Part shown: in pieces, positions 1-56,349 of the stretch
Layout of the letters: each line of letters begins with the position of its first letter
How positions within the stretch are numbered: position 1 is the first letter of the stretch
NCBI GenBank assembly: GCA_039208735.1
Contig: JBCCQY010000050.1
Coordinates: forward strand, 1 to 56,349
Direction of reading: 5' to 3'
DNA length: 56,349 nt
Origin: Myxococcota bacterium
Lineage (GTDB): Bacteria > Myxococcota_A > UBA796 > GCA-2862545
Notes under the pieces: model-generated
The model's database searches: none
Told to the model about the DNA's origin: nothing
Seen by the model: only the letters and a program-made list of their open reading frames with translations
Program-made: the position numbers and the translations under genes

Positions 1-1
1 T

Positions 2-733
2 CCGCGGCCGGCGTTGTCGAACGTGTTTGAACCGCTGGCCACGTTCGTCGCCATGGCCTTCGCGGTGGTGGTCGACAAGCTCATCGTGCCTCTCGATGTG
101 GTCGTCGTGACGCTGGCCGCCGTCATCGTCCTGCTGCCCGGCCTGTCACTCACCACCAGCATCGTGGAACTCGCCACCCGGAACCTCGTGTCGGGAACCG
201 CCCGCCTCGCCGGTGCCATGGTCGTGTTCGTAGGCATGGCGGTCGGCGCGGCGCTGGGCTCGACGGTGGGCGACGCGCTGCCCACGTTGGGGACCCCTGT
301 GGCCATGCCCATCCCCGAAGTGGCTCGCTGGGCGATCCTTCCGTTGGTCGGCGTGATGTTGGGGGTTCTGTTGCGGGCTCGGCTACGGGACATGGGATGG
401 TGCGCCATTGCCCCGGGATTGGCCATGGCCTTCGGCGGGCTTGGCAACCTCGTCCTCGGTGAGGTGCTCGGCGCCGGCCTCGCAGGGTTCGGGCTTGCGG
501 TGTTCAGCAACGCGGTGTCCCGCGTTCGTCATCGGCCAGCCTCGACGGTTCTCGTTCCGGGCATCCTGCTGTTGGTGCCCGGGTCGGCCGGCCTTCGAGC
601 AATTCTGGCGCTGGTCGATCACGACGTGGTGCGTGGTGTCGATGGGCTCTTTGCGGCGGTCCTGATCGCAACAAGCCTGTCTTCAGGGGTCCTCCTCGCC
701 AATGTGGCCCTGCGTCCGCGACGCACGCTCTGA
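2..733 (+). CDS. Threonine/serine exporter family (ThrE-like) membrane protein, 5'-truncated by the window edge
   Basis: Multi-TM protein with 'LLPGLSLTTSIVELATRNLVSGTARL' and 'VPGILLLVPGSAG' motifs typical of the ThrE family; frame is open to the window start. Confidence 0.75.
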   Translation, partial: PRPALSNVFEPLATFVAMAFAVVVDKLIVPLDVVVVTLAAVIVLLPGLSLTTSIVELATRNLVSGTARLAGAMVVFVGMAVGAALGSTVGDALPTLGTPVAMPIPEVARWAILPLVGVMLGVLLRARLRDMGWCAIAPGLAMAFGGLGNLVLGEVLGAGLAGFGLAVFSNAVSRVRHRPASTVLVPGILLLVPGSAGLRAILALVDHDVVRGVDGLFAAVLIATSLSSGVLLANVALRPRRTL

Positions 734-776
734 ATCGCGAGTTTGGCGGGAGGCGGGCGTCGGTTACCGACGAGGC

Positions 777-2384
777 ATGAACCGCGTTCCTCTTGTGGCC
801 ACCGTGGTCGGGCTCCTGGCCCTCCTCATTGCACTCGTCGTCGGCCTTGCCGGGTCTTCCTCGGCGGATCGCCCCCCCAATGTCCTTGTGATCCTCTGGG
901 ACACCGTGCGTGCCGATCGGCTGTCGTTGTACGGCTACGAGCGGTCCACGACCCCACGCATGGCCGCGTGGGCGGAGGCCCACGGCGTGGTATTCGACCA
1001 GGCCGTTTCCCCCGCCATGTGGACGGTTCCGTCTCACGCCAGCCTGTTTACGGGCCTGCCTCCGTCGACCCATGGTGCGGGCTTCGACCACCGATGGCTC
1101 GATGATGAACGCATCACGCTGGCCGAGCACTTTGCCGATCACGGCTACGACACCTTTGCGTTTTCCGCCAATCCAAACCTCCACCCCAGTCGGGTCAACC
1201 TGCTCCAAGGGTTCCAGACCATCGAGACCTCGTGGGGGAGGCGGTGGCGGAAACGGGTAGTTCAGCACACCCGCGACAAGATGATCCCGCGCGACCGGTC
1301 GACGGAGGTGAGTCCGCGTCGACGCGGCGCAAAGAAGCACCCCGGCTACTACAACGCGGGTCCCGTGGCCCGAGATGCGTTGATCAGCCACCTCGTCGAG
1401 CGAGAGAACAAAGACCAGCCCTTCCTCGCCTACCTGTCGTACATGGAAGCCCACAAGCCGCGGTTGCCTCGAATGGCCAGTCGACGCGCGGTCACCGATG
1501 ACGAAACCGTGGAGCTCGGTCTCGAGACCGACATGACCTTCGATCGACAGCTCGCCTACAGCCACGGCAAGGCCCCCATGACGGCGGAGGAACTGGATGC
1601 CGTCAATCGGGTCTACGATGCGTCCCTTCGCGAACTCGATGAAGCCACGGCAGACTTATTGGAAGACCTGCAGGCTCGAGGCGTGCTCGACGACACCATC
1701 GTCGTGTTCACCGCCGACCACGGCGAGCAGCTTGGTGAACACAACCAATTTGGCCATCGACATGGGGTGTACCAGTCGCTCTTGCACGTGCCGTTGGTGA
1801 TCGCATACCCGAAGACCCTCACTCCGCGGCGGGTGAGGCATCCCGTCAGCAACCTCGCCGTCTTCGACACCCTGCTCGAACTGACCGGCCTGCCTAAACC
1901 CTCGTCTGGCTATCTGCCGGGAAACCTGCTTAGCGCCGCCTCCGCCGCCGCTCCGGTCTTCGCCGAGACCATCAGCATCGACCGGTTGGGCTTTCGAAGA
2001 ATCAAGCGTCGGTTTCCTGATCTCGAACCCTCGGATTGGTCCACGATGTTCCGCACCGTGGTTGAAGGGTCGACCAAGCTCATCCAACACCTCGACTTCG
2101 AGACCCACGAGGTGATGGGCCACGAGCTGTATGACTTGGAAGCCGACCCACACGAAACCACGGATCTGGCCGAACAACGGCCCGACGATGTGAAACGACT
2201 CGCCCAGGTCGTCACGGCGTGGCACGGGGCGCTCGAACCGTGGACGCCCCCCGAAGATGACGGCACAGCCGAGGCCGAGGTCGAAGTCGAGCCCCTATCG
2301 AAAGCGGAGTGCGAGCAGCTCGAGCTTCTGGGCTACGTCGACGAAGGCTGCGCGGCGCGATCAGAAGGTCAGGCGGCCCCCTAA
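777..2384 (+). CDS. Sulfatase-like hydrolase (alkaline phosphatase superfamily), N-terminal anchor/signal
   Basis: PNVLVILWDTVRAD, WTVPSHASLFTG, TADHGEQLGEH, HVPL and ELYDLEADPHE motifs; ATG at 777 precedes a hydrophobic leader. Confidence 0.85.
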   Translation: MNRVPLVATVVGLLALLIALVVGLAGSSSADRPPNVLVILWDTVRADRLSLYGYERSTTPRMAAWAEAHGVVFDQAVSPAMWTVPSHASLFTGLPPSTHGAGFDHRWLDDERITLAEHFADHGYDTFAFSANPNLHPSRVNLLQGFQTIETSWGRRWRKRVVQHTRDKMIPRDRSTEVSPRRRGAKKHPGYYNAGPVARDALISHLVERENKDQPFLAYLSYMEAHKPRLPRMASRRAVTDDETVELGLETDMTFDRQLAYSHGKAPMTAEELDAVNRVYDASLRELDEATADLLEDLQARGVLDDTIVVFTADHGEQLGEHNQFGHRHGVYQSLLHVPLVIAYPKTLTPRRVRHPVSNLAVFDTLLELTGLPKPSSGYLPGNLLSAASAAAPVFAETISIDRLGFRRIKRRFPDLEPSDWSTMFRTVVEGSTKLIQHLDFETHEVMGHELYDLEADPHETTDLAEQRPDDVKRLAQVVTAWHGALEPWTPPEDDGTAEAEVEVEPLSKAECEQLELLGYVDEGCAARSEGQAAP

Positions 2385-3167
2385 GCCAAGCGCCCACTGG
2401 CTGTCACCCGACCGCGGATTGATCCGCACGCTCTCACCGAAGATCTGGACCGTGTTGTTGAGCTTGTAGCCAAGGATGAACTCACGCTCGGTCAGGAACT
2501 GCTGCAAGGGCTCGACCCGCACGCCGATGCCGCCGAGCCATCGGTACGAGGTGAAGAATCGACGGCCCTCGAACCCGAGTCGCACTTCGGTGCCCAGGAT
2601 CGGTGAGTGGTAAATGGCAGGGCGCGTCTCGTAGACGAGCCATTCGCCAGCACTGCCCATGAACAGACCAAGCTGGACGTCAAACGGACTTGCGCCCATC
2701 AGGTCGATCCCGGCCCCCAAGCGACCCGACCAGAGGATCGCATCGTTGCCGGGCAAGTAGCGAAGCTCGGCTCCGAGGTACGCGTCCTTCTTGCCGTAGC
2801 GACGAAGCTGCAACTGATGGGCTGGGCCATCGCCCAGAAACTGAAGGGCGTACTGAGCGACGAGTTCGGCCCTCTGCTCCGAGTCCTTTCTCACATCGCG
2901 GTCCGTGACCACGACGACGTCCTCTTCTTCTTCCTCATCGGTCGTGGGGACGTCATCGACGTCGGGACGGGGTACCGGAGCCAGAATCACGAGAGGGGGA
3001 TCCTCCGTGTCTTCCAAGGCCTCCGCCTTCTCACTCTCGATGGCTCCAGGGCTCTTTGTAGGCTCCAAAATGACGAGCGGTGGCGCCTCGCGATCGGCGC
3101 AGTTTTCGTCGCCGTCGGGGCACTCCGCACCATACGCGGTCGACAAGATCAGGGATGAGATGAACAT
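2361..3167 (-). CDS. Hypothetical exported protein, probable outer-membrane beta-barrel with an acidic N-terminal linker
   Basis: ATG at 3167 with GGAGG RBS; signal-like MFISSLILSTAYG; alternating amphipathic strands ending in ...LGLGGRLTF (terminal Phe). Confidence 0.6.
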   Translation of the reverse strand: MFISSLILSTAYGAECPDGDENCADREAPPLVILEPTKSPGAIESEKAEALEDTEDPPLVILAPVPRPDVDDVPTTDEEEEEDVVVVTDRDVRKDSEQRAELVAQYALQFLGDGPAHQLQLRRYGKKDAYLGAELRYLPGNDAILWSGRLGAGIDLMGASPFDVQLGLFMGSAGEWLVYETRPAIYHSPILGTEVRLGFEGRRFFTSYRWLGGIGVRVEPLQQFLTEREFILGYKLNNTVQIFGESVRINPRSGDSQWALGLGGRLTF

Positions 3168-3226
3168 TCGGCCTCCGCTGGTCCGATGATCTGGACACCG
3201 GCGGCCGCCCTGAACGACACCGCCGG

Positions 3227-3691
3227 GTGGAGTCCGATCTGTCCTCCCCCGCCACCCCGACTGCACCCGTCGACGTGCTCCTGACCTGGCACGAAAGCAC
3301 TGGCTTTCCCGTCGACTGGCCCGAGACCGTCGAGCGGTGGCCCGAGCCGGTGCCCGATCCGTCGGTGCTCGCAACGGTGCACCACGCACGCGCGGAGTAC
3401 GAGGGCGTGACGATCGGGGTCCACCTTGCCACGCCGCGCCGCGACGGCCAGCTGCAGACCGTGTGGTGCGGAGTGGCTCCCGAATGGCGAGGCCGCGGGG
3501 TCGCACAGCGCCTCATCGCGCGTCATTTGCGCTGGGCCGCTGAACAGGGCCGCTACGACGTACGCGCCCATACCCCAGCGGGCTGCCCGGCCATGGTCGT
3601 CGCAAACCTCAAAGTCGGATTCGAGATTGTGGGGAGCTTTAGCGATCCGGCGGGCGCGGTGGTGGTGATCTTACAGGCGCGGCGTGGCTGA
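3227..3691 (+). CDS. GNAT family N-acetyltransferase
   Basis: Acetyl-CoA motif VAPEWRGRGVA and C-terminal NLKVGF. Confidence 0.75.
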   Translation: MESDLSSPATPTAPVDVLLTWHESTGFPVDWPETVERWPEPVPDPSVLATVHHARAEYEGVTIGVHLATPRRDGQLQTVWCGVAPEWRGRGVAQRLIARHLRWAAEQGRYDVRAHTPAGCPAMVVANLKVGFEIVGSFSDPAGAVVVILQARRG

Positions 3692-3693
3692 CC

Positions 3694-5424
3694 TCACCGC
3701 CCGAGGTGGATGCCCATGCCCAATCCGCCAACCCAGCCACTCGTGTCCCCAGCGATTTCGTAGCGCGCATCGAGTTCGATAAAGTAGCGGGGCACCGTGT
3801 AGTACCGGCCGCCAAACCCGGCTGAGGCGAAGGTTCGGGTCACCCGCTTCGTCGACGGCCCCGGAAGCTGGCCGTGACGAACGCCGATCCCAATGAGCAG
3901 ATGGGGCCGTAGTCGCTTGCCTTCCTTGGCCACCATCAAGCGGGACGCGAACTGACCATCCCAGCCCTGGTCGCTCGGGGTCACACCGACCCGATCGAGC
4001 CCGATCGAAAGCCCCGGTCGCAGCACGACGTCGGCCGACAACCCAAAGTGAACAGGCCATTGACCGCTGCCGTAGCCGGTCGACGCCGTCAAGGTGACCC
4101 CTTGCGTCGGTCGGTGGGCTTCGCGACGGTGCACCTGGTAGATGGCATCCGCGATCGAAGCTCCCCACAAGGTGGCCCCGATCATGGGGAAGATCCCCCG
4201 CTGAAAGATGCGGCCGCGGCCGTCGGGCACGATCGTTTCCACGAAGATGAGGCTGGTGCCTCCAAAGTAGGCGAGGCCCTTTCCGATCTGGTTGTTGTAG
4301 AGCTGTCCGGCTCCGGGCACGACCAGAGAGGCGATGCCCGCCATCGCTGGCGAATCGCCGAGGTGGTTGCGTCGTTCGAAGTCCTGGCTCTCGCGTACGA
4401 ACGCCTCGACGGTGGCCCCCTTGGCCACGCCTTTGGCCATGACCGGACGGCCCCAATCCCGAGGCAATGAGACCTGGCTGTCCTCGTGGACCCACAGTCC
4501 GAATTCATAGGTCGCGTCTTCGTGGCGACGACGAACGAGGTAGCGTCCGGGCGGCACCGCGATGGCCATCGGCTTGTTGGGCGGCTTGTAGAACTCCGCC
4601 ATCTGGTGCTTCTCGGGAAGCCGAAACACCGCGATCTGACCGACTTCTTCGGCCCGAAGCAACAACGTCGCATCGGCGTTGTCGAGGTTGGTGAGCCCCA
4701 GGCTGCCGGTGCCGTCAATGTCCCAGTTGCGGTAGGGATGCTGCGTGCCCGCCCCGGTGCGACCGGTGACGTCGACCACCCGCTGGTACGTGTAGGTGTA
4801 CAGCTCGTCGAGAGCTACGATGCCGTCATCTCCGACATCCGCTGCACCTCGCATTCCCGAAAGCAGGTAGTGGGTGAAAAAGCCACCGCGAAGCTGGTCG
4901 GATTCTTGAGCGAGTTCATCGGGCGCCGAGGCAGTGAGCCACGCCTCACCTGAGAGTTTGCCATCGGCCTTGCCAAAGAGCGACTCGGTGACTTGAGCGC
5001 CCTTGAAGCGAGTGACCGTACCTGAACGACAGGCATCGAGTACCCCAATGCGAAGCTTCGCATCGACGGCGCGAATGTCGTGGCGCAAGGTCTCAAAGTA
5101 AAACCGGTCGTCGCCGAGGCGGATCCCCGCCCCATCGGCATGCCCCGAGTAGTAGAAGACGAACAGGTCGTCCTCGAAGCCTTGCGCAACGTCGGCATGG
5201 TAGGCAAGCGCGCGACGCAGCTCCTCTTGAGTCGGCCGGTAGAGCACGGTCACCAGATGCTCGTCGAAATCGCCAAGGTCGACCAACACTCGTGCGAACC
5301 GCTCGGCGTCACTCTCGGCGAAGCGCAAGGGTTCGAGCACACCCCCGCCATCGTTCGCACCTACAACCAGTGCGTGTCGAACCACTCCGGCTTGCGCCAG
5401 TCCCGCCGCGAGCAGCCACCACAT
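3694..5424 (-). CDS. Caspase-family (peptidase C14) protease with signal peptide and C-terminal membrane/beta-barrel region
   Basis: RHALVVGAN, LRFAESDA, catalytic His in FYYSGHA, catalytic Cys in LDACRSG, GGFFTHYLLSG and TQHP; ATG overlaps the upstream stop (TGATG). Confidence 0.85.
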   Translation of the reverse strand: MWWLLAAGLAQAGVVRHALVVGANDGGGVLEPLRFAESDAERFARVLVDLGDFDEHLVTVLYRPTQEELRRALAYHADVAQGFEDDLFVFYYSGHADGAGIRLGDDRFYFETLRHDIRAVDAKLRIGVLDACRSGTVTRFKGAQVTESLFGKADGKLSGEAWLTASAPDELAQESDQLRGGFFTHYLLSGMRGAADVGDDGIVALDELYTYTYQRVVDVTGRTGAGTQHPYRNWDIDGTGSLGLTNLDNADATLLLRAEEVGQIAVFRLPEKHQMAEFYKPPNKPMAIAVPPGRYLVRRRHEDATYEFGLWVHEDSQVSLPRDWGRPVMAKGVAKGATVEAFVRESQDFERRNHLGDSPAMAGIASLVVPGAGQLYNNQIGKGLAYFGGTSLIFVETIVPDGRGRIFQRGIFPMIGATLWGASIADAIYQVHRREAHRPTQGVTLTASTGYGSGQWPVHFGLSADVVLRPGLSIGLDRVGVTPSDQGWDGQFASRLMVAKEGKRLRPHLLIGIGVRHGQLPGPSTKRVTRTFASAGFGGRYYTVPRYFIELDARYEIAGDTSGWVGGLGMGIHLGR

Positions 5425-6134
5425 CACCGATCCGCAGCCTCCTGCTTGGAGATGACGGCGCGACGCACCTGCACGCCATCGACGTGGACAGAGACGTCCG
5501 ACACCACCGCTTCCTTCACTCGGTCGGCATCGAGTTGCCCGTCACCGGTCACCACGAACAGTTCCTGGGCGCCTGGTGCGCTATCGAGTTCGAGACCAAA
5601 CGGCGCATTGACGAGGCCCTCCGCCGGCACCTCATAGACCCCATACACTTCGACAAGGCCATTCCCGTCGCGGCCTGCGAACCCCACGTGCGAGGCCCCT
5701 AGCGCGTCGTACTTGATGGCCACCCGGTCCCCCGCCCCGAGGCGGTCGTCCTCACGAAGCTGTCGCGGCCCCGCCTCGGTCGCCACCCAGACTTCCATCG
5801 AGGGAGCTGTACCGCGCATCCGGATGCCATCGTCGGCCGGAGGACGAAGGGCCAAAAGCCCCAACGCGGCCACGGCGACACCCAGCGGTACAAGCCATCG
5901 CCACCACGGAGCCACCGGGCGGGGCGGGCGCTGCAAGACCTCGGGCATGGGCTTGAGCACAAACGATGCACGGATGTGGTGCTGACGGCGAAGCCGATCT
6001 GCACACAGGGGGCAGGCATCGACGTGGGCCTGGGCAGCAGCGGCTGCGGCGGAGTCGAGCTCCCCTAGCCGGAGCTGATGCAGCACCAATGTGGAGAGAT
6101 GCCGACCTGTCGCCGGCGTGGGGGTCTCGGTCAT
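5424..6134 (-). CDS. Transmembrane anti-sigma factor: N-terminal zinc finger (zf-HC2/ZAS) plus extracytoplasmic DUF4384-like domain
   Basis: HVDACPLC (Hx3Cx2C), a single TM (WWRWLVPLGVAVAALGLLAL), then 'LGAGDRVAIKY...DGNGLVEVY...LELDSAPGAQELFVV'; coupled to the sigma gene. Confidence 0.75.
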   Translation of the reverse strand: MTETPTPATGRHLSTLVLHQLRLGELDSAAAAAAQAHVDACPLCADRLRRQHHIRASFVLKPMPEVLQRPPRPVAPWWRWLVPLGVAVAALGLLALRPPADDGIRMRGTAPSMEVWVATEAGPRQLREDDRLGAGDRVAIKYDALGASHVGFAGRDGNGLVEVYGVYEVPAEGLVNAPFGLELDSAPGAQELFVVTGDGQLDADRVKEAVVSDVSVHVDGVQVRRAVISKQEAADR

Positions 6135-6730
6135 TGACCTTCCTCCCAACCATGGGGAAGCTTGGCCTTGGCGGCCTTTCGAAACTTGGCAATCCGCTTG
6201 CGCACCGCCGCGGCAGAGATGCCGATCAACTCACCCGCCTCCGCATGCGTCATGCCATCGACAAAGCAATAGATGACGGCGGACGTGGTGCGTTCATCCG
6301 CATCGCGCAGCAGCACATCGAGCAGATTGCGCAACGCGGCATCCTCGAGAAGCGTGTCCGTCGAAGCGGTCGGCGGCAATTCCTCGACCGGATCTTCGCG
6401 CCGCCGACGCTTCGTTCGCAGCCGGTTGAGGCACGTCGTCGTCGTGATCTTGAAGAGGTAGGTCGACGGCTTGGCGTCTCCGCGAAACCCTGGCGCGTAC
6501 CGCATGAGCCGGATGAAGATTTCCTGCATGGTCTCTTGGGCGTCGGCCTCGTTGCCCAGAAGGCTTCGGCAACGTCCAAAGACCAGGTCTCCGTAGTCTC
6601 GATAGAGCTTTTCGATGTCGACGTCAGCGGCCATCGTGTTCCGGATCTCGCGCTTCCGTGGGGCAGGCGCTGGGCCGACTTCGTAATGCGCGTCCGCAGT
6701 GGCGGCCTCGACAGGCGGCGGCGGACTCAT
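6131..6730 (-). CDS. ECF (sigma-70 group 4) RNA polymerase sigma factor
   Basis: Region 2 'DAQETMQEIFIRL...FRGDAKPSTYLFKITTTTCLN' and region 4 'DGMTHAEAGELIGISAAAVRKR'; alternative start 6634. Confidence 0.9.
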   Translation of the reverse strand: MSPPPPVEAATADAHYEVGPAPAPRKREIRNTMAADVDIEKLYRDYGDLVFGRCRSLLGNEADAQETMQEIFIRLMRYAPGFRGDAKPSTYLFKITTTTCLNRLRTKRRRREDPVEELPPTASTDTLLEDAALRNLLDVLLRDADERTTSAVIYCFVDGMTHAEAGELIGISAAAVRKRIAKFRKAAKAKLPHGWEEGQ

Positions 6731-7224
6731 GACGGTCCAGGGGTCGAATCCGTGGTGCCCGTGTCGCCGGTACTCATTGCTCCAGTGTCGCGAGTTGTCC
6801 CGGTATCCAAGGATGAATCCTTCTCGTTTTGAGCAGGCAAGATGGCGAATGGACGGTCGAGGGTGACGGACTGTCCCTGCTCAAATTGCACCACCACGGC
6901 GATAGCGCCTGGTGTGGCGTCCTTCGCGACTTCGATGGCGAGGTCCGCTCGATTCGGTTCATAGAGCGCGCCGATCACCGACACGTCGCGTTCGAATCGC
7001 ACTTCTTGCAGCCCGCCGAGCCCTACCGGGTCGTCGGTGATAAGGACCGTCCGAAGTGCATCCCCAGCCGCGGCTTCGTTGACGACGAGCTCAAGCCCCG
7101 TCGGAAGTGGCGGCAGCTCGGGCTGCGGCGCTTCGATGGGTTCTCGTGGTCCAGATTCGACCTGGTAGATGATGCAGGACGACAGTGCGACCAGCAGCGA
7201 AAACCGCAAATCGAAGCGTGGCAT
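6727..7224 (-). CDS. Hypothetical lipoprotein
   Basis: Lipobox LVALSSC; DTG-rich C-terminal tail; stop overlaps the sigma ATG (ATGA). Confidence 0.6.
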   Translation of the reverse strand: MPRFDLRFSLLVALSSCIIYQVESGPREPIEAPQPELPPLPTGLELVVNEAAAGDALRTVLITDDPVGLGGLQEVRFERDVSVIGALYEPNRADLAIEVAKDATPGAIAVVVQFEQGQSVTLDRPFAILPAQNEKDSSLDTGTTRDTGAMSTGDTGTTDSTPGPS

Positions 7225-7298
7225 CTGGACCCCCAATCCTCACGGCGCACGAACCGCACCGCTGTCATGGGTGAAGACACCGCAAGTCTGCGGAAGCG

Positions 7299-7766
7299 CT
7301 ACGGATTCGGATTGTTGAGGTCTTCGGGGCCTCGTTTCAGACCTTTGCGCACTCGAACCCCCTGGATCTTCTCGGGAGGGTCGGGTTGCTCGCTCGCCGG
7401 CGCGGGTGGGGGCGCCGCGACTTCCGTCGGTGGCGACGTGCCCCCGACGAACACCCCGACGAACACCACCAGCGAAAACGCCACAAGGGCTGCACTGATC
7501 AGCCCCATGGCCAGCCCGAGCCAGCGCGGAAAGCGAAAGGAACGACCCGAGGAGCCCTTGCGAGCGGCCTGGCGACGCAGATCGGGCAGCGGGTCGTCGG
7601 GGTTGCTCTGAGCCATATTTCTCGGCCCAGCTCCAATATGAGCCGGACGCGGCTCGCTCTCAGAGCCTTGTTTGGAGTAGACGTCAGTGTCCTGGACGGG
7701 TCCAGCACCGTCGGCGACGTAGTCGCGCTCTTCCGAAACCGTCAGCTCACGGGGGGGTTTCGACAC
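7299..7766 (-). CDS. Hypothetical single-pass membrane protein
   Basis: GTG at 7766 after GAGGAG RBS; one TM (WLGLAMGLISAALVAFSLVVFVGVFV) followed by a Pro-rich tail. Confidence 0.5.
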   Translation of the reverse strand: MSKPPRELTVSEERDYVADGAGPVQDTDVYSKQGSESEPRPAHIGAGPRNMAQSNPDDPLPDLRRQAARKGSSGRSFRFPRWLGLAMGLISAALVAFSLVVFVGVFVGGTSPPTEVAAPPPAPASEQPDPPEKIQGVRVRKGLKRGPEDLNNPNP

Positions 7767-7796
7767 GGCGTCTCCTCGCGGTGAAGCTACCCGAAA

Positions 7797-7813
7797 CGCC
7801 CCTCTTGTGCCAA
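7797..7813 (-). promoter_or_regulatory. Possible sigma54 (-24/-12) promoter
   Basis: TTGGCACAAGAGGGGC: good -24 element and GG-N10-GC spacing, but a weak -12 (GGGC); lies about 30 nt above the GTG at 7766. Confidence 0.3.
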
Positions 7814-7904
7814 GCTCGCGAGCCATCGTCACAATTTCCGCCAGGCTACAAAGGGCGGCCAGCGGTCCAGGTTACGGGATGGCCGCTGGGAGAGGAGCCC
7901 CACG

Positions 7905-8999
7905 ATGAGCCAAGCCGAGCCTGCCCCCGAGGAGCCTTTGCGCGACTAAGCGACCCTGCGCAAGATCCTCCGAACGCGCACCACAGCGGTCGCGGCCTTC
8001 CAGGAAGGCTTCGGATTGGCCCGCGCTTCCGATACCATTGCGCTCGGAACGGCCCTGGCCATCGGCGTGCTGGGCGGCCTCGGTCAGTGGGCCACCGACC
8101 AGGTCGCCGCCGAGGTCAAGACCTGGAGCGTCCAAAGCCTCGACCTCTTCAGCCAGGCTGCGGCGGTCCTCACGGCCTTCTTGGTGCTCTACGCCATCGT
8201 GCAGTTCACCAAGCGAGAAACGGCCCCCGTCGAAAGCTGGGTGCCCGCGTTGTTTGCGGTGCCCTGCCTCTGCATCTTCGGTGGGTTTCTGGCCGCCTAT
8301 TACGCGGCGCAGTCCGGCACTGCGGGCATGCCCTTCACCGAAATCCTCTTCATCAATGCCTGGTTCCTCGTTTTCGGGATGCTGGCGGGAACCCCGGCCC
8401 TTCTGGTGTGGATCCGCGCCGGGCAAGCCGCGGCGCAAAACGAGCCCCACGACCTCGGCGCAACCTTGCTCGCCCTTCAAAGTCAGTTCCGCCAGATCCT
8501 GGTCGTTCGCGGAACCAAGCTCCAAGCGGTCCTCGTGGGCATGCAGGTGGTGCTGCCGGGCATCTTCTACGCACTTCAGCTCGCGTTCGCCGAGATCATC
8601 GCGGTGTTGAAGCCTGAGCAGTCGGCCCTTCGCCGTTCGGGTCAGCTTACTTGGGGCATGCGAGGCCGAATCTTCAGGCTTCTCGCACTGGCCTTTGTCG
8701 TGAGTAACGTCCTCGCCATCGCCACCCTGATCGCGGTGGGCACCGCCACCGGTGAAGGTTCGATGAGCGAGCAGTTTGGCACGCTCACCCAGGCCTGGAT
8801 GACGAACCCCGGAAGCTTGGGAATCACTCTGCTCGTCGTGCAGGAAGTGGTGGCCTCCTTCGTCTGGTGGGTCACGATCCTCGCCGTGCTTGTCCTCTAC
8901 AACGAGCGCGAACGGCAGGTCACCGCGACCCGTGAGCTGAAGCGTTTGCTCGCGCAAAAGGACGCCCCCGACGAAAACCCCTACTCCCCGCCCCAATGA
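7905..8999 (+). CDS. Multi-TM hypothetical membrane protein; the ATG at 7905 is interrupted by an in-frame TAA (7947-7949), otherwise it starts at TTG 8016
   Basis: Several hydrophobic helices, 'SALRRSGQLTWGMRGRIF' motif, GAGGAG RBS before ATG 7905 in the same frame as 8016..8999. Confidence 0.6.
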
Positions 9000-9006
9000 C
9001 GCTCCG

Positions 9007-12000
9007 TTGACCCAGCTGCAGACTGGCTACCTCGAGCAAGCCGAGTCGCTGCTTTCCCAAGGGCGAGCCTGGGCCGGCCTTCCCATCGATGCGCTTGGCT
9101 ATGTGCTCGCGAACGTCACGCGAGCCGGCCGATGGCTCGTGGTCCTGGATGGAGCGGACCGACTCGACCAACTTCACCGCGCGGTGCAATTCTTTTTGGA
9201 CGATGCGCGGCACGTTGAAACGTTCCCCGCCGACGATCACCGTCCCTACGACGGGTTCTCCCCCGATCCAACCTTGGTGCGGCAACGCCTCAAGACGCTT
9301 GAAAAGGTCAGACGTGGCGCGGATCTGACCGTGTTGACCACGGCTCGTGCCCTATTGCAGCGGGTGCCCGATGAAGCGGCCCGAAGCCAGGGCACCCGGA
9401 CCCTGAAGCCCGAAGACACCCTCGATCGCGACGCGTTCATCGCGTGGCTGACGGATGCCGGCTACCTCGCGACCCCCCGAGCCGATGAGGCAGGGCGATT
9501 CGCCGTTCGGGGCGATGTCGTCGACGTATGGCCGGCTAGCGCCCGCGCTCCCGTGCGCATCGACTTCTTCGACGACGAAATCGAGTCGCTCCGACGGCTC
9601 GATGGCCGCACCCTGCGCCCCAAGAAGGTAATCCGGAAGATCACATTGATCCCAGCCCGAGAAGCGCGGATCGACGAAGCGGCGGTGGAGCGAGCGCTCG
9701 ACGAGCTGGCCCGGCTGACCCAGCACCAATCCGATGGAGGCCCCCGCCGCCGACGGGTCATCGAAGAACTCAGGTCGGGCATTCGCTTCAGCGCCGTCGA
9801 AGACTACTTGCCCGCCCTGGTGAGCACGGAGCCTCCGTTGGATGCGCTCGCGGGGCTCACTCCGATCGTGGTGGTTCCGGGCGACGTCGAAGCGGCCCTC
9901 CGGGACTTCGAAGGCACGGCCAAACGCCGCTACGACCTTCTCGGACCTGACGAACGGCCCATCGTGCCCCCAGCCGAGCGCTACGTCTCCGCCCAAACCG
10001 TGATTGCCCAGCTCGAGGGGGCCCATCAGGTTCACGACTTGCCCGCGGACAGCGCCACCGACTTAGGAGCTCGGCCCATCGACGATTTGGTGGTGCGCGG
10101 GGCCGATCTCGGACCGGTCGTCAGTCGACTCGCCCACCTGGCGGACGAGGACGTCGGAGTGGCCCTGGTCGTCGACGACGAAGACCGTGAAGACCGACTG
10201 CTCCAGATGCTGGAACCCCACGGCCTCCGACCGGCACGGGCCGACGACGCGCGTGCGCTCCGCCGCGGAAAAGTCACCACCCTCATCGGCGATCTGCCTC
10301 GGGGGTTCGTGGCCAAGGACTCGGGCCTCGCCTACGTTCCCGTCCACGCGATGTTCGGCGGGGCCCAGCGACGCCGGGTGCGAGAGCGAGCCCACGCGCT
10401 CTTTGAGGGTGCCGTCCAGTCGATGGCCGACCTCAAGGTCGGCGACCCCGTGGTGCATCGGCGACACGGGGTGGGGCGCTACCTCGGCCTCGTCCGTCTC
10501 GACGTTTCCCAAGGAGTGGCCCAGGACTTCGTGAAGCTCGAGTATCGCAACGCTCAGCACATGTTCCTGCCCGTCGCGGCCCTCGATCAACTGTCGAGGT
10601 ACCGCTCGGCGAACCCCGAAGCCAAGGTCGTACTCGACAAGCTCGGTGGACAAACCTGGACCAACCGCAAGCGCAAGGTCCGCGACCATCTGTTCTCGAT
10701 GGCCCAAGACCTGCTTGCATTGTTCGCCCGTCGAGAACTCGCCACCCGGGAGCCGTATCCCGAGCCGGGCCCCCGGTACCGGGCCTTCGAAGCTCGATTT
10801 CCATACGAAGAGACGCCCGACCAAGCCGAGGCCATTGCCGCGGTCCAAGACGATCTCTCGAAGGCCTACCCCATGGACCGGCTGGTCTGTGGCGATGTGG
10901 GCTTTGGCAAGACCGAAGTGGCGATGCGAGCGGCCATGCGCGCGGTCGAGGCCGGACGCCAGGTCGCCGTTCTCGCCCCCACGACGGTGCTCGCCTATCA
11001 ACATCACCAGAGCTTCCGAGACCGTTTTGCTGCGGACCCACAGGTCGAGGTTCGGCTGCTCTCGCGGTTCGTCAGCCCCGCCGATGAGCGACAAGCCATT
11101 GCTGGCCTCAAGCAAGGCGACGTCAACATCGTGGTCGGCACAACCGCGATTTTGGGGCGCCGAGTCACCATTCCAGACCTTGGGCTTGTGGTGATCGACG
11201 AAGAGCATCGCTTCGGCGTCAAGCAGAAGGCACGGCTCAAGCGGATGCGTGCCGCCGTCGACGTCCTGGCATTGTCGGCGACCCCCATCCCACGGACCTT
11301 GCAAATGGCGATGTCTGGGGTCCGCGAGATGTCGATCATCGCCACGCCGCCCAAGAACCGGCTCGAGGTCCGCACCACGGTCGCTCGCATGACCGAATCC
11401 CGAGTCCGCGACGCCATCCTGTCCGAACTCGACCGGGGCGGTCAGGCCTTCGTCATTCACAATCGTGTCGAGACCATCGATCGCTTTGCCAACCAGCTTC
11501 GCCAATGGATGCCCGAGGTGCGATTCGCAGTCGCCCACGGGCAAATGGAGGCCGAGAACCTCGAACGGGTGATGGTCGACTTCGTAGCCCATGCGCACGA
11601 CGTGCTGATCTCGACCGCCATCGTTGAAAGCGGCATCGATCTGCCCAACGTGAACACGATGCTCGTGCATCGGGCCGACCAGTTCGGCATTGCGCAGCTC
11701 TACCAGCTGCGGGGTCGCGTCGGCCGCAGCGACCGGAGAGCCCAGTGCATCTTGCTTGTGCCCGAGACGATCACGGGCGACGCCCGACGTCGGCTCCGCG
11801 TCATCGTGGACAACCAACGCTTGGGCAGTGGGTTCTCGGTCGCTTCTGCCGATCTCGAAATCCGCGGCGGCGGCAACCTCCTCGGAAGCGCACAGTCCGG
11901 GAACATCGACCAGGTGGGCTACGAAACCTGGCTCGAATTGCTCGATGAAGCGGTCCGGGGGGCCCGGGGGGACCTCGACCGACAGCTCGTCGACCCCGAC

Positions 12001-12429
12001 ATCGAAGTACCCGCCGATGCCTTCCTCCCCGATGACTACGTGCCAGATGAGGTGCGTCTGGGCTGGTACAAGCGGTTTTCGAACGCCACGACGCCCAGCG
12101 CGATCGAACGCATCCTCGATGACCTCACAACGGAGTTCGGAGAACCGCCCGATGCGGCTCGAAACCTTGGCCAACTGATGGCCGCCCGCATTCTGGCGCG
12201 GGAAGTGGGCGTCGTGCGGGCCACCGTCCTGAAGGTCAGGGTTCGACTCGACCTCCACGAAAGTTCGCCCCTCACGGAAGCCCAACTCTCCAAGGTGGTC
12301 GAACGCCATCCCAAGCGGTTTTCGGTCGACGAGCGTACCGTCTTCGTTCGCTTCACCCCGCGAGAAGGGGAGCGGCCCTACCGGTTCTTGCGGTGGGCGC
12401 TTGTCCAACTCACTCGGACCGAAGAATGA
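9007..12429 (+). CDS. mfd: Transcription-repair coupling factor
   Basis: RID domain (DPVVHRRHGVGRY), CGDVGFGKTEVA, DEEHRFG, SATPIPRTL, QLRGRVGRS, DLEIRGGGNLLG. Confidence 0.97.
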   Translation: MTQLQTGYLEQAESLLSQGRAWAGLPIDALGYVLANVTRAGRWLVVLDGADRLDQLHRAVQFFLDDARHVETFPADDHRPYDGFSPDPTLVRQRLKTLEKVRRGADLTVLTTARALLQRVPDEAARSQGTRTLKPEDTLDRDAFIAWLTDAGYLATPRADEAGRFAVRGDVVDVWPASARAPVRIDFFDDEIESLRRLDGRTLRPKKVIRKITLIPAREARIDEAAVERALDELARLTQHQSDGGPRRRRVIEELRSGIRFSAVEDYLPALVSTEPPLDALAGLTPIVVVPGDVEAALRDFEGTAKRRYDLLGPDERPIVPPAERYVSAQTVIAQLEGAHQVHDLPADSATDLGARPIDDLVVRGADLGPVVSRLAHLADEDVGVALVVDDEDREDRLLQMLEPHGLRPARADDARALRRGKVTTLIGDLPRGFVAKDSGLAYVPVHAMFGGAQRRRVRERAHALFEGAVQSMADLKVGDPVVHRRHGVGRYLGLVRLDVSQGVAQDFVKLEYRNAQHMFLPVAALDQLSRYRSANPEAKVVLDKLGGQTWTNRKRKVRDHLFSMAQDLLALFARRELATREPYPEPGPRYRAFEARFPYEETPDQAEAIAAVQDDLSKAYPMDRLVCGDVGFGKTEVAMRAAMRAVEAGRQVAVLAPTTVLAYQHHQSFRDRFAADPQVEVRLLSRFVSPADERQAIAGLKQGDVNIVVGTTAILGRRVTIPDLGLVVIDEEHRFGVKQKARLKRMRAAVDVLALSATPIPRTLQMAMSGVREMSIIATPPKNRLEVRTTVARMTESRVRDAILSELDRGGQAFVIHNRVETIDRFANQLRQWMPEVRFAVAHGQMEAENLERVMVDFVAHAHDVLISTAIVESGIDLPNVNTMLVHRADQFGIAQLYQLRGRVGRSDRRAQCILLVPETITGDARRRLRVIVDNQRLGSGFSVASADLEIRGGGNLLGSAQSGNIDQVGYETWLELLDEAVRGARGDLDRQLVDPDIEVPADAFLPDDYVPDEVRLGWYKRFSNATTPSAIERILDDLTTEFGEPPDAARNLGQLMAARILAREVGVVRATVLKVRVRLDLHESSPLTEAQLSKVVERHPKRFSVDERTVFVRFTPREGERPYRFLRWALVQLTRTEE

Positions 12430-13559
12430 ACGACGTTCGCCCAACCTATCTCGAAGTTCGCCTTCGTCAGATCGCAGCCAACTACCATGCGATCTTGACC
12501 CATACCGGCGGGGTTCCGCTCATGCCCATCCTGAAGGCCAACGCCTATGGGCATGGTCTGGTTCCCGTGGCGAGCCTCATGGAACAGCTGGGAGCCCCTT
12601 CGATTGGCCTGGCGTACCTCGAAGAGGGCATCGCCGTCCGCCAAGCTGGCGTCCAACTCCCTATTCTCGTGCTGGGCGGAATCTTGGGGGACCAGATCCC
12701 GCAGTTTCTCGAGCATGATCTGATGCTCACGGCCTCTTCGATCGACAAACTTCGTGCGATCGAAGCGTGCGCCAAAGCCCAAGGCCGACGGGCCAAGGTC
12801 CACCTGAAAATCGACACGGGGATGGAGCGCATCGGGGTGCATTGGTACTCCGCCGAGGGACTGCTCGAGGCCTCGTTGCGTTGCGAGCACGTCGACGTCA
12901 TGGGGATCTTCTCGCACCTGGCGACATCGGAAGATCCGGATCCTTCGTTTACGAAGCTCCAGACCGAACGGTTCCTCGAGGTCCTGGACTTCTACGACCG
13001 GCGCTCTGTGCCCACGCCGACCCGCCATCTCGCCAATTCAGGAGGCGTATTGAAGCACCCGGCGACCTGGTTCGACTTGGTGCGACCCGGGCTGCTGCTC
13101 TACGGCATTTCGCCCGTCGATCCAATCCCGACCATTCCGATTGCGCCGGCGCTGACCTGGGTGTCGCGGGTCGTGTACTTCAAAGTGGTGAAAGCGGGTC
13201 ACCCAGTGTCCTACGGCTCCACCTGGGCCCCCGAAGACTGGACCCGCGTGGTGACCCTGCCCCTTGGCTATGGCGACGGCTACCCGAGAGCCCTCTCGAA
13301 CCGCGCCGACGTCCTCATCCGCGGAAAGCGGTACCCGCAGCGAGGTCGGGTCTGCATGGACCAAGCGATGGTCGACATCGGGCGCGAAAGCGCCTACAAC
13401 GGCGACCGCGTCGTGGTCATGGGCCGTATGGGTAACGAGGAAATCACGGCCCACGAACTCGCGTCGCACGCGGGCACGATTCCCTACGAACTACTCACCG
13501 GCATCAATGCCCGGGTGCCGCGGGTGTACCCCGATGCGCCCCCGGGCGTGTTGCGGTGA
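12426..13559 (+). CDS. alr: Alanine racemase
   Basis: PLP-lysine motif LKANAYGHG, HLKIDTGMERIG, GYGDGYPR, GRVCMDQ; ATGA overlap with mfd. Confidence 0.95.
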   Translation: MNDVRPTYLEVRLRQIAANYHAILTHTGGVPLMPILKANAYGHGLVPVASLMEQLGAPSIGLAYLEEGIAVRQAGVQLPILVLGGILGDQIPQFLEHDLMLTASSIDKLRAIEACAKAQGRRAKVHLKIDTGMERIGVHWYSAEGLLEASLRCEHVDVMGIFSHLATSEDPDPSFTKLQTERFLEVLDFYDRRSVPTPTRHLANSGGVLKHPATWFDLVRPGLLLYGISPVDPIPTIPIAPALTWVSRVVYFKVVKAGHPVSYGSTWAPEDWTRVVTLPLGYGDGYPRALSNRADVLIRGKRYPQRGRVCMDQAMVDIGRESAYNGDRVVVMGRMGNEEITAHELASHAGTIPYELLTGINARVPRVYPDAPPGVLR

Positions 13560-14645
13560 CTACTTCTTGTCGACCTGCTTTTCTTCTTCGTCCTCGATCG
13601 GCACCTGCGTCGCCGAGAGCAACGTGTAGGTGACCTCGATCACGTCGAGCGGATCGGGGATGAAGTTCTGGAAGGTGATCGAGTTGCGGGTGGGCTCGTA
13701 GGTCCACTCCCCCGAGAGGAGGACGGGCGGATCGTAGCTGTCGTCGAAAACCGCCGGCTCGAACCGGATCTCGGTGGGCTGGGGCCCGCCTGTGTCGCGG
13801 AGCACCTTGACGTCGATGGTGTCGACCACCGGCGTCTGGGACAGGAAGTACTCCTTTTTGAGGCCCGATGCCTGAACGCCGAGACGCTCGAGCACGACCT
13901 GCCAGTTCGGATCGTCGATGTTGTACTGAACGCCACCGATCTGATCGGTCACGTTGAGGTACCGCGTTCCGGGCACGATGTTGCCGCAAATCACGGGGAA
14001 GCAAACGATCGACGAGGCGCTGCGCTGGTCGAGTTCGGGCTTCAGACCGTCGTACCAACGAACCCACTCGTTGAGACCGATGAGCGATTCGGGGGTCTGG
14101 TCATCCTCGTCCGAGATGTAGACGCTGTGGATGGCCGCGTCGGGGCGGAAGAAGCCCTGGTTACGGGGGTCATCGTTGTTCAGCTCGAGGGCCGCATAGG
14201 CCGCACCAAGTCCCCGCTCGATGGCCGAGCCACTGGAGCCGAGGCGAGCCATGCCGTCGAACACGGCCACCGCGTCAGGCACGTCGGGCGTGATGTAGCG
14301 AAGGCCATCCGACTCCTGCAGGATGCCCGCGGAGCTGGAGTTGTCGGTGTCGGTGGACACCGCACCGATGTTGTAGTCGAGGCCCGACCCCTCGAAGAAC
14401 TCCATGAACGTGGGGAAGTTCTGGGCGAGCGCATCCTGGTCATCGCCCATGGAGCAGCTGTTGTCGATAACGAACAGAATGTCGACCTCAGGCGTCGTCA
14501 CCTGGGTGATGCGATCGGTTTGCTCGACCACTTCGGGCGGACGGGCGGCCGGAGTCGACGGCGGCGGGACCTCGTCCCGAATACCGAAGTCACCATCGCA
14601 CGCCATCAACGATAGCAGGCTGATCGACGCGGTCAGAGTTCGCAT
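13560..14645 (-). CDS. vWA-like domain lipoprotein (myxobacterial type)
   Basis: Lipobox LSLMAC; MIDAS-like DILFVIDNSCSM; GSAIERGL; FFRPDA; ISDEDDQ. Confidence 0.7.
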   Translation of the reverse strand: MRTLTASISLLSLMACDGDFGIRDEVPPPSTPAARPPEVVEQTDRITQVTTPEVDILFVIDNSCSMGDDQDALAQNFPTFMEFFEGSGLDYNIGAVSTDTDNSSSAGILQESDGLRYITPDVPDAVAVFDGMARLGSSGSAIERGLGAAYAALELNNDDPRNQGFFRPDAAIHSVYISDEDDQTPESLIGLNEWVRWYDGLKPELDQRSASSIVCFPVICGNIVPGTRYLNVTDQIGGVQYNIDDPNWQVVLERLGVQASGLKKEYFLSQTPVVDTIDVKVLRDTGGPQPTEIRFEPAVFDDSYDPPVLLSGEWTYEPTRNSITFQNFIPDPLDVIEVTYTLLSATQVPIEDEEEKQVDKK

Positions 14646-14918
14646 TCTCTCTGCTCCTTTCTTGGGTTCCGGCGGTCCGAGGTTGCGATGAAAGCGCGCT
14701 TACGCTCTTTTCCAGGCGTTCTCGGGCTCCTTGCCCGAGGCATGCCCGGCGGCTTGGAGTACCTTCACTGGCGATCGCGTTACGGCGAAAACAATTTGGC
14801 AACGCCCAGGCGTACTCTCAGCATCGCACGAGTTCAAACGAGCCCTGGCGGGCTCTCCACTAGAATCCCGTTTCGATGCAACGTTCCGAGATTCGCAAAA
14901 CGAGTACCGGCCCGCGAA

Positions 14919-16733
14919 TCAACGGCGCCGACGGCTACGCCACCCCAGCAAACCGAGGATCAGAAGTCCGGCCATCGCTGGCGTGCCGCTGGCCGTGTTG
15001 CAGCCCCCGCCGCCTTGATTGGGATCGTTGGGGTCGTCGGTGCTGGATTCGTCGGGGCAGCCAAAGTCATTGACCGCCACGCCTGATTCGGTATCGGGGC
15101 AGGCGTCGCGACAGCGCACCACGCCATCTCCGTCCTCATCGTCATCCGGCGTGCCACAGCCGCAGATGCCCACCGCAACCTTGTTGGGATCACCGGGACA
15201 GAAGTCGTCGCAGTTCAGCACGCCATCCTGGTCGGTATCGACATCGGGCGAACCGCAGCCGCATTCACCAGGCTCAAGCTTGTTCGGATCGCCAGGGCAC
15301 CCGTCATTGCAGTTCAGAACCCCGTCTTCATCGGAGTCCACATCGGGCTGGCCGCAGCCACAGACGCCCGGCGACTCGGACTTCGTGGGGTCCGACGGGC
15401 AGGCGTCGATCGAGTCGGTCACGCCATCATCGTCTTCGTCGAGCTCGAGGATGGCCGTGGCGAAGTCGGGACCGCGGCCCGAGCCGTCGTCGATGCTTCC
15501 CGCCAAGGCAATCCGGCCGTCGCGGAAGTCAAACCCTTCCAAGATGGAATCACCCCCATTGTCGGGACCAATCCACTCGGACAGCAAAACGCCGTTGTCT
15601 CGGTCGAGCACCACCACCCGCCACACGGCGTTGCCACTCGACGGGTCACGCGTGGTTCCGGCCACGATCACGTCGTTGTTCTCGTCGATCGCAATGCCCG
15701 TGGCGATCTCGTCCATGCCCGAGCCCACGCCGTGGCGGGCCTCCCATTCCACATCTGCGCCACCGTCGTAGCCGGTGTCGTCGTAGGCCACGACGTACCA
15801 ATCACGGTCGTCGGCATCGCCCTTGCCCTGGTTCAGGGCGCCCGCAACGTAGACAACGCGGCGCGCCGAATCGTAGTGAGCCGCCAACGCCCGGGCGTCC
15901 TTGCCGTTGTCGGCCGTGACGAGGTGCGACCACACGAACGAATCGGGGTTGTCCTGGTCGACCGCGTAGTAGCGTACGGCCCAAGCCGGTAGGTCGAGGT
16001 TGCCCTGCTGGGTCCCGGCCAAGACGTAGTCGCCCGTGCTGTCACGAACGGCAACGGCGTACGCCTGGTCGGGGTAGTCCTCGTTGGCCCCCACATCCAC
16101 AAACAGCTGACGCGTGAACTGGCCAAGGTCGGAGTATTGGCGCATGACCCACTGGCCATTCGTGTCGCCGTTGCCTTGACCGAATCCCGCCGCGTAGACG
16201 AGCTGGTCGTTCTGGGCCACCCCAAAACAGCTGTTCTCGAGGCTTTCAGCTCCACCTGCCCGGAAATTGAACGCATAGCGCTCCTCAGGGAGGTCGCCCG
16301 TGCCCTTCGCGTTGACGTCCGATCCCACGATGCGGAACCAATGCCTGGGTTCCACGCCAACCCCGGCTCCGCCCGTCTGTCCACACCACACGTAGGCACC
16401 CGTGGTGGGATCGATCGAAACCGCTTCGAAGCGGTCGTCGGAGCCCTGGGTTCCGTCGTCGACACCCGCATCGATCGGGTCGAGTTCCCACACGGTGGTG
16501 CCGTCCGGCGCCAGGGCCAACACTTTCGCGTCGGTGGAATGGCCCACGTCCCCGTCGAGGTAGCCAACGAACACCGCGTTTCCATCATCGTCGATCGCGG
16601 CATCGAGCGCCGCATCGGCGCCGTCCGAGCCCCCTTGTCCGTCGACCGTGACGGTAAAGGCGACGTCGAAGTCGGCGAGATCGATTGCGTTGGCAGGCGG
16701 GCTCACCAACGTCAAAAGCCACGCTGTGTACAT
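14919..16733 (-). CDS. Secreted surface protein: beta-propeller-like region, thrombospondin type-3-like repeats and MYXO-CTERM sorting tail
   Basis: Signal peptide; repeated 'AxDxxGNxxxxG' blades; DxDxDGVxxxxDxCP repeats; GGGGC...LLILGLLGWRSRRRR C-terminus. Confidence 0.8.
   Translation of the reverse strand: MYTAWLLTLVSPPANAIDLADFDVAFTVTVDGQGGSDGADAALDAAIDDDGNAVFVGYLDGDVGHSTDAKVLALAPDGTTVWELDPIDAGVDDGTQGSDDRFEAVSIDPTTGAYVWCGQTGGAGVGVEPRHWFRIVGSDVNAKGTGDLPEERYAFNFRAGGAESLENSCFGVAQNDQLVYAAGFGQGNGDTNGQWVMRQYSDLGQFTRQLFVDVGANEDYPDQAYAVAVRDSTGDYVLAGTQQGNLDLPAWAVRYYAVDQDNPDSFVWSHLVTADNGKDARALAAHYDSARRVVYVAGALNQGKGDADDRDWYVVAYDDTGYDGGADVEWEARHGVGSGMDEIATGIAIDENNDVIVAGTTRDPSSGNAVWRVVVLDRDNGVLLSEWIGPDNGGDSILEGFDFRDGRIALAGSIDDGSGRGPDFATAILELDEDDDGVTDSIDACPSDPTKSESPGVCGCGQPDVDSDEDGVLNCNDGCPGDPNKLEPGECGCGSPDVDTDQDGVLNCDDFCPGDPNKVAVGICGCGTPDDDEDGDGVVRCRDACPDTESGVAVNDFGCPDESSTDDPNDPNQGGGGCNTASGTPAMAGLLILGLLGWRSRRRR
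15050..15445 (-). repeat. Coding tandem repeats (about 33 aa) of type DxDxDGVxNCxDxCPxDPxKxxPGxCGCGxPD
   Basis: Three full units and one partial unit are visible in the translation of 14919..16733. Confidence 0.8.
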
Positions 16734-16801
16734 CGTTCCTCCAGGCCGGCGCCCATAACCGACGGGCCCAAGGCCGCGCCAAAAGGAGGAGGACGCCGAA
16801 T

Positions 16802-18925
16802 TCAGCGAGCGCAGCGCACGCCCGTGACCGACATCATGCCGCGAGTGATTCCCATATCGCGCAGCGATTCACCCAAGGAACTCCGAACCGCCCGATTCAG
16901 ACCGTTCTCTCGCCATTCAAACGATGGTGCGACATCGGACTCGGCCCAATCGAGCGGTGGGGCATCCAGACCTACCAAGCCTCCACGGCCCTTGCAGTAG
17001 GCCCGCGCTGCGACGTACGTGAGGTTCACCATAGGAGAGGCGGTCGATCGCCCGGCGGGAGGCGTCGCTCCCTGCCATCCCGAAAGGTAGTCCGAGCCTT
17101 GGACCGAACCCTTTCCACCATCGGACTGCCATTCGGGGTGATCGGCCAACCAGGCAGCGAATCCCCCCGTCGTTGCAACCCCATGCGAGGTCTTCGCGCG
17201 GACGCTTGGTGGCTTGGGGGCCGGCGCCGGCGGGGGAGCCTTGTTGGGCCGGAGCACGGCGTTGACCGCCTGGCGGATGAGCCCTCCTCGCTTCGGCGCG
17301 GGCATGTCGATCGCCAATCGGTCGTCATCGACAGACCAAGGCACGACGATCTGGGTCTCGTGGACCAAGCACCGCGCTGGACAATCCCCCTCCGGCCAGC
17401 AGGCCGGCTGATCGGCAGGGCATTTCCCGGCGCGCACGGCAAGGGTCCGGGGACCGGGTCGTACCCCATCGAACCGCATGACCTTGCCCGAACGCGTTCC
17501 CGACTCCCCGTCCAACGTCACGTTCAACCGATCGTCGGCGTCATAGTTCGTGAATACGAAAGAAAACGACCGTGGTCGAGCGGGGGGCACCTCGAAGTCA
17601 AAGGCGTGGACACCGTCGCCTTTCGGCACCACCACGGGCTCGTCCCCGGCGCCGCACCATCGGGCACATGAGTCCCCAGGACAGGCCTCCACCCGGCACT
17701 CCGCCCCTCGGGCCCACCGGAGCAACACGTCATCGCCGACGGGAATGCTTTCGAACTGCCACACCGGACCTGCCACCCGCACGGGAGCCTGGCCATCGAG
17801 GGTGAGGTGCACGTCAGAAGAGGCCTCGCCCAAGGTCACGTGCACGTCGCGTGCGGCCGTCCGCGAGGTGAGCACGGTCACGACGATCAGAGCGGCCACC
17901 CCCAACAACACCAAGCCGACCGAACCCACGGCGCCAGCGATCCACCAACCCGTACGGCCGAACTGCTCGACCGTGATCCCACCCTGCTCGGACAGCCACG
18001 TGGCTGGGCTGTTGCGAGAGGGCACGGTGTGATCGGGGGGCTCGGGGATCGCCTCTGGGTTGACGATGGGCGAGGCGGCAGGCTCTGGGGCGACCTGCAC
18101 GATCGCCGCGAGGCGCTTGACGATGGCCTCGATGTCGGAGGCGCGCTGGTGCGGATCTGCGTGGGTGAGGCTCTTGATGAGTTCGCGGACCGGCTCGGGA
18201 AACGTCGACCCGGGGTCGAGAGGGCGATGGCCTTGCTTGCCGACGATCACCTGCATGGCCTGCTGACGCGCACTGCCTTGGCCCGAAACCGGAAACGCAA
18301 ACCGACCCGTCAGCATCTCGAAAAACACGACGCCAAGCGCGTAGAGATCCCATTTGCGGGGGTCAAGGGTCTCGGGATGGATCCACTCGGGCGGCGCGTA
18401 CGACACGGTGCCAAACGCCATCCCATGCTGGGTAATGCGCGTGCGATCCGTCTCGACGGCCAGCCCAAAGTCCACGAGCTTGATCTGGTGGCCATCCTGG
18501 ACCAAGAGGTTGGCGGGCTTGATGTCGCGGTGCCGAATCCCCTTTCCGTGCAGGTAGGCGATCGCCTGCGCCATCTGGTGCATCAACCGGACGGCCCGGC
18601 CGTAGTCGACGGGCCCCTCAATCAGCCAATCCTCGAGCGATTGACCTGCCACAAACTCCATTTCAAGGTACGGCGGATCGGAGTCGGTCCGCACGTTTCG
18701 CACCTTGACAATGTGCGGATGATCCAACGAATGGAGGATCTCCGCCTCGCGGACGAAGCGGGCTTCGGCCTCAGGATTGCGGCGAAGGCTGGATTCGAGG
18801 ACTTTGACGGCAGCGAGGATCCGGGGCGCATTGCGGTTGTGGCACCGGTACACGGAGCCCATGCCCCCGCTTCCAAGCTGCTTGTCGACGACCCAGATGT
18901 CGATATGGTCGCCAGGCTGATGCAC
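16802..18925 (-). CDS. Transmembrane Ser/Thr protein kinase with a Cys-rich extracytoplasmic region and a degenerate FGE/SUMF1-like C-terminal domain
   Basis: GSGGMG, AAVKVL, HRDIKPAN, DFG, YAPPE; TM segment; 'PMVNLTYVAARAYC...EW...GVRCAR'; GTG 18925 with GGAGG RBS. Confidence 0.85.
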   Translation of the reverse strand: MHQPGDHIDIWVVDKQLGSGGMGSVYRCHNRNAPRILAAVKVLESSLRRNPEAEARFVREAEILHSLDHPHIVKVRNVRTDSDPPYLEMEFVAGQSLEDWLIEGPVDYGRAVRLMHQMAQAIAYLHGKGIRHRDIKPANLLVQDGHQIKLVDFGLAVETDRTRITQHGMAFGTVSYAPPEWIHPETLDPRKWDLYALGVVFFEMLTGRFAFPVSGQGSARQQAMQVIVGKQGHRPLDPGSTFPEPVRELIKSLTHADPHQRASDIEAIVKRLAAIVQVAPEPAASPIVNPEAIPEPPDHTVPSRNSPATWLSEQGGITVEQFGRTGWWIAGAVGSVGLVLLGVAALIVVTVLTSRTAARDVHVTLGEASSDVHLTLDGQAPVRVAGPVWQFESIPVGDDVLLRWARGAECRVEACPGDSCARWCGAGDEPVVVPKGDGVHAFDFEVPPARPRSFSFVFTNYDADDRLNVTLDGESGTRSGKVMRFDGVRPGPRTLAVRAGKCPADQPACWPEGDCPARCLVHETQIVVPWSVDDDRLAIDMPAPKRGGLIRQAVNAVLRPNKAPPPAPAPKPPSVRAKTSHGVATTGGFAAWLADHPEWQSDGGKGSVQGSDYLSGWQGATPPAGRSTASPMVNLTYVAARAYCKGRGGLVGLDAPPLDWAESDVAPSFEWRENGLNRAVRSSLGESLRDMGITRGMMSVTGVRCAR

Positions 18926-19020
18926 GCCCCCTCCGCTGCCGATGAGCCCGATCCCCAACTGGCATACCATCGGTTCCGGAGCCGCCTGGTCTGATAGGTA
19001 CGCCTCGCTGCGGAGGGTGC

Positions 19021-22000
19021 GTGACATCGTGGGCACTTCGGTGGGTGGCGGCCATCGTGACGCTTTGGGCGTTGACGACAGGCTCAGTGCGCGCACAAGA
19101 GATCGACGAGGCAACCTTGAGCCCTCGGGACCTCACGGGACTGGCCATGCCGCCGCCCGGGGGCCATCCTGAAGCGCCGCTGTTGCTGTGGGCACCGGCC
19201 GATACGATCCGCGGCTGGTCCTTTTCGATCGTCGGTGAGCAAGCCCGCGATCTCGCGGCACGGTTCGAGTTCCGTCCCGAGGATGATGACGAACTCGAGC
19301 CCGTCGAAGCCGCATCGTTCGATCTCGTGGGGCGAATCAACCTCGGCGGCCAAGTGGAGATCATCCCCGCCCTTGGGATCGGCGCCAACCTGCCCATCGT
19401 GCTGCGAACCCTGGCCGATGATCTCGATGATGACGGAGTGGGTGATTCCGGTCGCGTGGCACTCGGCGATCTGTCCCTATGGGTCCCCGTCGGCATCCTT
19501 CGTCAAGATCTCACCTCTGGCGCTGGATTTTCCGTGATCCCCTTCGCCACCCTCCCGACCGGTCGGAGCACGCAGTTCGTTGGCGATCGCCAAGTCACCG
19601 GCGGAGTTCTCGCAGCCGGCGGCTACGGAGGGCCTTGGTGGCGCATCGATGGCAACTTGGGGTTGCAGGTTTCCGCCACGCGGGACGATGCGATCCAGGA
19701 GTCGGGCGGTTTCGAATTGCCCGTGGCGGCAGGGGTCGGATTCCAGCTCGCGCCAACCTGGTGGCTTGGGGCCGAGGCCCGAGCCCGGATCGATCTTGGC
19801 GACAGCGAAGTGGTCATCCCGATGACCGAGGACGTCCTCCGCGAAGCGCCTCCGTTCGAAGCGTTCGTGACCTTGCGCACCTCTTTCGGGGTGGATCCCC
19901 AACGAAGTGGACTGTTCGCGGTCACCGCGGGCGGGGTGGGGCTCACCCGAGCGGCTGGTTCCGCACGAGGCGGTCGTTGGTTCCTCGGGGCTGGTTTCCG
20001 AGGCGGTCAGCGTGTCGAAGCGGCCCTTCCGCCGTTCACCCTCCGCACCGTCGACCCCGACGGAGCCACGGTCTCTGACGCGTCGATACGGCTCGGGGGT
20101 CGGGAGATGGGCCGTACCGACGAGACCGGCCACGCCACCCTTGCACTCACCGCTCGGCCCACCCGTCCGTTGACCGTAGGAGCCGAGGGCATGGGCACCG
20201 TCCGCGTCGACGTGACGGAGATTCTCTCGCAGTCTGATGCGGCTCCCCCGCCGACCAAGACGGTGGTGCTGCCCTACCTTCCCCGACCTCTGGCCATGCG
20301 GGTCACCAACGAAGATGGCGAGCCGGTTCGTCATCGATGGTCGGCCCAACCCATCGACGATCCCTCGGCACTTCCCATCGAGGGAGAGGACACTCCCAGG
20401 CTGAAACCGGGCGTCTACGATCTCCGAATCGAGTCCGAGGAGCCACAGACCTACGGATCGCAAATGCGCCGAGTCGCCGTTCCGGCTCGCGACCCCCTCC
20501 CTGAAGCGTTCGACGTGGTGTTGTTGCCGGTGGAAGGGCCTACCGAATTGGCGCTCCGCATCGCCAACCTCGATGACGAAGGCATCGAAGGCGCCCAGGT
20601 GCTCATCGATGGACGGGTCGTCGGAACCACCGCTCACGACGGCGTGGTCGTCGTTGAAGACCTTCCCGACACGGAACATCGGGTCGAAGTCCAACACCCC
20701 GCCTACACGACAGCCGTCACCGAGGTGACCGCGGGGGACGAAGCGGTCGTCATGTCGCGGCAGAAGGGCAGCGTCCGGGTCACCGTCGTGGACGGGGGAG
20801 GGAACCCAGTCCGGGACGCCGTCGCACGCTTCGTCGGCCCACGACGCCTTCCCCCCATGGCGCTGGGTGAGCAAGGTCGACGGGTGCAAGTTCTCGGAGC
20901 GGGTACCTGGACGCTGCTAGTGTCGTCGCCCACCTACGGCATTCAGGAACGCAGCATCGATGTGCCAGAAGACGGCTGGGAGCTCATCGAGGTGCTCGTG
21001 GTGTTGCAGGCTCGCGAATCGGGCCAGGCCGACGTTGTCATCCGCGTCATCGACCCGTCCGGCCGACCCGTGGACGGGGCTCGCCTCTTCCTCGACGAAC
21101 AAGATTTAGGGACCACCTCGACCGGCGGCGTCCTGACGCTCACGGGCTTGACCGTGGGGCCGCGGATCCTCGAAGTGTCGCGAGAGGGCTTGCGTCCGTC
21201 GGCCCCGGTGGGCCTCGACTTGGTGGCCGGCCCACAGGAAGCGGTGATCCGAGTGGCCTGGGAACCTGGCCTGGTCGACGTGGTCGCCCGCTCGCCTTCC
21301 GGACCGGTGACCGACGGAGTGGTGCGTTTCTTGGGCCCCGTAGCACAGGCGCCATTGCCCTTGAGCCGGCAGGGCCGCCAACGGGTCACCCTGAATGCAG
21401 GCACCTGGACCGTCCTGCTGACAAGCGAGACGTATGGTGCACAGCAACGTGAGCTGCGGATTCCGGCCGACACCCGAGTCCTGCACGAAGTGGTGTTCCT
21501 CGTCCAGCCCACGGAGGGAGGTGCTGCGACCCTCGCCCTCGAGGTTTCGGATCCGCTGGGTCGACCGGTTGACGGCGCCACCGTCGCACTGAATGCTCAG
21601 CCCATCGGCTCCACCTCGAACCTGGGACGGCTCCAAGTCGAAGGGCTGACCGCGGGTCGGCGCACGATCGACGTCGAAGCCGACTTGTTCCGGCCGTTGC
21701 GCGATACCGTCGAGTTGGCCGCAGGCACCCAAGCACGAACGTTTGTCCTCGATTGGGCCTCTGGCGTCGTGAAAACGCGGGTTGTGGCCGACGGGCGCCC
21801 GGTGGACGATGCAGTCGTACGGTTCATGGGCGCCAACCGAGTAGCGCCGCGGCCCGTCGATGAACAGGGAGAAACCCTCACTCGACTCACGCCTGGGCGC
21901 TGGGTGGTGTTGGCGACCTCCGAATCGTCCGGCGTGGGCGAAGCGACCCTCGACATACCGGATACGCCGGGCCTTACCGAACTCACGGTCGCCGTTGAGG

Positions 22001-22887
22001 CAGGTCGGGCCGACCGTTCCGACCTCGTGGTGCGGGTGACCGATCCCCTTGGGCGAGGCATCGACGGCGCAACCGTGCGCATAAGCGACCTGCCACGTAC
22101 GGCCGAAGGCGGACTTGTGGTGGTGCGGGGGCTCCCTCGCGGCGAGGCCACGGTCGCGGTCTCCGCGCCGGGCTTCACTTCCGTTGATGGGGTCGAGGTG
22201 GTCTTGGACCGCGAACGGGTCGAGCGTGAGATCCGACTTCCCTTCATCGAAGTGCCGATCGAGGTTCGCGCCGTCGACCGCGACGGAACGCCGCTCGCCG
22301 AAGCTCGCGTGCGCGTCGAGGGCCCCCTTGCCGACGTCGATCTACTGGTGACCGACGCCCAGGGGGTCGCAACGGCGCAAATCCCACCGGGGCGGTGGAC
22401 CCTCATCGCAGCCCTTGGGGACCGCAGCACCATGACCACCGTCGAGGTCACCGCGGATGGCACGGTCGACCCCGTGACGTTGGTCTTGGTTGAGGGGGGC
22501 GCCCGCCGCGACGCATCAAGCGTCGAAATCACCGAGCGCGTGCGGTTCGACTTCAACGAGGCCACCCTGCGCCCCGAGTCCTTCCCGGTCCTCGAGGCGG
22601 TGGCCCGCATCATCCGATCGGACCCTTCCATCATCGTGGTCGAAGTTCAGGGCCATACTGACAATGTAGGCACGGCAGATGTGAACCAGGCTTTGTCCGA
22701 CTTGCGAGCCAAGGTCGTGGTCGACAAGCTGGTTGAATTGGGGGTAGCTCCAGAGAAACTGCAAGGCCGTGGCTATGGGCGCCGGCGGCCCCAAGCCGAC
22801 AATGCGACTCGAGAGGGGCGCGCGCTGAACCGGCGCGTCCAGTTCGGCATCGTCGAGCAGGCTGTCGAACGCGAGCCCGAGCCTTGA
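19021..22887 (+). CDS. Large OmpA-family protein: N-terminal beta-barrel, tandem beta-sandwich (carboxypeptidase-regulatory/PEGA-like) repeats and C-terminal OmpA peptidoglycan-binding domain
   Basis: Signal peptide; 'VRFDFNEATLRPES', 'VQGHTDNVG', 'NQALSDLRA', 'NRRVQF'; repeated 'VxDPxGRPVDGA'. Confidence 0.85.
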   Translation: MTSWALRWVAAIVTLWALTTGSVRAQEIDEATLSPRDLTGLAMPPPGGHPEAPLLLWAPADTIRGWSFSIVGEQARDLAARFEFRPEDDDELEPVEAASFDLVGRINLGGQVEIIPALGIGANLPIVLRTLADDLDDDGVGDSGRVALGDLSLWVPVGILRQDLTSGAGFSVIPFATLPTGRSTQFVGDRQVTGGVLAAGGYGGPWWRIDGNLGLQVSATRDDAIQESGGFELPVAAGVGFQLAPTWWLGAEARARIDLGDSEVVIPMTEDVLREAPPFEAFVTLRTSFGVDPQRSGLFAVTAGGVGLTRAAGSARGGRWFLGAGFRGGQRVEAALPPFTLRTVDPDGATVSDASIRLGGREMGRTDETGHATLALTARPTRPLTVGAEGMGTVRVDVTEILSQSDAAPPPTKTVVLPYLPRPLAMRVTNEDGEPVRHRWSAQPIDDPSALPIEGEDTPRLKPGVYDLRIESEEPQTYGSQMRRVAVPARDPLPEAFDVVLLPVEGPTELALRIANLDDEGIEGAQVLIDGRVVGTTAHDGVVVVEDLPDTEHRVEVQHPAYTTAVTEVTAGDEAVVMSRQKGSVRVTVVDGGGNPVRDAVARFVGPRRLPPMALGEQGRRVQVLGAGTWTLLVSSPTYGIQERSIDVPEDGWELIEVLVVLQARESGQADVVIRVIDPSGRPVDGARLFLDEQDLGTTSTGGVLTLTGLTVGPRILEVSREGLRPSAPVGLDLVAGPQEAVIRVAWEPGLVDVVARSPSGPVTDGVVRFLGPVAQAPLPLSRQGRQRVTLNAGTWTVLLTSETYGAQQRELRIPADTRVLHEVVFLVQPTEGGAATLALEVSDPLGRPVDGATVALNAQPIGSTSNLGRLQVEGLTAGRRTIDVEADLFRPLRDTVELAAGTQARTFVLDWASGVVKTRVVADGRPVDDAVVRFMGANRVAPRPVDEQGETLTRLTPGRWVVLATSESSGVGEATLDIPDTPGLTELTVAVEAGRADRSDLVVRVTDPLGRGIDGATVRISDLPRTAEGGLVVVRGLPRGEATVAVSAPGFTSVDGVEVVLDRERVEREIRLPFIEVPIEVRAVDRDGTPLAEARVRVEGPLADVDLLVTDAQGVATAQIPPGRWTLIAALGDRSTMTTVEVTADGTVDPVTLVLVEGGARRDASSVEITERVRFDFNEATLRPESFPVLEAVARIIRSDPSIIVVEVQGHTDNVGTADVNQALSDLRAKVVVDKLVELGVAPEKLQGRGYGRRRPQADNATREGRALNRRVQFGIVEQAVEREPEP

Positions 22888-22924
22888 CAGTCCTCGAGAA
22901 ATCGACGACGTTCCTGCACGCGAG

Positions 22925-23281
22925 GTGGTCGTGCGGCTATTCGTCCCCGGTTTGTTGTTGGTAATCGCGCTTGGTTGCGGGGGCTTCGACCAGCTCCTCG
23001 CCCAGAGCTTCGACGAGGCGTTCGTGGAAACCTGCATGGACGACCACGCCAAACGCGTGGCCAACCTTCAGGACCCTCAGGCGGCTTGCGCATGCGCTAA
23101 AGAGAAGGTCGAAGCCCAGTACGCCGAACCCATGGAGCGGCTCGCCGTCATCGCCGACGTCGACCAAATGCAGGTGCTGCTTGAAGCATGCAACACCCCT
23201 GCAGAAGCCGCCGTCCCCGAGGAAGCCCCCGAAGAGGAGGGGCCTGTCGAGGTTGAAGCCCCCGAAGCGCCCGCTCCTTAG
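22925..23281 (+). CDS. Small Cys-containing lipoprotein
   Basis: Lipobox IALGC; 'FVETC...ACAC...EAC'; acidic tail. Confidence 0.55.
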   Translation: MVVRLFVPGLLLVIALGCGGFDQLLAQSFDEAFVETCMDDHAKRVANLQDPQAACACAKEKVEAQYAEPMERLAVIADVDQMQVLLEACNTPAEAAVPEEAPEEEGPVEVEAPEAPAP

Positions 23282-24750
23282 GCGCGCTGCACCGCGGCCT
23301 TCCACTGGGCTCGGATCTTCGCCAGCTCCTCGGCGTTCCCGCGCGGCACGAACCGGGCCTCCTCGGACCAGGCTTGGGCAATCTGCTCGGTCGATGACCA
23401 GATGTTCGTCGCCAGTCCCGCGAGCAGGGCGCTCCCAAGGCCGGTCGTTTCGAGGACTCGGGGACGCACGCACGGAACGCCAAGAAAGTCGGTTTGACGC
23501 TGCATCAGCAAGTCGTTGGCCGAGGCTCCCCCGTCGACCCGAACCTCGGCCAAGGGACGACCTAGATCCGCTGTCATCGCACCGAGAATGTCGTCGATCT
23601 GCAACGCAATGCCATCGAGCGTTGCCCGCGCGAGATGTGCCTTCGTGGTGCCGCGCGTGATGCCAGTAATGATGCCGCGAGCGTCCGGGCGCCAGTGGGG
23701 AGCCCCCAACCCGGTCAGTGCGGGAACAAATGTCACGCCTCCCGAATCAGGCACCTGTGTGGCCAGGGCTTCTACATCCGGGGCACTCGCAAACAACTCG
23801 AGCCCGTCCCGAAGCCACTGCACCGCCGCGCCAGCCACGAATGCCGAGCCTTCCAGGGCGTAGGTCGTCTGGCCGTTGAGCCTCCAAGCGACCGTCGTGA
23901 GCAAGCCATGCTTTGATGGCGTGGGCACGGCTCCCGTATTCATCAGGATGAAGGCCCCTGTGCCGTAGGTGCACTTGGCGAGACCAGGGGCGTAGCAGGC
24001 TTGACCAAACAACGCGCCCTGCTGGTCTCCGATGATTCCCGCCACCGGCAGTCCGTCAGGCAGGAAAGGAACGTTGCGGGTTCGGCCATACACTGTCGAC
24101 GAATCCACGACCTGCGGCAGCGTCGCCCGGGGCACCCGAAGCAGGGACGTCAACTCATCGGACCAGTCCATGGCATGCAAATCGAAAAGTAGGGTGCGAC
24201 TCGCATTTGAACTATCCGTGACATGTTCTCCACACAGTCGCCAGGTCAGCCATGTGTCGATGGTACCGAAGCGAAGTTCGCCACGATCTGCTTTCTCCCG
24301 TGCGCCCGGTACATTATCGAGCAACCATTCAGCTTTTGTTCCACTGAAATAGGGATCCAATACGAGGCCTGTCAACTGACGAATCCGGTCTTCATGGCCG
24401 GCTTGCTTCAGCGACTCACACCGCTCCGCGGTTCGCCGATCCTGCCACACTAATGCCCGATGGATGGGTTGCCCCGTCGTTGCATCCCAAAAAAGACAGG
24501 TTTCCCGCTGGTTCGTAATTCCCACCGCCGCAAGCCGGTCCGCGGAAACGTCGGCCTTGGACAGCGCGCCGGCCACGGCCTGCCCTACGCTCTGCCAAAT
24601 CTCATGGATGTCATGCTCGACGTGTCCGGGCTGAGGGTAGTGGTTCGGAAATTCGACGTTGACGCTCGCGAGGACCTGGATGGACTCATCGATGACCATC
24701 GCAGTCGTTCCGGTCGTACCTTGATCAATTGCCAACACGAGTTTGCCCAT
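23278..24750 (-). CDS. glpK: Glycerol kinase
   Basis: AIDQGTTGT, GITNQRET, WQDRRT, DPYFSGTK, GDQQGALFGQ, KCTYGTG, VDGGASAN. Confidence 0.96.
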   Translation of the reverse strand: MGKLVLAIDQGTTGTTAMVIDESIQVLASVNVEFPNHYPQPGHVEHDIHEIWQSVGQAVAGALSKADVSADRLAAVGITNQRETCLFWDATTGQPIHRALVWQDRRTAERCESLKQAGHEDRIRQLTGLVLDPYFSGTKAEWLLDNVPGAREKADRGELRFGTIDTWLTWRLCGEHVTDSSNASRTLLFDLHAMDWSDELTSLLRVPRATLPQVVDSSTVYGRTRNVPFLPDGLPVAGIIGDQQGALFGQACYAPGLAKCTYGTGAFILMNTGAVPTPSKHGLLTTVAWRLNGQTTYALEGSAFVAGAAVQWLRDGLELFASAPDVEALATQVPDSGGVTFVPALTGLGAPHWRPDARGIITGITRGTTKAHLARATLDGIALQIDDILGAMTADLGRPLAEVRVDGGASANDLLMQRQTDFLGVPCVRPRVLETTGLGSALLAGLATNIWSSTEQIAQAWSEEARFVPRGNAEELAKIRAQWKAAVQRA

Positions 24751-24918
24751 CCGTCCCTCCGAAATGCATAGCGGCCATTATCGCCCAGGAGGAACGTGGG
24801 CTGGGGTTGAGAATCGACGCGCGCACGAAACCGTTCCCCGGCTTCGCCTGGGGCAAGGAAAATGCGAGCTATGCGTCACGGTGTCAGCAAGACCTGTTCA
24901 GCTCTCCGTTCTCGTGCC

Positions 24919-24935
24919 TCGGCACCCTTTTTGCT
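24919..24935 (+). promoter_or_regulatory. Sigma54 (-24/-12) promoter candidate
   Basis: CGGCACCCTTTTTGCT matches TGGCAC-N5-TTGC(A/T) with exact GG-N10-GC spacing; lies in the divergent intergenic region. Confidence 0.6.
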
Positions 24936-25136
24936 CAACCCGACTCGCTCGCAGGTCGGTAAACCGGTGATATGGTGAGGCACGATCTCGGATCGTGGCT
25001 TGCGTCTCGCCCGAAAGCCTTCTGGCCCCCTCCCATCCAGCGGCGGCCGCCCCGGGGCAATCCGGTCCCCCGGGCATCGCGTGAAGGGCTCGCAGGTCCC
25101 CCCCTCCAACACCGCATTCCCCCGGAGCTGTCCAAA

Positions 25137-25628
25137 ATGGAATTCAAGATGCACTGCCCGAAATGTCTGGGATATGACTACAGCATCGAACGGGACAACC
25201 GGACATTTGGCGCGGTCGCACAAGCCTTTGAGTTGATTTTCCACTGTCGCTGCGGCAAGCAGATGTTCGGCGAGCAGCTCATTAAGGAGTACGACCGGCA
25301 AGAGAAAGAGTTCAAGTCCGGTCACTCTGATGGGGAGTACGCTCCCCCAAGCACGAGCCTTACTCCGAACGGCGAGATGCCCCGCGCGCGACGCGATGTG
25401 AGTGTCGCAGAAGCCACCACGATGGCTTTGGAAGAACTGCACAAGACAGAGCCTGGCGCCGAGCGATTAATCGTTGGCGACCAGCTCTGCACTTGGCCAG
25501 GCTGCGATAAGCCTGCGCGTCCGAATTCGAAGTACTGCTCGCGGGCTTGCTCCAATAAAAATGCGCGTGCACGGCACAAGGCGCGCCAGAAGAAGGTGAA
25601 GAAGCCCGCCAAGCACGCCGCGGCATAG
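25137..25628 (+). CDS. Small basic protein with two zinc-binding modules
   Basis: N-terminal CPKC...HCRC; C-terminal CTWPGC...YCSRAC followed by a Lys/Arg-rich tail; GGAG RBS before ATG 25137. Confidence 0.65.
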   Translation: MEFKMHCPKCLGYDYSIERDNRTFGAVAQAFELIFHCRCGKQMFGEQLIKEYDRQEKEFKSGHSDGEYAPPSTSLTPNGEMPRARRDVSVAEATTMALEELHKTEPGAERLIVGDQLCTWPGCDKPARPNSKYCSRACSNKNARARHKARQKKVKKPAKHAAA

Positions 25629-25668
25629 CGGCGAGCCGACGTCCCGGGCGGCTGATTATGCTGCCGGT

Positions 25669-28600
25669 GTGGATTGGATCGAGCTAGGCCCGTTCGAGCT
25701 AAGAGAACCCGTCGGACGAGGCGGGACGGGCGTGGTTTATCTCGGCGCCCACCGTGACACGCAGGTGCCGGTGGCGGTCAAAGTCTTGCACCCGGGCGCC
25801 ATGCGGAATGGTGCGCCTCCCGAGGCTTTCCGCAACGAGGTGCGAGCGGTTGCCGCACTGGACCATCCGAGCATCATTTGGATTTTTGATGTCGGTTTGG
25901 TCGATGCCCAAGCCTCCGAACGGTCGGGTCGAAGCCTCACCGAGGGTCACCCCTACCTGGCGATGGAATACGCGTCGGGAGGTACGCTTGGCGACTGGAT
26001 CCCGCCCGACTTCGATGCGGTCTACGCCATGCTTACAGACCTGCTTGGGGCGCTAGCGCACGGCCACGCACGGTCGATGGTGCATCGTGACCTCAAACCC
26101 GGCAATGTGCTTCGATGCACCGATACCGACGTGCGACCCGGCTGGAAGCTCACCGACTTCGGCATCGCCACAAACTTTGAGCGAACGGTAGAACGGTCGC
26201 TGCCCGGGGGCATCGTGGGCACGCTGTCGTACATGTCGCCCGAGCAGATCATGGGCAACTGGCGCATGTTCGGCCCCTGGACCGACCTGTATGCGCTGGG
26301 CTGCGTCGTGTACAAGGTCCTCGCTGGCCGACGCCCCTGGGACAGCGCACGAGGGGCGGCCTTGTTTGCGGCCCACCTCGAACGCAAGCCGGACCCACTT
26401 CGCTCGAAAATCCCGGTTCCCGAAGGGTTCCACGAATGGGTCGCCGTGCTGATGGAAAAGCGGCCGCAGGACCGATTCCAAACGGCCGCCGAAGCCGCAC
26501 TTGCGCTCGAAGCCTTGACCCAAGCAGCTCCGGCAGACTCGGTCCCCTCGGATTTGCCCGAGATCGATGAGGGCTACGGAACGGACGGTGATACCGAGCT
26601 TATTGGGCTACCCCGAGATGGCCGCGACGCGAGCGGCATCCCAAAGGACTGGCGCTCCCACGAAGCTCCTCCTCCACCTCCTCGCCTGATTGGTGCAGGC
26701 CTGTCGCTGCTGGGCCTTCGCCCGCCACCGTTCGTGGGGCGCCTCGAGGAGCGAAACGCCCTGTGGAGCAGCCTTCGCCGCACCGCTCGCAGCAACGAGC
26801 GCCATCTGGTGGTCATTCGAGGCCATGCGGGGGTTGGAAAGACGCGCCTGGCTCGCTGGATCGGTGAACAGGCCCACGAATTGGCGGGGCTCCCGTTTCT
26901 CATTGGCGAAGCCCGGCGCGGAGAGCCTCCCGAGATGTCGACCGCACGGCCGCTGCGTCGCTGGTTGCATACGGAGCGGCTCAACGAAGAGGAGCGCCTG
27001 CTTCGCATCCGCGACACGTTCGGAGGAGCATCGGCCGAGTGGTGTCAGGACCTTTCTGCGTTGCTCGGTGATGATCCCGTCGGCGAACTGGGTGAACTCG
27101 GCGACGAAATGCGCCACGTCATGTTGGCCCAGGCGCTGACGAAGCTCGGGGATCCCATACGACCCAACGTGCTCGTGCTCGATGATGCCCAGAGTTCCGA
27201 CGATCTCCTACGCTTCGTCCTGCATCTGCTCACCACGACCAACGAAGGCGGGGCCGCGACCCTGGTGGTCATGGTGCTCCAGGAAGAGGCCTTGGGTCCG
27301 GATGCTCCTGTGGCGCCGCTCATCGGCAAACTTCTCGAACACGCCGAGACGATTCCGCTGGGCCCCCTCCCGGAAGTCGACCTCGCGCGGCTCATCCAGG
27401 GCCTGCTGCCGATGGAGTCGACACTCGCAGCCCAGCTTGCGGAACGCACGGGCGGGAATCCTCAGCACGCCCACACGGTGCTCCAAGACTGGGCTCAAGC
27501 CGGCGTGCTCGCCTTAGGGGCCGGCGGCTTCGAACTCGTCGAAGAAATGCCGGAGGTCCCTCCGCTACAGGACATGTGGCAACGACGGGTCGAGTCGCTG
27601 CTTCACGAACTGCCCGACGACACCGAACAGCTGCTCGAACGAGCCGCCACGTTGGGCTTGAGGGTCAACGAACTCGAGTGGCAACGAGTTTGTGACGATC
27701 CCAAAGCCGTTTACGCCGCCTCGGGTCGAGTGTTGTTTCGACCCGACCTCGCTCGGCTCCGTGACCAGCTGCGGGATCGGTTGCTGTCCATGCGGTTGGC
27801 CGTCGACACTCGCGACGGCTGGGCGTTTGCCAATGAGATGTTCCGAGAGGCCATCCTCAAACGTGCAGCCCGCGCGGATCGCCTTCCAAGTCATCATCGG
27901 GCCTGTGCCCGCATGCTTCTGCACATGGAAGCGGCCCATCGGCATGCCGAACGGGTCGGGCGTCACCTGCTGGCTGGCCATCGTGCGGAGTGGGCGATTC
28001 CCCAACTCCTCGAGGGCATCCGGCAGCGACGGCAGCGAAGCGGAGACGCAGCCACCCTTCCCCTGTTGGCCGAGGTCGAACGCGCCCTTCACGACGCAGG
28101 GGTGCCCGACACCGATCGAGCGTGGGCCGAGCTATCGGCACTACGGGGTGACGTATTCATCGGCCTTGGTCGCCAACGCGACGCGGAACGATGGGCCCAA
28201 GACACCCTCACACGAGCTCGCCAGGGCCAGTGGCCCGATCTCCAAGCACGGGGCCTGTGGGTAGCGGCTCGCGTGCTTCTCGAAGATGGCGATCCTAAGG
28301 CCGCCGACGCGCTTCTCGCAGAGGCGGAATCGGCCCTTGGAACCACGGGAGACGCCGCATTGCGTGGTGAGATCCACGCGACGCGGAGCCGTTGCGCCCG
28401 GCTTCAGGGCGAGGCAGGCCCGGCCCGAGGCCATGCGCTACTCGCAGCCCAGGCGCTGACCGAGGCTGGTGAGCGCTCGCCAATCGGTGAAGCATGGCGG
28501 GTCCTCGGTGAAGACGCACTCGCCGAAGGGAACCTCGACGAAGCCCAGCGCTACCTCGACAAAGCCCTCGCCCGCCACCGCAACAACCCGATTCGCCGTG

Positions 28601-29073
28601 GTTTGGTCGAGGTACGCTTGGGACAACTCGCGCAGGCTCGAGGCGATCTCGATCGGGCTTTGCAGAGCTTCACGGCCGCGGTCGACCATCTCCGATCGGC
28701 GGGAAGCGGTCGAGTGGCCGAAGCATGGGTCGCGCTAGCCCAACTCCATCTCGCCCGACGCGACTGGGGCGAAGCCCGTCGGGTGGCTGGCAATCTGGTT
28801 CGACGGCTAACCATGGATCAAGCCGGACCGGTCCTCGTCTCGGCCCACGCGATCTTGGTCACGTCGGCGGCCGGTACTCGCGACTGGCCCGCGTTCGACC
28901 GGCATCTCGCGCGACTGATGACCATGGCTAGCGATGTACGACACGTGGCCCCAACGTTGAATGAAGTGTTCGAACTGGCCGCCCACCGCACCGAAACCGC
29001 TGGGGAGTCGGGCCGCGTCCAGAAGCTGCAGCGGGTTTCCAATCTCTACCGAAGCCCCACCGACCTGGCGTGA
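25669..29073 (+). CDS. Ser/Thr kinase fused to a P-loop (STAND-like) ATPase and TPR-like repeats
   Basis: GRGGTG, AVKVL, HRDLKPGN, DFG, YMSPE; Walker A GHAGVGKT; Walker B LVLDDAQ; TGGNP; helical C-terminus. Confidence 0.85.
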   Translation: MDWIELGPFELREPVGRGGTGVVYLGAHRDTQVPVAVKVLHPGAMRNGAPPEAFRNEVRAVAALDHPSIIWIFDVGLVDAQASERSGRSLTEGHPYLAMEYASGGTLGDWIPPDFDAVYAMLTDLLGALAHGHARSMVHRDLKPGNVLRCTDTDVRPGWKLTDFGIATNFERTVERSLPGGIVGTLSYMSPEQIMGNWRMFGPWTDLYALGCVVYKVLAGRRPWDSARGAALFAAHLERKPDPLRSKIPVPEGFHEWVAVLMEKRPQDRFQTAAEAALALEALTQAAPADSVPSDLPEIDEGYGTDGDTELIGLPRDGRDASGIPKDWRSHEAPPPPPRLIGAGLSLLGLRPPPFVGRLEERNALWSSLRRTARSNERHLVVIRGHAGVGKTRLARWIGEQAHELAGLPFLIGEARRGEPPEMSTARPLRRWLHTERLNEEERLLRIRDTFGGASAEWCQDLSALLGDDPVGELGELGDEMRHVMLAQALTKLGDPIRPNVLVLDDAQSSDDLLRFVLHLLTTTNEGGAATLVVMVLQEEALGPDAPVAPLIGKLLEHAETIPLGPLPEVDLARLIQGLLPMESTLAAQLAERTGGNPQHAHTVLQDWAQAGVLALGAGGFELVEEMPEVPPLQDMWQRRVESLLHELPDDTEQLLERAATLGLRVNELEWQRVCDDPKAVYAASGRVLFRPDLARLRDQLRDRLLSMRLAVDTRDGWAFANEMFREAILKRAARADRLPSHHRACARMLLHMEAAHRHAERVGRHLLAGHRAEWAIPQLLEGIRQRRQRSGDAATLPLLAEVERALHDAGVPDTDRAWAELSALRGDVFIGLGRQRDAERWAQDTLTRARQGQWPDLQARGLWVAARVLLEDGDPKAADALLAEAESALGTTGDAALRGEIHATRSRCARLQGEAGPARGHALLAAQALTEAGERSPIGEAWRVLGEDALAEGNLDEAQRYLDKALARHRNNPIRRGLVEVRLGQLAQARGDLDRALQSFTAAVDHLRSAGSGRVAEAWVALAQLHLARRDWGEARRVAGNLVRRLTMDQAGPVLVSAHAILVTSAAGTRDWPAFDRHLARLMTMASDVRHVAPTLNEVFELAAHRTETAGESGRVQKLQRVSNLYRSPTDLA

Positions 29074-29083
29074 AGGAGCCTCG

Positions 29084-29659
29084 ATGATCGTTTTGTTGGC
29101 CATTGCCTGTTCAAGTGCCCCGAATCCGGCTGAAGGTCCGGTTCGCTCCCAGCCCGCTCCCCCCGTTGCAAGCTTCGAAAAGCAAACGGCGGAGCCGCCA
29201 AAGATGGTGTTTACCGCCATCACAGACATGTTCGACCGCGGCCGCATCGGTCCGCCCAAGGCAGCAGCCACGGTCCGACCGGGGATGCCGCGCGCCGAGG
29301 CCATCGAAGCGCTCAAAACGGCCGACGCCACAAAAGGGTCGTTGCTGCAGCGGAAGGATGACACCGGCCGCGACATCGACTCCGTCCTGCACCTGACTGA
29401 GCCACCGATTCGCTTCTACGTCTTGAGCAAGGCTGACACGGTCGTCCAAATGCAGGTCGCCCTTCCCTTCGAGGCCGCAACCCACGCACTAGGCGATCTC
29501 TGGGGCGACCCCGCCCCGGGCGAGGCCACCCCCGAAGGGAAAGTCACCTTTGTCTGGTCCGGCGACGTCTGGAAAGCCCGCCTCCAGCCGCTGCCAGACC
29601 CCGACGAAGGCCCGCTTGCCCTTCAAGGGCGCGGCATTCTGGAACTGACGCCGCTTTAG
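29084..29659 (+). CDS. Hypothetical lipoprotein
   Basis: AAGGAG RBS; short lipobox MIVLLAIAC. Confidence 0.55.
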   Translation: MIVLLAIACSSAPNPAEGPVRSQPAPPVASFEKQTAEPPKMVFTAITDMFDRGRIGPPKAAATVRPGMPRAEAIEALKTADATKGSLLQRKDDTGRDIDSVLHLTEPPIRFYVLSKADTVVQMQVALPFEAATHALGDLWGDPAPGEATPEGKVTFVWSGDVWKARLQPLPDPDEGPLALQGRGILELTPL

Positions 29660-30522
29660 TCGGATGCCACCGCATCGAGCAGCCCAGCCGTCGACATCCG
29701 CTCGGCCTCGTCCCGCTCCTTCCAACGCAACAACAAGCCCGTCGTGCGCATGGGGAGCAACGGGTCTTGGAGTGCCAGGTCGATGGGATCGAGCATGCGC
29801 ACCTGCTGGTCCCGCTCATCGACCTCTCGTTTGACGGGGGCGAGCCAGCTTCGGGACGCAGGCGCATAGACAAGTTCGATGGGAGCTTCATCCTCGATGA
29901 CCACAAGCGCCGTGCGACCAATCCGGTGGGCTTTCGCCGGCTCGGGGGTCAGGGCGCACGGGGCTCCCCGATAGCACCGGGCATGAAAGAAGCCGTCGCG
30001 GTCCACCGCCCAACGACCCAATGGCCCGTGAACCCAACCGCCGGGCAACGGTCGCCCTGACCGCCCGACGACCACCCCGGTGACTTCAATGGGTTCCGGC
30101 TCCATGACCTGGCAGCGACCCGGCTCATCCGGAAATGCCCCTGACCATCGAACCACGACCCGTGGGGGTGATTCACTGGGATCGGAGGCCGCGTGCAATG
30201 CCAGGCTGCCCTCGGGTTCCGCTACGGTGGCGACCAACGTGCCGCCTTGTACGGTGGCGTGCGACCACTCCCGGGTAGCCTCTTCGTCGGCGGGCCAGGC
30301 GTCATCGACCGGACAACGAATCCATCCTTCACCCGCGTGCCGGGCCAGGATGCGAACTGCCCGATCGAGGTCCGTCGAGGGACTCGCGATCGCGGTGCGC
30401 GGGAGGGATGCGGTCGTTGGAGGCGTCGCCTCAGGGGGTTGTCGTTGGTGGATGAGCCAAGGCAGTCCTGCGAGACCTCCCATCAGCAATCCGGCTGTCC
30501 CACCAACAACGAAGTCACGCAT
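29656..30522 (-). CDS. Hypothetical membrane-anchored protein with a carboxypeptidase-regulatory-like domain
   Basis: N-terminal TM; 'VTGVVVGRSGRPLPGGWV...DRDGFF'; GGAGG RBS before ATG 30522. Confidence 0.5.
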   Translation of the reverse strand: MRDFVVGGTAGLLMGGLAGLPWLIHQRQPPEATPPTTASLPRTAIASPSTDLDRAVRILARHAGEGWIRCPVDDAWPADEEATREWSHATVQGGTLVATVAEPEGSLALHAASDPSESPPRVVVRWSGAFPDEPGRCQVMEPEPIEVTGVVVGRSGRPLPGGWVHGPLGRWAVDRDGFFHARCYRGAPCALTPEPAKAHRIGRTALVVIEDEAPIELVYAPASRSWLAPVKREVDERDQQVRMLDPIDLALQDPLLPMRTTGLLLRWKERDEAERMSTAGLLDAVASD

Positions 30523-30608
30523 CCAGGCTTGCCTCCGACTCCCTCCATCGGACGGCGCAGGCTCCCTTCGTTGCCACGACTTGTCGGGACGCCCATGATG
30601 CTTCTGTG

Positions 30609-30800
30609 CTAGCTGACCTGGCGGTACACCCAATAAACGCCGCTACCAAGCATCAGCAGCGGCAGGAACGTCAGCAGAACCGTCGCATCGAAGAAGGCCT
30701 GGCGATTTTCTTCGGTGGCCGAAAAGCACACCGAGCAAGCGAGCGCCGTGCCAGGAAACGACAGCGCAGTAACAGCGACGGACAGTGCGGCAGTGCGCAT
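30609..30800 (-). CDS. Small membrane protein with an ACxxC motif, last gene of the oxidase operon
   Basis: MRTAALSVAVTALSFPGTALACSVCFSATEENRQAF followed by a TM; starts 14 nt after the subunit III stop. Confidence 0.65.
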   Translation of the reverse strand: MRTAALSVAVTALSFPGTALACSVCFSATEENRQAFFDATVLLTFLPLLMLGSGVYWVYRQVS

Positions 30801-30814
30801 GGCGATGCTCCGAT

Positions 30815-31408
30815 TCAGCGCAAATAGACGAGGTAGTAGAGGAAGGGCCAGAGCAAAACCACGAAATACCAGAAGAGCCGTCCCGCCCAGAAGGCCTCCG
30901 CCGTGAGCTTGTTCGTCTGCAGACGCAGCCACAGGTTGAACAACACCAACGTGCCGCCGATGACATGCAAGCCGTGGGCGCCGACAATCAGGTAAAAGAA
31001 CGAGGCGTGCGCGGATTTCTGCAGGGTCAGCCCATCTGAAAGCAACTGCACCCATTCCACACCCTGAAACACAACGAAAAACACCCCAAGCAGCATGCCG
31101 ATGAGCATCGGCAACTTAGCCTTGGAGGGGTCTTCGGTGAACCGGCGCCCTGCGTAGTAGACGATGGCGCCCGAAAGCAACAACGCCACCGTATTGAATG
31201 CCGTCTCTTCCACGGGGAGGAGCGGCTGGTCGGGCGGAGGCCAGACCTCGACCGCGGACCGTGCAACGAGGAAGGCCGCAATGAACCCTCCGAACAGCAT
31301 GATCTCGGTCATGATGAAAATCAAGGTTCCCAGCACCGCACTCGGCACCCGGCGCTCGACAGGCTGGGGCGGGGGATGGACGAGTCGGAGATCGGTCTCG
31401 CTGGCCAT
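30815..31408 (-). CDS. Heme-copper oxidase subunit III family protein (second copy)
   Basis: LGTLIFIMTEIMLFGG, NTVALLLS, FQGVEW, HGLHV, FWYFVVLLWP. Confidence 0.85.
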   Translation of the reverse strand: MASETDLRLVHPPPQPVERRVPSAVLGTLIFIMTEIMLFGGFIAAFLVARSAVEVWPPPDQPLLPVEETAFNTVALLLSGAIVYYAGRRFTEDPSKAKLPMLIGMLLGVFFVVFQGVEWVQLLSDGLTLQKSAHASFFYLIVGAHGLHVIGGTLVLFNLWLRLQTNKLTAEAFWAGRLFWYFVVLLWPFLYYLVYLR

Positions 31409-31425
31409 CGGGGCCTCCGTGCGGA

Positions 31426-31935
31426 CTAGTGGTCTCCCGACTTCGTATCTTTGTCGTGGTCGTCATGGCCGTGGTCATCGCCATGATTGTCACCATGGCC
31501 GCCGTGATGGTCACCACCGGCGGCCTGCTCTTCCTGCGTCTTGGCGATGTACGCCTTCGCCGCCAGGTTTTCCCAGTTCTTCCCTTCATGGTTGCCCACA
31601 TCCGGAGCCACACCGGCGAAGAACAAAACCATGAAGACGACCGAGGTGACCAAGAAGTAGTGAACGATCGGCTTCTCGACATCGAGGTGCATGAAGTGCT
31701 TCATGACCAACCACGCCTTCACCACTGCGATTCCAAACGCCGTGATGAGGGTGATGACAGAGAGTTCCAGCGCTTCACCAACCCAGGGACCGACGAATGA
31801 AATGCCAGCCAACACCACGAGCGCCACGAAGATGGTCGTGTAGTGCGAATCGGGGTGCAGGTGCTTTTCGTCATGCGCGTGGTCTTCGTGCGCAGATGCA
31901 CCAGGTTCCATGGCGGTTGTCGATTGGTCAGACAT
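31426..31935 (-). CDS. Cytochrome c oxidase subunit IV family protein with His-rich termini
   Basis: Three TMs; AVVKAWLVMKHFMHL motif. Confidence 0.8.
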   Translation of the reverse strand: MSDQSTTAMEPGASAHEDHAHDEKHLHPDSHYTTIFVALVVLAGISFVGPWVGEALELSVITLITAFGIAVVKAWLVMKHFMHLDVEKPIVHYFLVTSVVFMVLFFAGVAPDVGNHEGKNWENLAAKAYIAKTQEEQAAGGDHHGGHGDNHGDDHGHDDHDKDTKSGDH

Positions 31936-31950
31936 AGCCTAGCTCCTGCG

Positions 31951-32535
31951 CTACTTGGCGATGTAGAGGAGGGGGAACAAGAAGATCCACACGATGTCGA
32001 CAAAGTGCCAGTACAGGCCCGCATTCTCGACACGGTGAAGTTCTTCATTGCGGCGTGCCGTTCCGGCCACCCACAACATCACGATGCCCCCACCGATGAC
32101 GTGAGACGCATGGATACCCGCTGCCGTGTAGTAGAACGCCCAGAACGGATTCTTCCAGGGCACGTAGCCATGGCTGATCTCGGTCGTCCATTCGTAGCCC
32201 TTGATGCACAAGAACGCCGCGGCACAAAGAATGGTGAGGTACAGCCAGTTCGCGGCCGTACTGCCTTCGCCCCGCTCCGCCGCATTATGCGCCCGAACCG
32301 CGAAGTACGATGAGGTTAGCAGCACCATCGTGTTGATGAAGCCGATGTACTCGTTGGTGTCGTTCGCAAAGCCCGGGCCACCCCATTCGGGATGGTTGAC
32401 GCGGTGCATGATGTAGGCAGCGAGGATGCCTCCGAAGATGACGACTTCGGAGGCAAGCAGCCACCAGACCGCGAGCTTCGACGTCAGGATGCCCGTCGAA
32501 GACCGGGTTGTGGCAATGGGTCTAAAAGCGGCCAT
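31951..32535 (-). CDS. Cytochrome c oxidase subunit III
   Basis: KLAVWWLLASE, NTMVLLTSS, KGYEW, HASHV, GLYWHFVDIVWIFLFPLLY. Confidence 0.9.
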   Translation of the reverse strand: MAAFRPIATTRSSTGILTSKLAVWWLLASEVVIFGGILAAYIMHRVNHPEWGGPGFANDTNEYIGFINTMVLLTSSYFAVRAHNAAERGEGSTAANWLYLTILCAAAFLCIKGYEWTTEISHGYVPWKNPFWAFYYTAAGIHASHVIGGGIVMLWVAGTARRNEELHRVENAGLYWHFVDIVWIFLFPLLYIAK

Positions 32536-32553
32536 GGCGGTCCTCGATTCCCG

Positions 32554-34269
32554 TCAGGTGGGCTGGTTCTGCGGCCAGTAATCGTCTTCACGACCCCGCA
32601 CCGAGTACTCGTAAGGGCCTCGGTACACCCGGGGCATGTCATTCGGCGGCCAGTTGCCGTGGCCCGGGGGCGACGACGTGGTCCACTCGAGCGTATTGGC
32701 CTTCCACGGATTGGGGCCGGCCTTTTCGCCACGGAACATGCTGTAGAACAGGTTGAAGAGGAAGACGAACTGGAACGCGATGAGGATGACGAGCGAGACC
32801 GTTGCGATGATGCGAAGCACCTGAAGGTCCGGCGTCGACAGCTCGGGGTAGATGTTGAAGTTGTAGATCCGGCGGTGCTGACCGGCGGCACCCAGTACGA
32901 AGAGCGGGATGAAGATGGTCTGGAGCGGGATGATGGTGCCCCAGAAGTGAATCTTGCCGAGGTTTTCGTCCATCATACGGCCGAACATCTTCGGGAACCA
33001 GAAGGTCAACGCGGCGAACGCCCCGATGAACGCAATCGGGAAGAACGTGTAGTGGAAGTGCGCGATGACGAAGTAGGTGTCGTGGAAGTAGATGTCCATG
33101 CCGCTGGCACCAAGGTAGATGCCCGTCACACCACCGATGAGGAACGTCGCGATGAACGACAGCGCCCAGAGCATGGGGGTCGTGAATCGAATCGATCCGC
33201 CGTACAGCGTGGCGATGTAGAGGAAGAGCATCTCGGCGATGGGAATCGAGATCAGCACCGTCGTGATCGTGAACACGTTGGCCATGCGGGGGTCAACGCC
33301 CGCGATGAACTGGTGGTGCGCCCACACGAAGAACGACAGCACGCCCGTGGCAATCGCCGTGTAGAGGATGGTCTGGTAGCCAAAGAGCTTCTTGCGGGCG
33401 AAGACCGTGATGATCTCGGCCACAATCCCCATTGCAGGCAGGAGCACGACGTACACTTCAGGGTGTCCGAAGAACCAGAAGAGGTGCTGCCACAGGATGG
33501 GGTCACCACCGCCCGCGGGATTGAAGAACGCGGTGCCCAACTGCTGGTCCATGAACAGCATGATGGCGCCCGCGATGAGCGGCCCAACGGAGACCATGAA
33601 GAGAATGGAGGCGATGCAGATCATCCACACCACCATGGGCACATCCTTCGCGCCCATGCCGGGGGCCCGCGAATTCATCGCCGTGGTGATGAAGTTGATG
33701 CCGCCCACTAAGAATGCGACAAACTCTACCGCCACTGCGACCAGCCATAAGGTCGAGCCGAGCGGTGTGAGGTTGTAGTCTGCGTTTGCAGAAAGCGGCG
33801 GGTACGACGTCCAAGCGCCGCCGAAGCCACCGCCCGGCACCACCCAGCTCGCGAACAGGATGAGCACGCTGATGAAAAACAGCTGATACGACAGGCGGTT
33901 CAGCTTCGGGAAGACCATGTCATCGGCGCCGATCATGAGCGGAATCAGGAAGTTCCCGAAGGCCGCAATCAGCACCGGCATGGCGACCCAGAAGATCATC
34001 ACCGTGCCGTGGTTCGTGATCAGCATGTTGTATTCGGTAGGGCCGACGACGCCGTAGCCCGGAACACTGATGCCCGGGAAGGCGAGCTGCATGCGGAAGG
34101 CGTAGACGAAGAACCCGCCGAACAGCGCCATGAACATCCCCGTAAAGAGGTACTGCATGCCGATGTACTTGTGATCGAGCGGGAAGATGTATTTTTCGAG
34201 GAAAGTGGGCTCGTGGTGCTCGTGCCCGTGCTCCTCGGGGTGGTCGATCGTGGGCTGGCTGGCCATCAC
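32554..34269 (-). CDS. Heme-copper oxidase subunit I (A1-like GHPEVY, divergent proton channels)
   Basis: DHKxIG, NHGTVM, WTSYPPL, WFFGHPEVY, WAHHQF, HDTYFVIAHFHY and HRR; all six His ligands present. Confidence 0.95.
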   Translation of the reverse strand: MMASQPTIDHPEEHGHEHHEPTFLEKYIFPLDHKYIGMQYLFTGMFMALFGGFFVYAFRMQLAFPGISVPGYGVVGPTEYNMLITNHGTVMIFWVAMPVLIAAFGNFLIPLMIGADDMVFPKLNRLSYQLFFISVLILFASWVVPGGGFGGAWTSYPPLSANADYNLTPLGSTLWLVAVAVEFVAFLVGGINFITTAMNSRAPGMGAKDVPMVVWMICIASILFMVSVGPLIAGAIMLFMDQQLGTAFFNPAGGGDPILWQHLFWFFGHPEVYVVLLPAMGIVAEIITVFARKKLFGYQTILYTAIATGVLSFFVWAHHQFIAGVDPRMANVFTITTVLISIPIAEMLFLYIATLYGGSIRFTTPMLWALSFIATFLIGGVTGIYLGASGMDIYFHDTYFVIAHFHYTFFPIAFIGAFAALTFWFPKMFGRMMDENLGKIHFWGTIIPLQTIFIPLFVLGAAGQHRRIYNFNIYPELSTPDLQVLRIIATVSLVILIAFQFVFLFNLFYSMFRGEKAGPNPWKANTLEWTTSSPPGHGNWPPNDMPRVYRGPYEYSVRGREDDYWPQNQPT

Positions 34270-34290
34270 ATCCTCGGAAAAGTTGGGGAA

Positions 34291-34968
34291 CTAGCGGGAA
34301 GCCACCGTTTCAGCCTGGAGCATCCAGGCCTCATATTCCTGCGGCGTATGCACGATGAGTCGCGCCGGCATCAGGCCGTGGCCGATGCCGCACATCTCGG
34401 TACACTGGATATCGTACGTGCCCGTTTTGGTCGCTTCGAACCAACCGGTGATCCGGCGGCCAGGAATCGCGTCCTGTTTGAGGCGGAAAACGGGAATCGA
34501 GAAGCTGTGCAGAACGTCGCGCGACTCGAGCTGGAAGTGGTAAGGCTCGTTGACCACGATGTGTAGTTCGTCACCGACGTCGATGTCGTCTTCGGTGTCG
34601 AGTTCACCGTCCGGACCCTGGTGCTTGAACGTCCACGCCCACTGCTGGGCCGTCACGCGCACCACGTTTGTGGTGTCGGGCAGATTCTGCTTGACCTGCA
34701 TCCATACGTTGACCGCGCCGGCGATGATGATGAGGTCTAAAGCGATGATCGCGGCGTGTGGCCAGTTGATCCAGCGCTTGAGCTCGGGCTCGTTGCCCGT
34801 CACGTAAAGCGCCTTTTCGCCGGGCTGTTCCCGGTACCGCCACAGGAAGTAGAAGAACACGCCCTCAGCCGCGAAGAACCACGGCATGACGATGATCGTC
34901 ACGAGAACAAACAGGAAGTCGATCTCGGAGGCGTAGGTCGAGACAGGCTCGATGAGCATTTCGATCAT
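34291..34968 (-). CDS. Cytochrome c oxidase subunit II (CuA)
   Basis: QQWAW, DVLHSF, QDAIPG, CTEMCGIGHGLM CuA motif; two N-terminal TMs. Confidence 0.93.
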   Translation of the reverse strand: MIEMLIEPVSTYASEIDFLFVLVTIIVMPWFFAAEGVFFYFLWRYREQPGEKALYVTGNEPELKRWINWPHAAIIALDLIIIAGAVNVWMQVKQNLPDTTNVVRVTAQQWAWTFKHQGPDGELDTEDDIDVGDELHIVVNEPYHFQLESRDVLHSFSIPVFRLKQDAIPGRRITGWFEATKTGTYDIQCTEMCGIGHGLMPARLIVHTPQEYEAWMLQAETVASR

Positions 34969-34975
34969 GACGGGC

Positions 34976-35080
34976 TCACAAGATGAAGACGAACACGACG
35001 CCGATGAACAGGGCGGCGCCGAACATCGTCGCGACGAAGGTGTTGTTGGCGATTTCTTCGGGGGTCTCGTCCTTGGCCAT
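34976..35080 (-). CDS. 34-aa single-TM microprotein (absent from the ORF track)
   Basis: GGAGG RBS; MAKDETPEEIANNTFVATMFGAALFIGVVFVFIL*; fills the gap between the diheme cytochrome and subunit II. Confidence 0.7.
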   Translation of the reverse strand: MAKDETPEEIANNTFVATMFGAALFIGVVFVFIL

Positions 35081-35089
35081 CAGCCCCTC

Positions 35090-35800
35090 CTAGTTGCCCG
35101 ACTTCAGGGTCTGGATGTAGGCGGCCAAGTTTTCCATGTCCTGCTCTTCCAGGGCAATGGCGTTTGGCCACATGGTCTGCCCCCACTGATCGTCGGGGTG
35201 ACGACCACGAGCGCCGGACTTGAAATTCTTGAGCTGGGTCACGATGTACCAATCGGGCAGGTGCACCAACTTCGGCGAATGAAGATCGGGATTTCCCATC
35301 CCATTCGCACCATGACACGCCGTACATACGAGGTAGCTGGCCTTGCCGGCCGCAAGTTCCTCGGCCGTGGCCTGGATCGTGGTCACCGTCTTCACGCTCT
35401 GCAGCCCGACGATTTCGCCGACGTCATCTTGGATGCCATCGACGTAGGCCGCGACTTCACGCAACTGCCGGTCGGACGGAAGCGCCCACGCCATCGGACG
35501 CATTCGCTTGCCCGCGATGTCGTCATAGGCGACGCCGCGAATTCCATTGCGGAAGTTGTAGAGCTGTTGGGCCACGTACCAGTACGGAAGACCACCGATG
35601 GACGGGGCCCCAATGTCCGGATTTCCGGCTCCGTTTTCGCCGTGACACTGCAGGCAGTAGTTGACGTAGTGGGCTTCGCCCCGTTCGGCCATATCAGCCG
35701 TCGGCTCGTCTGGATCGGTCTTGGCCGTGGCGTAGTCGCAGCCCACAGCTACCAGAGGCAGCGTGGCCATAGCGATGACCCAGGACTTCAGCGAGTGCAT
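35090..35800 (-). CDS. Diheme cytochrome c4-like lipoprotein
   Basis: Lipobox VAVGC; CLQCH and CTACH; two 'Y...QLxNFxxGxRG' halves with distal Met. Confidence 0.9.
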   Translation of the reverse strand: MHSLKSWVIAMATLPLVAVGCDYATAKTDPDEPTADMAERGEAHYVNYCLQCHGENGAGNPDIGAPSIGGLPYWYVAQQLYNFRNGIRGVAYDDIAGKRMRPMAWALPSDRQLREVAAYVDGIQDDVGEIVGLQSVKTVTTIQATAEELAAGKASYLVCTACHGANGMGNPDLHSPKLVHLPDWYIVTQLKNFKSGARGRHPDDQWGQTMWPNAIALEEQDMENLAAYIQTLKSGN

Positions 35801-35877
35801 GAGACCTCTCTTCGGAGTAGCACCCTAAGAAGGGCCTCTCCGCGCATCAATGCTCCAAAGTGCTGCGCCTCGGCTCC

Positions 35878-36393
35878 TCAGCCGTGCGCCATGGTCACGA
35901 TCATCACTCCCGTCACCGTGACGTACAGCCAAACGCCGAACGTCCCGGGCGCAATCTTGCGGTGATCCTCGATCGCCCCAAAGAACCCTCGTGCCCACGT
36001 GGTGAGCGCAAGGGGCAACACAACGATGGCCAACAAGATGTGGGTGGCAAGGACGAACAAGTAGACTGCTCGAAACTCCCCTTCGTACCGGACGGGGCCT
36101 GCGCTGAACCAATGGTAGGTCACATACGAGACCAAGAACACCGCCGACAACGCGAGGGCAAAGGTCATGAGGGCCTTGTGCAAGGTCACCTGCTTGGCCC
36201 GAATCGCCGCAAACCCGGCGAGCAGGACTACGGTGGTGACACTGTTGATGCCCGCGTTGACCCACGGAAGCGCCGAGACGTCAACCGATCCCGCGACGCC
36301 CTCAGGCCGGGGCCCGAGCAACAAGAACGCCACGACGGCGCACACCACCGCCGAAACGGCGTAAATCAGCCGCTGACGGGTGGTCGGATTCAT
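35878..36393 (-). CDS. DUF420 family membrane protein (oxidase assembly-associated)
   Basis: LPWVNAGIN, HKALM, FLVSYVTYH, THILLA, HRKIA, WLYVTVTG. Confidence 0.85.
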   Translation of the reverse strand: MNPTTRQRLIYAVSAVVCAVVAFLLLGPRPEGVAGSVDVSALPWVNAGINSVTTVVLLAGFAAIRAKQVTLHKALMTFALALSAVFLVSYVTYHWFSAGPVRYEGEFRAVYLFVLATHILLAIVVLPLALTTWARGFFGAIEDHRKIAPGTFGVWLYVTVTGVMIVTMAHG

Positions 36394-36986
36394 CGGATGG
36401 CCGCGACGTCCGCGGGCAAGACAATGCCGTCGTCATTGCCCCAGCTGTGACGCTCGTAGGTTGCCACCGCCGCGACGTCATAGTCCGAGAGGCTTCCCCA
36501 CGGAGCCATCGCGCCGTTGTAGGTGACCCCCTGAACCACAATCTCACCGACCAGTCCGTGCACGATGATGCGCGAATGGTTCTGGGCGTCGCCGTAGTAG
36601 TCTCCCGAGCCGGCAAGCGGAGGGTAGATGCCTTCGAGGCCCTGGCCATCGGCCTGGTGGCAGGTCTGGCAAACGTTGCCATAGACCTCTTCACCTCGGG
36701 CCATCAGCGAATCGTAGTCCTCGAGAAGCTCAACCTCTTCCTTGGGAAGCGTCGCCAGGATGGGGCCCTTGTACAGCTCCACATCCACTTCGATGGGCGG
36801 AGACGCGCAGTAGCGGTAGCCCGTCTTGGCACTGACGAGCCACGACGTGCACTCCCCATCGACGTACTTGTGCGCGTAGCGCGCCTGGATCTCGGGCGCG
36901 TCGTGTTCGTAAGGACGTTGCCCGCAAGCCACCGTGAGGGCGAGCGAGCCGACGAGGGTGAAGGAAGCGAGAGTTCGCACGTTCAC
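36390..36986 (-). CDS. Monoheme cytochrome c lipoprotein
   Basis: Lipobox LTVAC; CQTCHQADGQG, YPPLAGS, YNGAM, RHSWGN; GTGA overlap with the heme O synthase stop. Confidence 0.85.
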   Translation of the reverse strand: MNVRTLASFTLVGSLALTVACGQRPYEHDAPEIQARYAHKYVDGECTSWLVSAKTGYRYCASPPIEVDVELYKGPILATLPKEEVELLEDYDSLMARGEEVYGNVCQTCHQADGQGLEGIYPPLAGSGDYYGDAQNHSRIIVHGLVGEIVVQGVTYNGAMAPWGSLSDYDVAAVATYERHSWGNDDGIVLPADVAAIR

Positions 36987-37909
36987 TCCAGAATCCGCAG
37001 GACCACAAGGTCGAGCAGCATGGCACCAAACAAGAGGGACAGATGGGCAATCGAGTGTCGGAACACCTGTCGGTCCACCGCCGGAAGATCGAGCACGATC
37101 GAACGGGCAACCGAAATCAGGAATCCAACCCCCACGACGACAGCGACGACGCCGTAGACCCAGGAGAGTTGACCGAGCCACACCGGAGCCAGCGTCACCG
37201 GTAGCAACAGCGCCGTGTAGCCGAGAGAGCGCCAGCGCGTAGCCTGGTTGCCAACGACCGACGGCATCATGGGGAAGCCTCCGAGCTCGTACTCACGCTT
37301 CCGGAAAATCGCGATGGCCCAGAAGTGCGGAGGCGTCCACAGAAACACGATCAGGAACAGGATGACCGCACCCACCGAGATGCCATCGCCGACGGCGGCA
37401 GACGCAATCAACGGGGCCGTCGACCCGGCCGCACCGCCAATCACAATGTTCTGGGGGGTCCGTGGCTTGAGCCACGCGGTGTAGACCCCGACGTAGAACG
37501 CGATGGTTCCGAGGCCCACCAGCGCGGCGAGGCTGTTGCCAAACGCGTAGAGAAGCGCGGTTCCGAGCACCGTCAGCACCGCGCCATAGGTCGTGACCAT
37601 TACGGGGGAGAGCGCTGCCGCAGGCAACGGACGCTGCCGGGTACGGGCCATTCGAGCATCCGACTCACGCTCGATCACAGCGTTGAACGCCGAGCACGCC
37701 CCGCCGATGAGCGCCGTGCCCAACAGCACAAAGAACGCTTGCGTGGCCGACGGCCAGGTGGCCTGACCCAGCAACAGCGCGGGCAGCCCCGTAAAGACCA
37801 CCAGGCCAATCACCTTAGGCCGGATGATCTCGAGCCAACGTTGCAAAGGATGAACGTCAACCTCTGAAAGCTCAGCCAAGAGCGTGCGAGGAGCTTCAAC
37901 CTGACTCAC
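36983..37909 (-). CDS. ctaB: Protoheme IX farnesyltransferase (heme O synthase)
   Basis: DARMARTRQRPLP, YTAWLKPRTPQNIVIGG, FLWTPPHFWAIA. Confidence 0.93.
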   Translation of the reverse strand: MSQVEAPRTLLAELSEVDVHPLQRWLEIIRPKVIGLVVFTGLPALLLGQATWPSATQAFFVLLGTALIGGACSAFNAVIERESDARMARTRQRPLPAAALSPVMVTTYGAVLTVLGTALLYAFGNSLAALVGLGTIAFYVGVYTAWLKPRTPQNIVIGGAAGSTAPLIASAAVGDGISVGAVILFLIVFLWTPPHFWAIAIFRKREYELGGFPMMPSVVGNQATRWRSLGYTALLLPVTLAPVWLGQLSWVYGVVAVVVGVGFLISVARSIVLDLPAVDRQVFRHSIAHLSLLFGAMLLDLVVLRILE

Positions 37910-38856
37910 GCGACCTCCGGAGCGGGTGCGCTCGGTAAGGCAGGCGCCGGCGCCGAGGACTCACGAACCACCGCGGGCGAACGCCAAACTTCGTAATGGA
38001 GCCACGCCGTGGCAATCGCGATGAGGTTTGCCCCGAGCGAGTGGAGCAGCGTGACCTCGACGGGCAACAACCACCACACGTTGAGGGCGCCAACCAGTCC
38101 TTGCGCGAGCACCAGCAACAGCAGGATGCGGCTTTGGCGAGCCACCCGAACCGAGCCCTGCCACGTCAGAACGACCTGAATCGTGGCAAGCCCAAGGAGG
38201 GTCCACGCCCCAACCCGGTGCATGACCTGCAGCCCCATCGGCCCGGCAAACGTAGGGAACCAGACGTCGCCATAGCAGGCGGGAAAGCTCGGACAGGTGA
38301 GCCCAGCGTACGACGAAGAGACCAGACCACCAAGACCGATTTGCAAGGGGACCATGACGGCAATCAGCACCGCACCCATGCGCACCGTGGCGGTCACGGG
38401 TGCGCGGTCCGTTACCTCACCGCGCCGCGCTTCATGAATGGAAATCGCGAGCAAGAAGAGGAGCACCGCGAACGCGTTGCCCGCGAGCAGATGCGACGTG
38501 ACTGTCCATTCGGCGAGCAGCTCGAGCACCGTCAGTCCGCCGAGCACGATCTGAACGGCAAGCACCATGGCCGCCACGCCCCACAGGACAGGAATGAAAC
38601 GCGGCAATTCGCGTCGCAGCGCGAAGATGAGCCCGCCTAGGGCGACAAATCCGAGCGAGATTCCCCCGGCAAGCACCCGGTGCCCCCACTCGAGGCCCAC
38701 CCCGAAGTCGATCGTCGGGATGACCTCGCCGAAGCAAAGCGGCCAATCCGGGCACGCGAGGCCCGCGCCGTGCACCCGCACGGAGGCCCCAAAAACCACG
38801 AGACCGACGGTCGCGAGCGTCAGGCCCCATGCAATGCGTTGGATGAGCGTCAACAC
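37906..38856 (-). CDS. ctaA: Heme A synthase (COX15/CtaA)
   Basis: GLACPDWPLC, EWGHR, QIVLGG, second CPSFPAC, HR and H motifs; GTG 38856 with GAGG RBS. Confidence 0.9.
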   Translation of the reverse strand: MLTLIQRIAWGLTLATVGLVVFGASVRVHGAGLACPDWPLCFGEVIPTIDFGVGLEWGHRVLAGGISLGFVALGGLIFALRRELPRFIPVLWGVAAMVLAVQIVLGGLTVLELLAEWTVTSHLLAGNAFAVLLFLLAISIHEARRGEVTDRAPVTATVRMGAVLIAVMVPLQIGLGGLVSSSYAGLTCPSFPACYGDVWFPTFAGPMGLQVMHRVGAWTLLGLATIQVVLTWQGSVRVARQSRILLLLVLAQGLVGALNVWWLLPVEVTLLHSLGANLIAIATAWLHYEVWRSPAVVRESSAPAPALPSAPAPEVA

Positions 38857-39044
38857 GATTTTCCTCTGGCAAGGTGTCGGTGTAGCCGCGCTCTTGCGGC
38901 TCGACATGCGATGCATACGTCGGTAGTCGGCGAACGGCCTATGTTCGCGGGCAATCACCGATGCAGCACGGTGTTGCATGGGTTCTACCTGGGCAGTTCG
39001 CGACTGGCGGGTGACGACGCCCTTACGAGCTGCCTGGAGCCTAC

Positions 39045-39377
39045 ATGAGCACCGAGCCCCCATCTGCGGCCCGCTGGCCCGCCTGGATCGAGGAATGGGT
39101 CCTGCCGTACCTGAACAATGCCTCACTCTGGCCGGTGTGGATCGCCTTGATTGGCCATGTCGTCGTGGGAATTGCGGGATTGATGTTGCTGGGCGTGCGC
39201 CAAAGCCTGCCTGAAGCTTGGTTTGTCCTCGTGCTGCTCGGCCTCGGCTCGGGGTGGCTCGTGGCGAAGGAATGGCAAGTTTCGGCGAAGCTCGGAGGCG
39301 TTGCGCTCACCGTGGTCCTGGGATGGGCCGCGTCGGCGGGACTCGCATGGCTCGCCGAGGCCATCGACTTGTTTTAA
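39045..39377 (+). CDS. Small multi-TM hypothetical protein
   Basis: GGAG RBS; three hydrophobic segments. Confidence 0.55.
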   Translation: MSTEPPSAARWPAWIEEWVLPYLNNASLWPVWIALIGHVVVGIAGLMLLGVRQSLPEAWFVLVLLGLGSGWLVAKEWQVSAKLGGVALTVVLGWAASAGLAWLAEAIDLF

Positions 39378-39383
39378 CGCCGA

Positions 39384-40241
39384 CTAAGGCGCAACCGTGG
39401 GGTAATCGACGGGGTTGGGGGCCGGCCGTTCGCAAATCGCGAGGGCTTGTTGCGGCCCAAAGTCCGTTCCGTCCGACGGCGTGCCGTAGCACCAACCATC
39501 GTCGCGAAGCACCAAGGCAAGCCGTGCATTGACAGCAATCGCATCGAGCAGGGCATCGGCCATCGGGTCAGCCGGGGCGAGGTCGATCAGGAAGTCGACG
39601 GGCTCGGGATTCCCACACAATGGGAGGCCTTCGGGCACCGACCCGTCTGGCCATCGCCAATCTTCGGTGGCCTCGTCAAAGCGCAGGTCGACAAATGCCG
39701 CAAACCCGTGGCCCACGCCCGGCAACGACTCAAGCCAGTCTGGCAAGGACTGCAACTCGGTGCTGTCCTGGAGGGTAGCGAGCCCACGTTGCCCTTCGCG
39801 AGCGGTTTCGGACATCTCGGAGGCCCACCCTTCGCACCGGTCGGCCGCGGTCGTGTAGTGGATGGCTGCGCTCGTGCCGTCGAAGGCCACGAACTCCCGC
39901 TGACCTACAACCAATCCCGCGACATTGCCGGCCGGGTCGAGCGAATCTGGACACGCCCGACTTACCAATCCTGTCACGTTGGGATCATTGTCGTCGCAGT
40001 CCAGATCGTTACCGGCGGCCCCGGGAGGCAGCGCCGTCACGCAAGCAATCTGCCCAAGGGCTCCCTCGCCACCCCAACCGTCGCCGTCCGCGTCGATGAA
40101 GGTCGTGACCTCCACGCAACCGATGGGCAACACCTCGCCTTCGCGAAGGTCCCAGACCGAACCGCAGCTCGCCAACGGTGCCAAGAGGCCGACGACAAGC
40201 ACCGAAGCAAGGTGACCAAGAATTGACGGGCGGTTGCGCAT
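39384..40241 (-). CDS. Lipoprotein with a DxDGDGxG/DCDD putative metal-binding repeat and a C-type-lectin-like domain
   Basis: Lipobox LASC; 'DADGDGWG...DCDDNDP'; 'AADRC...LATL...WRWPDG...AICE'; AGGAG RBS. Confidence 0.55.
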   Translation of the reverse strand: MRNRPSILGHLASVLVVGLLAPLASCGSVWDLREGEVLPIGCVEVTTFIDADGDGWGGEGALGQIACVTALPPGAAGNDLDCDDNDPNVTGLVSRACPDSLDPAGNVAGLVVGQREFVAFDGTSAAIHYTTAADRCEGWASEMSETAREGQRGLATLQDSTELQSLPDWLESLPGVGHGFAAFVDLRFDEATEDWRWPDGSVPEGLPLCGNPEPVDFLIDLAPADPMADALLDAIAVNARLALVLRDDGWCYGTPSDGTDFGPQQALAICERPAPNPVDYPTVAP

Positions 40242-40359
40242 GGCACTCCTGGGTCGACGCACACGTAGCGCGCACGACGCCCGAAGGCCGCACCGCGGAT
40301 CCAACGAGGATAAAACCAACCTTCACGCTGCAGCTGCCTTGCAGCTGCTCGGAGGGCAC

Positions 40360-41286
40360 ATGGGCATCGAGTCAGATTGGATCTGGATGGACGGCGAGTG
40401 GGTTCCCTATGGCGATGCCAAGGTGCACGTCTTGACCCACACTCTGCACTACGGACTCGGCGCCTTCGAGGGCATTCGCGCATACAAGCAGCCCGACGGG
40501 CGCCCGGGAATCTGGCGACTCGACCAACACCTCGAACGATTGCTCGACAGCATGCGCATCACGCTCATGCCAAGCCCCTACAGCCTCGATGAACTCAAGC
40601 TCGTGTGCGGCGACGTGGTCTTGCGCAACGGCTTCGAGGAAGCCTATATTCGACCACTCGCCTACATCGGCGAAGGTTCGATGGGACTAGGCGCCCGCAC
40701 GAATCGCATTCGCGTGTCCGTAGCGGCTTGGGAATGGGGGGCTTACCTGGGCGAAGAGGGAATGAAGAAGGGAGTTTCCCTCAAGACCAGCACGTTCACC
40801 CGGAACCATCCCAACGCGGCACCCGCTCACGCCAAGATCGTGGGCCACTACGTGAACAGCATCCTTGCGCGCTACGAGGCAAACGACGATGGCTTCGATG
40901 AAGCCCTGATGCTCGACCACCGCGGCCTCGTCGCAGAAGGCACGGGCGAAAACCTCTTTGTCGTACGCAAGGGCAAGGTCTACACGCCGCCGCCCATCAA
41001 CATCCTGCCCGGCATCACGCGCCAGTCGGTCATCGACCTGATGCGCCTCGACGACATCGAGGTCATTGAGCAGCCCCTAGCCCGTGACGCGCTGTACGTG
41101 GCTGACGAAGTGTTCATGTGCGGGACTGCAGCCGAAGTCACCCCGGTGCGCAGCCTCGACCGTCGCGACATTGGCAAGGGCAAGCCGGGGCCCATCACCA
41201 AGCGCATGCAGGAGCGCTACCAGGCCGCAGTCCACGGTGAAATCGACGTCCTCCAAGAGGACATCACGGTCGTGGACCCTCGCTGA
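40360..41286 (+). CDS. ilvE: Branched-chain amino acid aminotransferase
   Basis: LHYGLGAFEGIRAY, AYIRP, AKIVGHYVNS, EGTGENLF, LPGITR, GTAAEVTPV. Confidence 0.93.
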   Translation: MGIESDWIWMDGEWVPYGDAKVHVLTHTLHYGLGAFEGIRAYKQPDGRPGIWRLDQHLERLLDSMRITLMPSPYSLDELKLVCGDVVLRNGFEEAYIRPLAYIGEGSMGLGARTNRIRVSVAAWEWGAYLGEEGMKKGVSLKTSTFTRNHPNAAPAHAKIVGHYVNSILARYEANDDGFDEALMLDHRGLVAEGTGENLFVVRKGKVYTPPPINILPGITRQSVIDLMRLDDIEVIEQPLARDALYVADEVFMCGTAAEVTPVRSLDRRDIGKGKPGPITKRMQERYQAAVHGEIDVLQEDITVVDPR

Positions 41287-42130
41287 CCTTCGTGGTCCAC
41301 GGAGGCTCGGCGGTGATGAGCTTCACCCGCGGCACGAGCCACGCGGGAAGGCTCCGCGCCACCGCCTCCGCGATTTCATCGGCCTCGTATCGGCGCGAAA
41401 AATGGGAAAGCACGAGCGTCTCTACGTCGCGCAGGCGCTCGGCGTGTTCGGCAATCGCACCGAGATGCACATGACCACTCCGATCGGCCCGCTTGGCCGC
41501 AGCGGGGTCGTCGAGAAAGGTGCATTCCAGCACGAGGGTCCGCGCGGACACGGGCAGATCTTCCTTTTCAATGACCTTGACCGTGGTATCGCCGCAAAAC
41601 GCGAGTTCCGTGGGGTAGATGCGCTCGCTCACCTCGTTCCCCGCTTCACGGTGCGCCCGAATTTCAGCCTCAGACCACCCCACAAAGGCCGCCTTGAGTT
41701 TTCGCTTGCCCCGTTGCAGGGCGTAGCCCACCGTCGGGACGCGATGGTAGGCCCGAAAGACCTCGACGAATCGGTCACGACCGACCTCGATTCGGTCTCC
41801 GGGCTTCACCCCGACAATGCGCGCGGGAAGACTCGACCGATCGAGACGTCTCCAGACGTCCATCAGCTCGTGCACATCGTCCTCGATCTCTGCAGGAACG
41901 AAGTACGTCGCCGCTGGACTGCCGACAAGCAAGCGCAGCGCGGCATGATACGCAATTCCACCGAGGTGATCGACGTGGCCGTGGGTGATGCACACCCAAC
42001 GATGCCGCGCCGCGGAAGGAGGACAGCGGCCCATGTCGAAACACAGCCGGTACGACGGCACCTCGATGCACGTCTCCATGCCGCCTACCGAAGTCGCTTC
42101 GATTTCGAGGCCGGCAACCTGAAGCTTCAC
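41264..42130 (-). CDS. MBL-fold hydrolase, short-form (TM-type) RNase Z-like
   Basis: SVGGMETC, FDMGRCP, THGHVDH, HRVP, GDT, ECTF, GHVH, SHFSRRY. Confidence 0.75.
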   Translation of the reverse strand: MKLQVAGLEIEATSVGGMETCIEVPSYRLCFDMGRCPPSAARHRWVCITHGHVDHLGGIAYHAALRLLVGSPAATYFVPAEIEDDVHELMDVWRRLDRSSLPARIVGVKPGDRIEVGRDRFVEVFRAYHRVPTVGYALQRGKRKLKAAFVGWSEAEIRAHREAGNEVSERIYPTELAFCGDTTVKVIEKEDLPVSARTLVLECTFLDDPAAAKRADRSGHVHLGAIAEHAERLRDVETLVLSHFSRRYEADEIAEAVARSLPAWLVPRVKLITAEPPWTTKVSEGPRP

Positions 42131-42177
42131 GTCACTCCTGGGTTCCGAGGGGGCCCCGGCCTGTGGTTGGATGGACC

Positions 42178-43560
42178 ATGTTGTTCCTGCACCTGCTCTC
42201 GATTCTTGGGATGGCCGCGCCGCCCGACCTGCCCATGCTGCCGTCGGGCGAGACCTACGATCCCACGCGCTCCTTTGCGCCACTTGTCGAAGCGGTGCAA
42301 CCCGCCGTCGTTACCATCGAGGTCACAGCGGAGCCAGCGTCCGACTCGTTGCAACGCTTGCTCGGATTCGATCCCGAGGTGGAGCCTGGACCGAGTGGCG
42401 AAGGGTCGGGCTTCATCATCGACCCTGCCGGCTACATGCTCACCAACGCGCATGTCATCGAGGACGCCAAGTCCTACGAAATTGTGCTCCAGGATGGAGA
42501 ACGCGTTCAGGCCGACATCGTCGGACGCGACACCGCGATGGATATCGCCCTGCTGAAACTGAAGGGCACGCGCCAGTGGCCCACCGTGCAACTTGGCGAC
42601 AGCGATGCGGTTCGGGTGGGCGACTGGGTCGTAGCCCTCGGCAATGCGCTGGGCCTGGGGAGCACAGCCACGTTCGGCATTGTCTCGGGCAAAGGCCGGG
42701 TCATCGGTCACGATGTGTTCGGCAACGAGGACTTCATCCAAACCGACGCCGCCATCAACCAGGGCAATTCGGGCGGTCCTCTCTTCGACCTTTCGGGACG
42801 CGTGGTGGGGATGAACACGGCGATCATCGCCAACGCCAACACGGTGGGCTTTGCGATTCCCAGCAATCTCGTGTCCAGCGTGTTGCCAGATTTGCGAAAG
42901 CTGGGCCGCGTTGCGCGGGGCTTTCTCGGGGTTCGCCCTCAAACCCTGAACCGCGACCTTCGGATGAACAATGGCATTCGGGCCAAAGAAGGCGTCCTCG
43001 TGACCCGCGTGTTTCCAGACACGCCCGCTTCGGATGGCGGACTGCGGCTCGGAGATGTCATTCTCGCGGTCGATGGCGACGGCGTGACCGATGAGGAAGC
43101 CTTGATTTCGGCAATTGCGAACCGACGACCTGGCGACAAGGTCGCCTTGCGCATCGAGCGCAAAGGCAAGACGAAAACGGTCACCGTCGTGCTGGCCGAG
43201 CGCCGTGATGAGGAAGAGGAAGCCTCGTCGGAAGAGGACGAGGCGCCGACGTCCCCACCGGAACGTGAAGACCTCGGCCCCGACATCGAGATCCTAAGGG
43301 TCGCAGGGGTCCTGTTCGGACCGATCCCGCCGGTGCTTGCAGACCAAACCGGCATCAAGAAAGGGGTACTCGTGGCCCGTGCGCGCAGAGGCGCGGGTGC
43401 GGAGGCCCCCCAACTCGGCGACATCGTCGTCGAGGCCAACCGTCGGCGCGTGGACGACGTGTCCGACCTCGCGAAGGCGCTCGACAAGAAGTCCGGCGAC
43501 GCCAAGCTCGTGGTCATCCGTGATGGCAAGCGCGTCGACGTGACCCTCGCCCGCGAATGA
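42178..43560 (+). CDS. DegP/HtrA family serine protease with two PDZ domains
   Basis: GSGF, TNAHV, DIALLK, QTDAAINQGNSGGP; signal peptide. Confidence 0.93.
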   Translation: MLFLHLLSILGMAAPPDLPMLPSGETYDPTRSFAPLVEAVQPAVVTIEVTAEPASDSLQRLLGFDPEVEPGPSGEGSGFIIDPAGYMLTNAHVIEDAKSYEIVLQDGERVQADIVGRDTAMDIALLKLKGTRQWPTVQLGDSDAVRVGDWVVALGNALGLGSTATFGIVSGKGRVIGHDVFGNEDFIQTDAAINQGNSGGPLFDLSGRVVGMNTAIIANANTVGFAIPSNLVSSVLPDLRKLGRVARGFLGVRPQTLNRDLRMNNGIRAKEGVLVTRVFPDTPASDGGLRLGDVILAVDGDGVTDEEALISAIANRRPGDKVALRIERKGKTKTVTVVLAERRDEEEEASSEEDEAPTSPPEREDLGPDIEILRVAGVLFGPIPPVLADQTGIKKGVLVARARRGAGAEAPQLGDIVVEANRRRVDDVSDLAKALDKKSGDAKLVVIRDGKRVDVTLARE

Positions 43561-43575
43561 CCAAGGAGTCTAGCC

Positions 43576-45258
43576 GTGTTCGATGATTACCTGATCCTCG
43601 GAGGAGCCGGCCTCGTCGGCCTGCAGGTCTGCCGACGCATTGTGCTCGAGCTGAAGCCGAAACGGATCGTCGTCGCGGCCTTGACCGAACCGGAAGCGAG
43701 CCGAGCGGTGACCGCACTTCGCGAGGAGTTTGGCGCCCAGGTCCACTTTGCCGCTGCGTACGGCAACCTGTTCGTGCCCACCGACCTCGCCACCGTGCCT
43801 CGTCCCACCATGCTGTCCGAGCGTGCGACCCGAAGACGCTTGCTTCAATGGCTCTATGGCGACTTCGACCAAGCGTTCTCCGAAAACCATCTCGTGAAGC
43901 TCATCGAGCAACACAGGCCCGAAGTCATCGTGGACTGCGTGAATACGGCGACGGGCCTGTCGTACCAAAACGTCTTTGACGGCGCTCACAAAGTGATGGG
44001 CTGGATGGATGACGCCGGGAGCTTCGAAGACGAAGGCGTCGAAGACCTCGAGCATTTCCTGCTGTCGCAGTCGGTGCCCCAGCTCATCCGCCATGTGCGC
44101 TGCGTCCATCGGGCCACCGAGATGTACGGGACTCGAGCCTACTTGAAGGTGGGCACCACCGGCACCGGGGGCATGGGCCTCAACATCCCCTACACCCACT
44201 CCGAAGACAAACCGTCGAAGGTCCTTCTCGCGAAGACCGAGGCTGCGTTCGGGCATACCGGCCTGCTCTTCCTGTTGGCCCGAACCCCCAATGCGCCCAT
44301 CGTGAAAGAAGTGAAGCCTGCTGCGATGATCGGGTACCGCGGCGTACGCACGATCCAGGTTCGCGACAAGCACGGCAACCACCAGGTCGTGGTCCCCCGA
44401 ACCATGGCCTTGACCGACAGCCTCTCGCTACGGGAGGACCCCGCCAATTACGACATCGTCGGCGAGATGGTACTCTCGGTCGTCGATACGGGCGAAAATG
44501 GCCTCTTCACACGCGGCGAATTCGCCGCCATCACGGCGTTGGGGCAGATGGAGTACATCACCCCCGAAGAAATCGCGCGGACCGTGGTCCACGAGATTCG
44601 CGGTGCGAACACTGGACAGGACGTGATTTCGGCCGTCGACTCCTCGGTGCTGAATCCATCCTACAAGGCGGGCTTGGTGCGCGAGGCCGCGCTCCACGAC
44701 CTGGTACTCGCCGAGTCTGAGTCGGGCTTGCCGTCCATCGCCCTTGGCCGCCTCGGGCCCCCTGAACTCTCGAAACTCTTGTTTGAAGCTCAACTGATCA
44801 AAGAACGGTTCGGCGGCCTTCGCGCCACGCTGACCCACGAAGGACGGGACCGGACCCCGCACGAACTGTCCGAGGCGCTTTCAGAACAGCTTGAGCACAG
44901 CAAGGTCCGCACCTTGGCGCCCAGCATCGGCATTCCCATCCTGTCGCCCGACGGCAAGACCTTGTTGCGAGGACCCCGCATCAACGTGCCCGAGGTCAGC
45001 GGACGATCCACGGCTGTAACCCTCGACGACCCGGACCGGACCGATGCATGGGCGAGCAAGGGATGGATCGACCTGCGGCCAAAGAACGCCGCAGTGTGGC
45101 TGGAGCGGTTGCAGCGAATGCTGGCCGCTCGGGTCGAACTTCGCGACGCGGGGTCGGCCGCAGCAAGCATCGAGACTTACCTGCCAGCCGGATTTGAAAT
45201 CGGCGAAGTTGTAGCTTGGATCTTCAATAACGAGATGGGTGGACACAGGATCAAGTGA
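43576..45258 (+). CDS. NAD(P)-binding Rossmann-fold protein of unknown function
   Basis: ILGGAGLVG dinucleotide-binding motif; IVDCVNTATG; 560 aa; no specific family recognised. Confidence 0.6.
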   Translation: MFDDYLILGGAGLVGLQVCRRIVLELKPKRIVVAALTEPEASRAVTALREEFGAQVHFAAAYGNLFVPTDLATVPRPTMLSERATRRRLLQWLYGDFDQAFSENHLVKLIEQHRPEVIVDCVNTATGLSYQNVFDGAHKVMGWMDDAGSFEDEGVEDLEHFLLSQSVPQLIRHVRCVHRATEMYGTRAYLKVGTTGTGGMGLNIPYTHSEDKPSKVLLAKTEAAFGHTGLLFLLARTPNAPIVKEVKPAAMIGYRGVRTIQVRDKHGNHQVVVPRTMALTDSLSLREDPANYDIVGEMVLSVVDTGENGLFTRGEFAAITALGQMEYITPEEIARTVVHEIRGANTGQDVISAVDSSVLNPSYKAGLVREAALHDLVLAESESGLPSIALGRLGPPELSKLLFEAQLIKERFGGLRATLTHEGRDRTPHELSEALSEQLEHSKVRTLAPSIGIPILSPDGKTLLRGPRINVPEVSGRSTAVTLDDPDRTDAWASKGWIDLRPKNAAVWLERLQRMLAARVELRDAGSAAASIETYLPAGFEIGEVVAWIFNNEMGGHRIK

Positions 45259-45259
45259 C

Positions 45260-46588
45260 ATGACCACGTCGACGACGGGGATGCCGGCGTACAAACTGCT
45301 CGAGATTGCGGCGGCCGGCACCTTCGGAACGGTGTGCATCGTGCGCAACCTCGACCGAGGAACGCTTCTCGCCCTCAAAGTACTGAAAGAAGCTCACCTC
45401 AACCGACCGCGCATCATTGCCCGGACCCGGGACGAGGCGGCGATGCTCTCGCAGCTTCGCCATCCCAACATCGTCGAAGTCTTCCGCCTCGAAAACCTCG
45501 AAGGTCGCCCGGTGGTGGCGATGGAATGGGTCCGGGGCCTGGCGCTCGAAGCGGTGCTCGCCCAAAAGCCCCAAGGGGTGCCTCCGCTGGTGGCGGTGCA
45601 AATCGTACGGCGCTGCACGCTTGCGCTCGGGGCGGCCTACCACGCAAGCCCGCCCCAAGGCGGTCCTCCGATGCGCATTATCCATCGCGACATCAAGCCC
45701 TCCAACGTGCTGATGAGCGTGGATGGTGAAGTCAAGATGGTGGACTTCGGCATCGCTCACGGCCAATTCGAAGGAAAAGAGGCCAAGACGCTCTCGATGG
45801 TGCTCGGCGCCCGCGGGTACCTCGCTCCTGAACGCCTGGACGGCTACGCCGACAAGCCTAGCTGCGACGTCTACTCTCTCGGCGTCATGTTGTACGAGCT
45901 GCTGACCGGGGCCCACGTCATGCTTTCGGTACACCGGGACTACCACGCCGAGGCCTTGCAGAACTACCTCGATAAGCTCGATCCGCCGCGACTTCCGGAA
46001 GGGGGGGTCACCCGTCTACGGTCCCTCGTGGGGTCCATGGTGGCCTACGACGAAGCCCTGCGTCCCAGTCACGAGGAACTCGCGCACCAACTCTCGAGCT
46101 TCCTCAACGACTTCGGGGGACCCCCGAACATGACGCTGTGGGCCCGCAGCGAGGTTTTGCCCATGTTTCGGAAGCGCCGTCGGCCACGTCCCATCGACCA
46201 CCCTGCGTATCCACAGCTCGCCTTCCTCGAGCGCACGGCCCGAATGGTCAAGTTTCCGGCGCCTCCTGACGTCGATCAGGAGATCCGCATCTTCCTGCGT
46301 CAGCCTGACTGGACGCGGCATCTCGAGGAGCTCGATCTCATTCTCACGAAGAACCCCCACTGGTCCGAAGCGCCGTTCCTTGAGAAGCTCCCCACGGGCA
46401 AGAGCAATTGGTGGAAGTTCTGGGGCGCCGCAGAGGTCGATGAAAGCGAAATCGTCGCCATCCTACGCATCCTGACGGCCCGGCCGACCGAAGCGGTCAT
46501 CGAACGCGCCGAGCTGTTCAAGAACCACAGCGACCCACGCATTTCCGCCGCAGCCCAGGACATGCTCTTCGGACTTGCCTCGCTCTGA
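45260..46588 (+). CDS. Cytoplasmic Ser/Thr protein kinase
   Basis: GTFGTV, ALKVL, HRDIKPSN, DFG, YLAPE, DVYSLG. Confidence 0.88.
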   Translation: MTTSTTGMPAYKLLEIAAAGTFGTVCIVRNLDRGTLLALKVLKEAHLNRPRIIARTRDEAAMLSQLRHPNIVEVFRLENLEGRPVVAMEWVRGLALEAVLAQKPQGVPPLVAVQIVRRCTLALGAAYHASPPQGGPPMRIIHRDIKPSNVLMSVDGEVKMVDFGIAHGQFEGKEAKTLSMVLGARGYLAPERLDGYADKPSCDVYSLGVMLYELLTGAHVMLSVHRDYHAEALQNYLDKLDPPRLPEGGVTRLRSLVGSMVAYDEALRPSHEELAHQLSSFLNDFGGPPNMTLWARSEVLPMFRKRRRPRPIDHPAYPQLAFLERTARMVKFPAPPDVDQEIRIFLRQPDWTRHLEELDLILTKNPHWSEAPFLEKLPTGKSNWWKFWGAAEVDESEIVAILRILTARPTEAVIERAELFKNHSDPRISAAAQDMLFGLASL

Positions 46589-46617
46589 CGCCCAGCGGCC
46601 TGGATAGGGGTCGTGCC

Positions 46618-47703
46618 ATGGAAGTCCGAGCGCTACGCGATGCCCGACGCATCGTCGTCAAGGTAGGAACGAGCGTCGTGACACGCCCCGACGGGCGACT
46701 CGCCGTGGGTCGGATGGGGGCGGTCGCCGAAGCGGTCGCCGCCCTGCATCAACAGGGGCGTCAGGTGTTGCTCGTCTCGTCGGGGGCGATTGGCCTTGGC
46801 GTCGAACAACTTGGGTTTGAGCGGCGGCCTCGGTCGCTGGTGGATCAGCAGGCTTGCGCCGCCGCGGGGCAAGGAACCTTGGTCACCACGTACGACCATT
46901 TGTTTTCCAGACTCGGACTCACCCTCGCCCAAGTGCTATTGACCGAAGACGATTTTCATCGTCGGGCTCGCTACATCTCGCTGGGCCAGACACTCGAACG
47001 GCTGCTCGGGCTCGGAGCGATTCCCCTCATCAATGAAAACGACGTCGTGGCTGCGGAGCACTTGTCGGTGTTCGGCGACAACGACCGCCTCGCCGCGTTG
47101 GTCTCGATCCACCTCGCATGCGATGCCCTGGTGCTGCTAAGCGATGTCGACTCGGTTCGGACCGCCCCTCCGGGCGACCCGGCCAGCGAGCGCATCGCGG
47201 TGATGACAGACGACCGAAAGGTCAGCCTCGGTCCTGCGTCAGCCGGAGGAACCGGGGGCATGCAAGCCAAGATCAGGGCCGCTCGATTGGCCGCTCGCGA
47301 AGGGGTGACGACGGTGGTGGCAAGTGGGTTCCTGCCCGATACGCTTTCGCGGGTGATGCGTGATGACGACGTGGGAACTCGGTTCCCGGCTGCTTCCCGG
47401 CGCCCGTCTCGCCAGCGCTGGCTCGCCCTCGCCACGGTTCCCGAGGGCACCCTTCACGTCAATGAAGGGGCGCGTCGCGCGCTGGTGGAGCGTCGAGCCA
47501 GTTTGTTGCAACCCGGCATCATCGCTGTCGAAGGGTCCTTCGGCCCCCACGCCGTGGTGCGCATCGTGCACGACGATACCGAGATTGCGCGGGGGCAGTG
47601 CACCCGAAACGCCGCCACCATCACGGCCGCCTTGGGGAGCACCGAGCGTGACCAGGTGGTCGTGCACCGGGATGCTCTCGCTATTCTCCAGGAGGTACCA
47701 TGA
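46618..47703 (+). CDS. proB: Glutamate 5-kinase (with PUA domain)
   Basis: VVKVGTS, VSSGAI, AAAGQ, INEND, GDNDRLAA, GTGGMQAK. Confidence 0.95.
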   Translation: MEVRALRDARRIVVKVGTSVVTRPDGRLAVGRMGAVAEAVAALHQQGRQVLLVSSGAIGLGVEQLGFERRPRSLVDQQACAAAGQGTLVTTYDHLFSRLGLTLAQVLLTEDDFHRRARYISLGQTLERLLGLGAIPLINENDVVAAEHLSVFGDNDRLAALVSIHLACDALVLLSDVDSVRTAPPGDPASERIAVMTDDRKVSLGPASAGGTGGMQAKIRAARLAAREGVTTVVASGFLPDTLSRVMRDDDVGTRFPAASRRPSRQRWLALATVPEGTLHVNEGARRALVERRASLLQPGIIAVEGSFGPHAVVRIVHDDTEIARGQCTRNAATITAALGSTERDQVVVHRDALAILQEVP

Positions 47704-48980
47704 GCTTGCGTGACTTGGCCACGAGGACCCGCGGGGCGGCTCGGCAGGCTGGCGCCCAAGCGGGTGCCGAACGCAGTGCAGCGCTTCACCGCATGGCCGA
47801 GGCCCTCGACGGCCATCGCGAGCGCATTCTCGACGCCAACCGGGCCGATGTTCGCGACGCCGAGGCAGCCGTCGCGGCCCAGGCGATGTCGCAGGCCCTG
47901 GCCGACCGGCTGAAGCTGTCGTCCAAACGGCTTGACCAGCTGATTGCAAGCCTTCATGGGTTGGCCAAAACACCGGATCCCCTGGGTCGGACGGTTCACC
48001 ACATCGAACTCGCGCCAGGACTCGTTCGCCGCGAGGTCACGGCTCCGCTCGGCGTGTTGCTGATCATCTTCGAGTCTCGGCCCGATGCGCTCGTCCAGAT
48101 CGCCGCTTTGGGCGTACGCTCCGGCAACGGCCTTCTTCTAAAGGGAGGCTCGGAAGCCGCCCGTTCGAACACGGTGCTGCACGAGGTGCTTCGCGAAGCC
48201 CTCGCCCCGCTCCCTCCAGATCTGTTGACGCTTGTCCACACCCGAGAAGACATCGCCGCCCTCTTGCAGCTCGATGACCTCGTGGACCTGGTGATTCCCC
48301 GAGGATCCGATGCGCTGGTGCGGCATGTCCAAGCCCACACGAAGATCCCTGTGCTCGGTCACGCCGACGGCATTTGCCACGTCTACGTCGATGCGCAGGC
48401 CGACCCGGCGAAGGCCCACGCCATCGTGCTGGACAGCAAGACGAACTACCCCGCGGCCTGCAACGCGATGGAGACGTTGCTCGTCCATCGGGCGCATGTC
48501 GGTGGTCTTGCCGACGAACTCATCCAAGCCTTGCAAACCGCCGATGTCTTGGTTCATCGTGCTCCTGAAGCTCCGTTTCCGGACCTTCCCGAAGCCTCAT
48601 CGCTGGCCCATGAGTACGGGGACCGGGCATGCACGATCGCCATCGTGGATGATGTGGCCGCGGCCATGGCCCACATCCACCGCTACGGTTCGGGCCACAC
48701 CGACACCGTCGTGACCGAAGATCCGCAGGTGGCCGCAACGTGGCAAGCCGGGCTCGACAGCGCGTGCGTCTTCGTCAACGCCAGCACCCGATTCGCCGAC
48801 GGATTCCGCTTTGGTCTGGGGGCCGAAGTCGGCATCAGCACGGGCCGCATCCATGCCCGAGGTCCCGTGGGGGTGGAAGGGCTGTTGACGACGCGGCATC
48901 TCGTGACCGGACATGGCGACACGGTGGCCGCCTTCTCGACCGGCGAACGCACCTTCACGCACCTGAAGATTGGCGGTTAG
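47700..48980 (+). CDS. proA: Gamma-glutamyl phosphate reductase
   Basis: PLGVLLIIFESRPD, LKGGSEA, GICHVY, ACNAMETLL, NASTRFADG, GISTGRIHARGPVG. Confidence 0.96.
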   Translation: MSLRDLATRTRGAARQAGAQAGAERSAALHRMAEALDGHRERILDANRADVRDAEAAVAAQAMSQALADRLKLSSKRLDQLIASLHGLAKTPDPLGRTVHHIELAPGLVRREVTAPLGVLLIIFESRPDALVQIAALGVRSGNGLLLKGGSEAARSNTVLHEVLREALAPLPPDLLTLVHTREDIAALLQLDDLVDLVIPRGSDALVRHVQAHTKIPVLGHADGICHVYVDAQADPAKAHAIVLDSKTNYPAACNAMETLLVHRAHVGGLADELIQALQTADVLVHRAPEAPFPDLPEASSLAHEYGDRACTIAIVDDVAAAMAHIHRYGSGHTDTVVTEDPQVAATWQAGLDSACVFVNASTRFADGFRFGLGAEVGISTGRIHARGPVGVEGLLTTRHLVTGHGDTVAAFSTGERTFTHLKIGG

Positions 48981-49009
48981 GGAGCAAGACCCACCGCAGC
49001 GAGGCCGAC

Positions 49010-50932
49010 GTGAAACTCCAAGGACGAATCCTGCATCTGATGGATGATGCCGACACCGTCCGGGATCAGCTCGCGGGCACCGATCTCCCGCTTCATCCCG
49101 AAGGCGCCTACACCTACGGCGTCAACACCGATCTCATCATCTCTGGACGAGCTTGCACCCTCGGCTACACCGAAGAGGTCCTCGGTCCGTACTTTCTTGA
49201 GAACTTCCTTGATGTTGTCACCAAGGACGGCGTCAAACAGGGCGGGTTCCAGGTGCTCGTCGCAGGCGATGCCTACGGAAGCGGGTCGAGCCGAGAGGTT
49301 GCAGTCGTCGCGCATCGGGGCGCAGGCATTGAGCTTGTCGTGGCCGACAGCTTCCAGCGCATCTTCCAGGAAAACATGGTTTATTCGGGGATGCCGTTCA
49401 CCACGGATCGCACCGTCCTGGACCGACTCTCGGCTGGTGAGAGCATCGATGTGACCGAGTTCTTCTCGGTGTTGCCGCCGTTCTTCAAGTCGGTCGCAGA
49501 AGCCGGTGGTCTGATGCCCTACGGCACCCAACTCCTCGCGGGCGACATCAAGCCCACCTGGTCGACCGACGCACCGGCGCGTCCGCTCAACATCGCCGAG
49601 AAACTCATCGCCGCCCGCACCTGGACCGGCGCCACCTCCCCCGAGGGTGTGGCCAGTGTGTCACCCGGCGACCAGGTCTTGTGTCGCGCCTCGTTCCGCG
49701 GCATGCATGAGTACACCGCAGGCATGGTCATGGCGTTGTACCGCGACGAATGGGGCGATGCGCCCATGGATCGCCCGGAACAGGTCGCCGCCTTCGAAGA
49801 CCACTTCGTGCTCATTAGCCACGAAGCCGTGCCGGATTTCGCGAAGCAAGCGCGACTTGCGCCAGCCATGCGATTGACCGAAGAGATGGTCGAAGCCTGT
49901 GAACGTAACGGCATCCGCCTGCACGGTCCGGGCCGTTCCCATCCGCCTGGGGTCTGCCATCGCGTGGTGGTCGAAGACTACGCGGCTCCAGGCGATATCG
50001 TCGTGCTCACCGATAGCCACACGCCCACCGCTGGCGTCCTCAATGCGTTTGCCTTCGGGGTCGGTTCCACCGCCATGGCCTTCGCGCTGCGCACCGGGCT
50101 CATCCCCGTGACCGTGCCCAAGGTCGTCCGCGTGGAGCTGACGGGGTCGGCCGAAGGAGTGCTGTCGCCCAAAGACGTCATCCTCCACCTTATTGGAGAC
50201 CCCTTCTTCCGCGAGGAGCACTGGCGCGAGTCTCCCACCGACACGTGCATCGTCGAGTTCGGAGGGCCTGCGCTCGCGCAGTGGTCGGTCGACGAGCTGT
50301 CGGTCCTTACGAACATGACCGTCGAGGGTGGCCTGATGACGGGCATCGTGGAGCCGTGCGAACCCATTGTGCAGTTCCTCAAGGATCGTCGGGGCATCGA
50401 CGTCTCCGACCAGCTTGTCGGAGCCGACGACGGAGCGAACTACGTCCGCACCATCACCCTTGACCTGTCCAGTGTGCCGTTGACCGTGGCCACCCCTGGA
50501 GACTCCCGCAACCGAGCATCCCTCGATGCCCACGATGGCGTTTCCGTAGAAAACGTGGTCATTGCAAGTTGTACCGGGGGGTCCCTTGCGGACCTCAAGG
50601 CGGCGGCCAGTGTGCTTCAGGGCCGATCCCTCGCTCAAGGCGTCCGCCTCACGGTGACCCCATCCTCGACGCAGGTGGCCGAAGACGCTGAAGCCGAAGG
50701 TCTTCTCGAACTCTTCCGGACCTTGGGAGCGGTGGTCACTCCGCCTGGTTGTGGCTCGTGCATCGGCAATGGGCCCGGCATTCCGTTGCCCGGCGAGACG
50801 ACCGCAAGCACCACGAACCGCAACTTCGCGCGGCGCATGGGTGCGCCGGGCCCGGTCTACCTCGTTTCCCCCGCCGTGGCGGCCGCGAGCGCGGTCACCG
50901 GCAAGCTCACGGATCCCCGGACCCTGGACTGA
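49010..50932 (+). CDS. Aconitase-family dehydratase; swivel (LeuD-like) domain fused N-terminal to the [4Fe-4S] (LeuC-like) domain
   Basis: NTDLII, GSGSSRE, FQRIFQEN; then EDH, GVCH, DSHT, SCTGG, PGCGSC, STTNRNF; GTG 49010. Confidence 0.85.
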   Translation: MKLQGRILHLMDDADTVRDQLAGTDLPLHPEGAYTYGVNTDLIISGRACTLGYTEEVLGPYFLENFLDVVTKDGVKQGGFQVLVAGDAYGSGSSREVAVVAHRGAGIELVVADSFQRIFQENMVYSGMPFTTDRTVLDRLSAGESIDVTEFFSVLPPFFKSVAEAGGLMPYGTQLLAGDIKPTWSTDAPARPLNIAEKLIAARTWTGATSPEGVASVSPGDQVLCRASFRGMHEYTAGMVMALYRDEWGDAPMDRPEQVAAFEDHFVLISHEAVPDFAKQARLAPAMRLTEEMVEACERNGIRLHGPGRSHPPGVCHRVVVEDYAAPGDIVVLTDSHTPTAGVLNAFAFGVGSTAMAFALRTGLIPVTVPKVVRVELTGSAEGVLSPKDVILHLIGDPFFREEHWRESPTDTCIVEFGGPALAQWSVDELSVLTNMTVEGGLMTGIVEPCEPIVQFLKDRRGIDVSDQLVGADDGANYVRTITLDLSSVPLTVATPGDSRNRASLDAHDGVSVENVVIASCTGGSLADLKAAASVLQGRSLAQGVRLTVTPSSTQVAEDAEAEGLLELFRTLGAVVTPPGCGSCIGNGPGIPLPGETTASTTNRNFARRMGAPGPVYLVSPAVAAASAVTGKLTDPRTLD

Positions 50933-50934
50933 CC

Positions 50935-51696
50935 TTGCGAATCGCAACGTTCAACGTCAACAGCCTTCGGGCTCGCCTCGACCATGTGAAGCGCTACGCC
51001 GAGGAAGCCGCCCCGGATGTGCTGTGCCTACAGGAACTCAAGCTCGATGAGGGTCAGATCCCCTACGACGAGCTGAAGGCCATGGGCTACCCACACATCA
51101 TTGCCCGGGGTCAACCGAGCTACAACGGCGTCGCGATGCTCTCGAAGCATCCGATCGAAGACCCACAAACCCAGTTCCATGGCTTCGACGACCCTGCTGC
51201 ACGGGTGGTCGCAGGGACGGTGCAGGGCATTCGAATCTATGGGTTGTACGTTCCAAATGGCCAGGCCGTAGGCAGTGAGAAGTTCCACTACAAACTCGGA
51301 TGGCTTGAACAGCTGCGAATTGAGGTCCACAACCACGCCGACGACATCTCGCTCGTCGTGTGCGGCGACATGAACATCGCCCCCACCGACCTCGATGTGT
51401 GGGACCCGTTCAAGCTCGACGGAAGCCTCCAAACCACCGCCGACGAGCGCCAAGCCCTGGACCGCGTGCTCGCATGGGGCCTCAAAGACGCCTGGCGCCA
51501 CCTCAACCCCTTCGAACAGCAATTCACCTGGTGGGACTACCAGAAGATGGGGTTCGTTCGAAACCATGGGTTGCGCATCGACCACATCTTCCTGTCCGAT
51601 GATCTCCTTGGGCGATTGAAGAAGATGACCATCCATCGCGACGTTCGCGGCTGGGACACTCCTTCCGACCACGCCCCCGTTTCGGTCGACCTCTAG
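50935..51696 (+). CDS. xth: Exodeoxyribonuclease III
   Basis: RIATFNVNS, LQELK, YNGVA, YVPNG, GDMNIAP, FTWWDY, GLRIDH, SDHAPV. Confidence 0.93.
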   Translation: MRIATFNVNSLRARLDHVKRYAEEAAPDVLCLQELKLDEGQIPYDELKAMGYPHIIARGQPSYNGVAMLSKHPIEDPQTQFHGFDDPAARVVAGTVQGIRIYGLYVPNGQAVGSEKFHYKLGWLEQLRIEVHNHADDISLVVCGDMNIAPTDLDVWDPFKLDGSLQTTADERQALDRVLAWGLKDAWRHLNPFEQQFTWWDYQKMGFVRNHGLRIDHIFLSDDLLGRLKKMTIHRDVRGWDTPSDHAPVSVDL

Positions 51697-52499
51697 TGGT
51701 TCGCGTGACCGTGGCCGGCATTCCCGTGTGGGTGGATGCCGGGCGGTTGCTCGGCCCAGGGGAGTGGGAGGAGGACGCCTCCGGCGGGTGGAGCGCCCTG
51801 CTCGACCGCCGCCAGGCTGCAGATGTGCAGGCCCGCCTGCGAGGCTGGGGCATTGGGGGCACCCCGCTCGTCACCACGGTGGTGCCCCCCCTCAAACGGC
51901 CGCTCGTTCGCCAGGCCCGAGCCGACGAGGCCGTTCGCCGTCGCGCGCGCACCCCGGGCTTCTTGCGCAGGGGCACCCGCCTAGACCGTGAAGGGCAAGT
52001 CTCGCTCACGCCCGAAGCCCTTGCGATGACCATGGCCGAACGGGTGGCGGGCCTTTCCGTTGTGGATGCCACCGCGGGGGCTGGCGGCAACGCGATCGCC
52101 TTTGCGCGACATGACTGCCGCGTGGTGGCCATCGAACCCCAGGCCGAACGCCGACGCCTTCTCGAACACAATGCTCGCCTCTACGGCGTCCGAGACCGCA
52201 TTCAGATCGTGGCCGGCCGTGCTCCCAACGATCTGCCTAAGCCCGCCGACCTGCTGTTTATCGACGTGCCCTGGGGCACGGAGTACGACCCCAACCGGGT
52301 GGTCCTCGATGACCTCCCCTTGCTCGCCGACATCCTGCAAGCCACGTCCCACTGGCCGAGGGTTTGGGCCAAGCTTCCCCCATCGTTCGACGTGACCACC
52401 CTGGCCGGGACCCCAGAGGCCTGGTTCGGCGTGGCCCCAGGCGACCGTCAGCGGGTCAAGTTCATCGTCATCGAGGTCGCTCGCGAGGTCAGTGGATGA
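51696..52499 (+). CDS. Class I SAM-dependent methyltransferase, Tgs1/RsmD-like
   Basis: SLTPEALA, VVDATAGAGGNAIAFA, HNARLYGV, FIDVPWG. Confidence 0.7.
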   Translation: MVRVTVAGIPVWVDAGRLLGPGEWEEDASGGWSALLDRRQAADVQARLRGWGIGGTPLVTTVVPPLKRPLVRQARADEAVRRRARTPGFLRRGTRLDREGQVSLTPEALAMTMAERVAGLSVVDATAGAGGNAIAFARHDCRVVAIEPQAERRRLLEHNARLYGVRDRIQIVAGRAPNDLPKPADLLFIDVPWGTEYDPNRVVLDDLPLLADILQATSHWPRVWAKLPPSFDVTTLAGTPEAWFGVAPGDRQRVKFIVIEVAREVSG

Positions 52500-52809
52500 T
52501 CTCGCGCAGTGCGGTCGCCTTTTCCTGACGCGCGGGCGCTCCCTCAGGGTCGATTGCGGTCCAGGCTTCGAGCGCCTCGACCATGGCGCGAATGCGTTGT
52601 TCCACAAGGCCGTCGCCCACCGAACGACGCGCCATCGCCAACAGCGCCTGCGCCGGAAGCGCATCCAGCGTATCGAGCGACAGCCCGGTGGCGGATTGCA
52701 AAGCCTGGTCGACCGCGGCCCGCTCGGCTTCGTTGTCACGGTCCTGCCAACCTGCCAGCGCTTCGGCAAGCCGACGAATCATCCGGAGGATGTAGTCTTC
52801 CTGGTACAT
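52489..52809 (-). CDS. Small helical hypothetical protein
   Basis: MYQEDYILRMIRRL N-terminus; convergent overlap with the methyltransferase. Confidence 0.55.
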   Translation of the reverse strand: MYQEDYILRMIRRLAEALAGWQDRDNEAERAAVDQALQSATGLSLDTLDALPAQALLAMARRSVGDGLVEQRIRAMVEALEAWTAIDPEGAPARQEKATALREIIH

Positions 52810-52889
52810 GCGAGCAGGTAACGCGTGAGCCTTCTATCGCCTTGTGGTAAGCCAGCTTCCGCGTACCGCATCGCGTAGCCCACTTCAGA

Positions 52890-53042
52890 AGGGAGGGCGT
52901 CAGAGGACGGCCACTTGCTCCGAGCCGCGCGCTGGGGATGGATGGGATCCCGGGTACCGCGATGACGCAGATGCGACTTCTTCTTTCGGACGGCGAATTG
53001 GATGCGATCGTGGCCTTCGTTCGCTCGAGGTTCGACGGCTAA
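52890..53042 (+). pseudogene. Frameshifted C-terminal remnant of a class I cytochrome c-like gene
   Basis: 'EDGHLLRAARWG' and 'GIPGTAMTQMRLLLSDGELDAIVAFVRSRFDG*' lie in different frames joined at an ATGGATGG tandem; no CxxCH remains. Confidence 0.45.
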
Positions 53043-53119
53043 GTCTGCATCCTGGTCGAAGAAAGAGATGGATGGGTTTGGGGCGACCCCACGCAAAACC
53101 GCCCTCCAGACTCATCTCA

Positions 53120-53140
53120 TGAATTTGATTTTCATTTTCA
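53120..53140. promoter_or_regulatory. Fur-box-like operator
   Basis: TGAATTTGATTTTCATTTTCA (TGA-n3-TGA-n3-TCA-n3-TCA); AT-rich island 45 nt before the kelch gene. Confidence 0.7.
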
Positions 53141-53185
53141 AAAAAACGAGATTACGCTGGCCGCGGACCTCCGAGGAATTCGCGC

Positions 53186-54409
53186 ATGGCTGTTTGGTGG
53201 AAGACGTGGCCCTTGTTGCTGCTGGTCGGCGCATGTGGTGGCTCATCGGGTGCCCCTCGCAACCTTGACTCGATCAAGTCGACCGAGTCACCACCCAAAC
53301 GGTCTGAAGTTCGGCCCGCCGCGCATGGTCCAACCAACAAGATTCTGTTGTTCGGAGGGAACGACGGAGTGGTGGTCAACCAGATTCCTCGTGCCCGCTA
53401 CCGGGAAGACACCTGGATTTTTGAGCCAGGCCAAGGATGGCGAGAAGTCGCGACGGACACGCACCCGTCTTCACGAGCGCGCTACGCGATGGCCGTCGAC
53501 GAAGAAGGGGAGCGGGCCTTGCTCTTCGGCGGCCGGTGGCGCGCCGACGGCGAGCAGGGTGACTACACGCTCTACAACGACCTGTGGCAGTTCGACTTCA
53601 CCAATGACGAGTGGTCGTTGCTTTGGGATGGCCGTGGTTCGGGCCCATCACCGAGGTACTACGGGCAAGGTGCCTACGACCAGGAATCGAACCGGTTCTA
53701 CGTGTGGGGCGGCAACACGAACACCGATCCCCTGGCCTTCAACATCACCGGCCAACTGTGGGCGTGGGATGGGCAGACCTGGGAGCGTATTCAGACGTCC
53801 GGTCAAGCTCCCTCCACTCGGAGCTTCCTCGGAAGCCTGCACGACACGGTACGCAACAACTTGGTCATCTTCGGGGGTCAGCAAGGCGACTTCTACAACT
53901 TCGCCTACAACGATACCTACAGCCTTGACCTAGACACGGGCGCATGGACCCGGCTGCACGCGGGACGACGGAACTCCCCCACCACGCGGATGCACGCTCA
54001 GCTCGCTTACGACAGTCCAAACGACCGATACCTGCTCTTCGGGGGCCACACGGACTTCGGTGACCAAAACGACCTTTGGTCGATGGAACCCGAACAAACC
54101 ACCTGGAGCGAGATTTACTTCGCCGACGTGTTGGTGGGCGGACTCGGCTGTCTCGGCAATCCAAGTGAAGTTCCCCAGAGCTTCGTCGACCAAGACCTCT
54201 CCGCGCCAGAGCGCCGTCACAACGCGATGAGCGCAATGATGCACGGCACGCTTTGGGTGTTTGGTGGTATCCACGCGGAGTGCAGCGATCACTTGGACGA
54301 TACCTGGCGTTTCGACTTCGAGACCAATCAGTGGATCGAACTCATCGAAGCCACCACGGGCGAGTCTTGTGCGCGGCGTGACGACGACTGCGAGTGCCTC
54401 TGCCTGTAG
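53186..54409 (+). CDS. Kelch-repeat beta-propeller lipoprotein
   Basis: Lipobox LVGAC; six 'PxxR...LLFGG...DxWxFD...W' repeats; Cys-rich C-terminus. Confidence 0.85.
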   Translation: MAVWWKTWPLLLLVGACGGSSGAPRNLDSIKSTESPPKRSEVRPAAHGPTNKILLFGGNDGVVVNQIPRARYREDTWIFEPGQGWREVATDTHPSSRARYAMAVDEEGERALLFGGRWRADGEQGDYTLYNDLWQFDFTNDEWSLLWDGRGSGPSPRYYGQGAYDQESNRFYVWGGNTNTDPLAFNITGQLWAWDGQTWERIQTSGQAPSTRSFLGSLHDTVRNNLVIFGGQQGDFYNFAYNDTYSLDLDTGAWTRLHAGRRNSPTTRMHAQLAYDSPNDRYLLFGGHTDFGDQNDLWSMEPEQTTWSEIYFADVLVGGLGCLGNPSEVPQSFVDQDLSAPERRHNAMSAMMHGTLWVFGGIHAECSDHLDDTWRFDFETNQWIELIEATTGESCARRDDDCECLCL

Positions 54410-54450
54410 TGGAGAGGGGTGCCGGGAGCACCCTTCCTTCCAGCTTTATT

Positions 54451-54471
54451 TGAAATTGAAATTCATTTTCA
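54451..54471. promoter_or_regulatory. Fur-box-like operator
   Basis: TGAAATTGAAATTCATTTTCA, 18/21 identical to the site at 53120; 30 nt before ATG 54502. Confidence 0.7.
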
Positions 54472-54501
54472 GCCTACAATCCAAGAGAAGAGAGGAAACG
54501 C

Positions 54502-55965
54502 ATGCGAATTTGGCTTAGCCTCTTCGCCCTCGCCGCTTGCACCGGCGATGACAAAGACACCGACTCGACAATGGAAGCCGACGCGGACGCAGATGCCGAC
54601 GCAGACGCGGATGCCGACGCAGACGCAGACGCCGATACCGACGCAGACACCGATGCCGACCCCGATCCCATCCCCGTTGGTTACGGGTTCGAGAGCCGCA
54701 ACGGTGACGGTGTGGACAGCGTTGTGAATGACGGACAGCAGATGCGCCACGTGCTCATCTCGGACGTCAAGAGCTACCTGGGTGGTCTCACCGCCGACAT
54801 CGACGGCGGCCTGGTACCGAAGCCCGGTCAGGTGCGGGACGAAGTCCTGTTCTTCATGGAGTTCGACTCCGCCACGGCCGGTGCGCTCAACCACCGCGTG
54901 ACGACCGACCCGGCGACCCTGCAGGTCACTTACGATGACATTTCGACCAACAAGGACCTCTTTGGAAAGTTGGCCGGAAACGACGCCGTTACCGATCACA
55001 AAGATTGGTCCAAGGAATTCGTGGGCTGGCCGGGCTCCGGTTCGCCAGAAGCGCTGATTCGCAGCTGGATTGACACCATTGATGCCGCGGCACTCGCACG
55101 GGCCGGGAACAACATTCCCACCACGCCGGACGGCTCACAAATCGCGAAGGTATTCGTCGACGCCGAGGGCCGTGACTACCAGCAGCTCATCGACAAGCTG
55201 CTGCGCGTGGGCATCACGTTCAGCCAGGGCGCTGATGACTACCTCGACGACGACGTCGAAGGCAAGGGCCTCCTCACTGACCACACCAAGGTTGCCAAGG
55301 ACAAGCCCTACACCGTCCTCGAGCATCAGTGGGATGAAGGGGTCGGCTACTTCGGCATCTCGCGGAACTTCGGCATGTGGACCGAAGAGCAGCGCCTGAC
55401 CACGTACTTCGACACGAATGGCGACGGTGGCATCGACCTGCAGACCGAGAAGGTCTGGCACTCCGCCAATAATGCCGCAAAGCGTGACGCAGCCTCGGTG
55501 ACCGGAACGACCTTCGGCGACGAAGCTTTCAATGCCATGCTCGCGGGCCGTCAGCTGCTCGCGACGACGACCGACGCGCTTACCCCCGAAGAGTTCGCCA
55601 CGTTGCAGGGTCACCGGGACGACGCGATTCTGGCTTGGGAAAAGAGCCTCGCGGCGACCGTGATTCACTACATCAACGTCACGGTGGCGGACCAGGATGC
55701 GATCGGAACCGCCAACTACTCGTTCGAAGACCATGCCAAGCACTGGGGCGAAGCCAAGGGCTTTGCCTTCGGCTTCCAGTTCAATCCCCGTTCACCGATG
55801 ACCGACGAGCAGTTTGCGGCCTTGCATGATGCGCTTGGTACCGCACCTGCCATCGATGATAATGGCCCAGTGTCATTGGCTGACTATCGAGCAGGTCTGC
55901 TTGCGGTCCGCGATGTCGTGGGTTCGGTCTACGGATTCGACGCCCAGGACGTGGCGGCCTGGTAG
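54502..55965 (+). CDS. DUF4856-like (imelysin-related) lipoprotein
   Basis: Lipobox LAAC; 'GRDYQQLIDKLL', 'LEHQWDEGVGYFG', 'TVIHYIN', 'KHWGEAKGF'. Confidence 0.75.
   Translation: MRIWLSLFALAACTGDDKDTDSTMEADADADADADADADADADADTDADTDADPDPIPVGYGFESRNGDGVDSVVNDGQQMRHVLISDVKSYLGGLTADIDGGLVPKPGQVRDEVLFFMEFDSATAGALNHRVTTDPATLQVTYDDISTNKDLFGKLAGNDAVTDHKDWSKEFVGWPGSGSPEALIRSWIDTIDAAALARAGNNIPTTPDGSQIAKVFVDAEGRDYQQLIDKLLRVGITFSQGADDYLDDDVEGKGLLTDHTKVAKDKPYTVLEHQWDEGVGYFGISRNFGMWTEEQRLTTYFDTNGDGGIDLQTEKVWHSANNAAKRDAASVTGTTFGDEAFNAMLAGRQLLATTTDALTPEEFATLQGHRDDAILAWEKSLAATVIHYINVTVADQDAIGTANYSFEDHAKHWGEAKGFAFGFQFNPRSPMTDEQFAALHDALGTAPAIDDNGPVSLADYRAGLLAVRDVVGSVYGFDAQDVAAW
54577..54660 (+). repeat. Coding (Ala/Thr-Asp)n low-complexity repeat
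   Basis: ADADADADADADADADADADTDADTDAD encoded with varied synonymous codons. Confidence 0.9.
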
Positions 55966-56002
55966 GCCCCCGACCGACACATCCTTCGAAGGGGAATTCG
56001 AC

Positions 56003-56349
56003 ATGATGGATTCAACAAGATGGTCATGGAGCGTCCTCGCTGGACTCGGCGTCTTCGCCGTCGCCCAGCCCTACCTCGGGTGTTTGCCCGAAGAGGAGCC
56101 GACCACGCGCTTCGTGGGGTCGGAGGATGTGTTGCGCGACGTTGGCACCGAAGTGGTGGTGCCAACTGTCGAGGCGTTCATCACCGAGATGACGGCTCTA
56201 AAAGGTGCATTGGAAGCCCAAGCGGGAAGTCCAGATGACCGAGTGGCCTCTCAAGAAGCCTATTTGCGGGCCATGACCGTCTGGCAGCAGCTCGAGGTCA
56301 TGCAGCTAGGTCCTGCGGGGCCTTCGCTTGGTGCGGTGGGCGGTGCCGA
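56003..56349 (+). CDS. Imelysin-family lipoprotein, 3'-truncated by the window edge (absent from the ORF track)
   Basis: Own translation: MMDSTRWSWSVLAGLGVFAVAQPYLGC...VVVPTVEAF...SQEAYLRAMTVWQQLEVMQLGP; open to the window end. Confidence 0.7.
   Translation, partial: MMDSTRWSWSVLAGLGVFAVAQPYLGCLPEEEPTTRFVGSEDVLRDVGTEVVVPTVEAFITEMTALKGALEAQAGSPDDRVASQEAYLRAMTVWQQLEVMQLGPAGPSLGAVGGA

Follow-up and report, generated by a model that had tools for sequence, protein, structure and literature searches.

Why heme-copper oxidases of the A family need two proton channels is an old question, and so is whether the lysine of the K-channel is required to carry protons or to supply a mobile positive charge; work on it has so far relied mostly on inactive mutants. 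According to the accessible portions of two papers (PMC8361435, PMC8239185), six of the protons travel by the D path, and those for the two reductive steps come through the K path, formed by an entry Glu, Ser, Lys, Thr and Tyr. A1 oxidases without the lysine, including a basal relative of the enzyme described here, are already catalogued from sequence: the available parts of Degli Esposti et al. (2021) list Lys-less A1 groups, note repeated channel loss and, classing by sequence only, tabulate an A1 ‘KC channel’ group of Elusimicrobia, Ca. Calescamantes and Methylacidiphilaceae (PMC8239418, Table S1 and Fig. S7). Lys-less oxidases of the A2 type are described for iron oxidizers (Acidithiobacillus rus operon, Thioclava; bioRxiv 2020.03.01.968255, as far as its accessible text goes). 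In the sections available, subtype a-III is defined by its COX3 doublet (PMC6431628), NO reductases by an absent Tyr cofactor (PMC11214002), and a Ferrigenium preprint mentions a K-less COX of unclear function (10.64898/2026.01.22.701106). Our literature search, with most subscription papers beyond its reach, found no biochemical study of the lineage considered below. The supplement of a 2020 preprint by Degli Esposti (Figs S9-S11) reportedly lists further Lys-less COX1 proteins, which may include its clade.

The window analyzed here, the whole stretch of 56,349 nucleotides of contig JBCCQY010000050.1 from a Myxococcota bacterium, carries on its minus strand an operon that begins with genes for heme A synthase (ctaA, 37906..39126; PF02628), heme O synthase (ctaB, 36983..37909; TIGR01473 and NF003349 above cut-off), a monoheme cytochrome c (36390..37181; PF00034) and a DUF420 membrane protein (35878..36393; PF04238); the true starts of ctaA and the monoheme cytochrome gene probably lie 3' of the listed GTG codons. 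There follow a diheme c4-like cytochrome c with a lipoprotein-like N-terminus (35090..35800; PF00034), a 34-residue ORF with a single transmembrane (TM) helix in its translation (34976..35080), coxII (34291..34968), coxI (32554..34269), a short subunit III homolog (coxIIIa, 31951..32535; PF00510), a caa3-type subunit IV with His-rich ends (coxIV, 31426..31935; PF03626, TIGR02229 above cut-off), a second short subunit III homolog (coxIIIb, 30815..31408; PF00510) that is 30% identical to the first, and a 63-residue protein whose translation shows a signal-like N-terminus, a CxxC motif and one TM helix (30609..30800). The gene order c4-II-I-IIIa-IIIb is common to the named carriers of this oxidase, among them Myxococcota, Gemmatimonadota, Bdellovibrionota, Eisenbacteria and Verrucomicrobiota records, and the genes of such Lys-less oxidases are often annotated as cbb3-type in NCBI. 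The diheme cytochrome gene lies 5' of coxII at 17 of the 18 loci L001-L018, the exception being a contig that begins inside coxI, and its product is a likely electron donor to the oxidase. Searches with the two small ORFs gave no family, the 63-residue protein having no significant Pfam match and Atlas matches to hypothetical clusters only. An ORF resembling the latter occurs at 16 of the 23 clade loci whose flanks are long; a small TM ORF like the 34-residue one is present at all 20 core-clade loci examined and absent from two basal loci, and we regard its product as a candidate additional oxidase subunit. A promoter and terminator scan gave a result at chance level.

Subunit I (numbered here from GTG 34269 as residue 1, 571 residues; the database protein starts at ATG 34266 and has 570) matches PF00115 and scores 569 bits against TIGR02891, below the cut-off of 671. 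Its AF2 model (pLDDT 81.5) superposes on aa3 structures with a TM-score of ~0.85. As an earlier note on this DNA had read by eye, the metal ligands and the entry of the D-channel are intact. All six His ligands (H87, H269, H318, H319, H404 and H406) and the D-channel residues N106, D117, N124 and N192 are kept in 119 of 119 homologs; the D-channel Glu E271 within HPEVY (269-273) and the helix VI Tyr Y273, for which a His-Tyr cross-link is predicted, are invariant as well. Aligned by phmmer with the R. sphaeroides (1M56) and P. denitrificans (1AR1) enzymes, subunit I has no gap across helices VI-VIII; the R. sphaeroides CtaD residues S299, T359, K362 and S365 correspond to A284, I344, M347 and L350, and A356, G360 and I361 to S341, A345 and E346. 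The note’s substitutions of the K-channel Thr and Lys by Ile and Met, its new Glu and its Ser-to-Ala exchange in helix VI are thereby confirmed. No Lys stands at any position of helix VIII, whose residues 340-350 are encoded at 33220..33252. Among the best 119 homologs (73-92% identical), position 347 is Met in 114, Leu in 5 and Lys in none, position 344 is I/L/V, and S341, E346 and Q320 are invariant. With Lys missing from 119 of 119 homologs, the loss is therefore neither chance nor a sequencing error, and the gap-free alignment together with these homologs rules out an alignment artefact. The K face of helix VIII is thus hydrophobic in subunit I, and its new polar residues lie on a different face. 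The change of HHM to HHQ (318-320), which the note had listed, does not point to altered chemistry, because a B-family ba3-type protein (L152) also reads HHQ.

Subunit II is a CuA protein with two TM helices, as indicated by PF00116, conservation and its AF2 model. The CuA ligands H154, C189, E191, C193, H197 and M200 are present in 29 of 29 clade members. The lack of the usual entry Glu, which the note had also proposed, holds in either register: its position is taken by Leu63 or Ile67. The register of TM2 is ambiguous, as hhalign and phmmer keep WxxxP aligned and put a helix insertion after His71, which hhalign places at Asp78, and gap-free anchoring on Trp89 gives the other register. TM2, a helix spanning residues 61-94 in the AF2 model, contains two residues that are invariant in the 29 clade members first examined, His71 (34758-34756) and, in the middle of the helix, Asp78 (34737-34735). 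The note had overlooked these buried residues. Both lie on a segment (34735..34758) that faces subunit I in the predicted complex of the two subunits. This complex scored 0.90, with 0.00 for the best control. Of the solved pairs, 116 of 157 come up to the score mark, of the mismatched ones 2 of 215; for so textbook a pair, the pass may stem from the predictor having memorized it. The runs agree in at least 98% of contacts, with a partner pLDDT of at least 86. On the side of subunit I, the interface lists include S341, A345 and E346, not I344 or M347 (the numbers in the lists were originally one lower than those used here); on the side of subunit II, they include 63, 66-67, 70-71, 74-75, 78 and 81-82. 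Read as an antiparallel ladder, the predicted contacts would place His71 by Glu346 and Asp78 by residues 338-341.

The buried acid in TM2 goes together with the missing lysine. Scoring of 115 paired coxI/coxII loci, with loci without a recognizable coxII left out (L146, a member of the sister group, has no adjacent coxII), revealed an acid 11-12 positions ahead of the conserved Trp at 40 of 44 Lys-less loci versus none of 71 Lys-bearing ones; the latter have the entry Glu in 70 of 71 cases. Most of the acid-bearing loci (37 of 40) belong to a single clade, that of the window enzyme, the other three being Acidobacteria losses elsewhere in the tree (L063/L064, L073). L123 also has a mid-helix Asp, and four Lys-less loci (L028, L114, L124 and L147) are without the subunit II acid. 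In subunit I, none of 158 Lys-bearing proteins has an acid at position 338, 345 or 346; an acid occupies 346 in 56 of the 62 members of the Lys-less clade, and among the 51 other Lys-less proteins 13 have Glu at 338 and 6 an acid at 345. In a test across independent pairs, Ser/Thr341 accompanies Lys loss in ~5.5 of 9 pairs and the reverse almost never occurs (median p 0.03, at a position picked post hoc). The subunit I acids do so in 3 of 9 pairs, which is not significant (median p 0.25), and the control positions listed (336, 342, 349 and 352) gave nothing in this test.

With this in mind, we propose, with a confidence that stops just short of even, that the enzyme is an aa3-type O2 reductase that has kept its D-channel and takes up protons by a substitute route at the interface of subunit I helix VIII and subunit II TM2. 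Electrons would pass from quinol through alternative complex III to the operon’s anchored cytochromes c, and then to CuA, heme a and the heme a3-CuB center. The D117-E271 path would serve both proton pumping and the oxidative steps, and the protons of the reductive half-cycle would enter through the substitute route, where Asp78 of subunit II and Ser341 may form a buried proton donor close to Tyr273, fed from the cytoplasm by the pair of His71 (subunit II) and Glu346 (subunit I) about two turns below. The rerouted proton uptake suggested by the earlier note thus stands as the best reading of the conserved residues, with the predicted route itself only likely.

Alternatively, all protons could pass through the D-channel, with His71, Glu346 and Asp78 providing subunit cohesion or charge tuning and carrying no protons. 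We consider this doubtful, though a serious contender: the D-channel residues and E271 are invariant in all 119 homologs, every canonical K position is hydrophobic, and the subunit II acid is missing from some Lys-less enzymes. Furthermore, the pair assigned to the substitute route is not universal, as the basal members L019, L020 and L099 have neither E346 nor H71, and E346 has also gone from L014, a protein of Puniceicoccaceae bacterium K14, whose record carries no MAG label; this speaks against a side route and for the D-channel. However, a purely structural role does not predict that a buried acid arises repeatedly in enzymes that have lost the Lys and in none that retain it, and the accessible text of PMC8239185 assigns two of the eight protons to the canonical K path and reports that channel-end mutants lose activity. 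The mid-helix position of Asp78 also admits a different direction, in which this residue brings the chemical protons from the outside (P side) and the oxidase conserves less energy. Basal members that have a second Asp nearer the P side, and neither His71 nor Glu346, fit such an uptake; yet in the core clade Asp78 is joined, toward the cytoplasm, by His71 and Glu346, and the enzyme takes the place of an efficient A-family oxidase in many heterotroph-like genomes, so that we judge uptake from outside very improbable.

Protons might also be taken up along helices VI-VII, as in a C-family-like ‘KC-channel’ involving E285, T304, T308 and S312. E/D285 and T308 are present in 119 of 119 homologs and T304 in 117, S312 is invariant, the nearest named relative is classed as having a KC-channel, and Degli Esposti et al., in the parts available, propose such a channel for Lys-less A1 relatives (PMC8239418). 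T304 and T308 are, however, absent from basal members, Lys-bearing a-III enzymes have E285 and S312 too, and the label as given there derives from residue tables. Mapped onto subunit I, the tabulated KC positions are G297, I301, T304 and S312, two of four being polar and S312 occurring in Lys-bearing enzymes as well. E285 (R. sphaeroides H300) was rejected as a novel channel residue, being a common A1 state. Altogether, a KC-type route appears improbable.

The earlier note had further suggested a distinct subfamily, which both searches and trees bear out. Among 1.84 billion cluster representatives, a profile search yielded a single match of 1117 bits, followed by a partial one of 644 and a next full-length one of 576 bits. 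A FastTree phylogeny of 272 proteins, for which close homologs were subsampled to about 1 in 6 and 10 gappy rows dropped, contains a core of 57 (support 1.0; E346 in 56) within a Lys-less clade of 62 (0.999). In an IQ-TREE run on 61 chosen rows (C20 in quick mode, with SH-aLRT as the sole support measure and a single, very long outgroup), the core comprises 9 rows (100) and the Lys-less clade 13 rows including Ca. Calescibacterium (100); the sister group of this clade, also Lys-less, has 16 rows (96). These Lys-less rows fall inside a 33-row group (SH-aLRT 100) of a-III/CoxN, Bacteroidota, Acidobacteria and Gemmatimonadota-type enzymes, most of whose members bear the lysine. Because the clade is nested among Lys-bearing a-III/CoxN-type A1 oxidases, loss of the K-channel lysine is likely a derived state in this lineage, as judged from these trees, and an ancestral state preceding the K-channel is not favored by the quick IQ-TREE run. 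A 267-row tree computed with helix VIII left out shows at least 11 changes of the Lys state.

What such an enzyme does in the cell can be approached from its distribution among genomes, which makes it highly probable that it reduces O2 to water and likely that it is the cell’s main aa3-type cytochrome c oxidase. In the genome from which the window comes, the Lys-less enzyme occurs beside a cbb3 operon, a bd oxidase and an ACIII-like run of genes (G000:C23:36636-44512), so that it is not the sole heme-copper oxidase there; no match to bc1 cytochrome b was found in this genome. Among 41 genomes (this one and 40 relatives, which are not independent), 19 have the Lys-less type, 16 a Lys-bearing A1/A2 type and none both, and 6 are without a classified A-family match; matches of 385-405 bits were counted as cbb3 by score class, with the own copy and four partial ones inspected. 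Of 201 genomes sampled from the phylum, 64 carry a match of at least 70% identity to the Lys-less enzyme, and among the matches listed, a hand count finds no other A-family kind in 52 of these 64 carriers and one in 12. Of the 20 genomes behind the named loci, G045 and G055 also have a Lys-bearing A1 oxidase. In three genomes, G043 (a single 2.86-Mb chromosome), G009 (91% complete) and G030 (94%), no heme-copper oxidase other than this one gave a match and bd was not found; G022, G023 and G024 do carry bd. This distribution fits a housekeeping O2 reductase, and its being the only terminal oxidase found in three near-complete genomes favors O2 reduction over NO or peroxide chemistry.

The latter chemistry, with NO or H2O2 as the main substrate in place of O2, had been raised by the earlier note, and we regard it as very unlikely. 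K-channel mutants of canonical oxidases (K362M) keep reactions with peroxide, which counts in its favor. So does the repeated origin of NO reductases from O2 reductases, as given in the accessible text of PMC11214002. According to the same text, however, NO reductases are without the cross-linked Tyr, whereas the present enzyme and its homologs all have Y273. It likewise retains the three His of CuB and is usually the genome’s only A-family oxidase. In addition, no NirK above cut-off was found in any of five genomes tested and no NirS-length match in another five, which gave one short cytochrome d1 match only, and some carriers have separate cNOR/qNOR-type genes.

A large natural lineage thus seems to breathe with a D-channel and no K-channel lysine, having gained an acid instead of a base. 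More generally, and with distinctly less than even confidence, we put forward that the A family repeatedly swapped the lysine for a side entrance made of a buried carboxylate and Ser/Thr at the helix VIII/TM2 interface, a third uptake design that would sustain full pumping and serve as main oxidase in about one third of the sampled phylum genomes. The lineage supplies named residues for mutation in what is often a genome’s only A-family enzyme, so that the old question of the two channels becomes testable; it also matters for annotation, given the cbb3-type labels, and for the energy yield of environmental Myxococcota and Gemmatimonadota.

Compared with known systems, the enzyme falls outside the NO reductases (cNOR, qNOR, eNOR, sNOR, gNOR, nNOR, bNOR) as the available text of PMC11214002 defines them, since Y273 and the three CuB His are kept. 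B-family ba3 oxidases share the missing lysine and the HHQ after the CuB pair; they are, however, without a D-channel (PMC8239185, accessible text), the K face of their helix VIII is polar whereas that of the window enzyme is hydrophobic, and the window protein scores 40-46 bits to ba3. The Lys-less oxidases of iron oxidizers resemble it in lacking the K-channel Lys and the entry Glu and in keeping the D-channel, but as described in the accessible preprint they are A2 enzymes, most with extra N-terminal helices, that keep T351; they are set apart here by description, outside our trees. The a-III/CoxMNOP oxidases belong to the same superclade and also have two subunit III genes and a subunit IV, in the order III-III-IV versus III-IV-III in the window operon. 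CoxN, at ~44% identity, keeps the Lys and the entry Glu, and the window enzyme has neither; an annotated coxN and a second coxMNOP-like operon both retain the Lys (L112, L115), which rules out CoxN identity.

The A1 ‘KC channel’ oxidases share with it the A1 motif and the absence of Lys and entry Glu, as far as the available tables of PMC8239418 go. Ca. Calescibacterium (L020), which groups with the window protein in the 13-row clade, has the tabulated F/T/F/E pattern with one tabulated position differing, and sequences with the tabulated Elusimicrobia S/I/C pattern, placed by pattern and not by tabulated accessions, form the sister group. The alignment yields no Lys equivalent, and Lys-less A1 kin are already tabulated, without a biochemical explanation in the parts of that source available. 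The A/M/I/L pattern of the window clade occurs in none of the rows tabulated there for A1 Lys-less groups; nor do those parts mention E346, H71 or D78, or count Myxococcota and Gemmatimonadota carriers among the KC group. To the canonical A1 aa3 oxidases (1M56, 1AR1), the enzyme is similar in fold, in the six His, HPEVY and D-channel, in the Mg-site HD and the Arg pair, in its CuA subunit II with two TM helices and in having subunit III, at 38-39% identity. Unlike them, it has S341, E346 and Q320 and, in subunit II, H71 and D78, and its operon differs in encoding two anchored cytochromes c, in having a pair of short subunit III genes and in its two small ORFs. Because the K-channel residues (K362, T359, S299 and S365) and the entry Glu are all missing, we classify the window enzyme as A1-derived and not as a canonical A1 oxidase.

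Two small open reading frames accompany the Lys-less oxidase genes in the operon. The first encodes 34 residues with a single transmembrane segment (window 34976-35080, minus strand), and its counterparts lie between the diheme cytochrome gene and coxII at all 20 core-clade loci that were examined; its product is possibly an extra, clade-specific subunit. The second, the last gene of the operon (30609-30800, minus strand), encodes a 63-residue protein with a signal-like N-terminus, a CxxC motif and a transmembrane segment, and a protein of this type also closes the operon in 16 of the 23 long clade loci. No family was found for the 63-residue protein, which may be a copper or heme assembly factor. 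Four further ORFs of the window are without a Pfam match, encoding 560 (43576-45258, plus), 325 (29656-30633, minus), 311 (39384-40319, minus) and 218 residues (24972-25628, plus), the last with two Cys clusters.

Elsewhere in the window's own genome (G000), a plus-strand run of six genes (C23:36636-44512) is alternative complex III-like by its gene make-up, including a pentaheme c, a large molybdopterin-like subunit, two NrfD-like proteins and a monoheme c. A bc1 cytochrome b was found neither in G000 nor in three further carrier genomes. The same genome bears a cbb3 operon with ccoN, O, P, G-like and I-like genes (C67:about 30000-36572, minus strand), adjoined by genes for a PAS sensor kinase and a response regulator.

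One record titled as a Klebsiella pneumoniae MAG (L002) carries the Lys-less oxidase operon at 76% identity and is probably mislabelled; its copy resembles that of the relative G009. Frameshifts or single in-frame stops interrupt the oxidase copies of L024, L126, G169 and G095, reflecting either assembly error or decay.

At L146/L160 (G049:C210), a Lys-less sister-group subunit I is without coxII immediately upstream; the genes in that place encode two other proteins, one SCO-like and the other small and copper-type. L123 (G031:C3) is a second, separate Lys-less oxidase whose genome also holds a basal member of the clade; in L123, subunit I has Glu at position 345 and subunit II carries an Asp in mid-helix. 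The A-family-like subunit I of L028 (7935-9692) has lost two CuB His ligands (Gln at 269 and 318) together with the Lys, which the relatives around it keep. Five divergent heme-copper proteins of relatives (L130, L140, L128, L129 and L137) are without the helix VI Tyr, and are presumably similar to eNOR and to the putative N2O-reductase family. Finally, in three COX1-3 fusion oxidases (L114, L124 and L147) Gln replaces the K-channel Lys, with Glu at 338 in two of them, yet a published table (PMC8239418) assigns a K-channel to this subtype.
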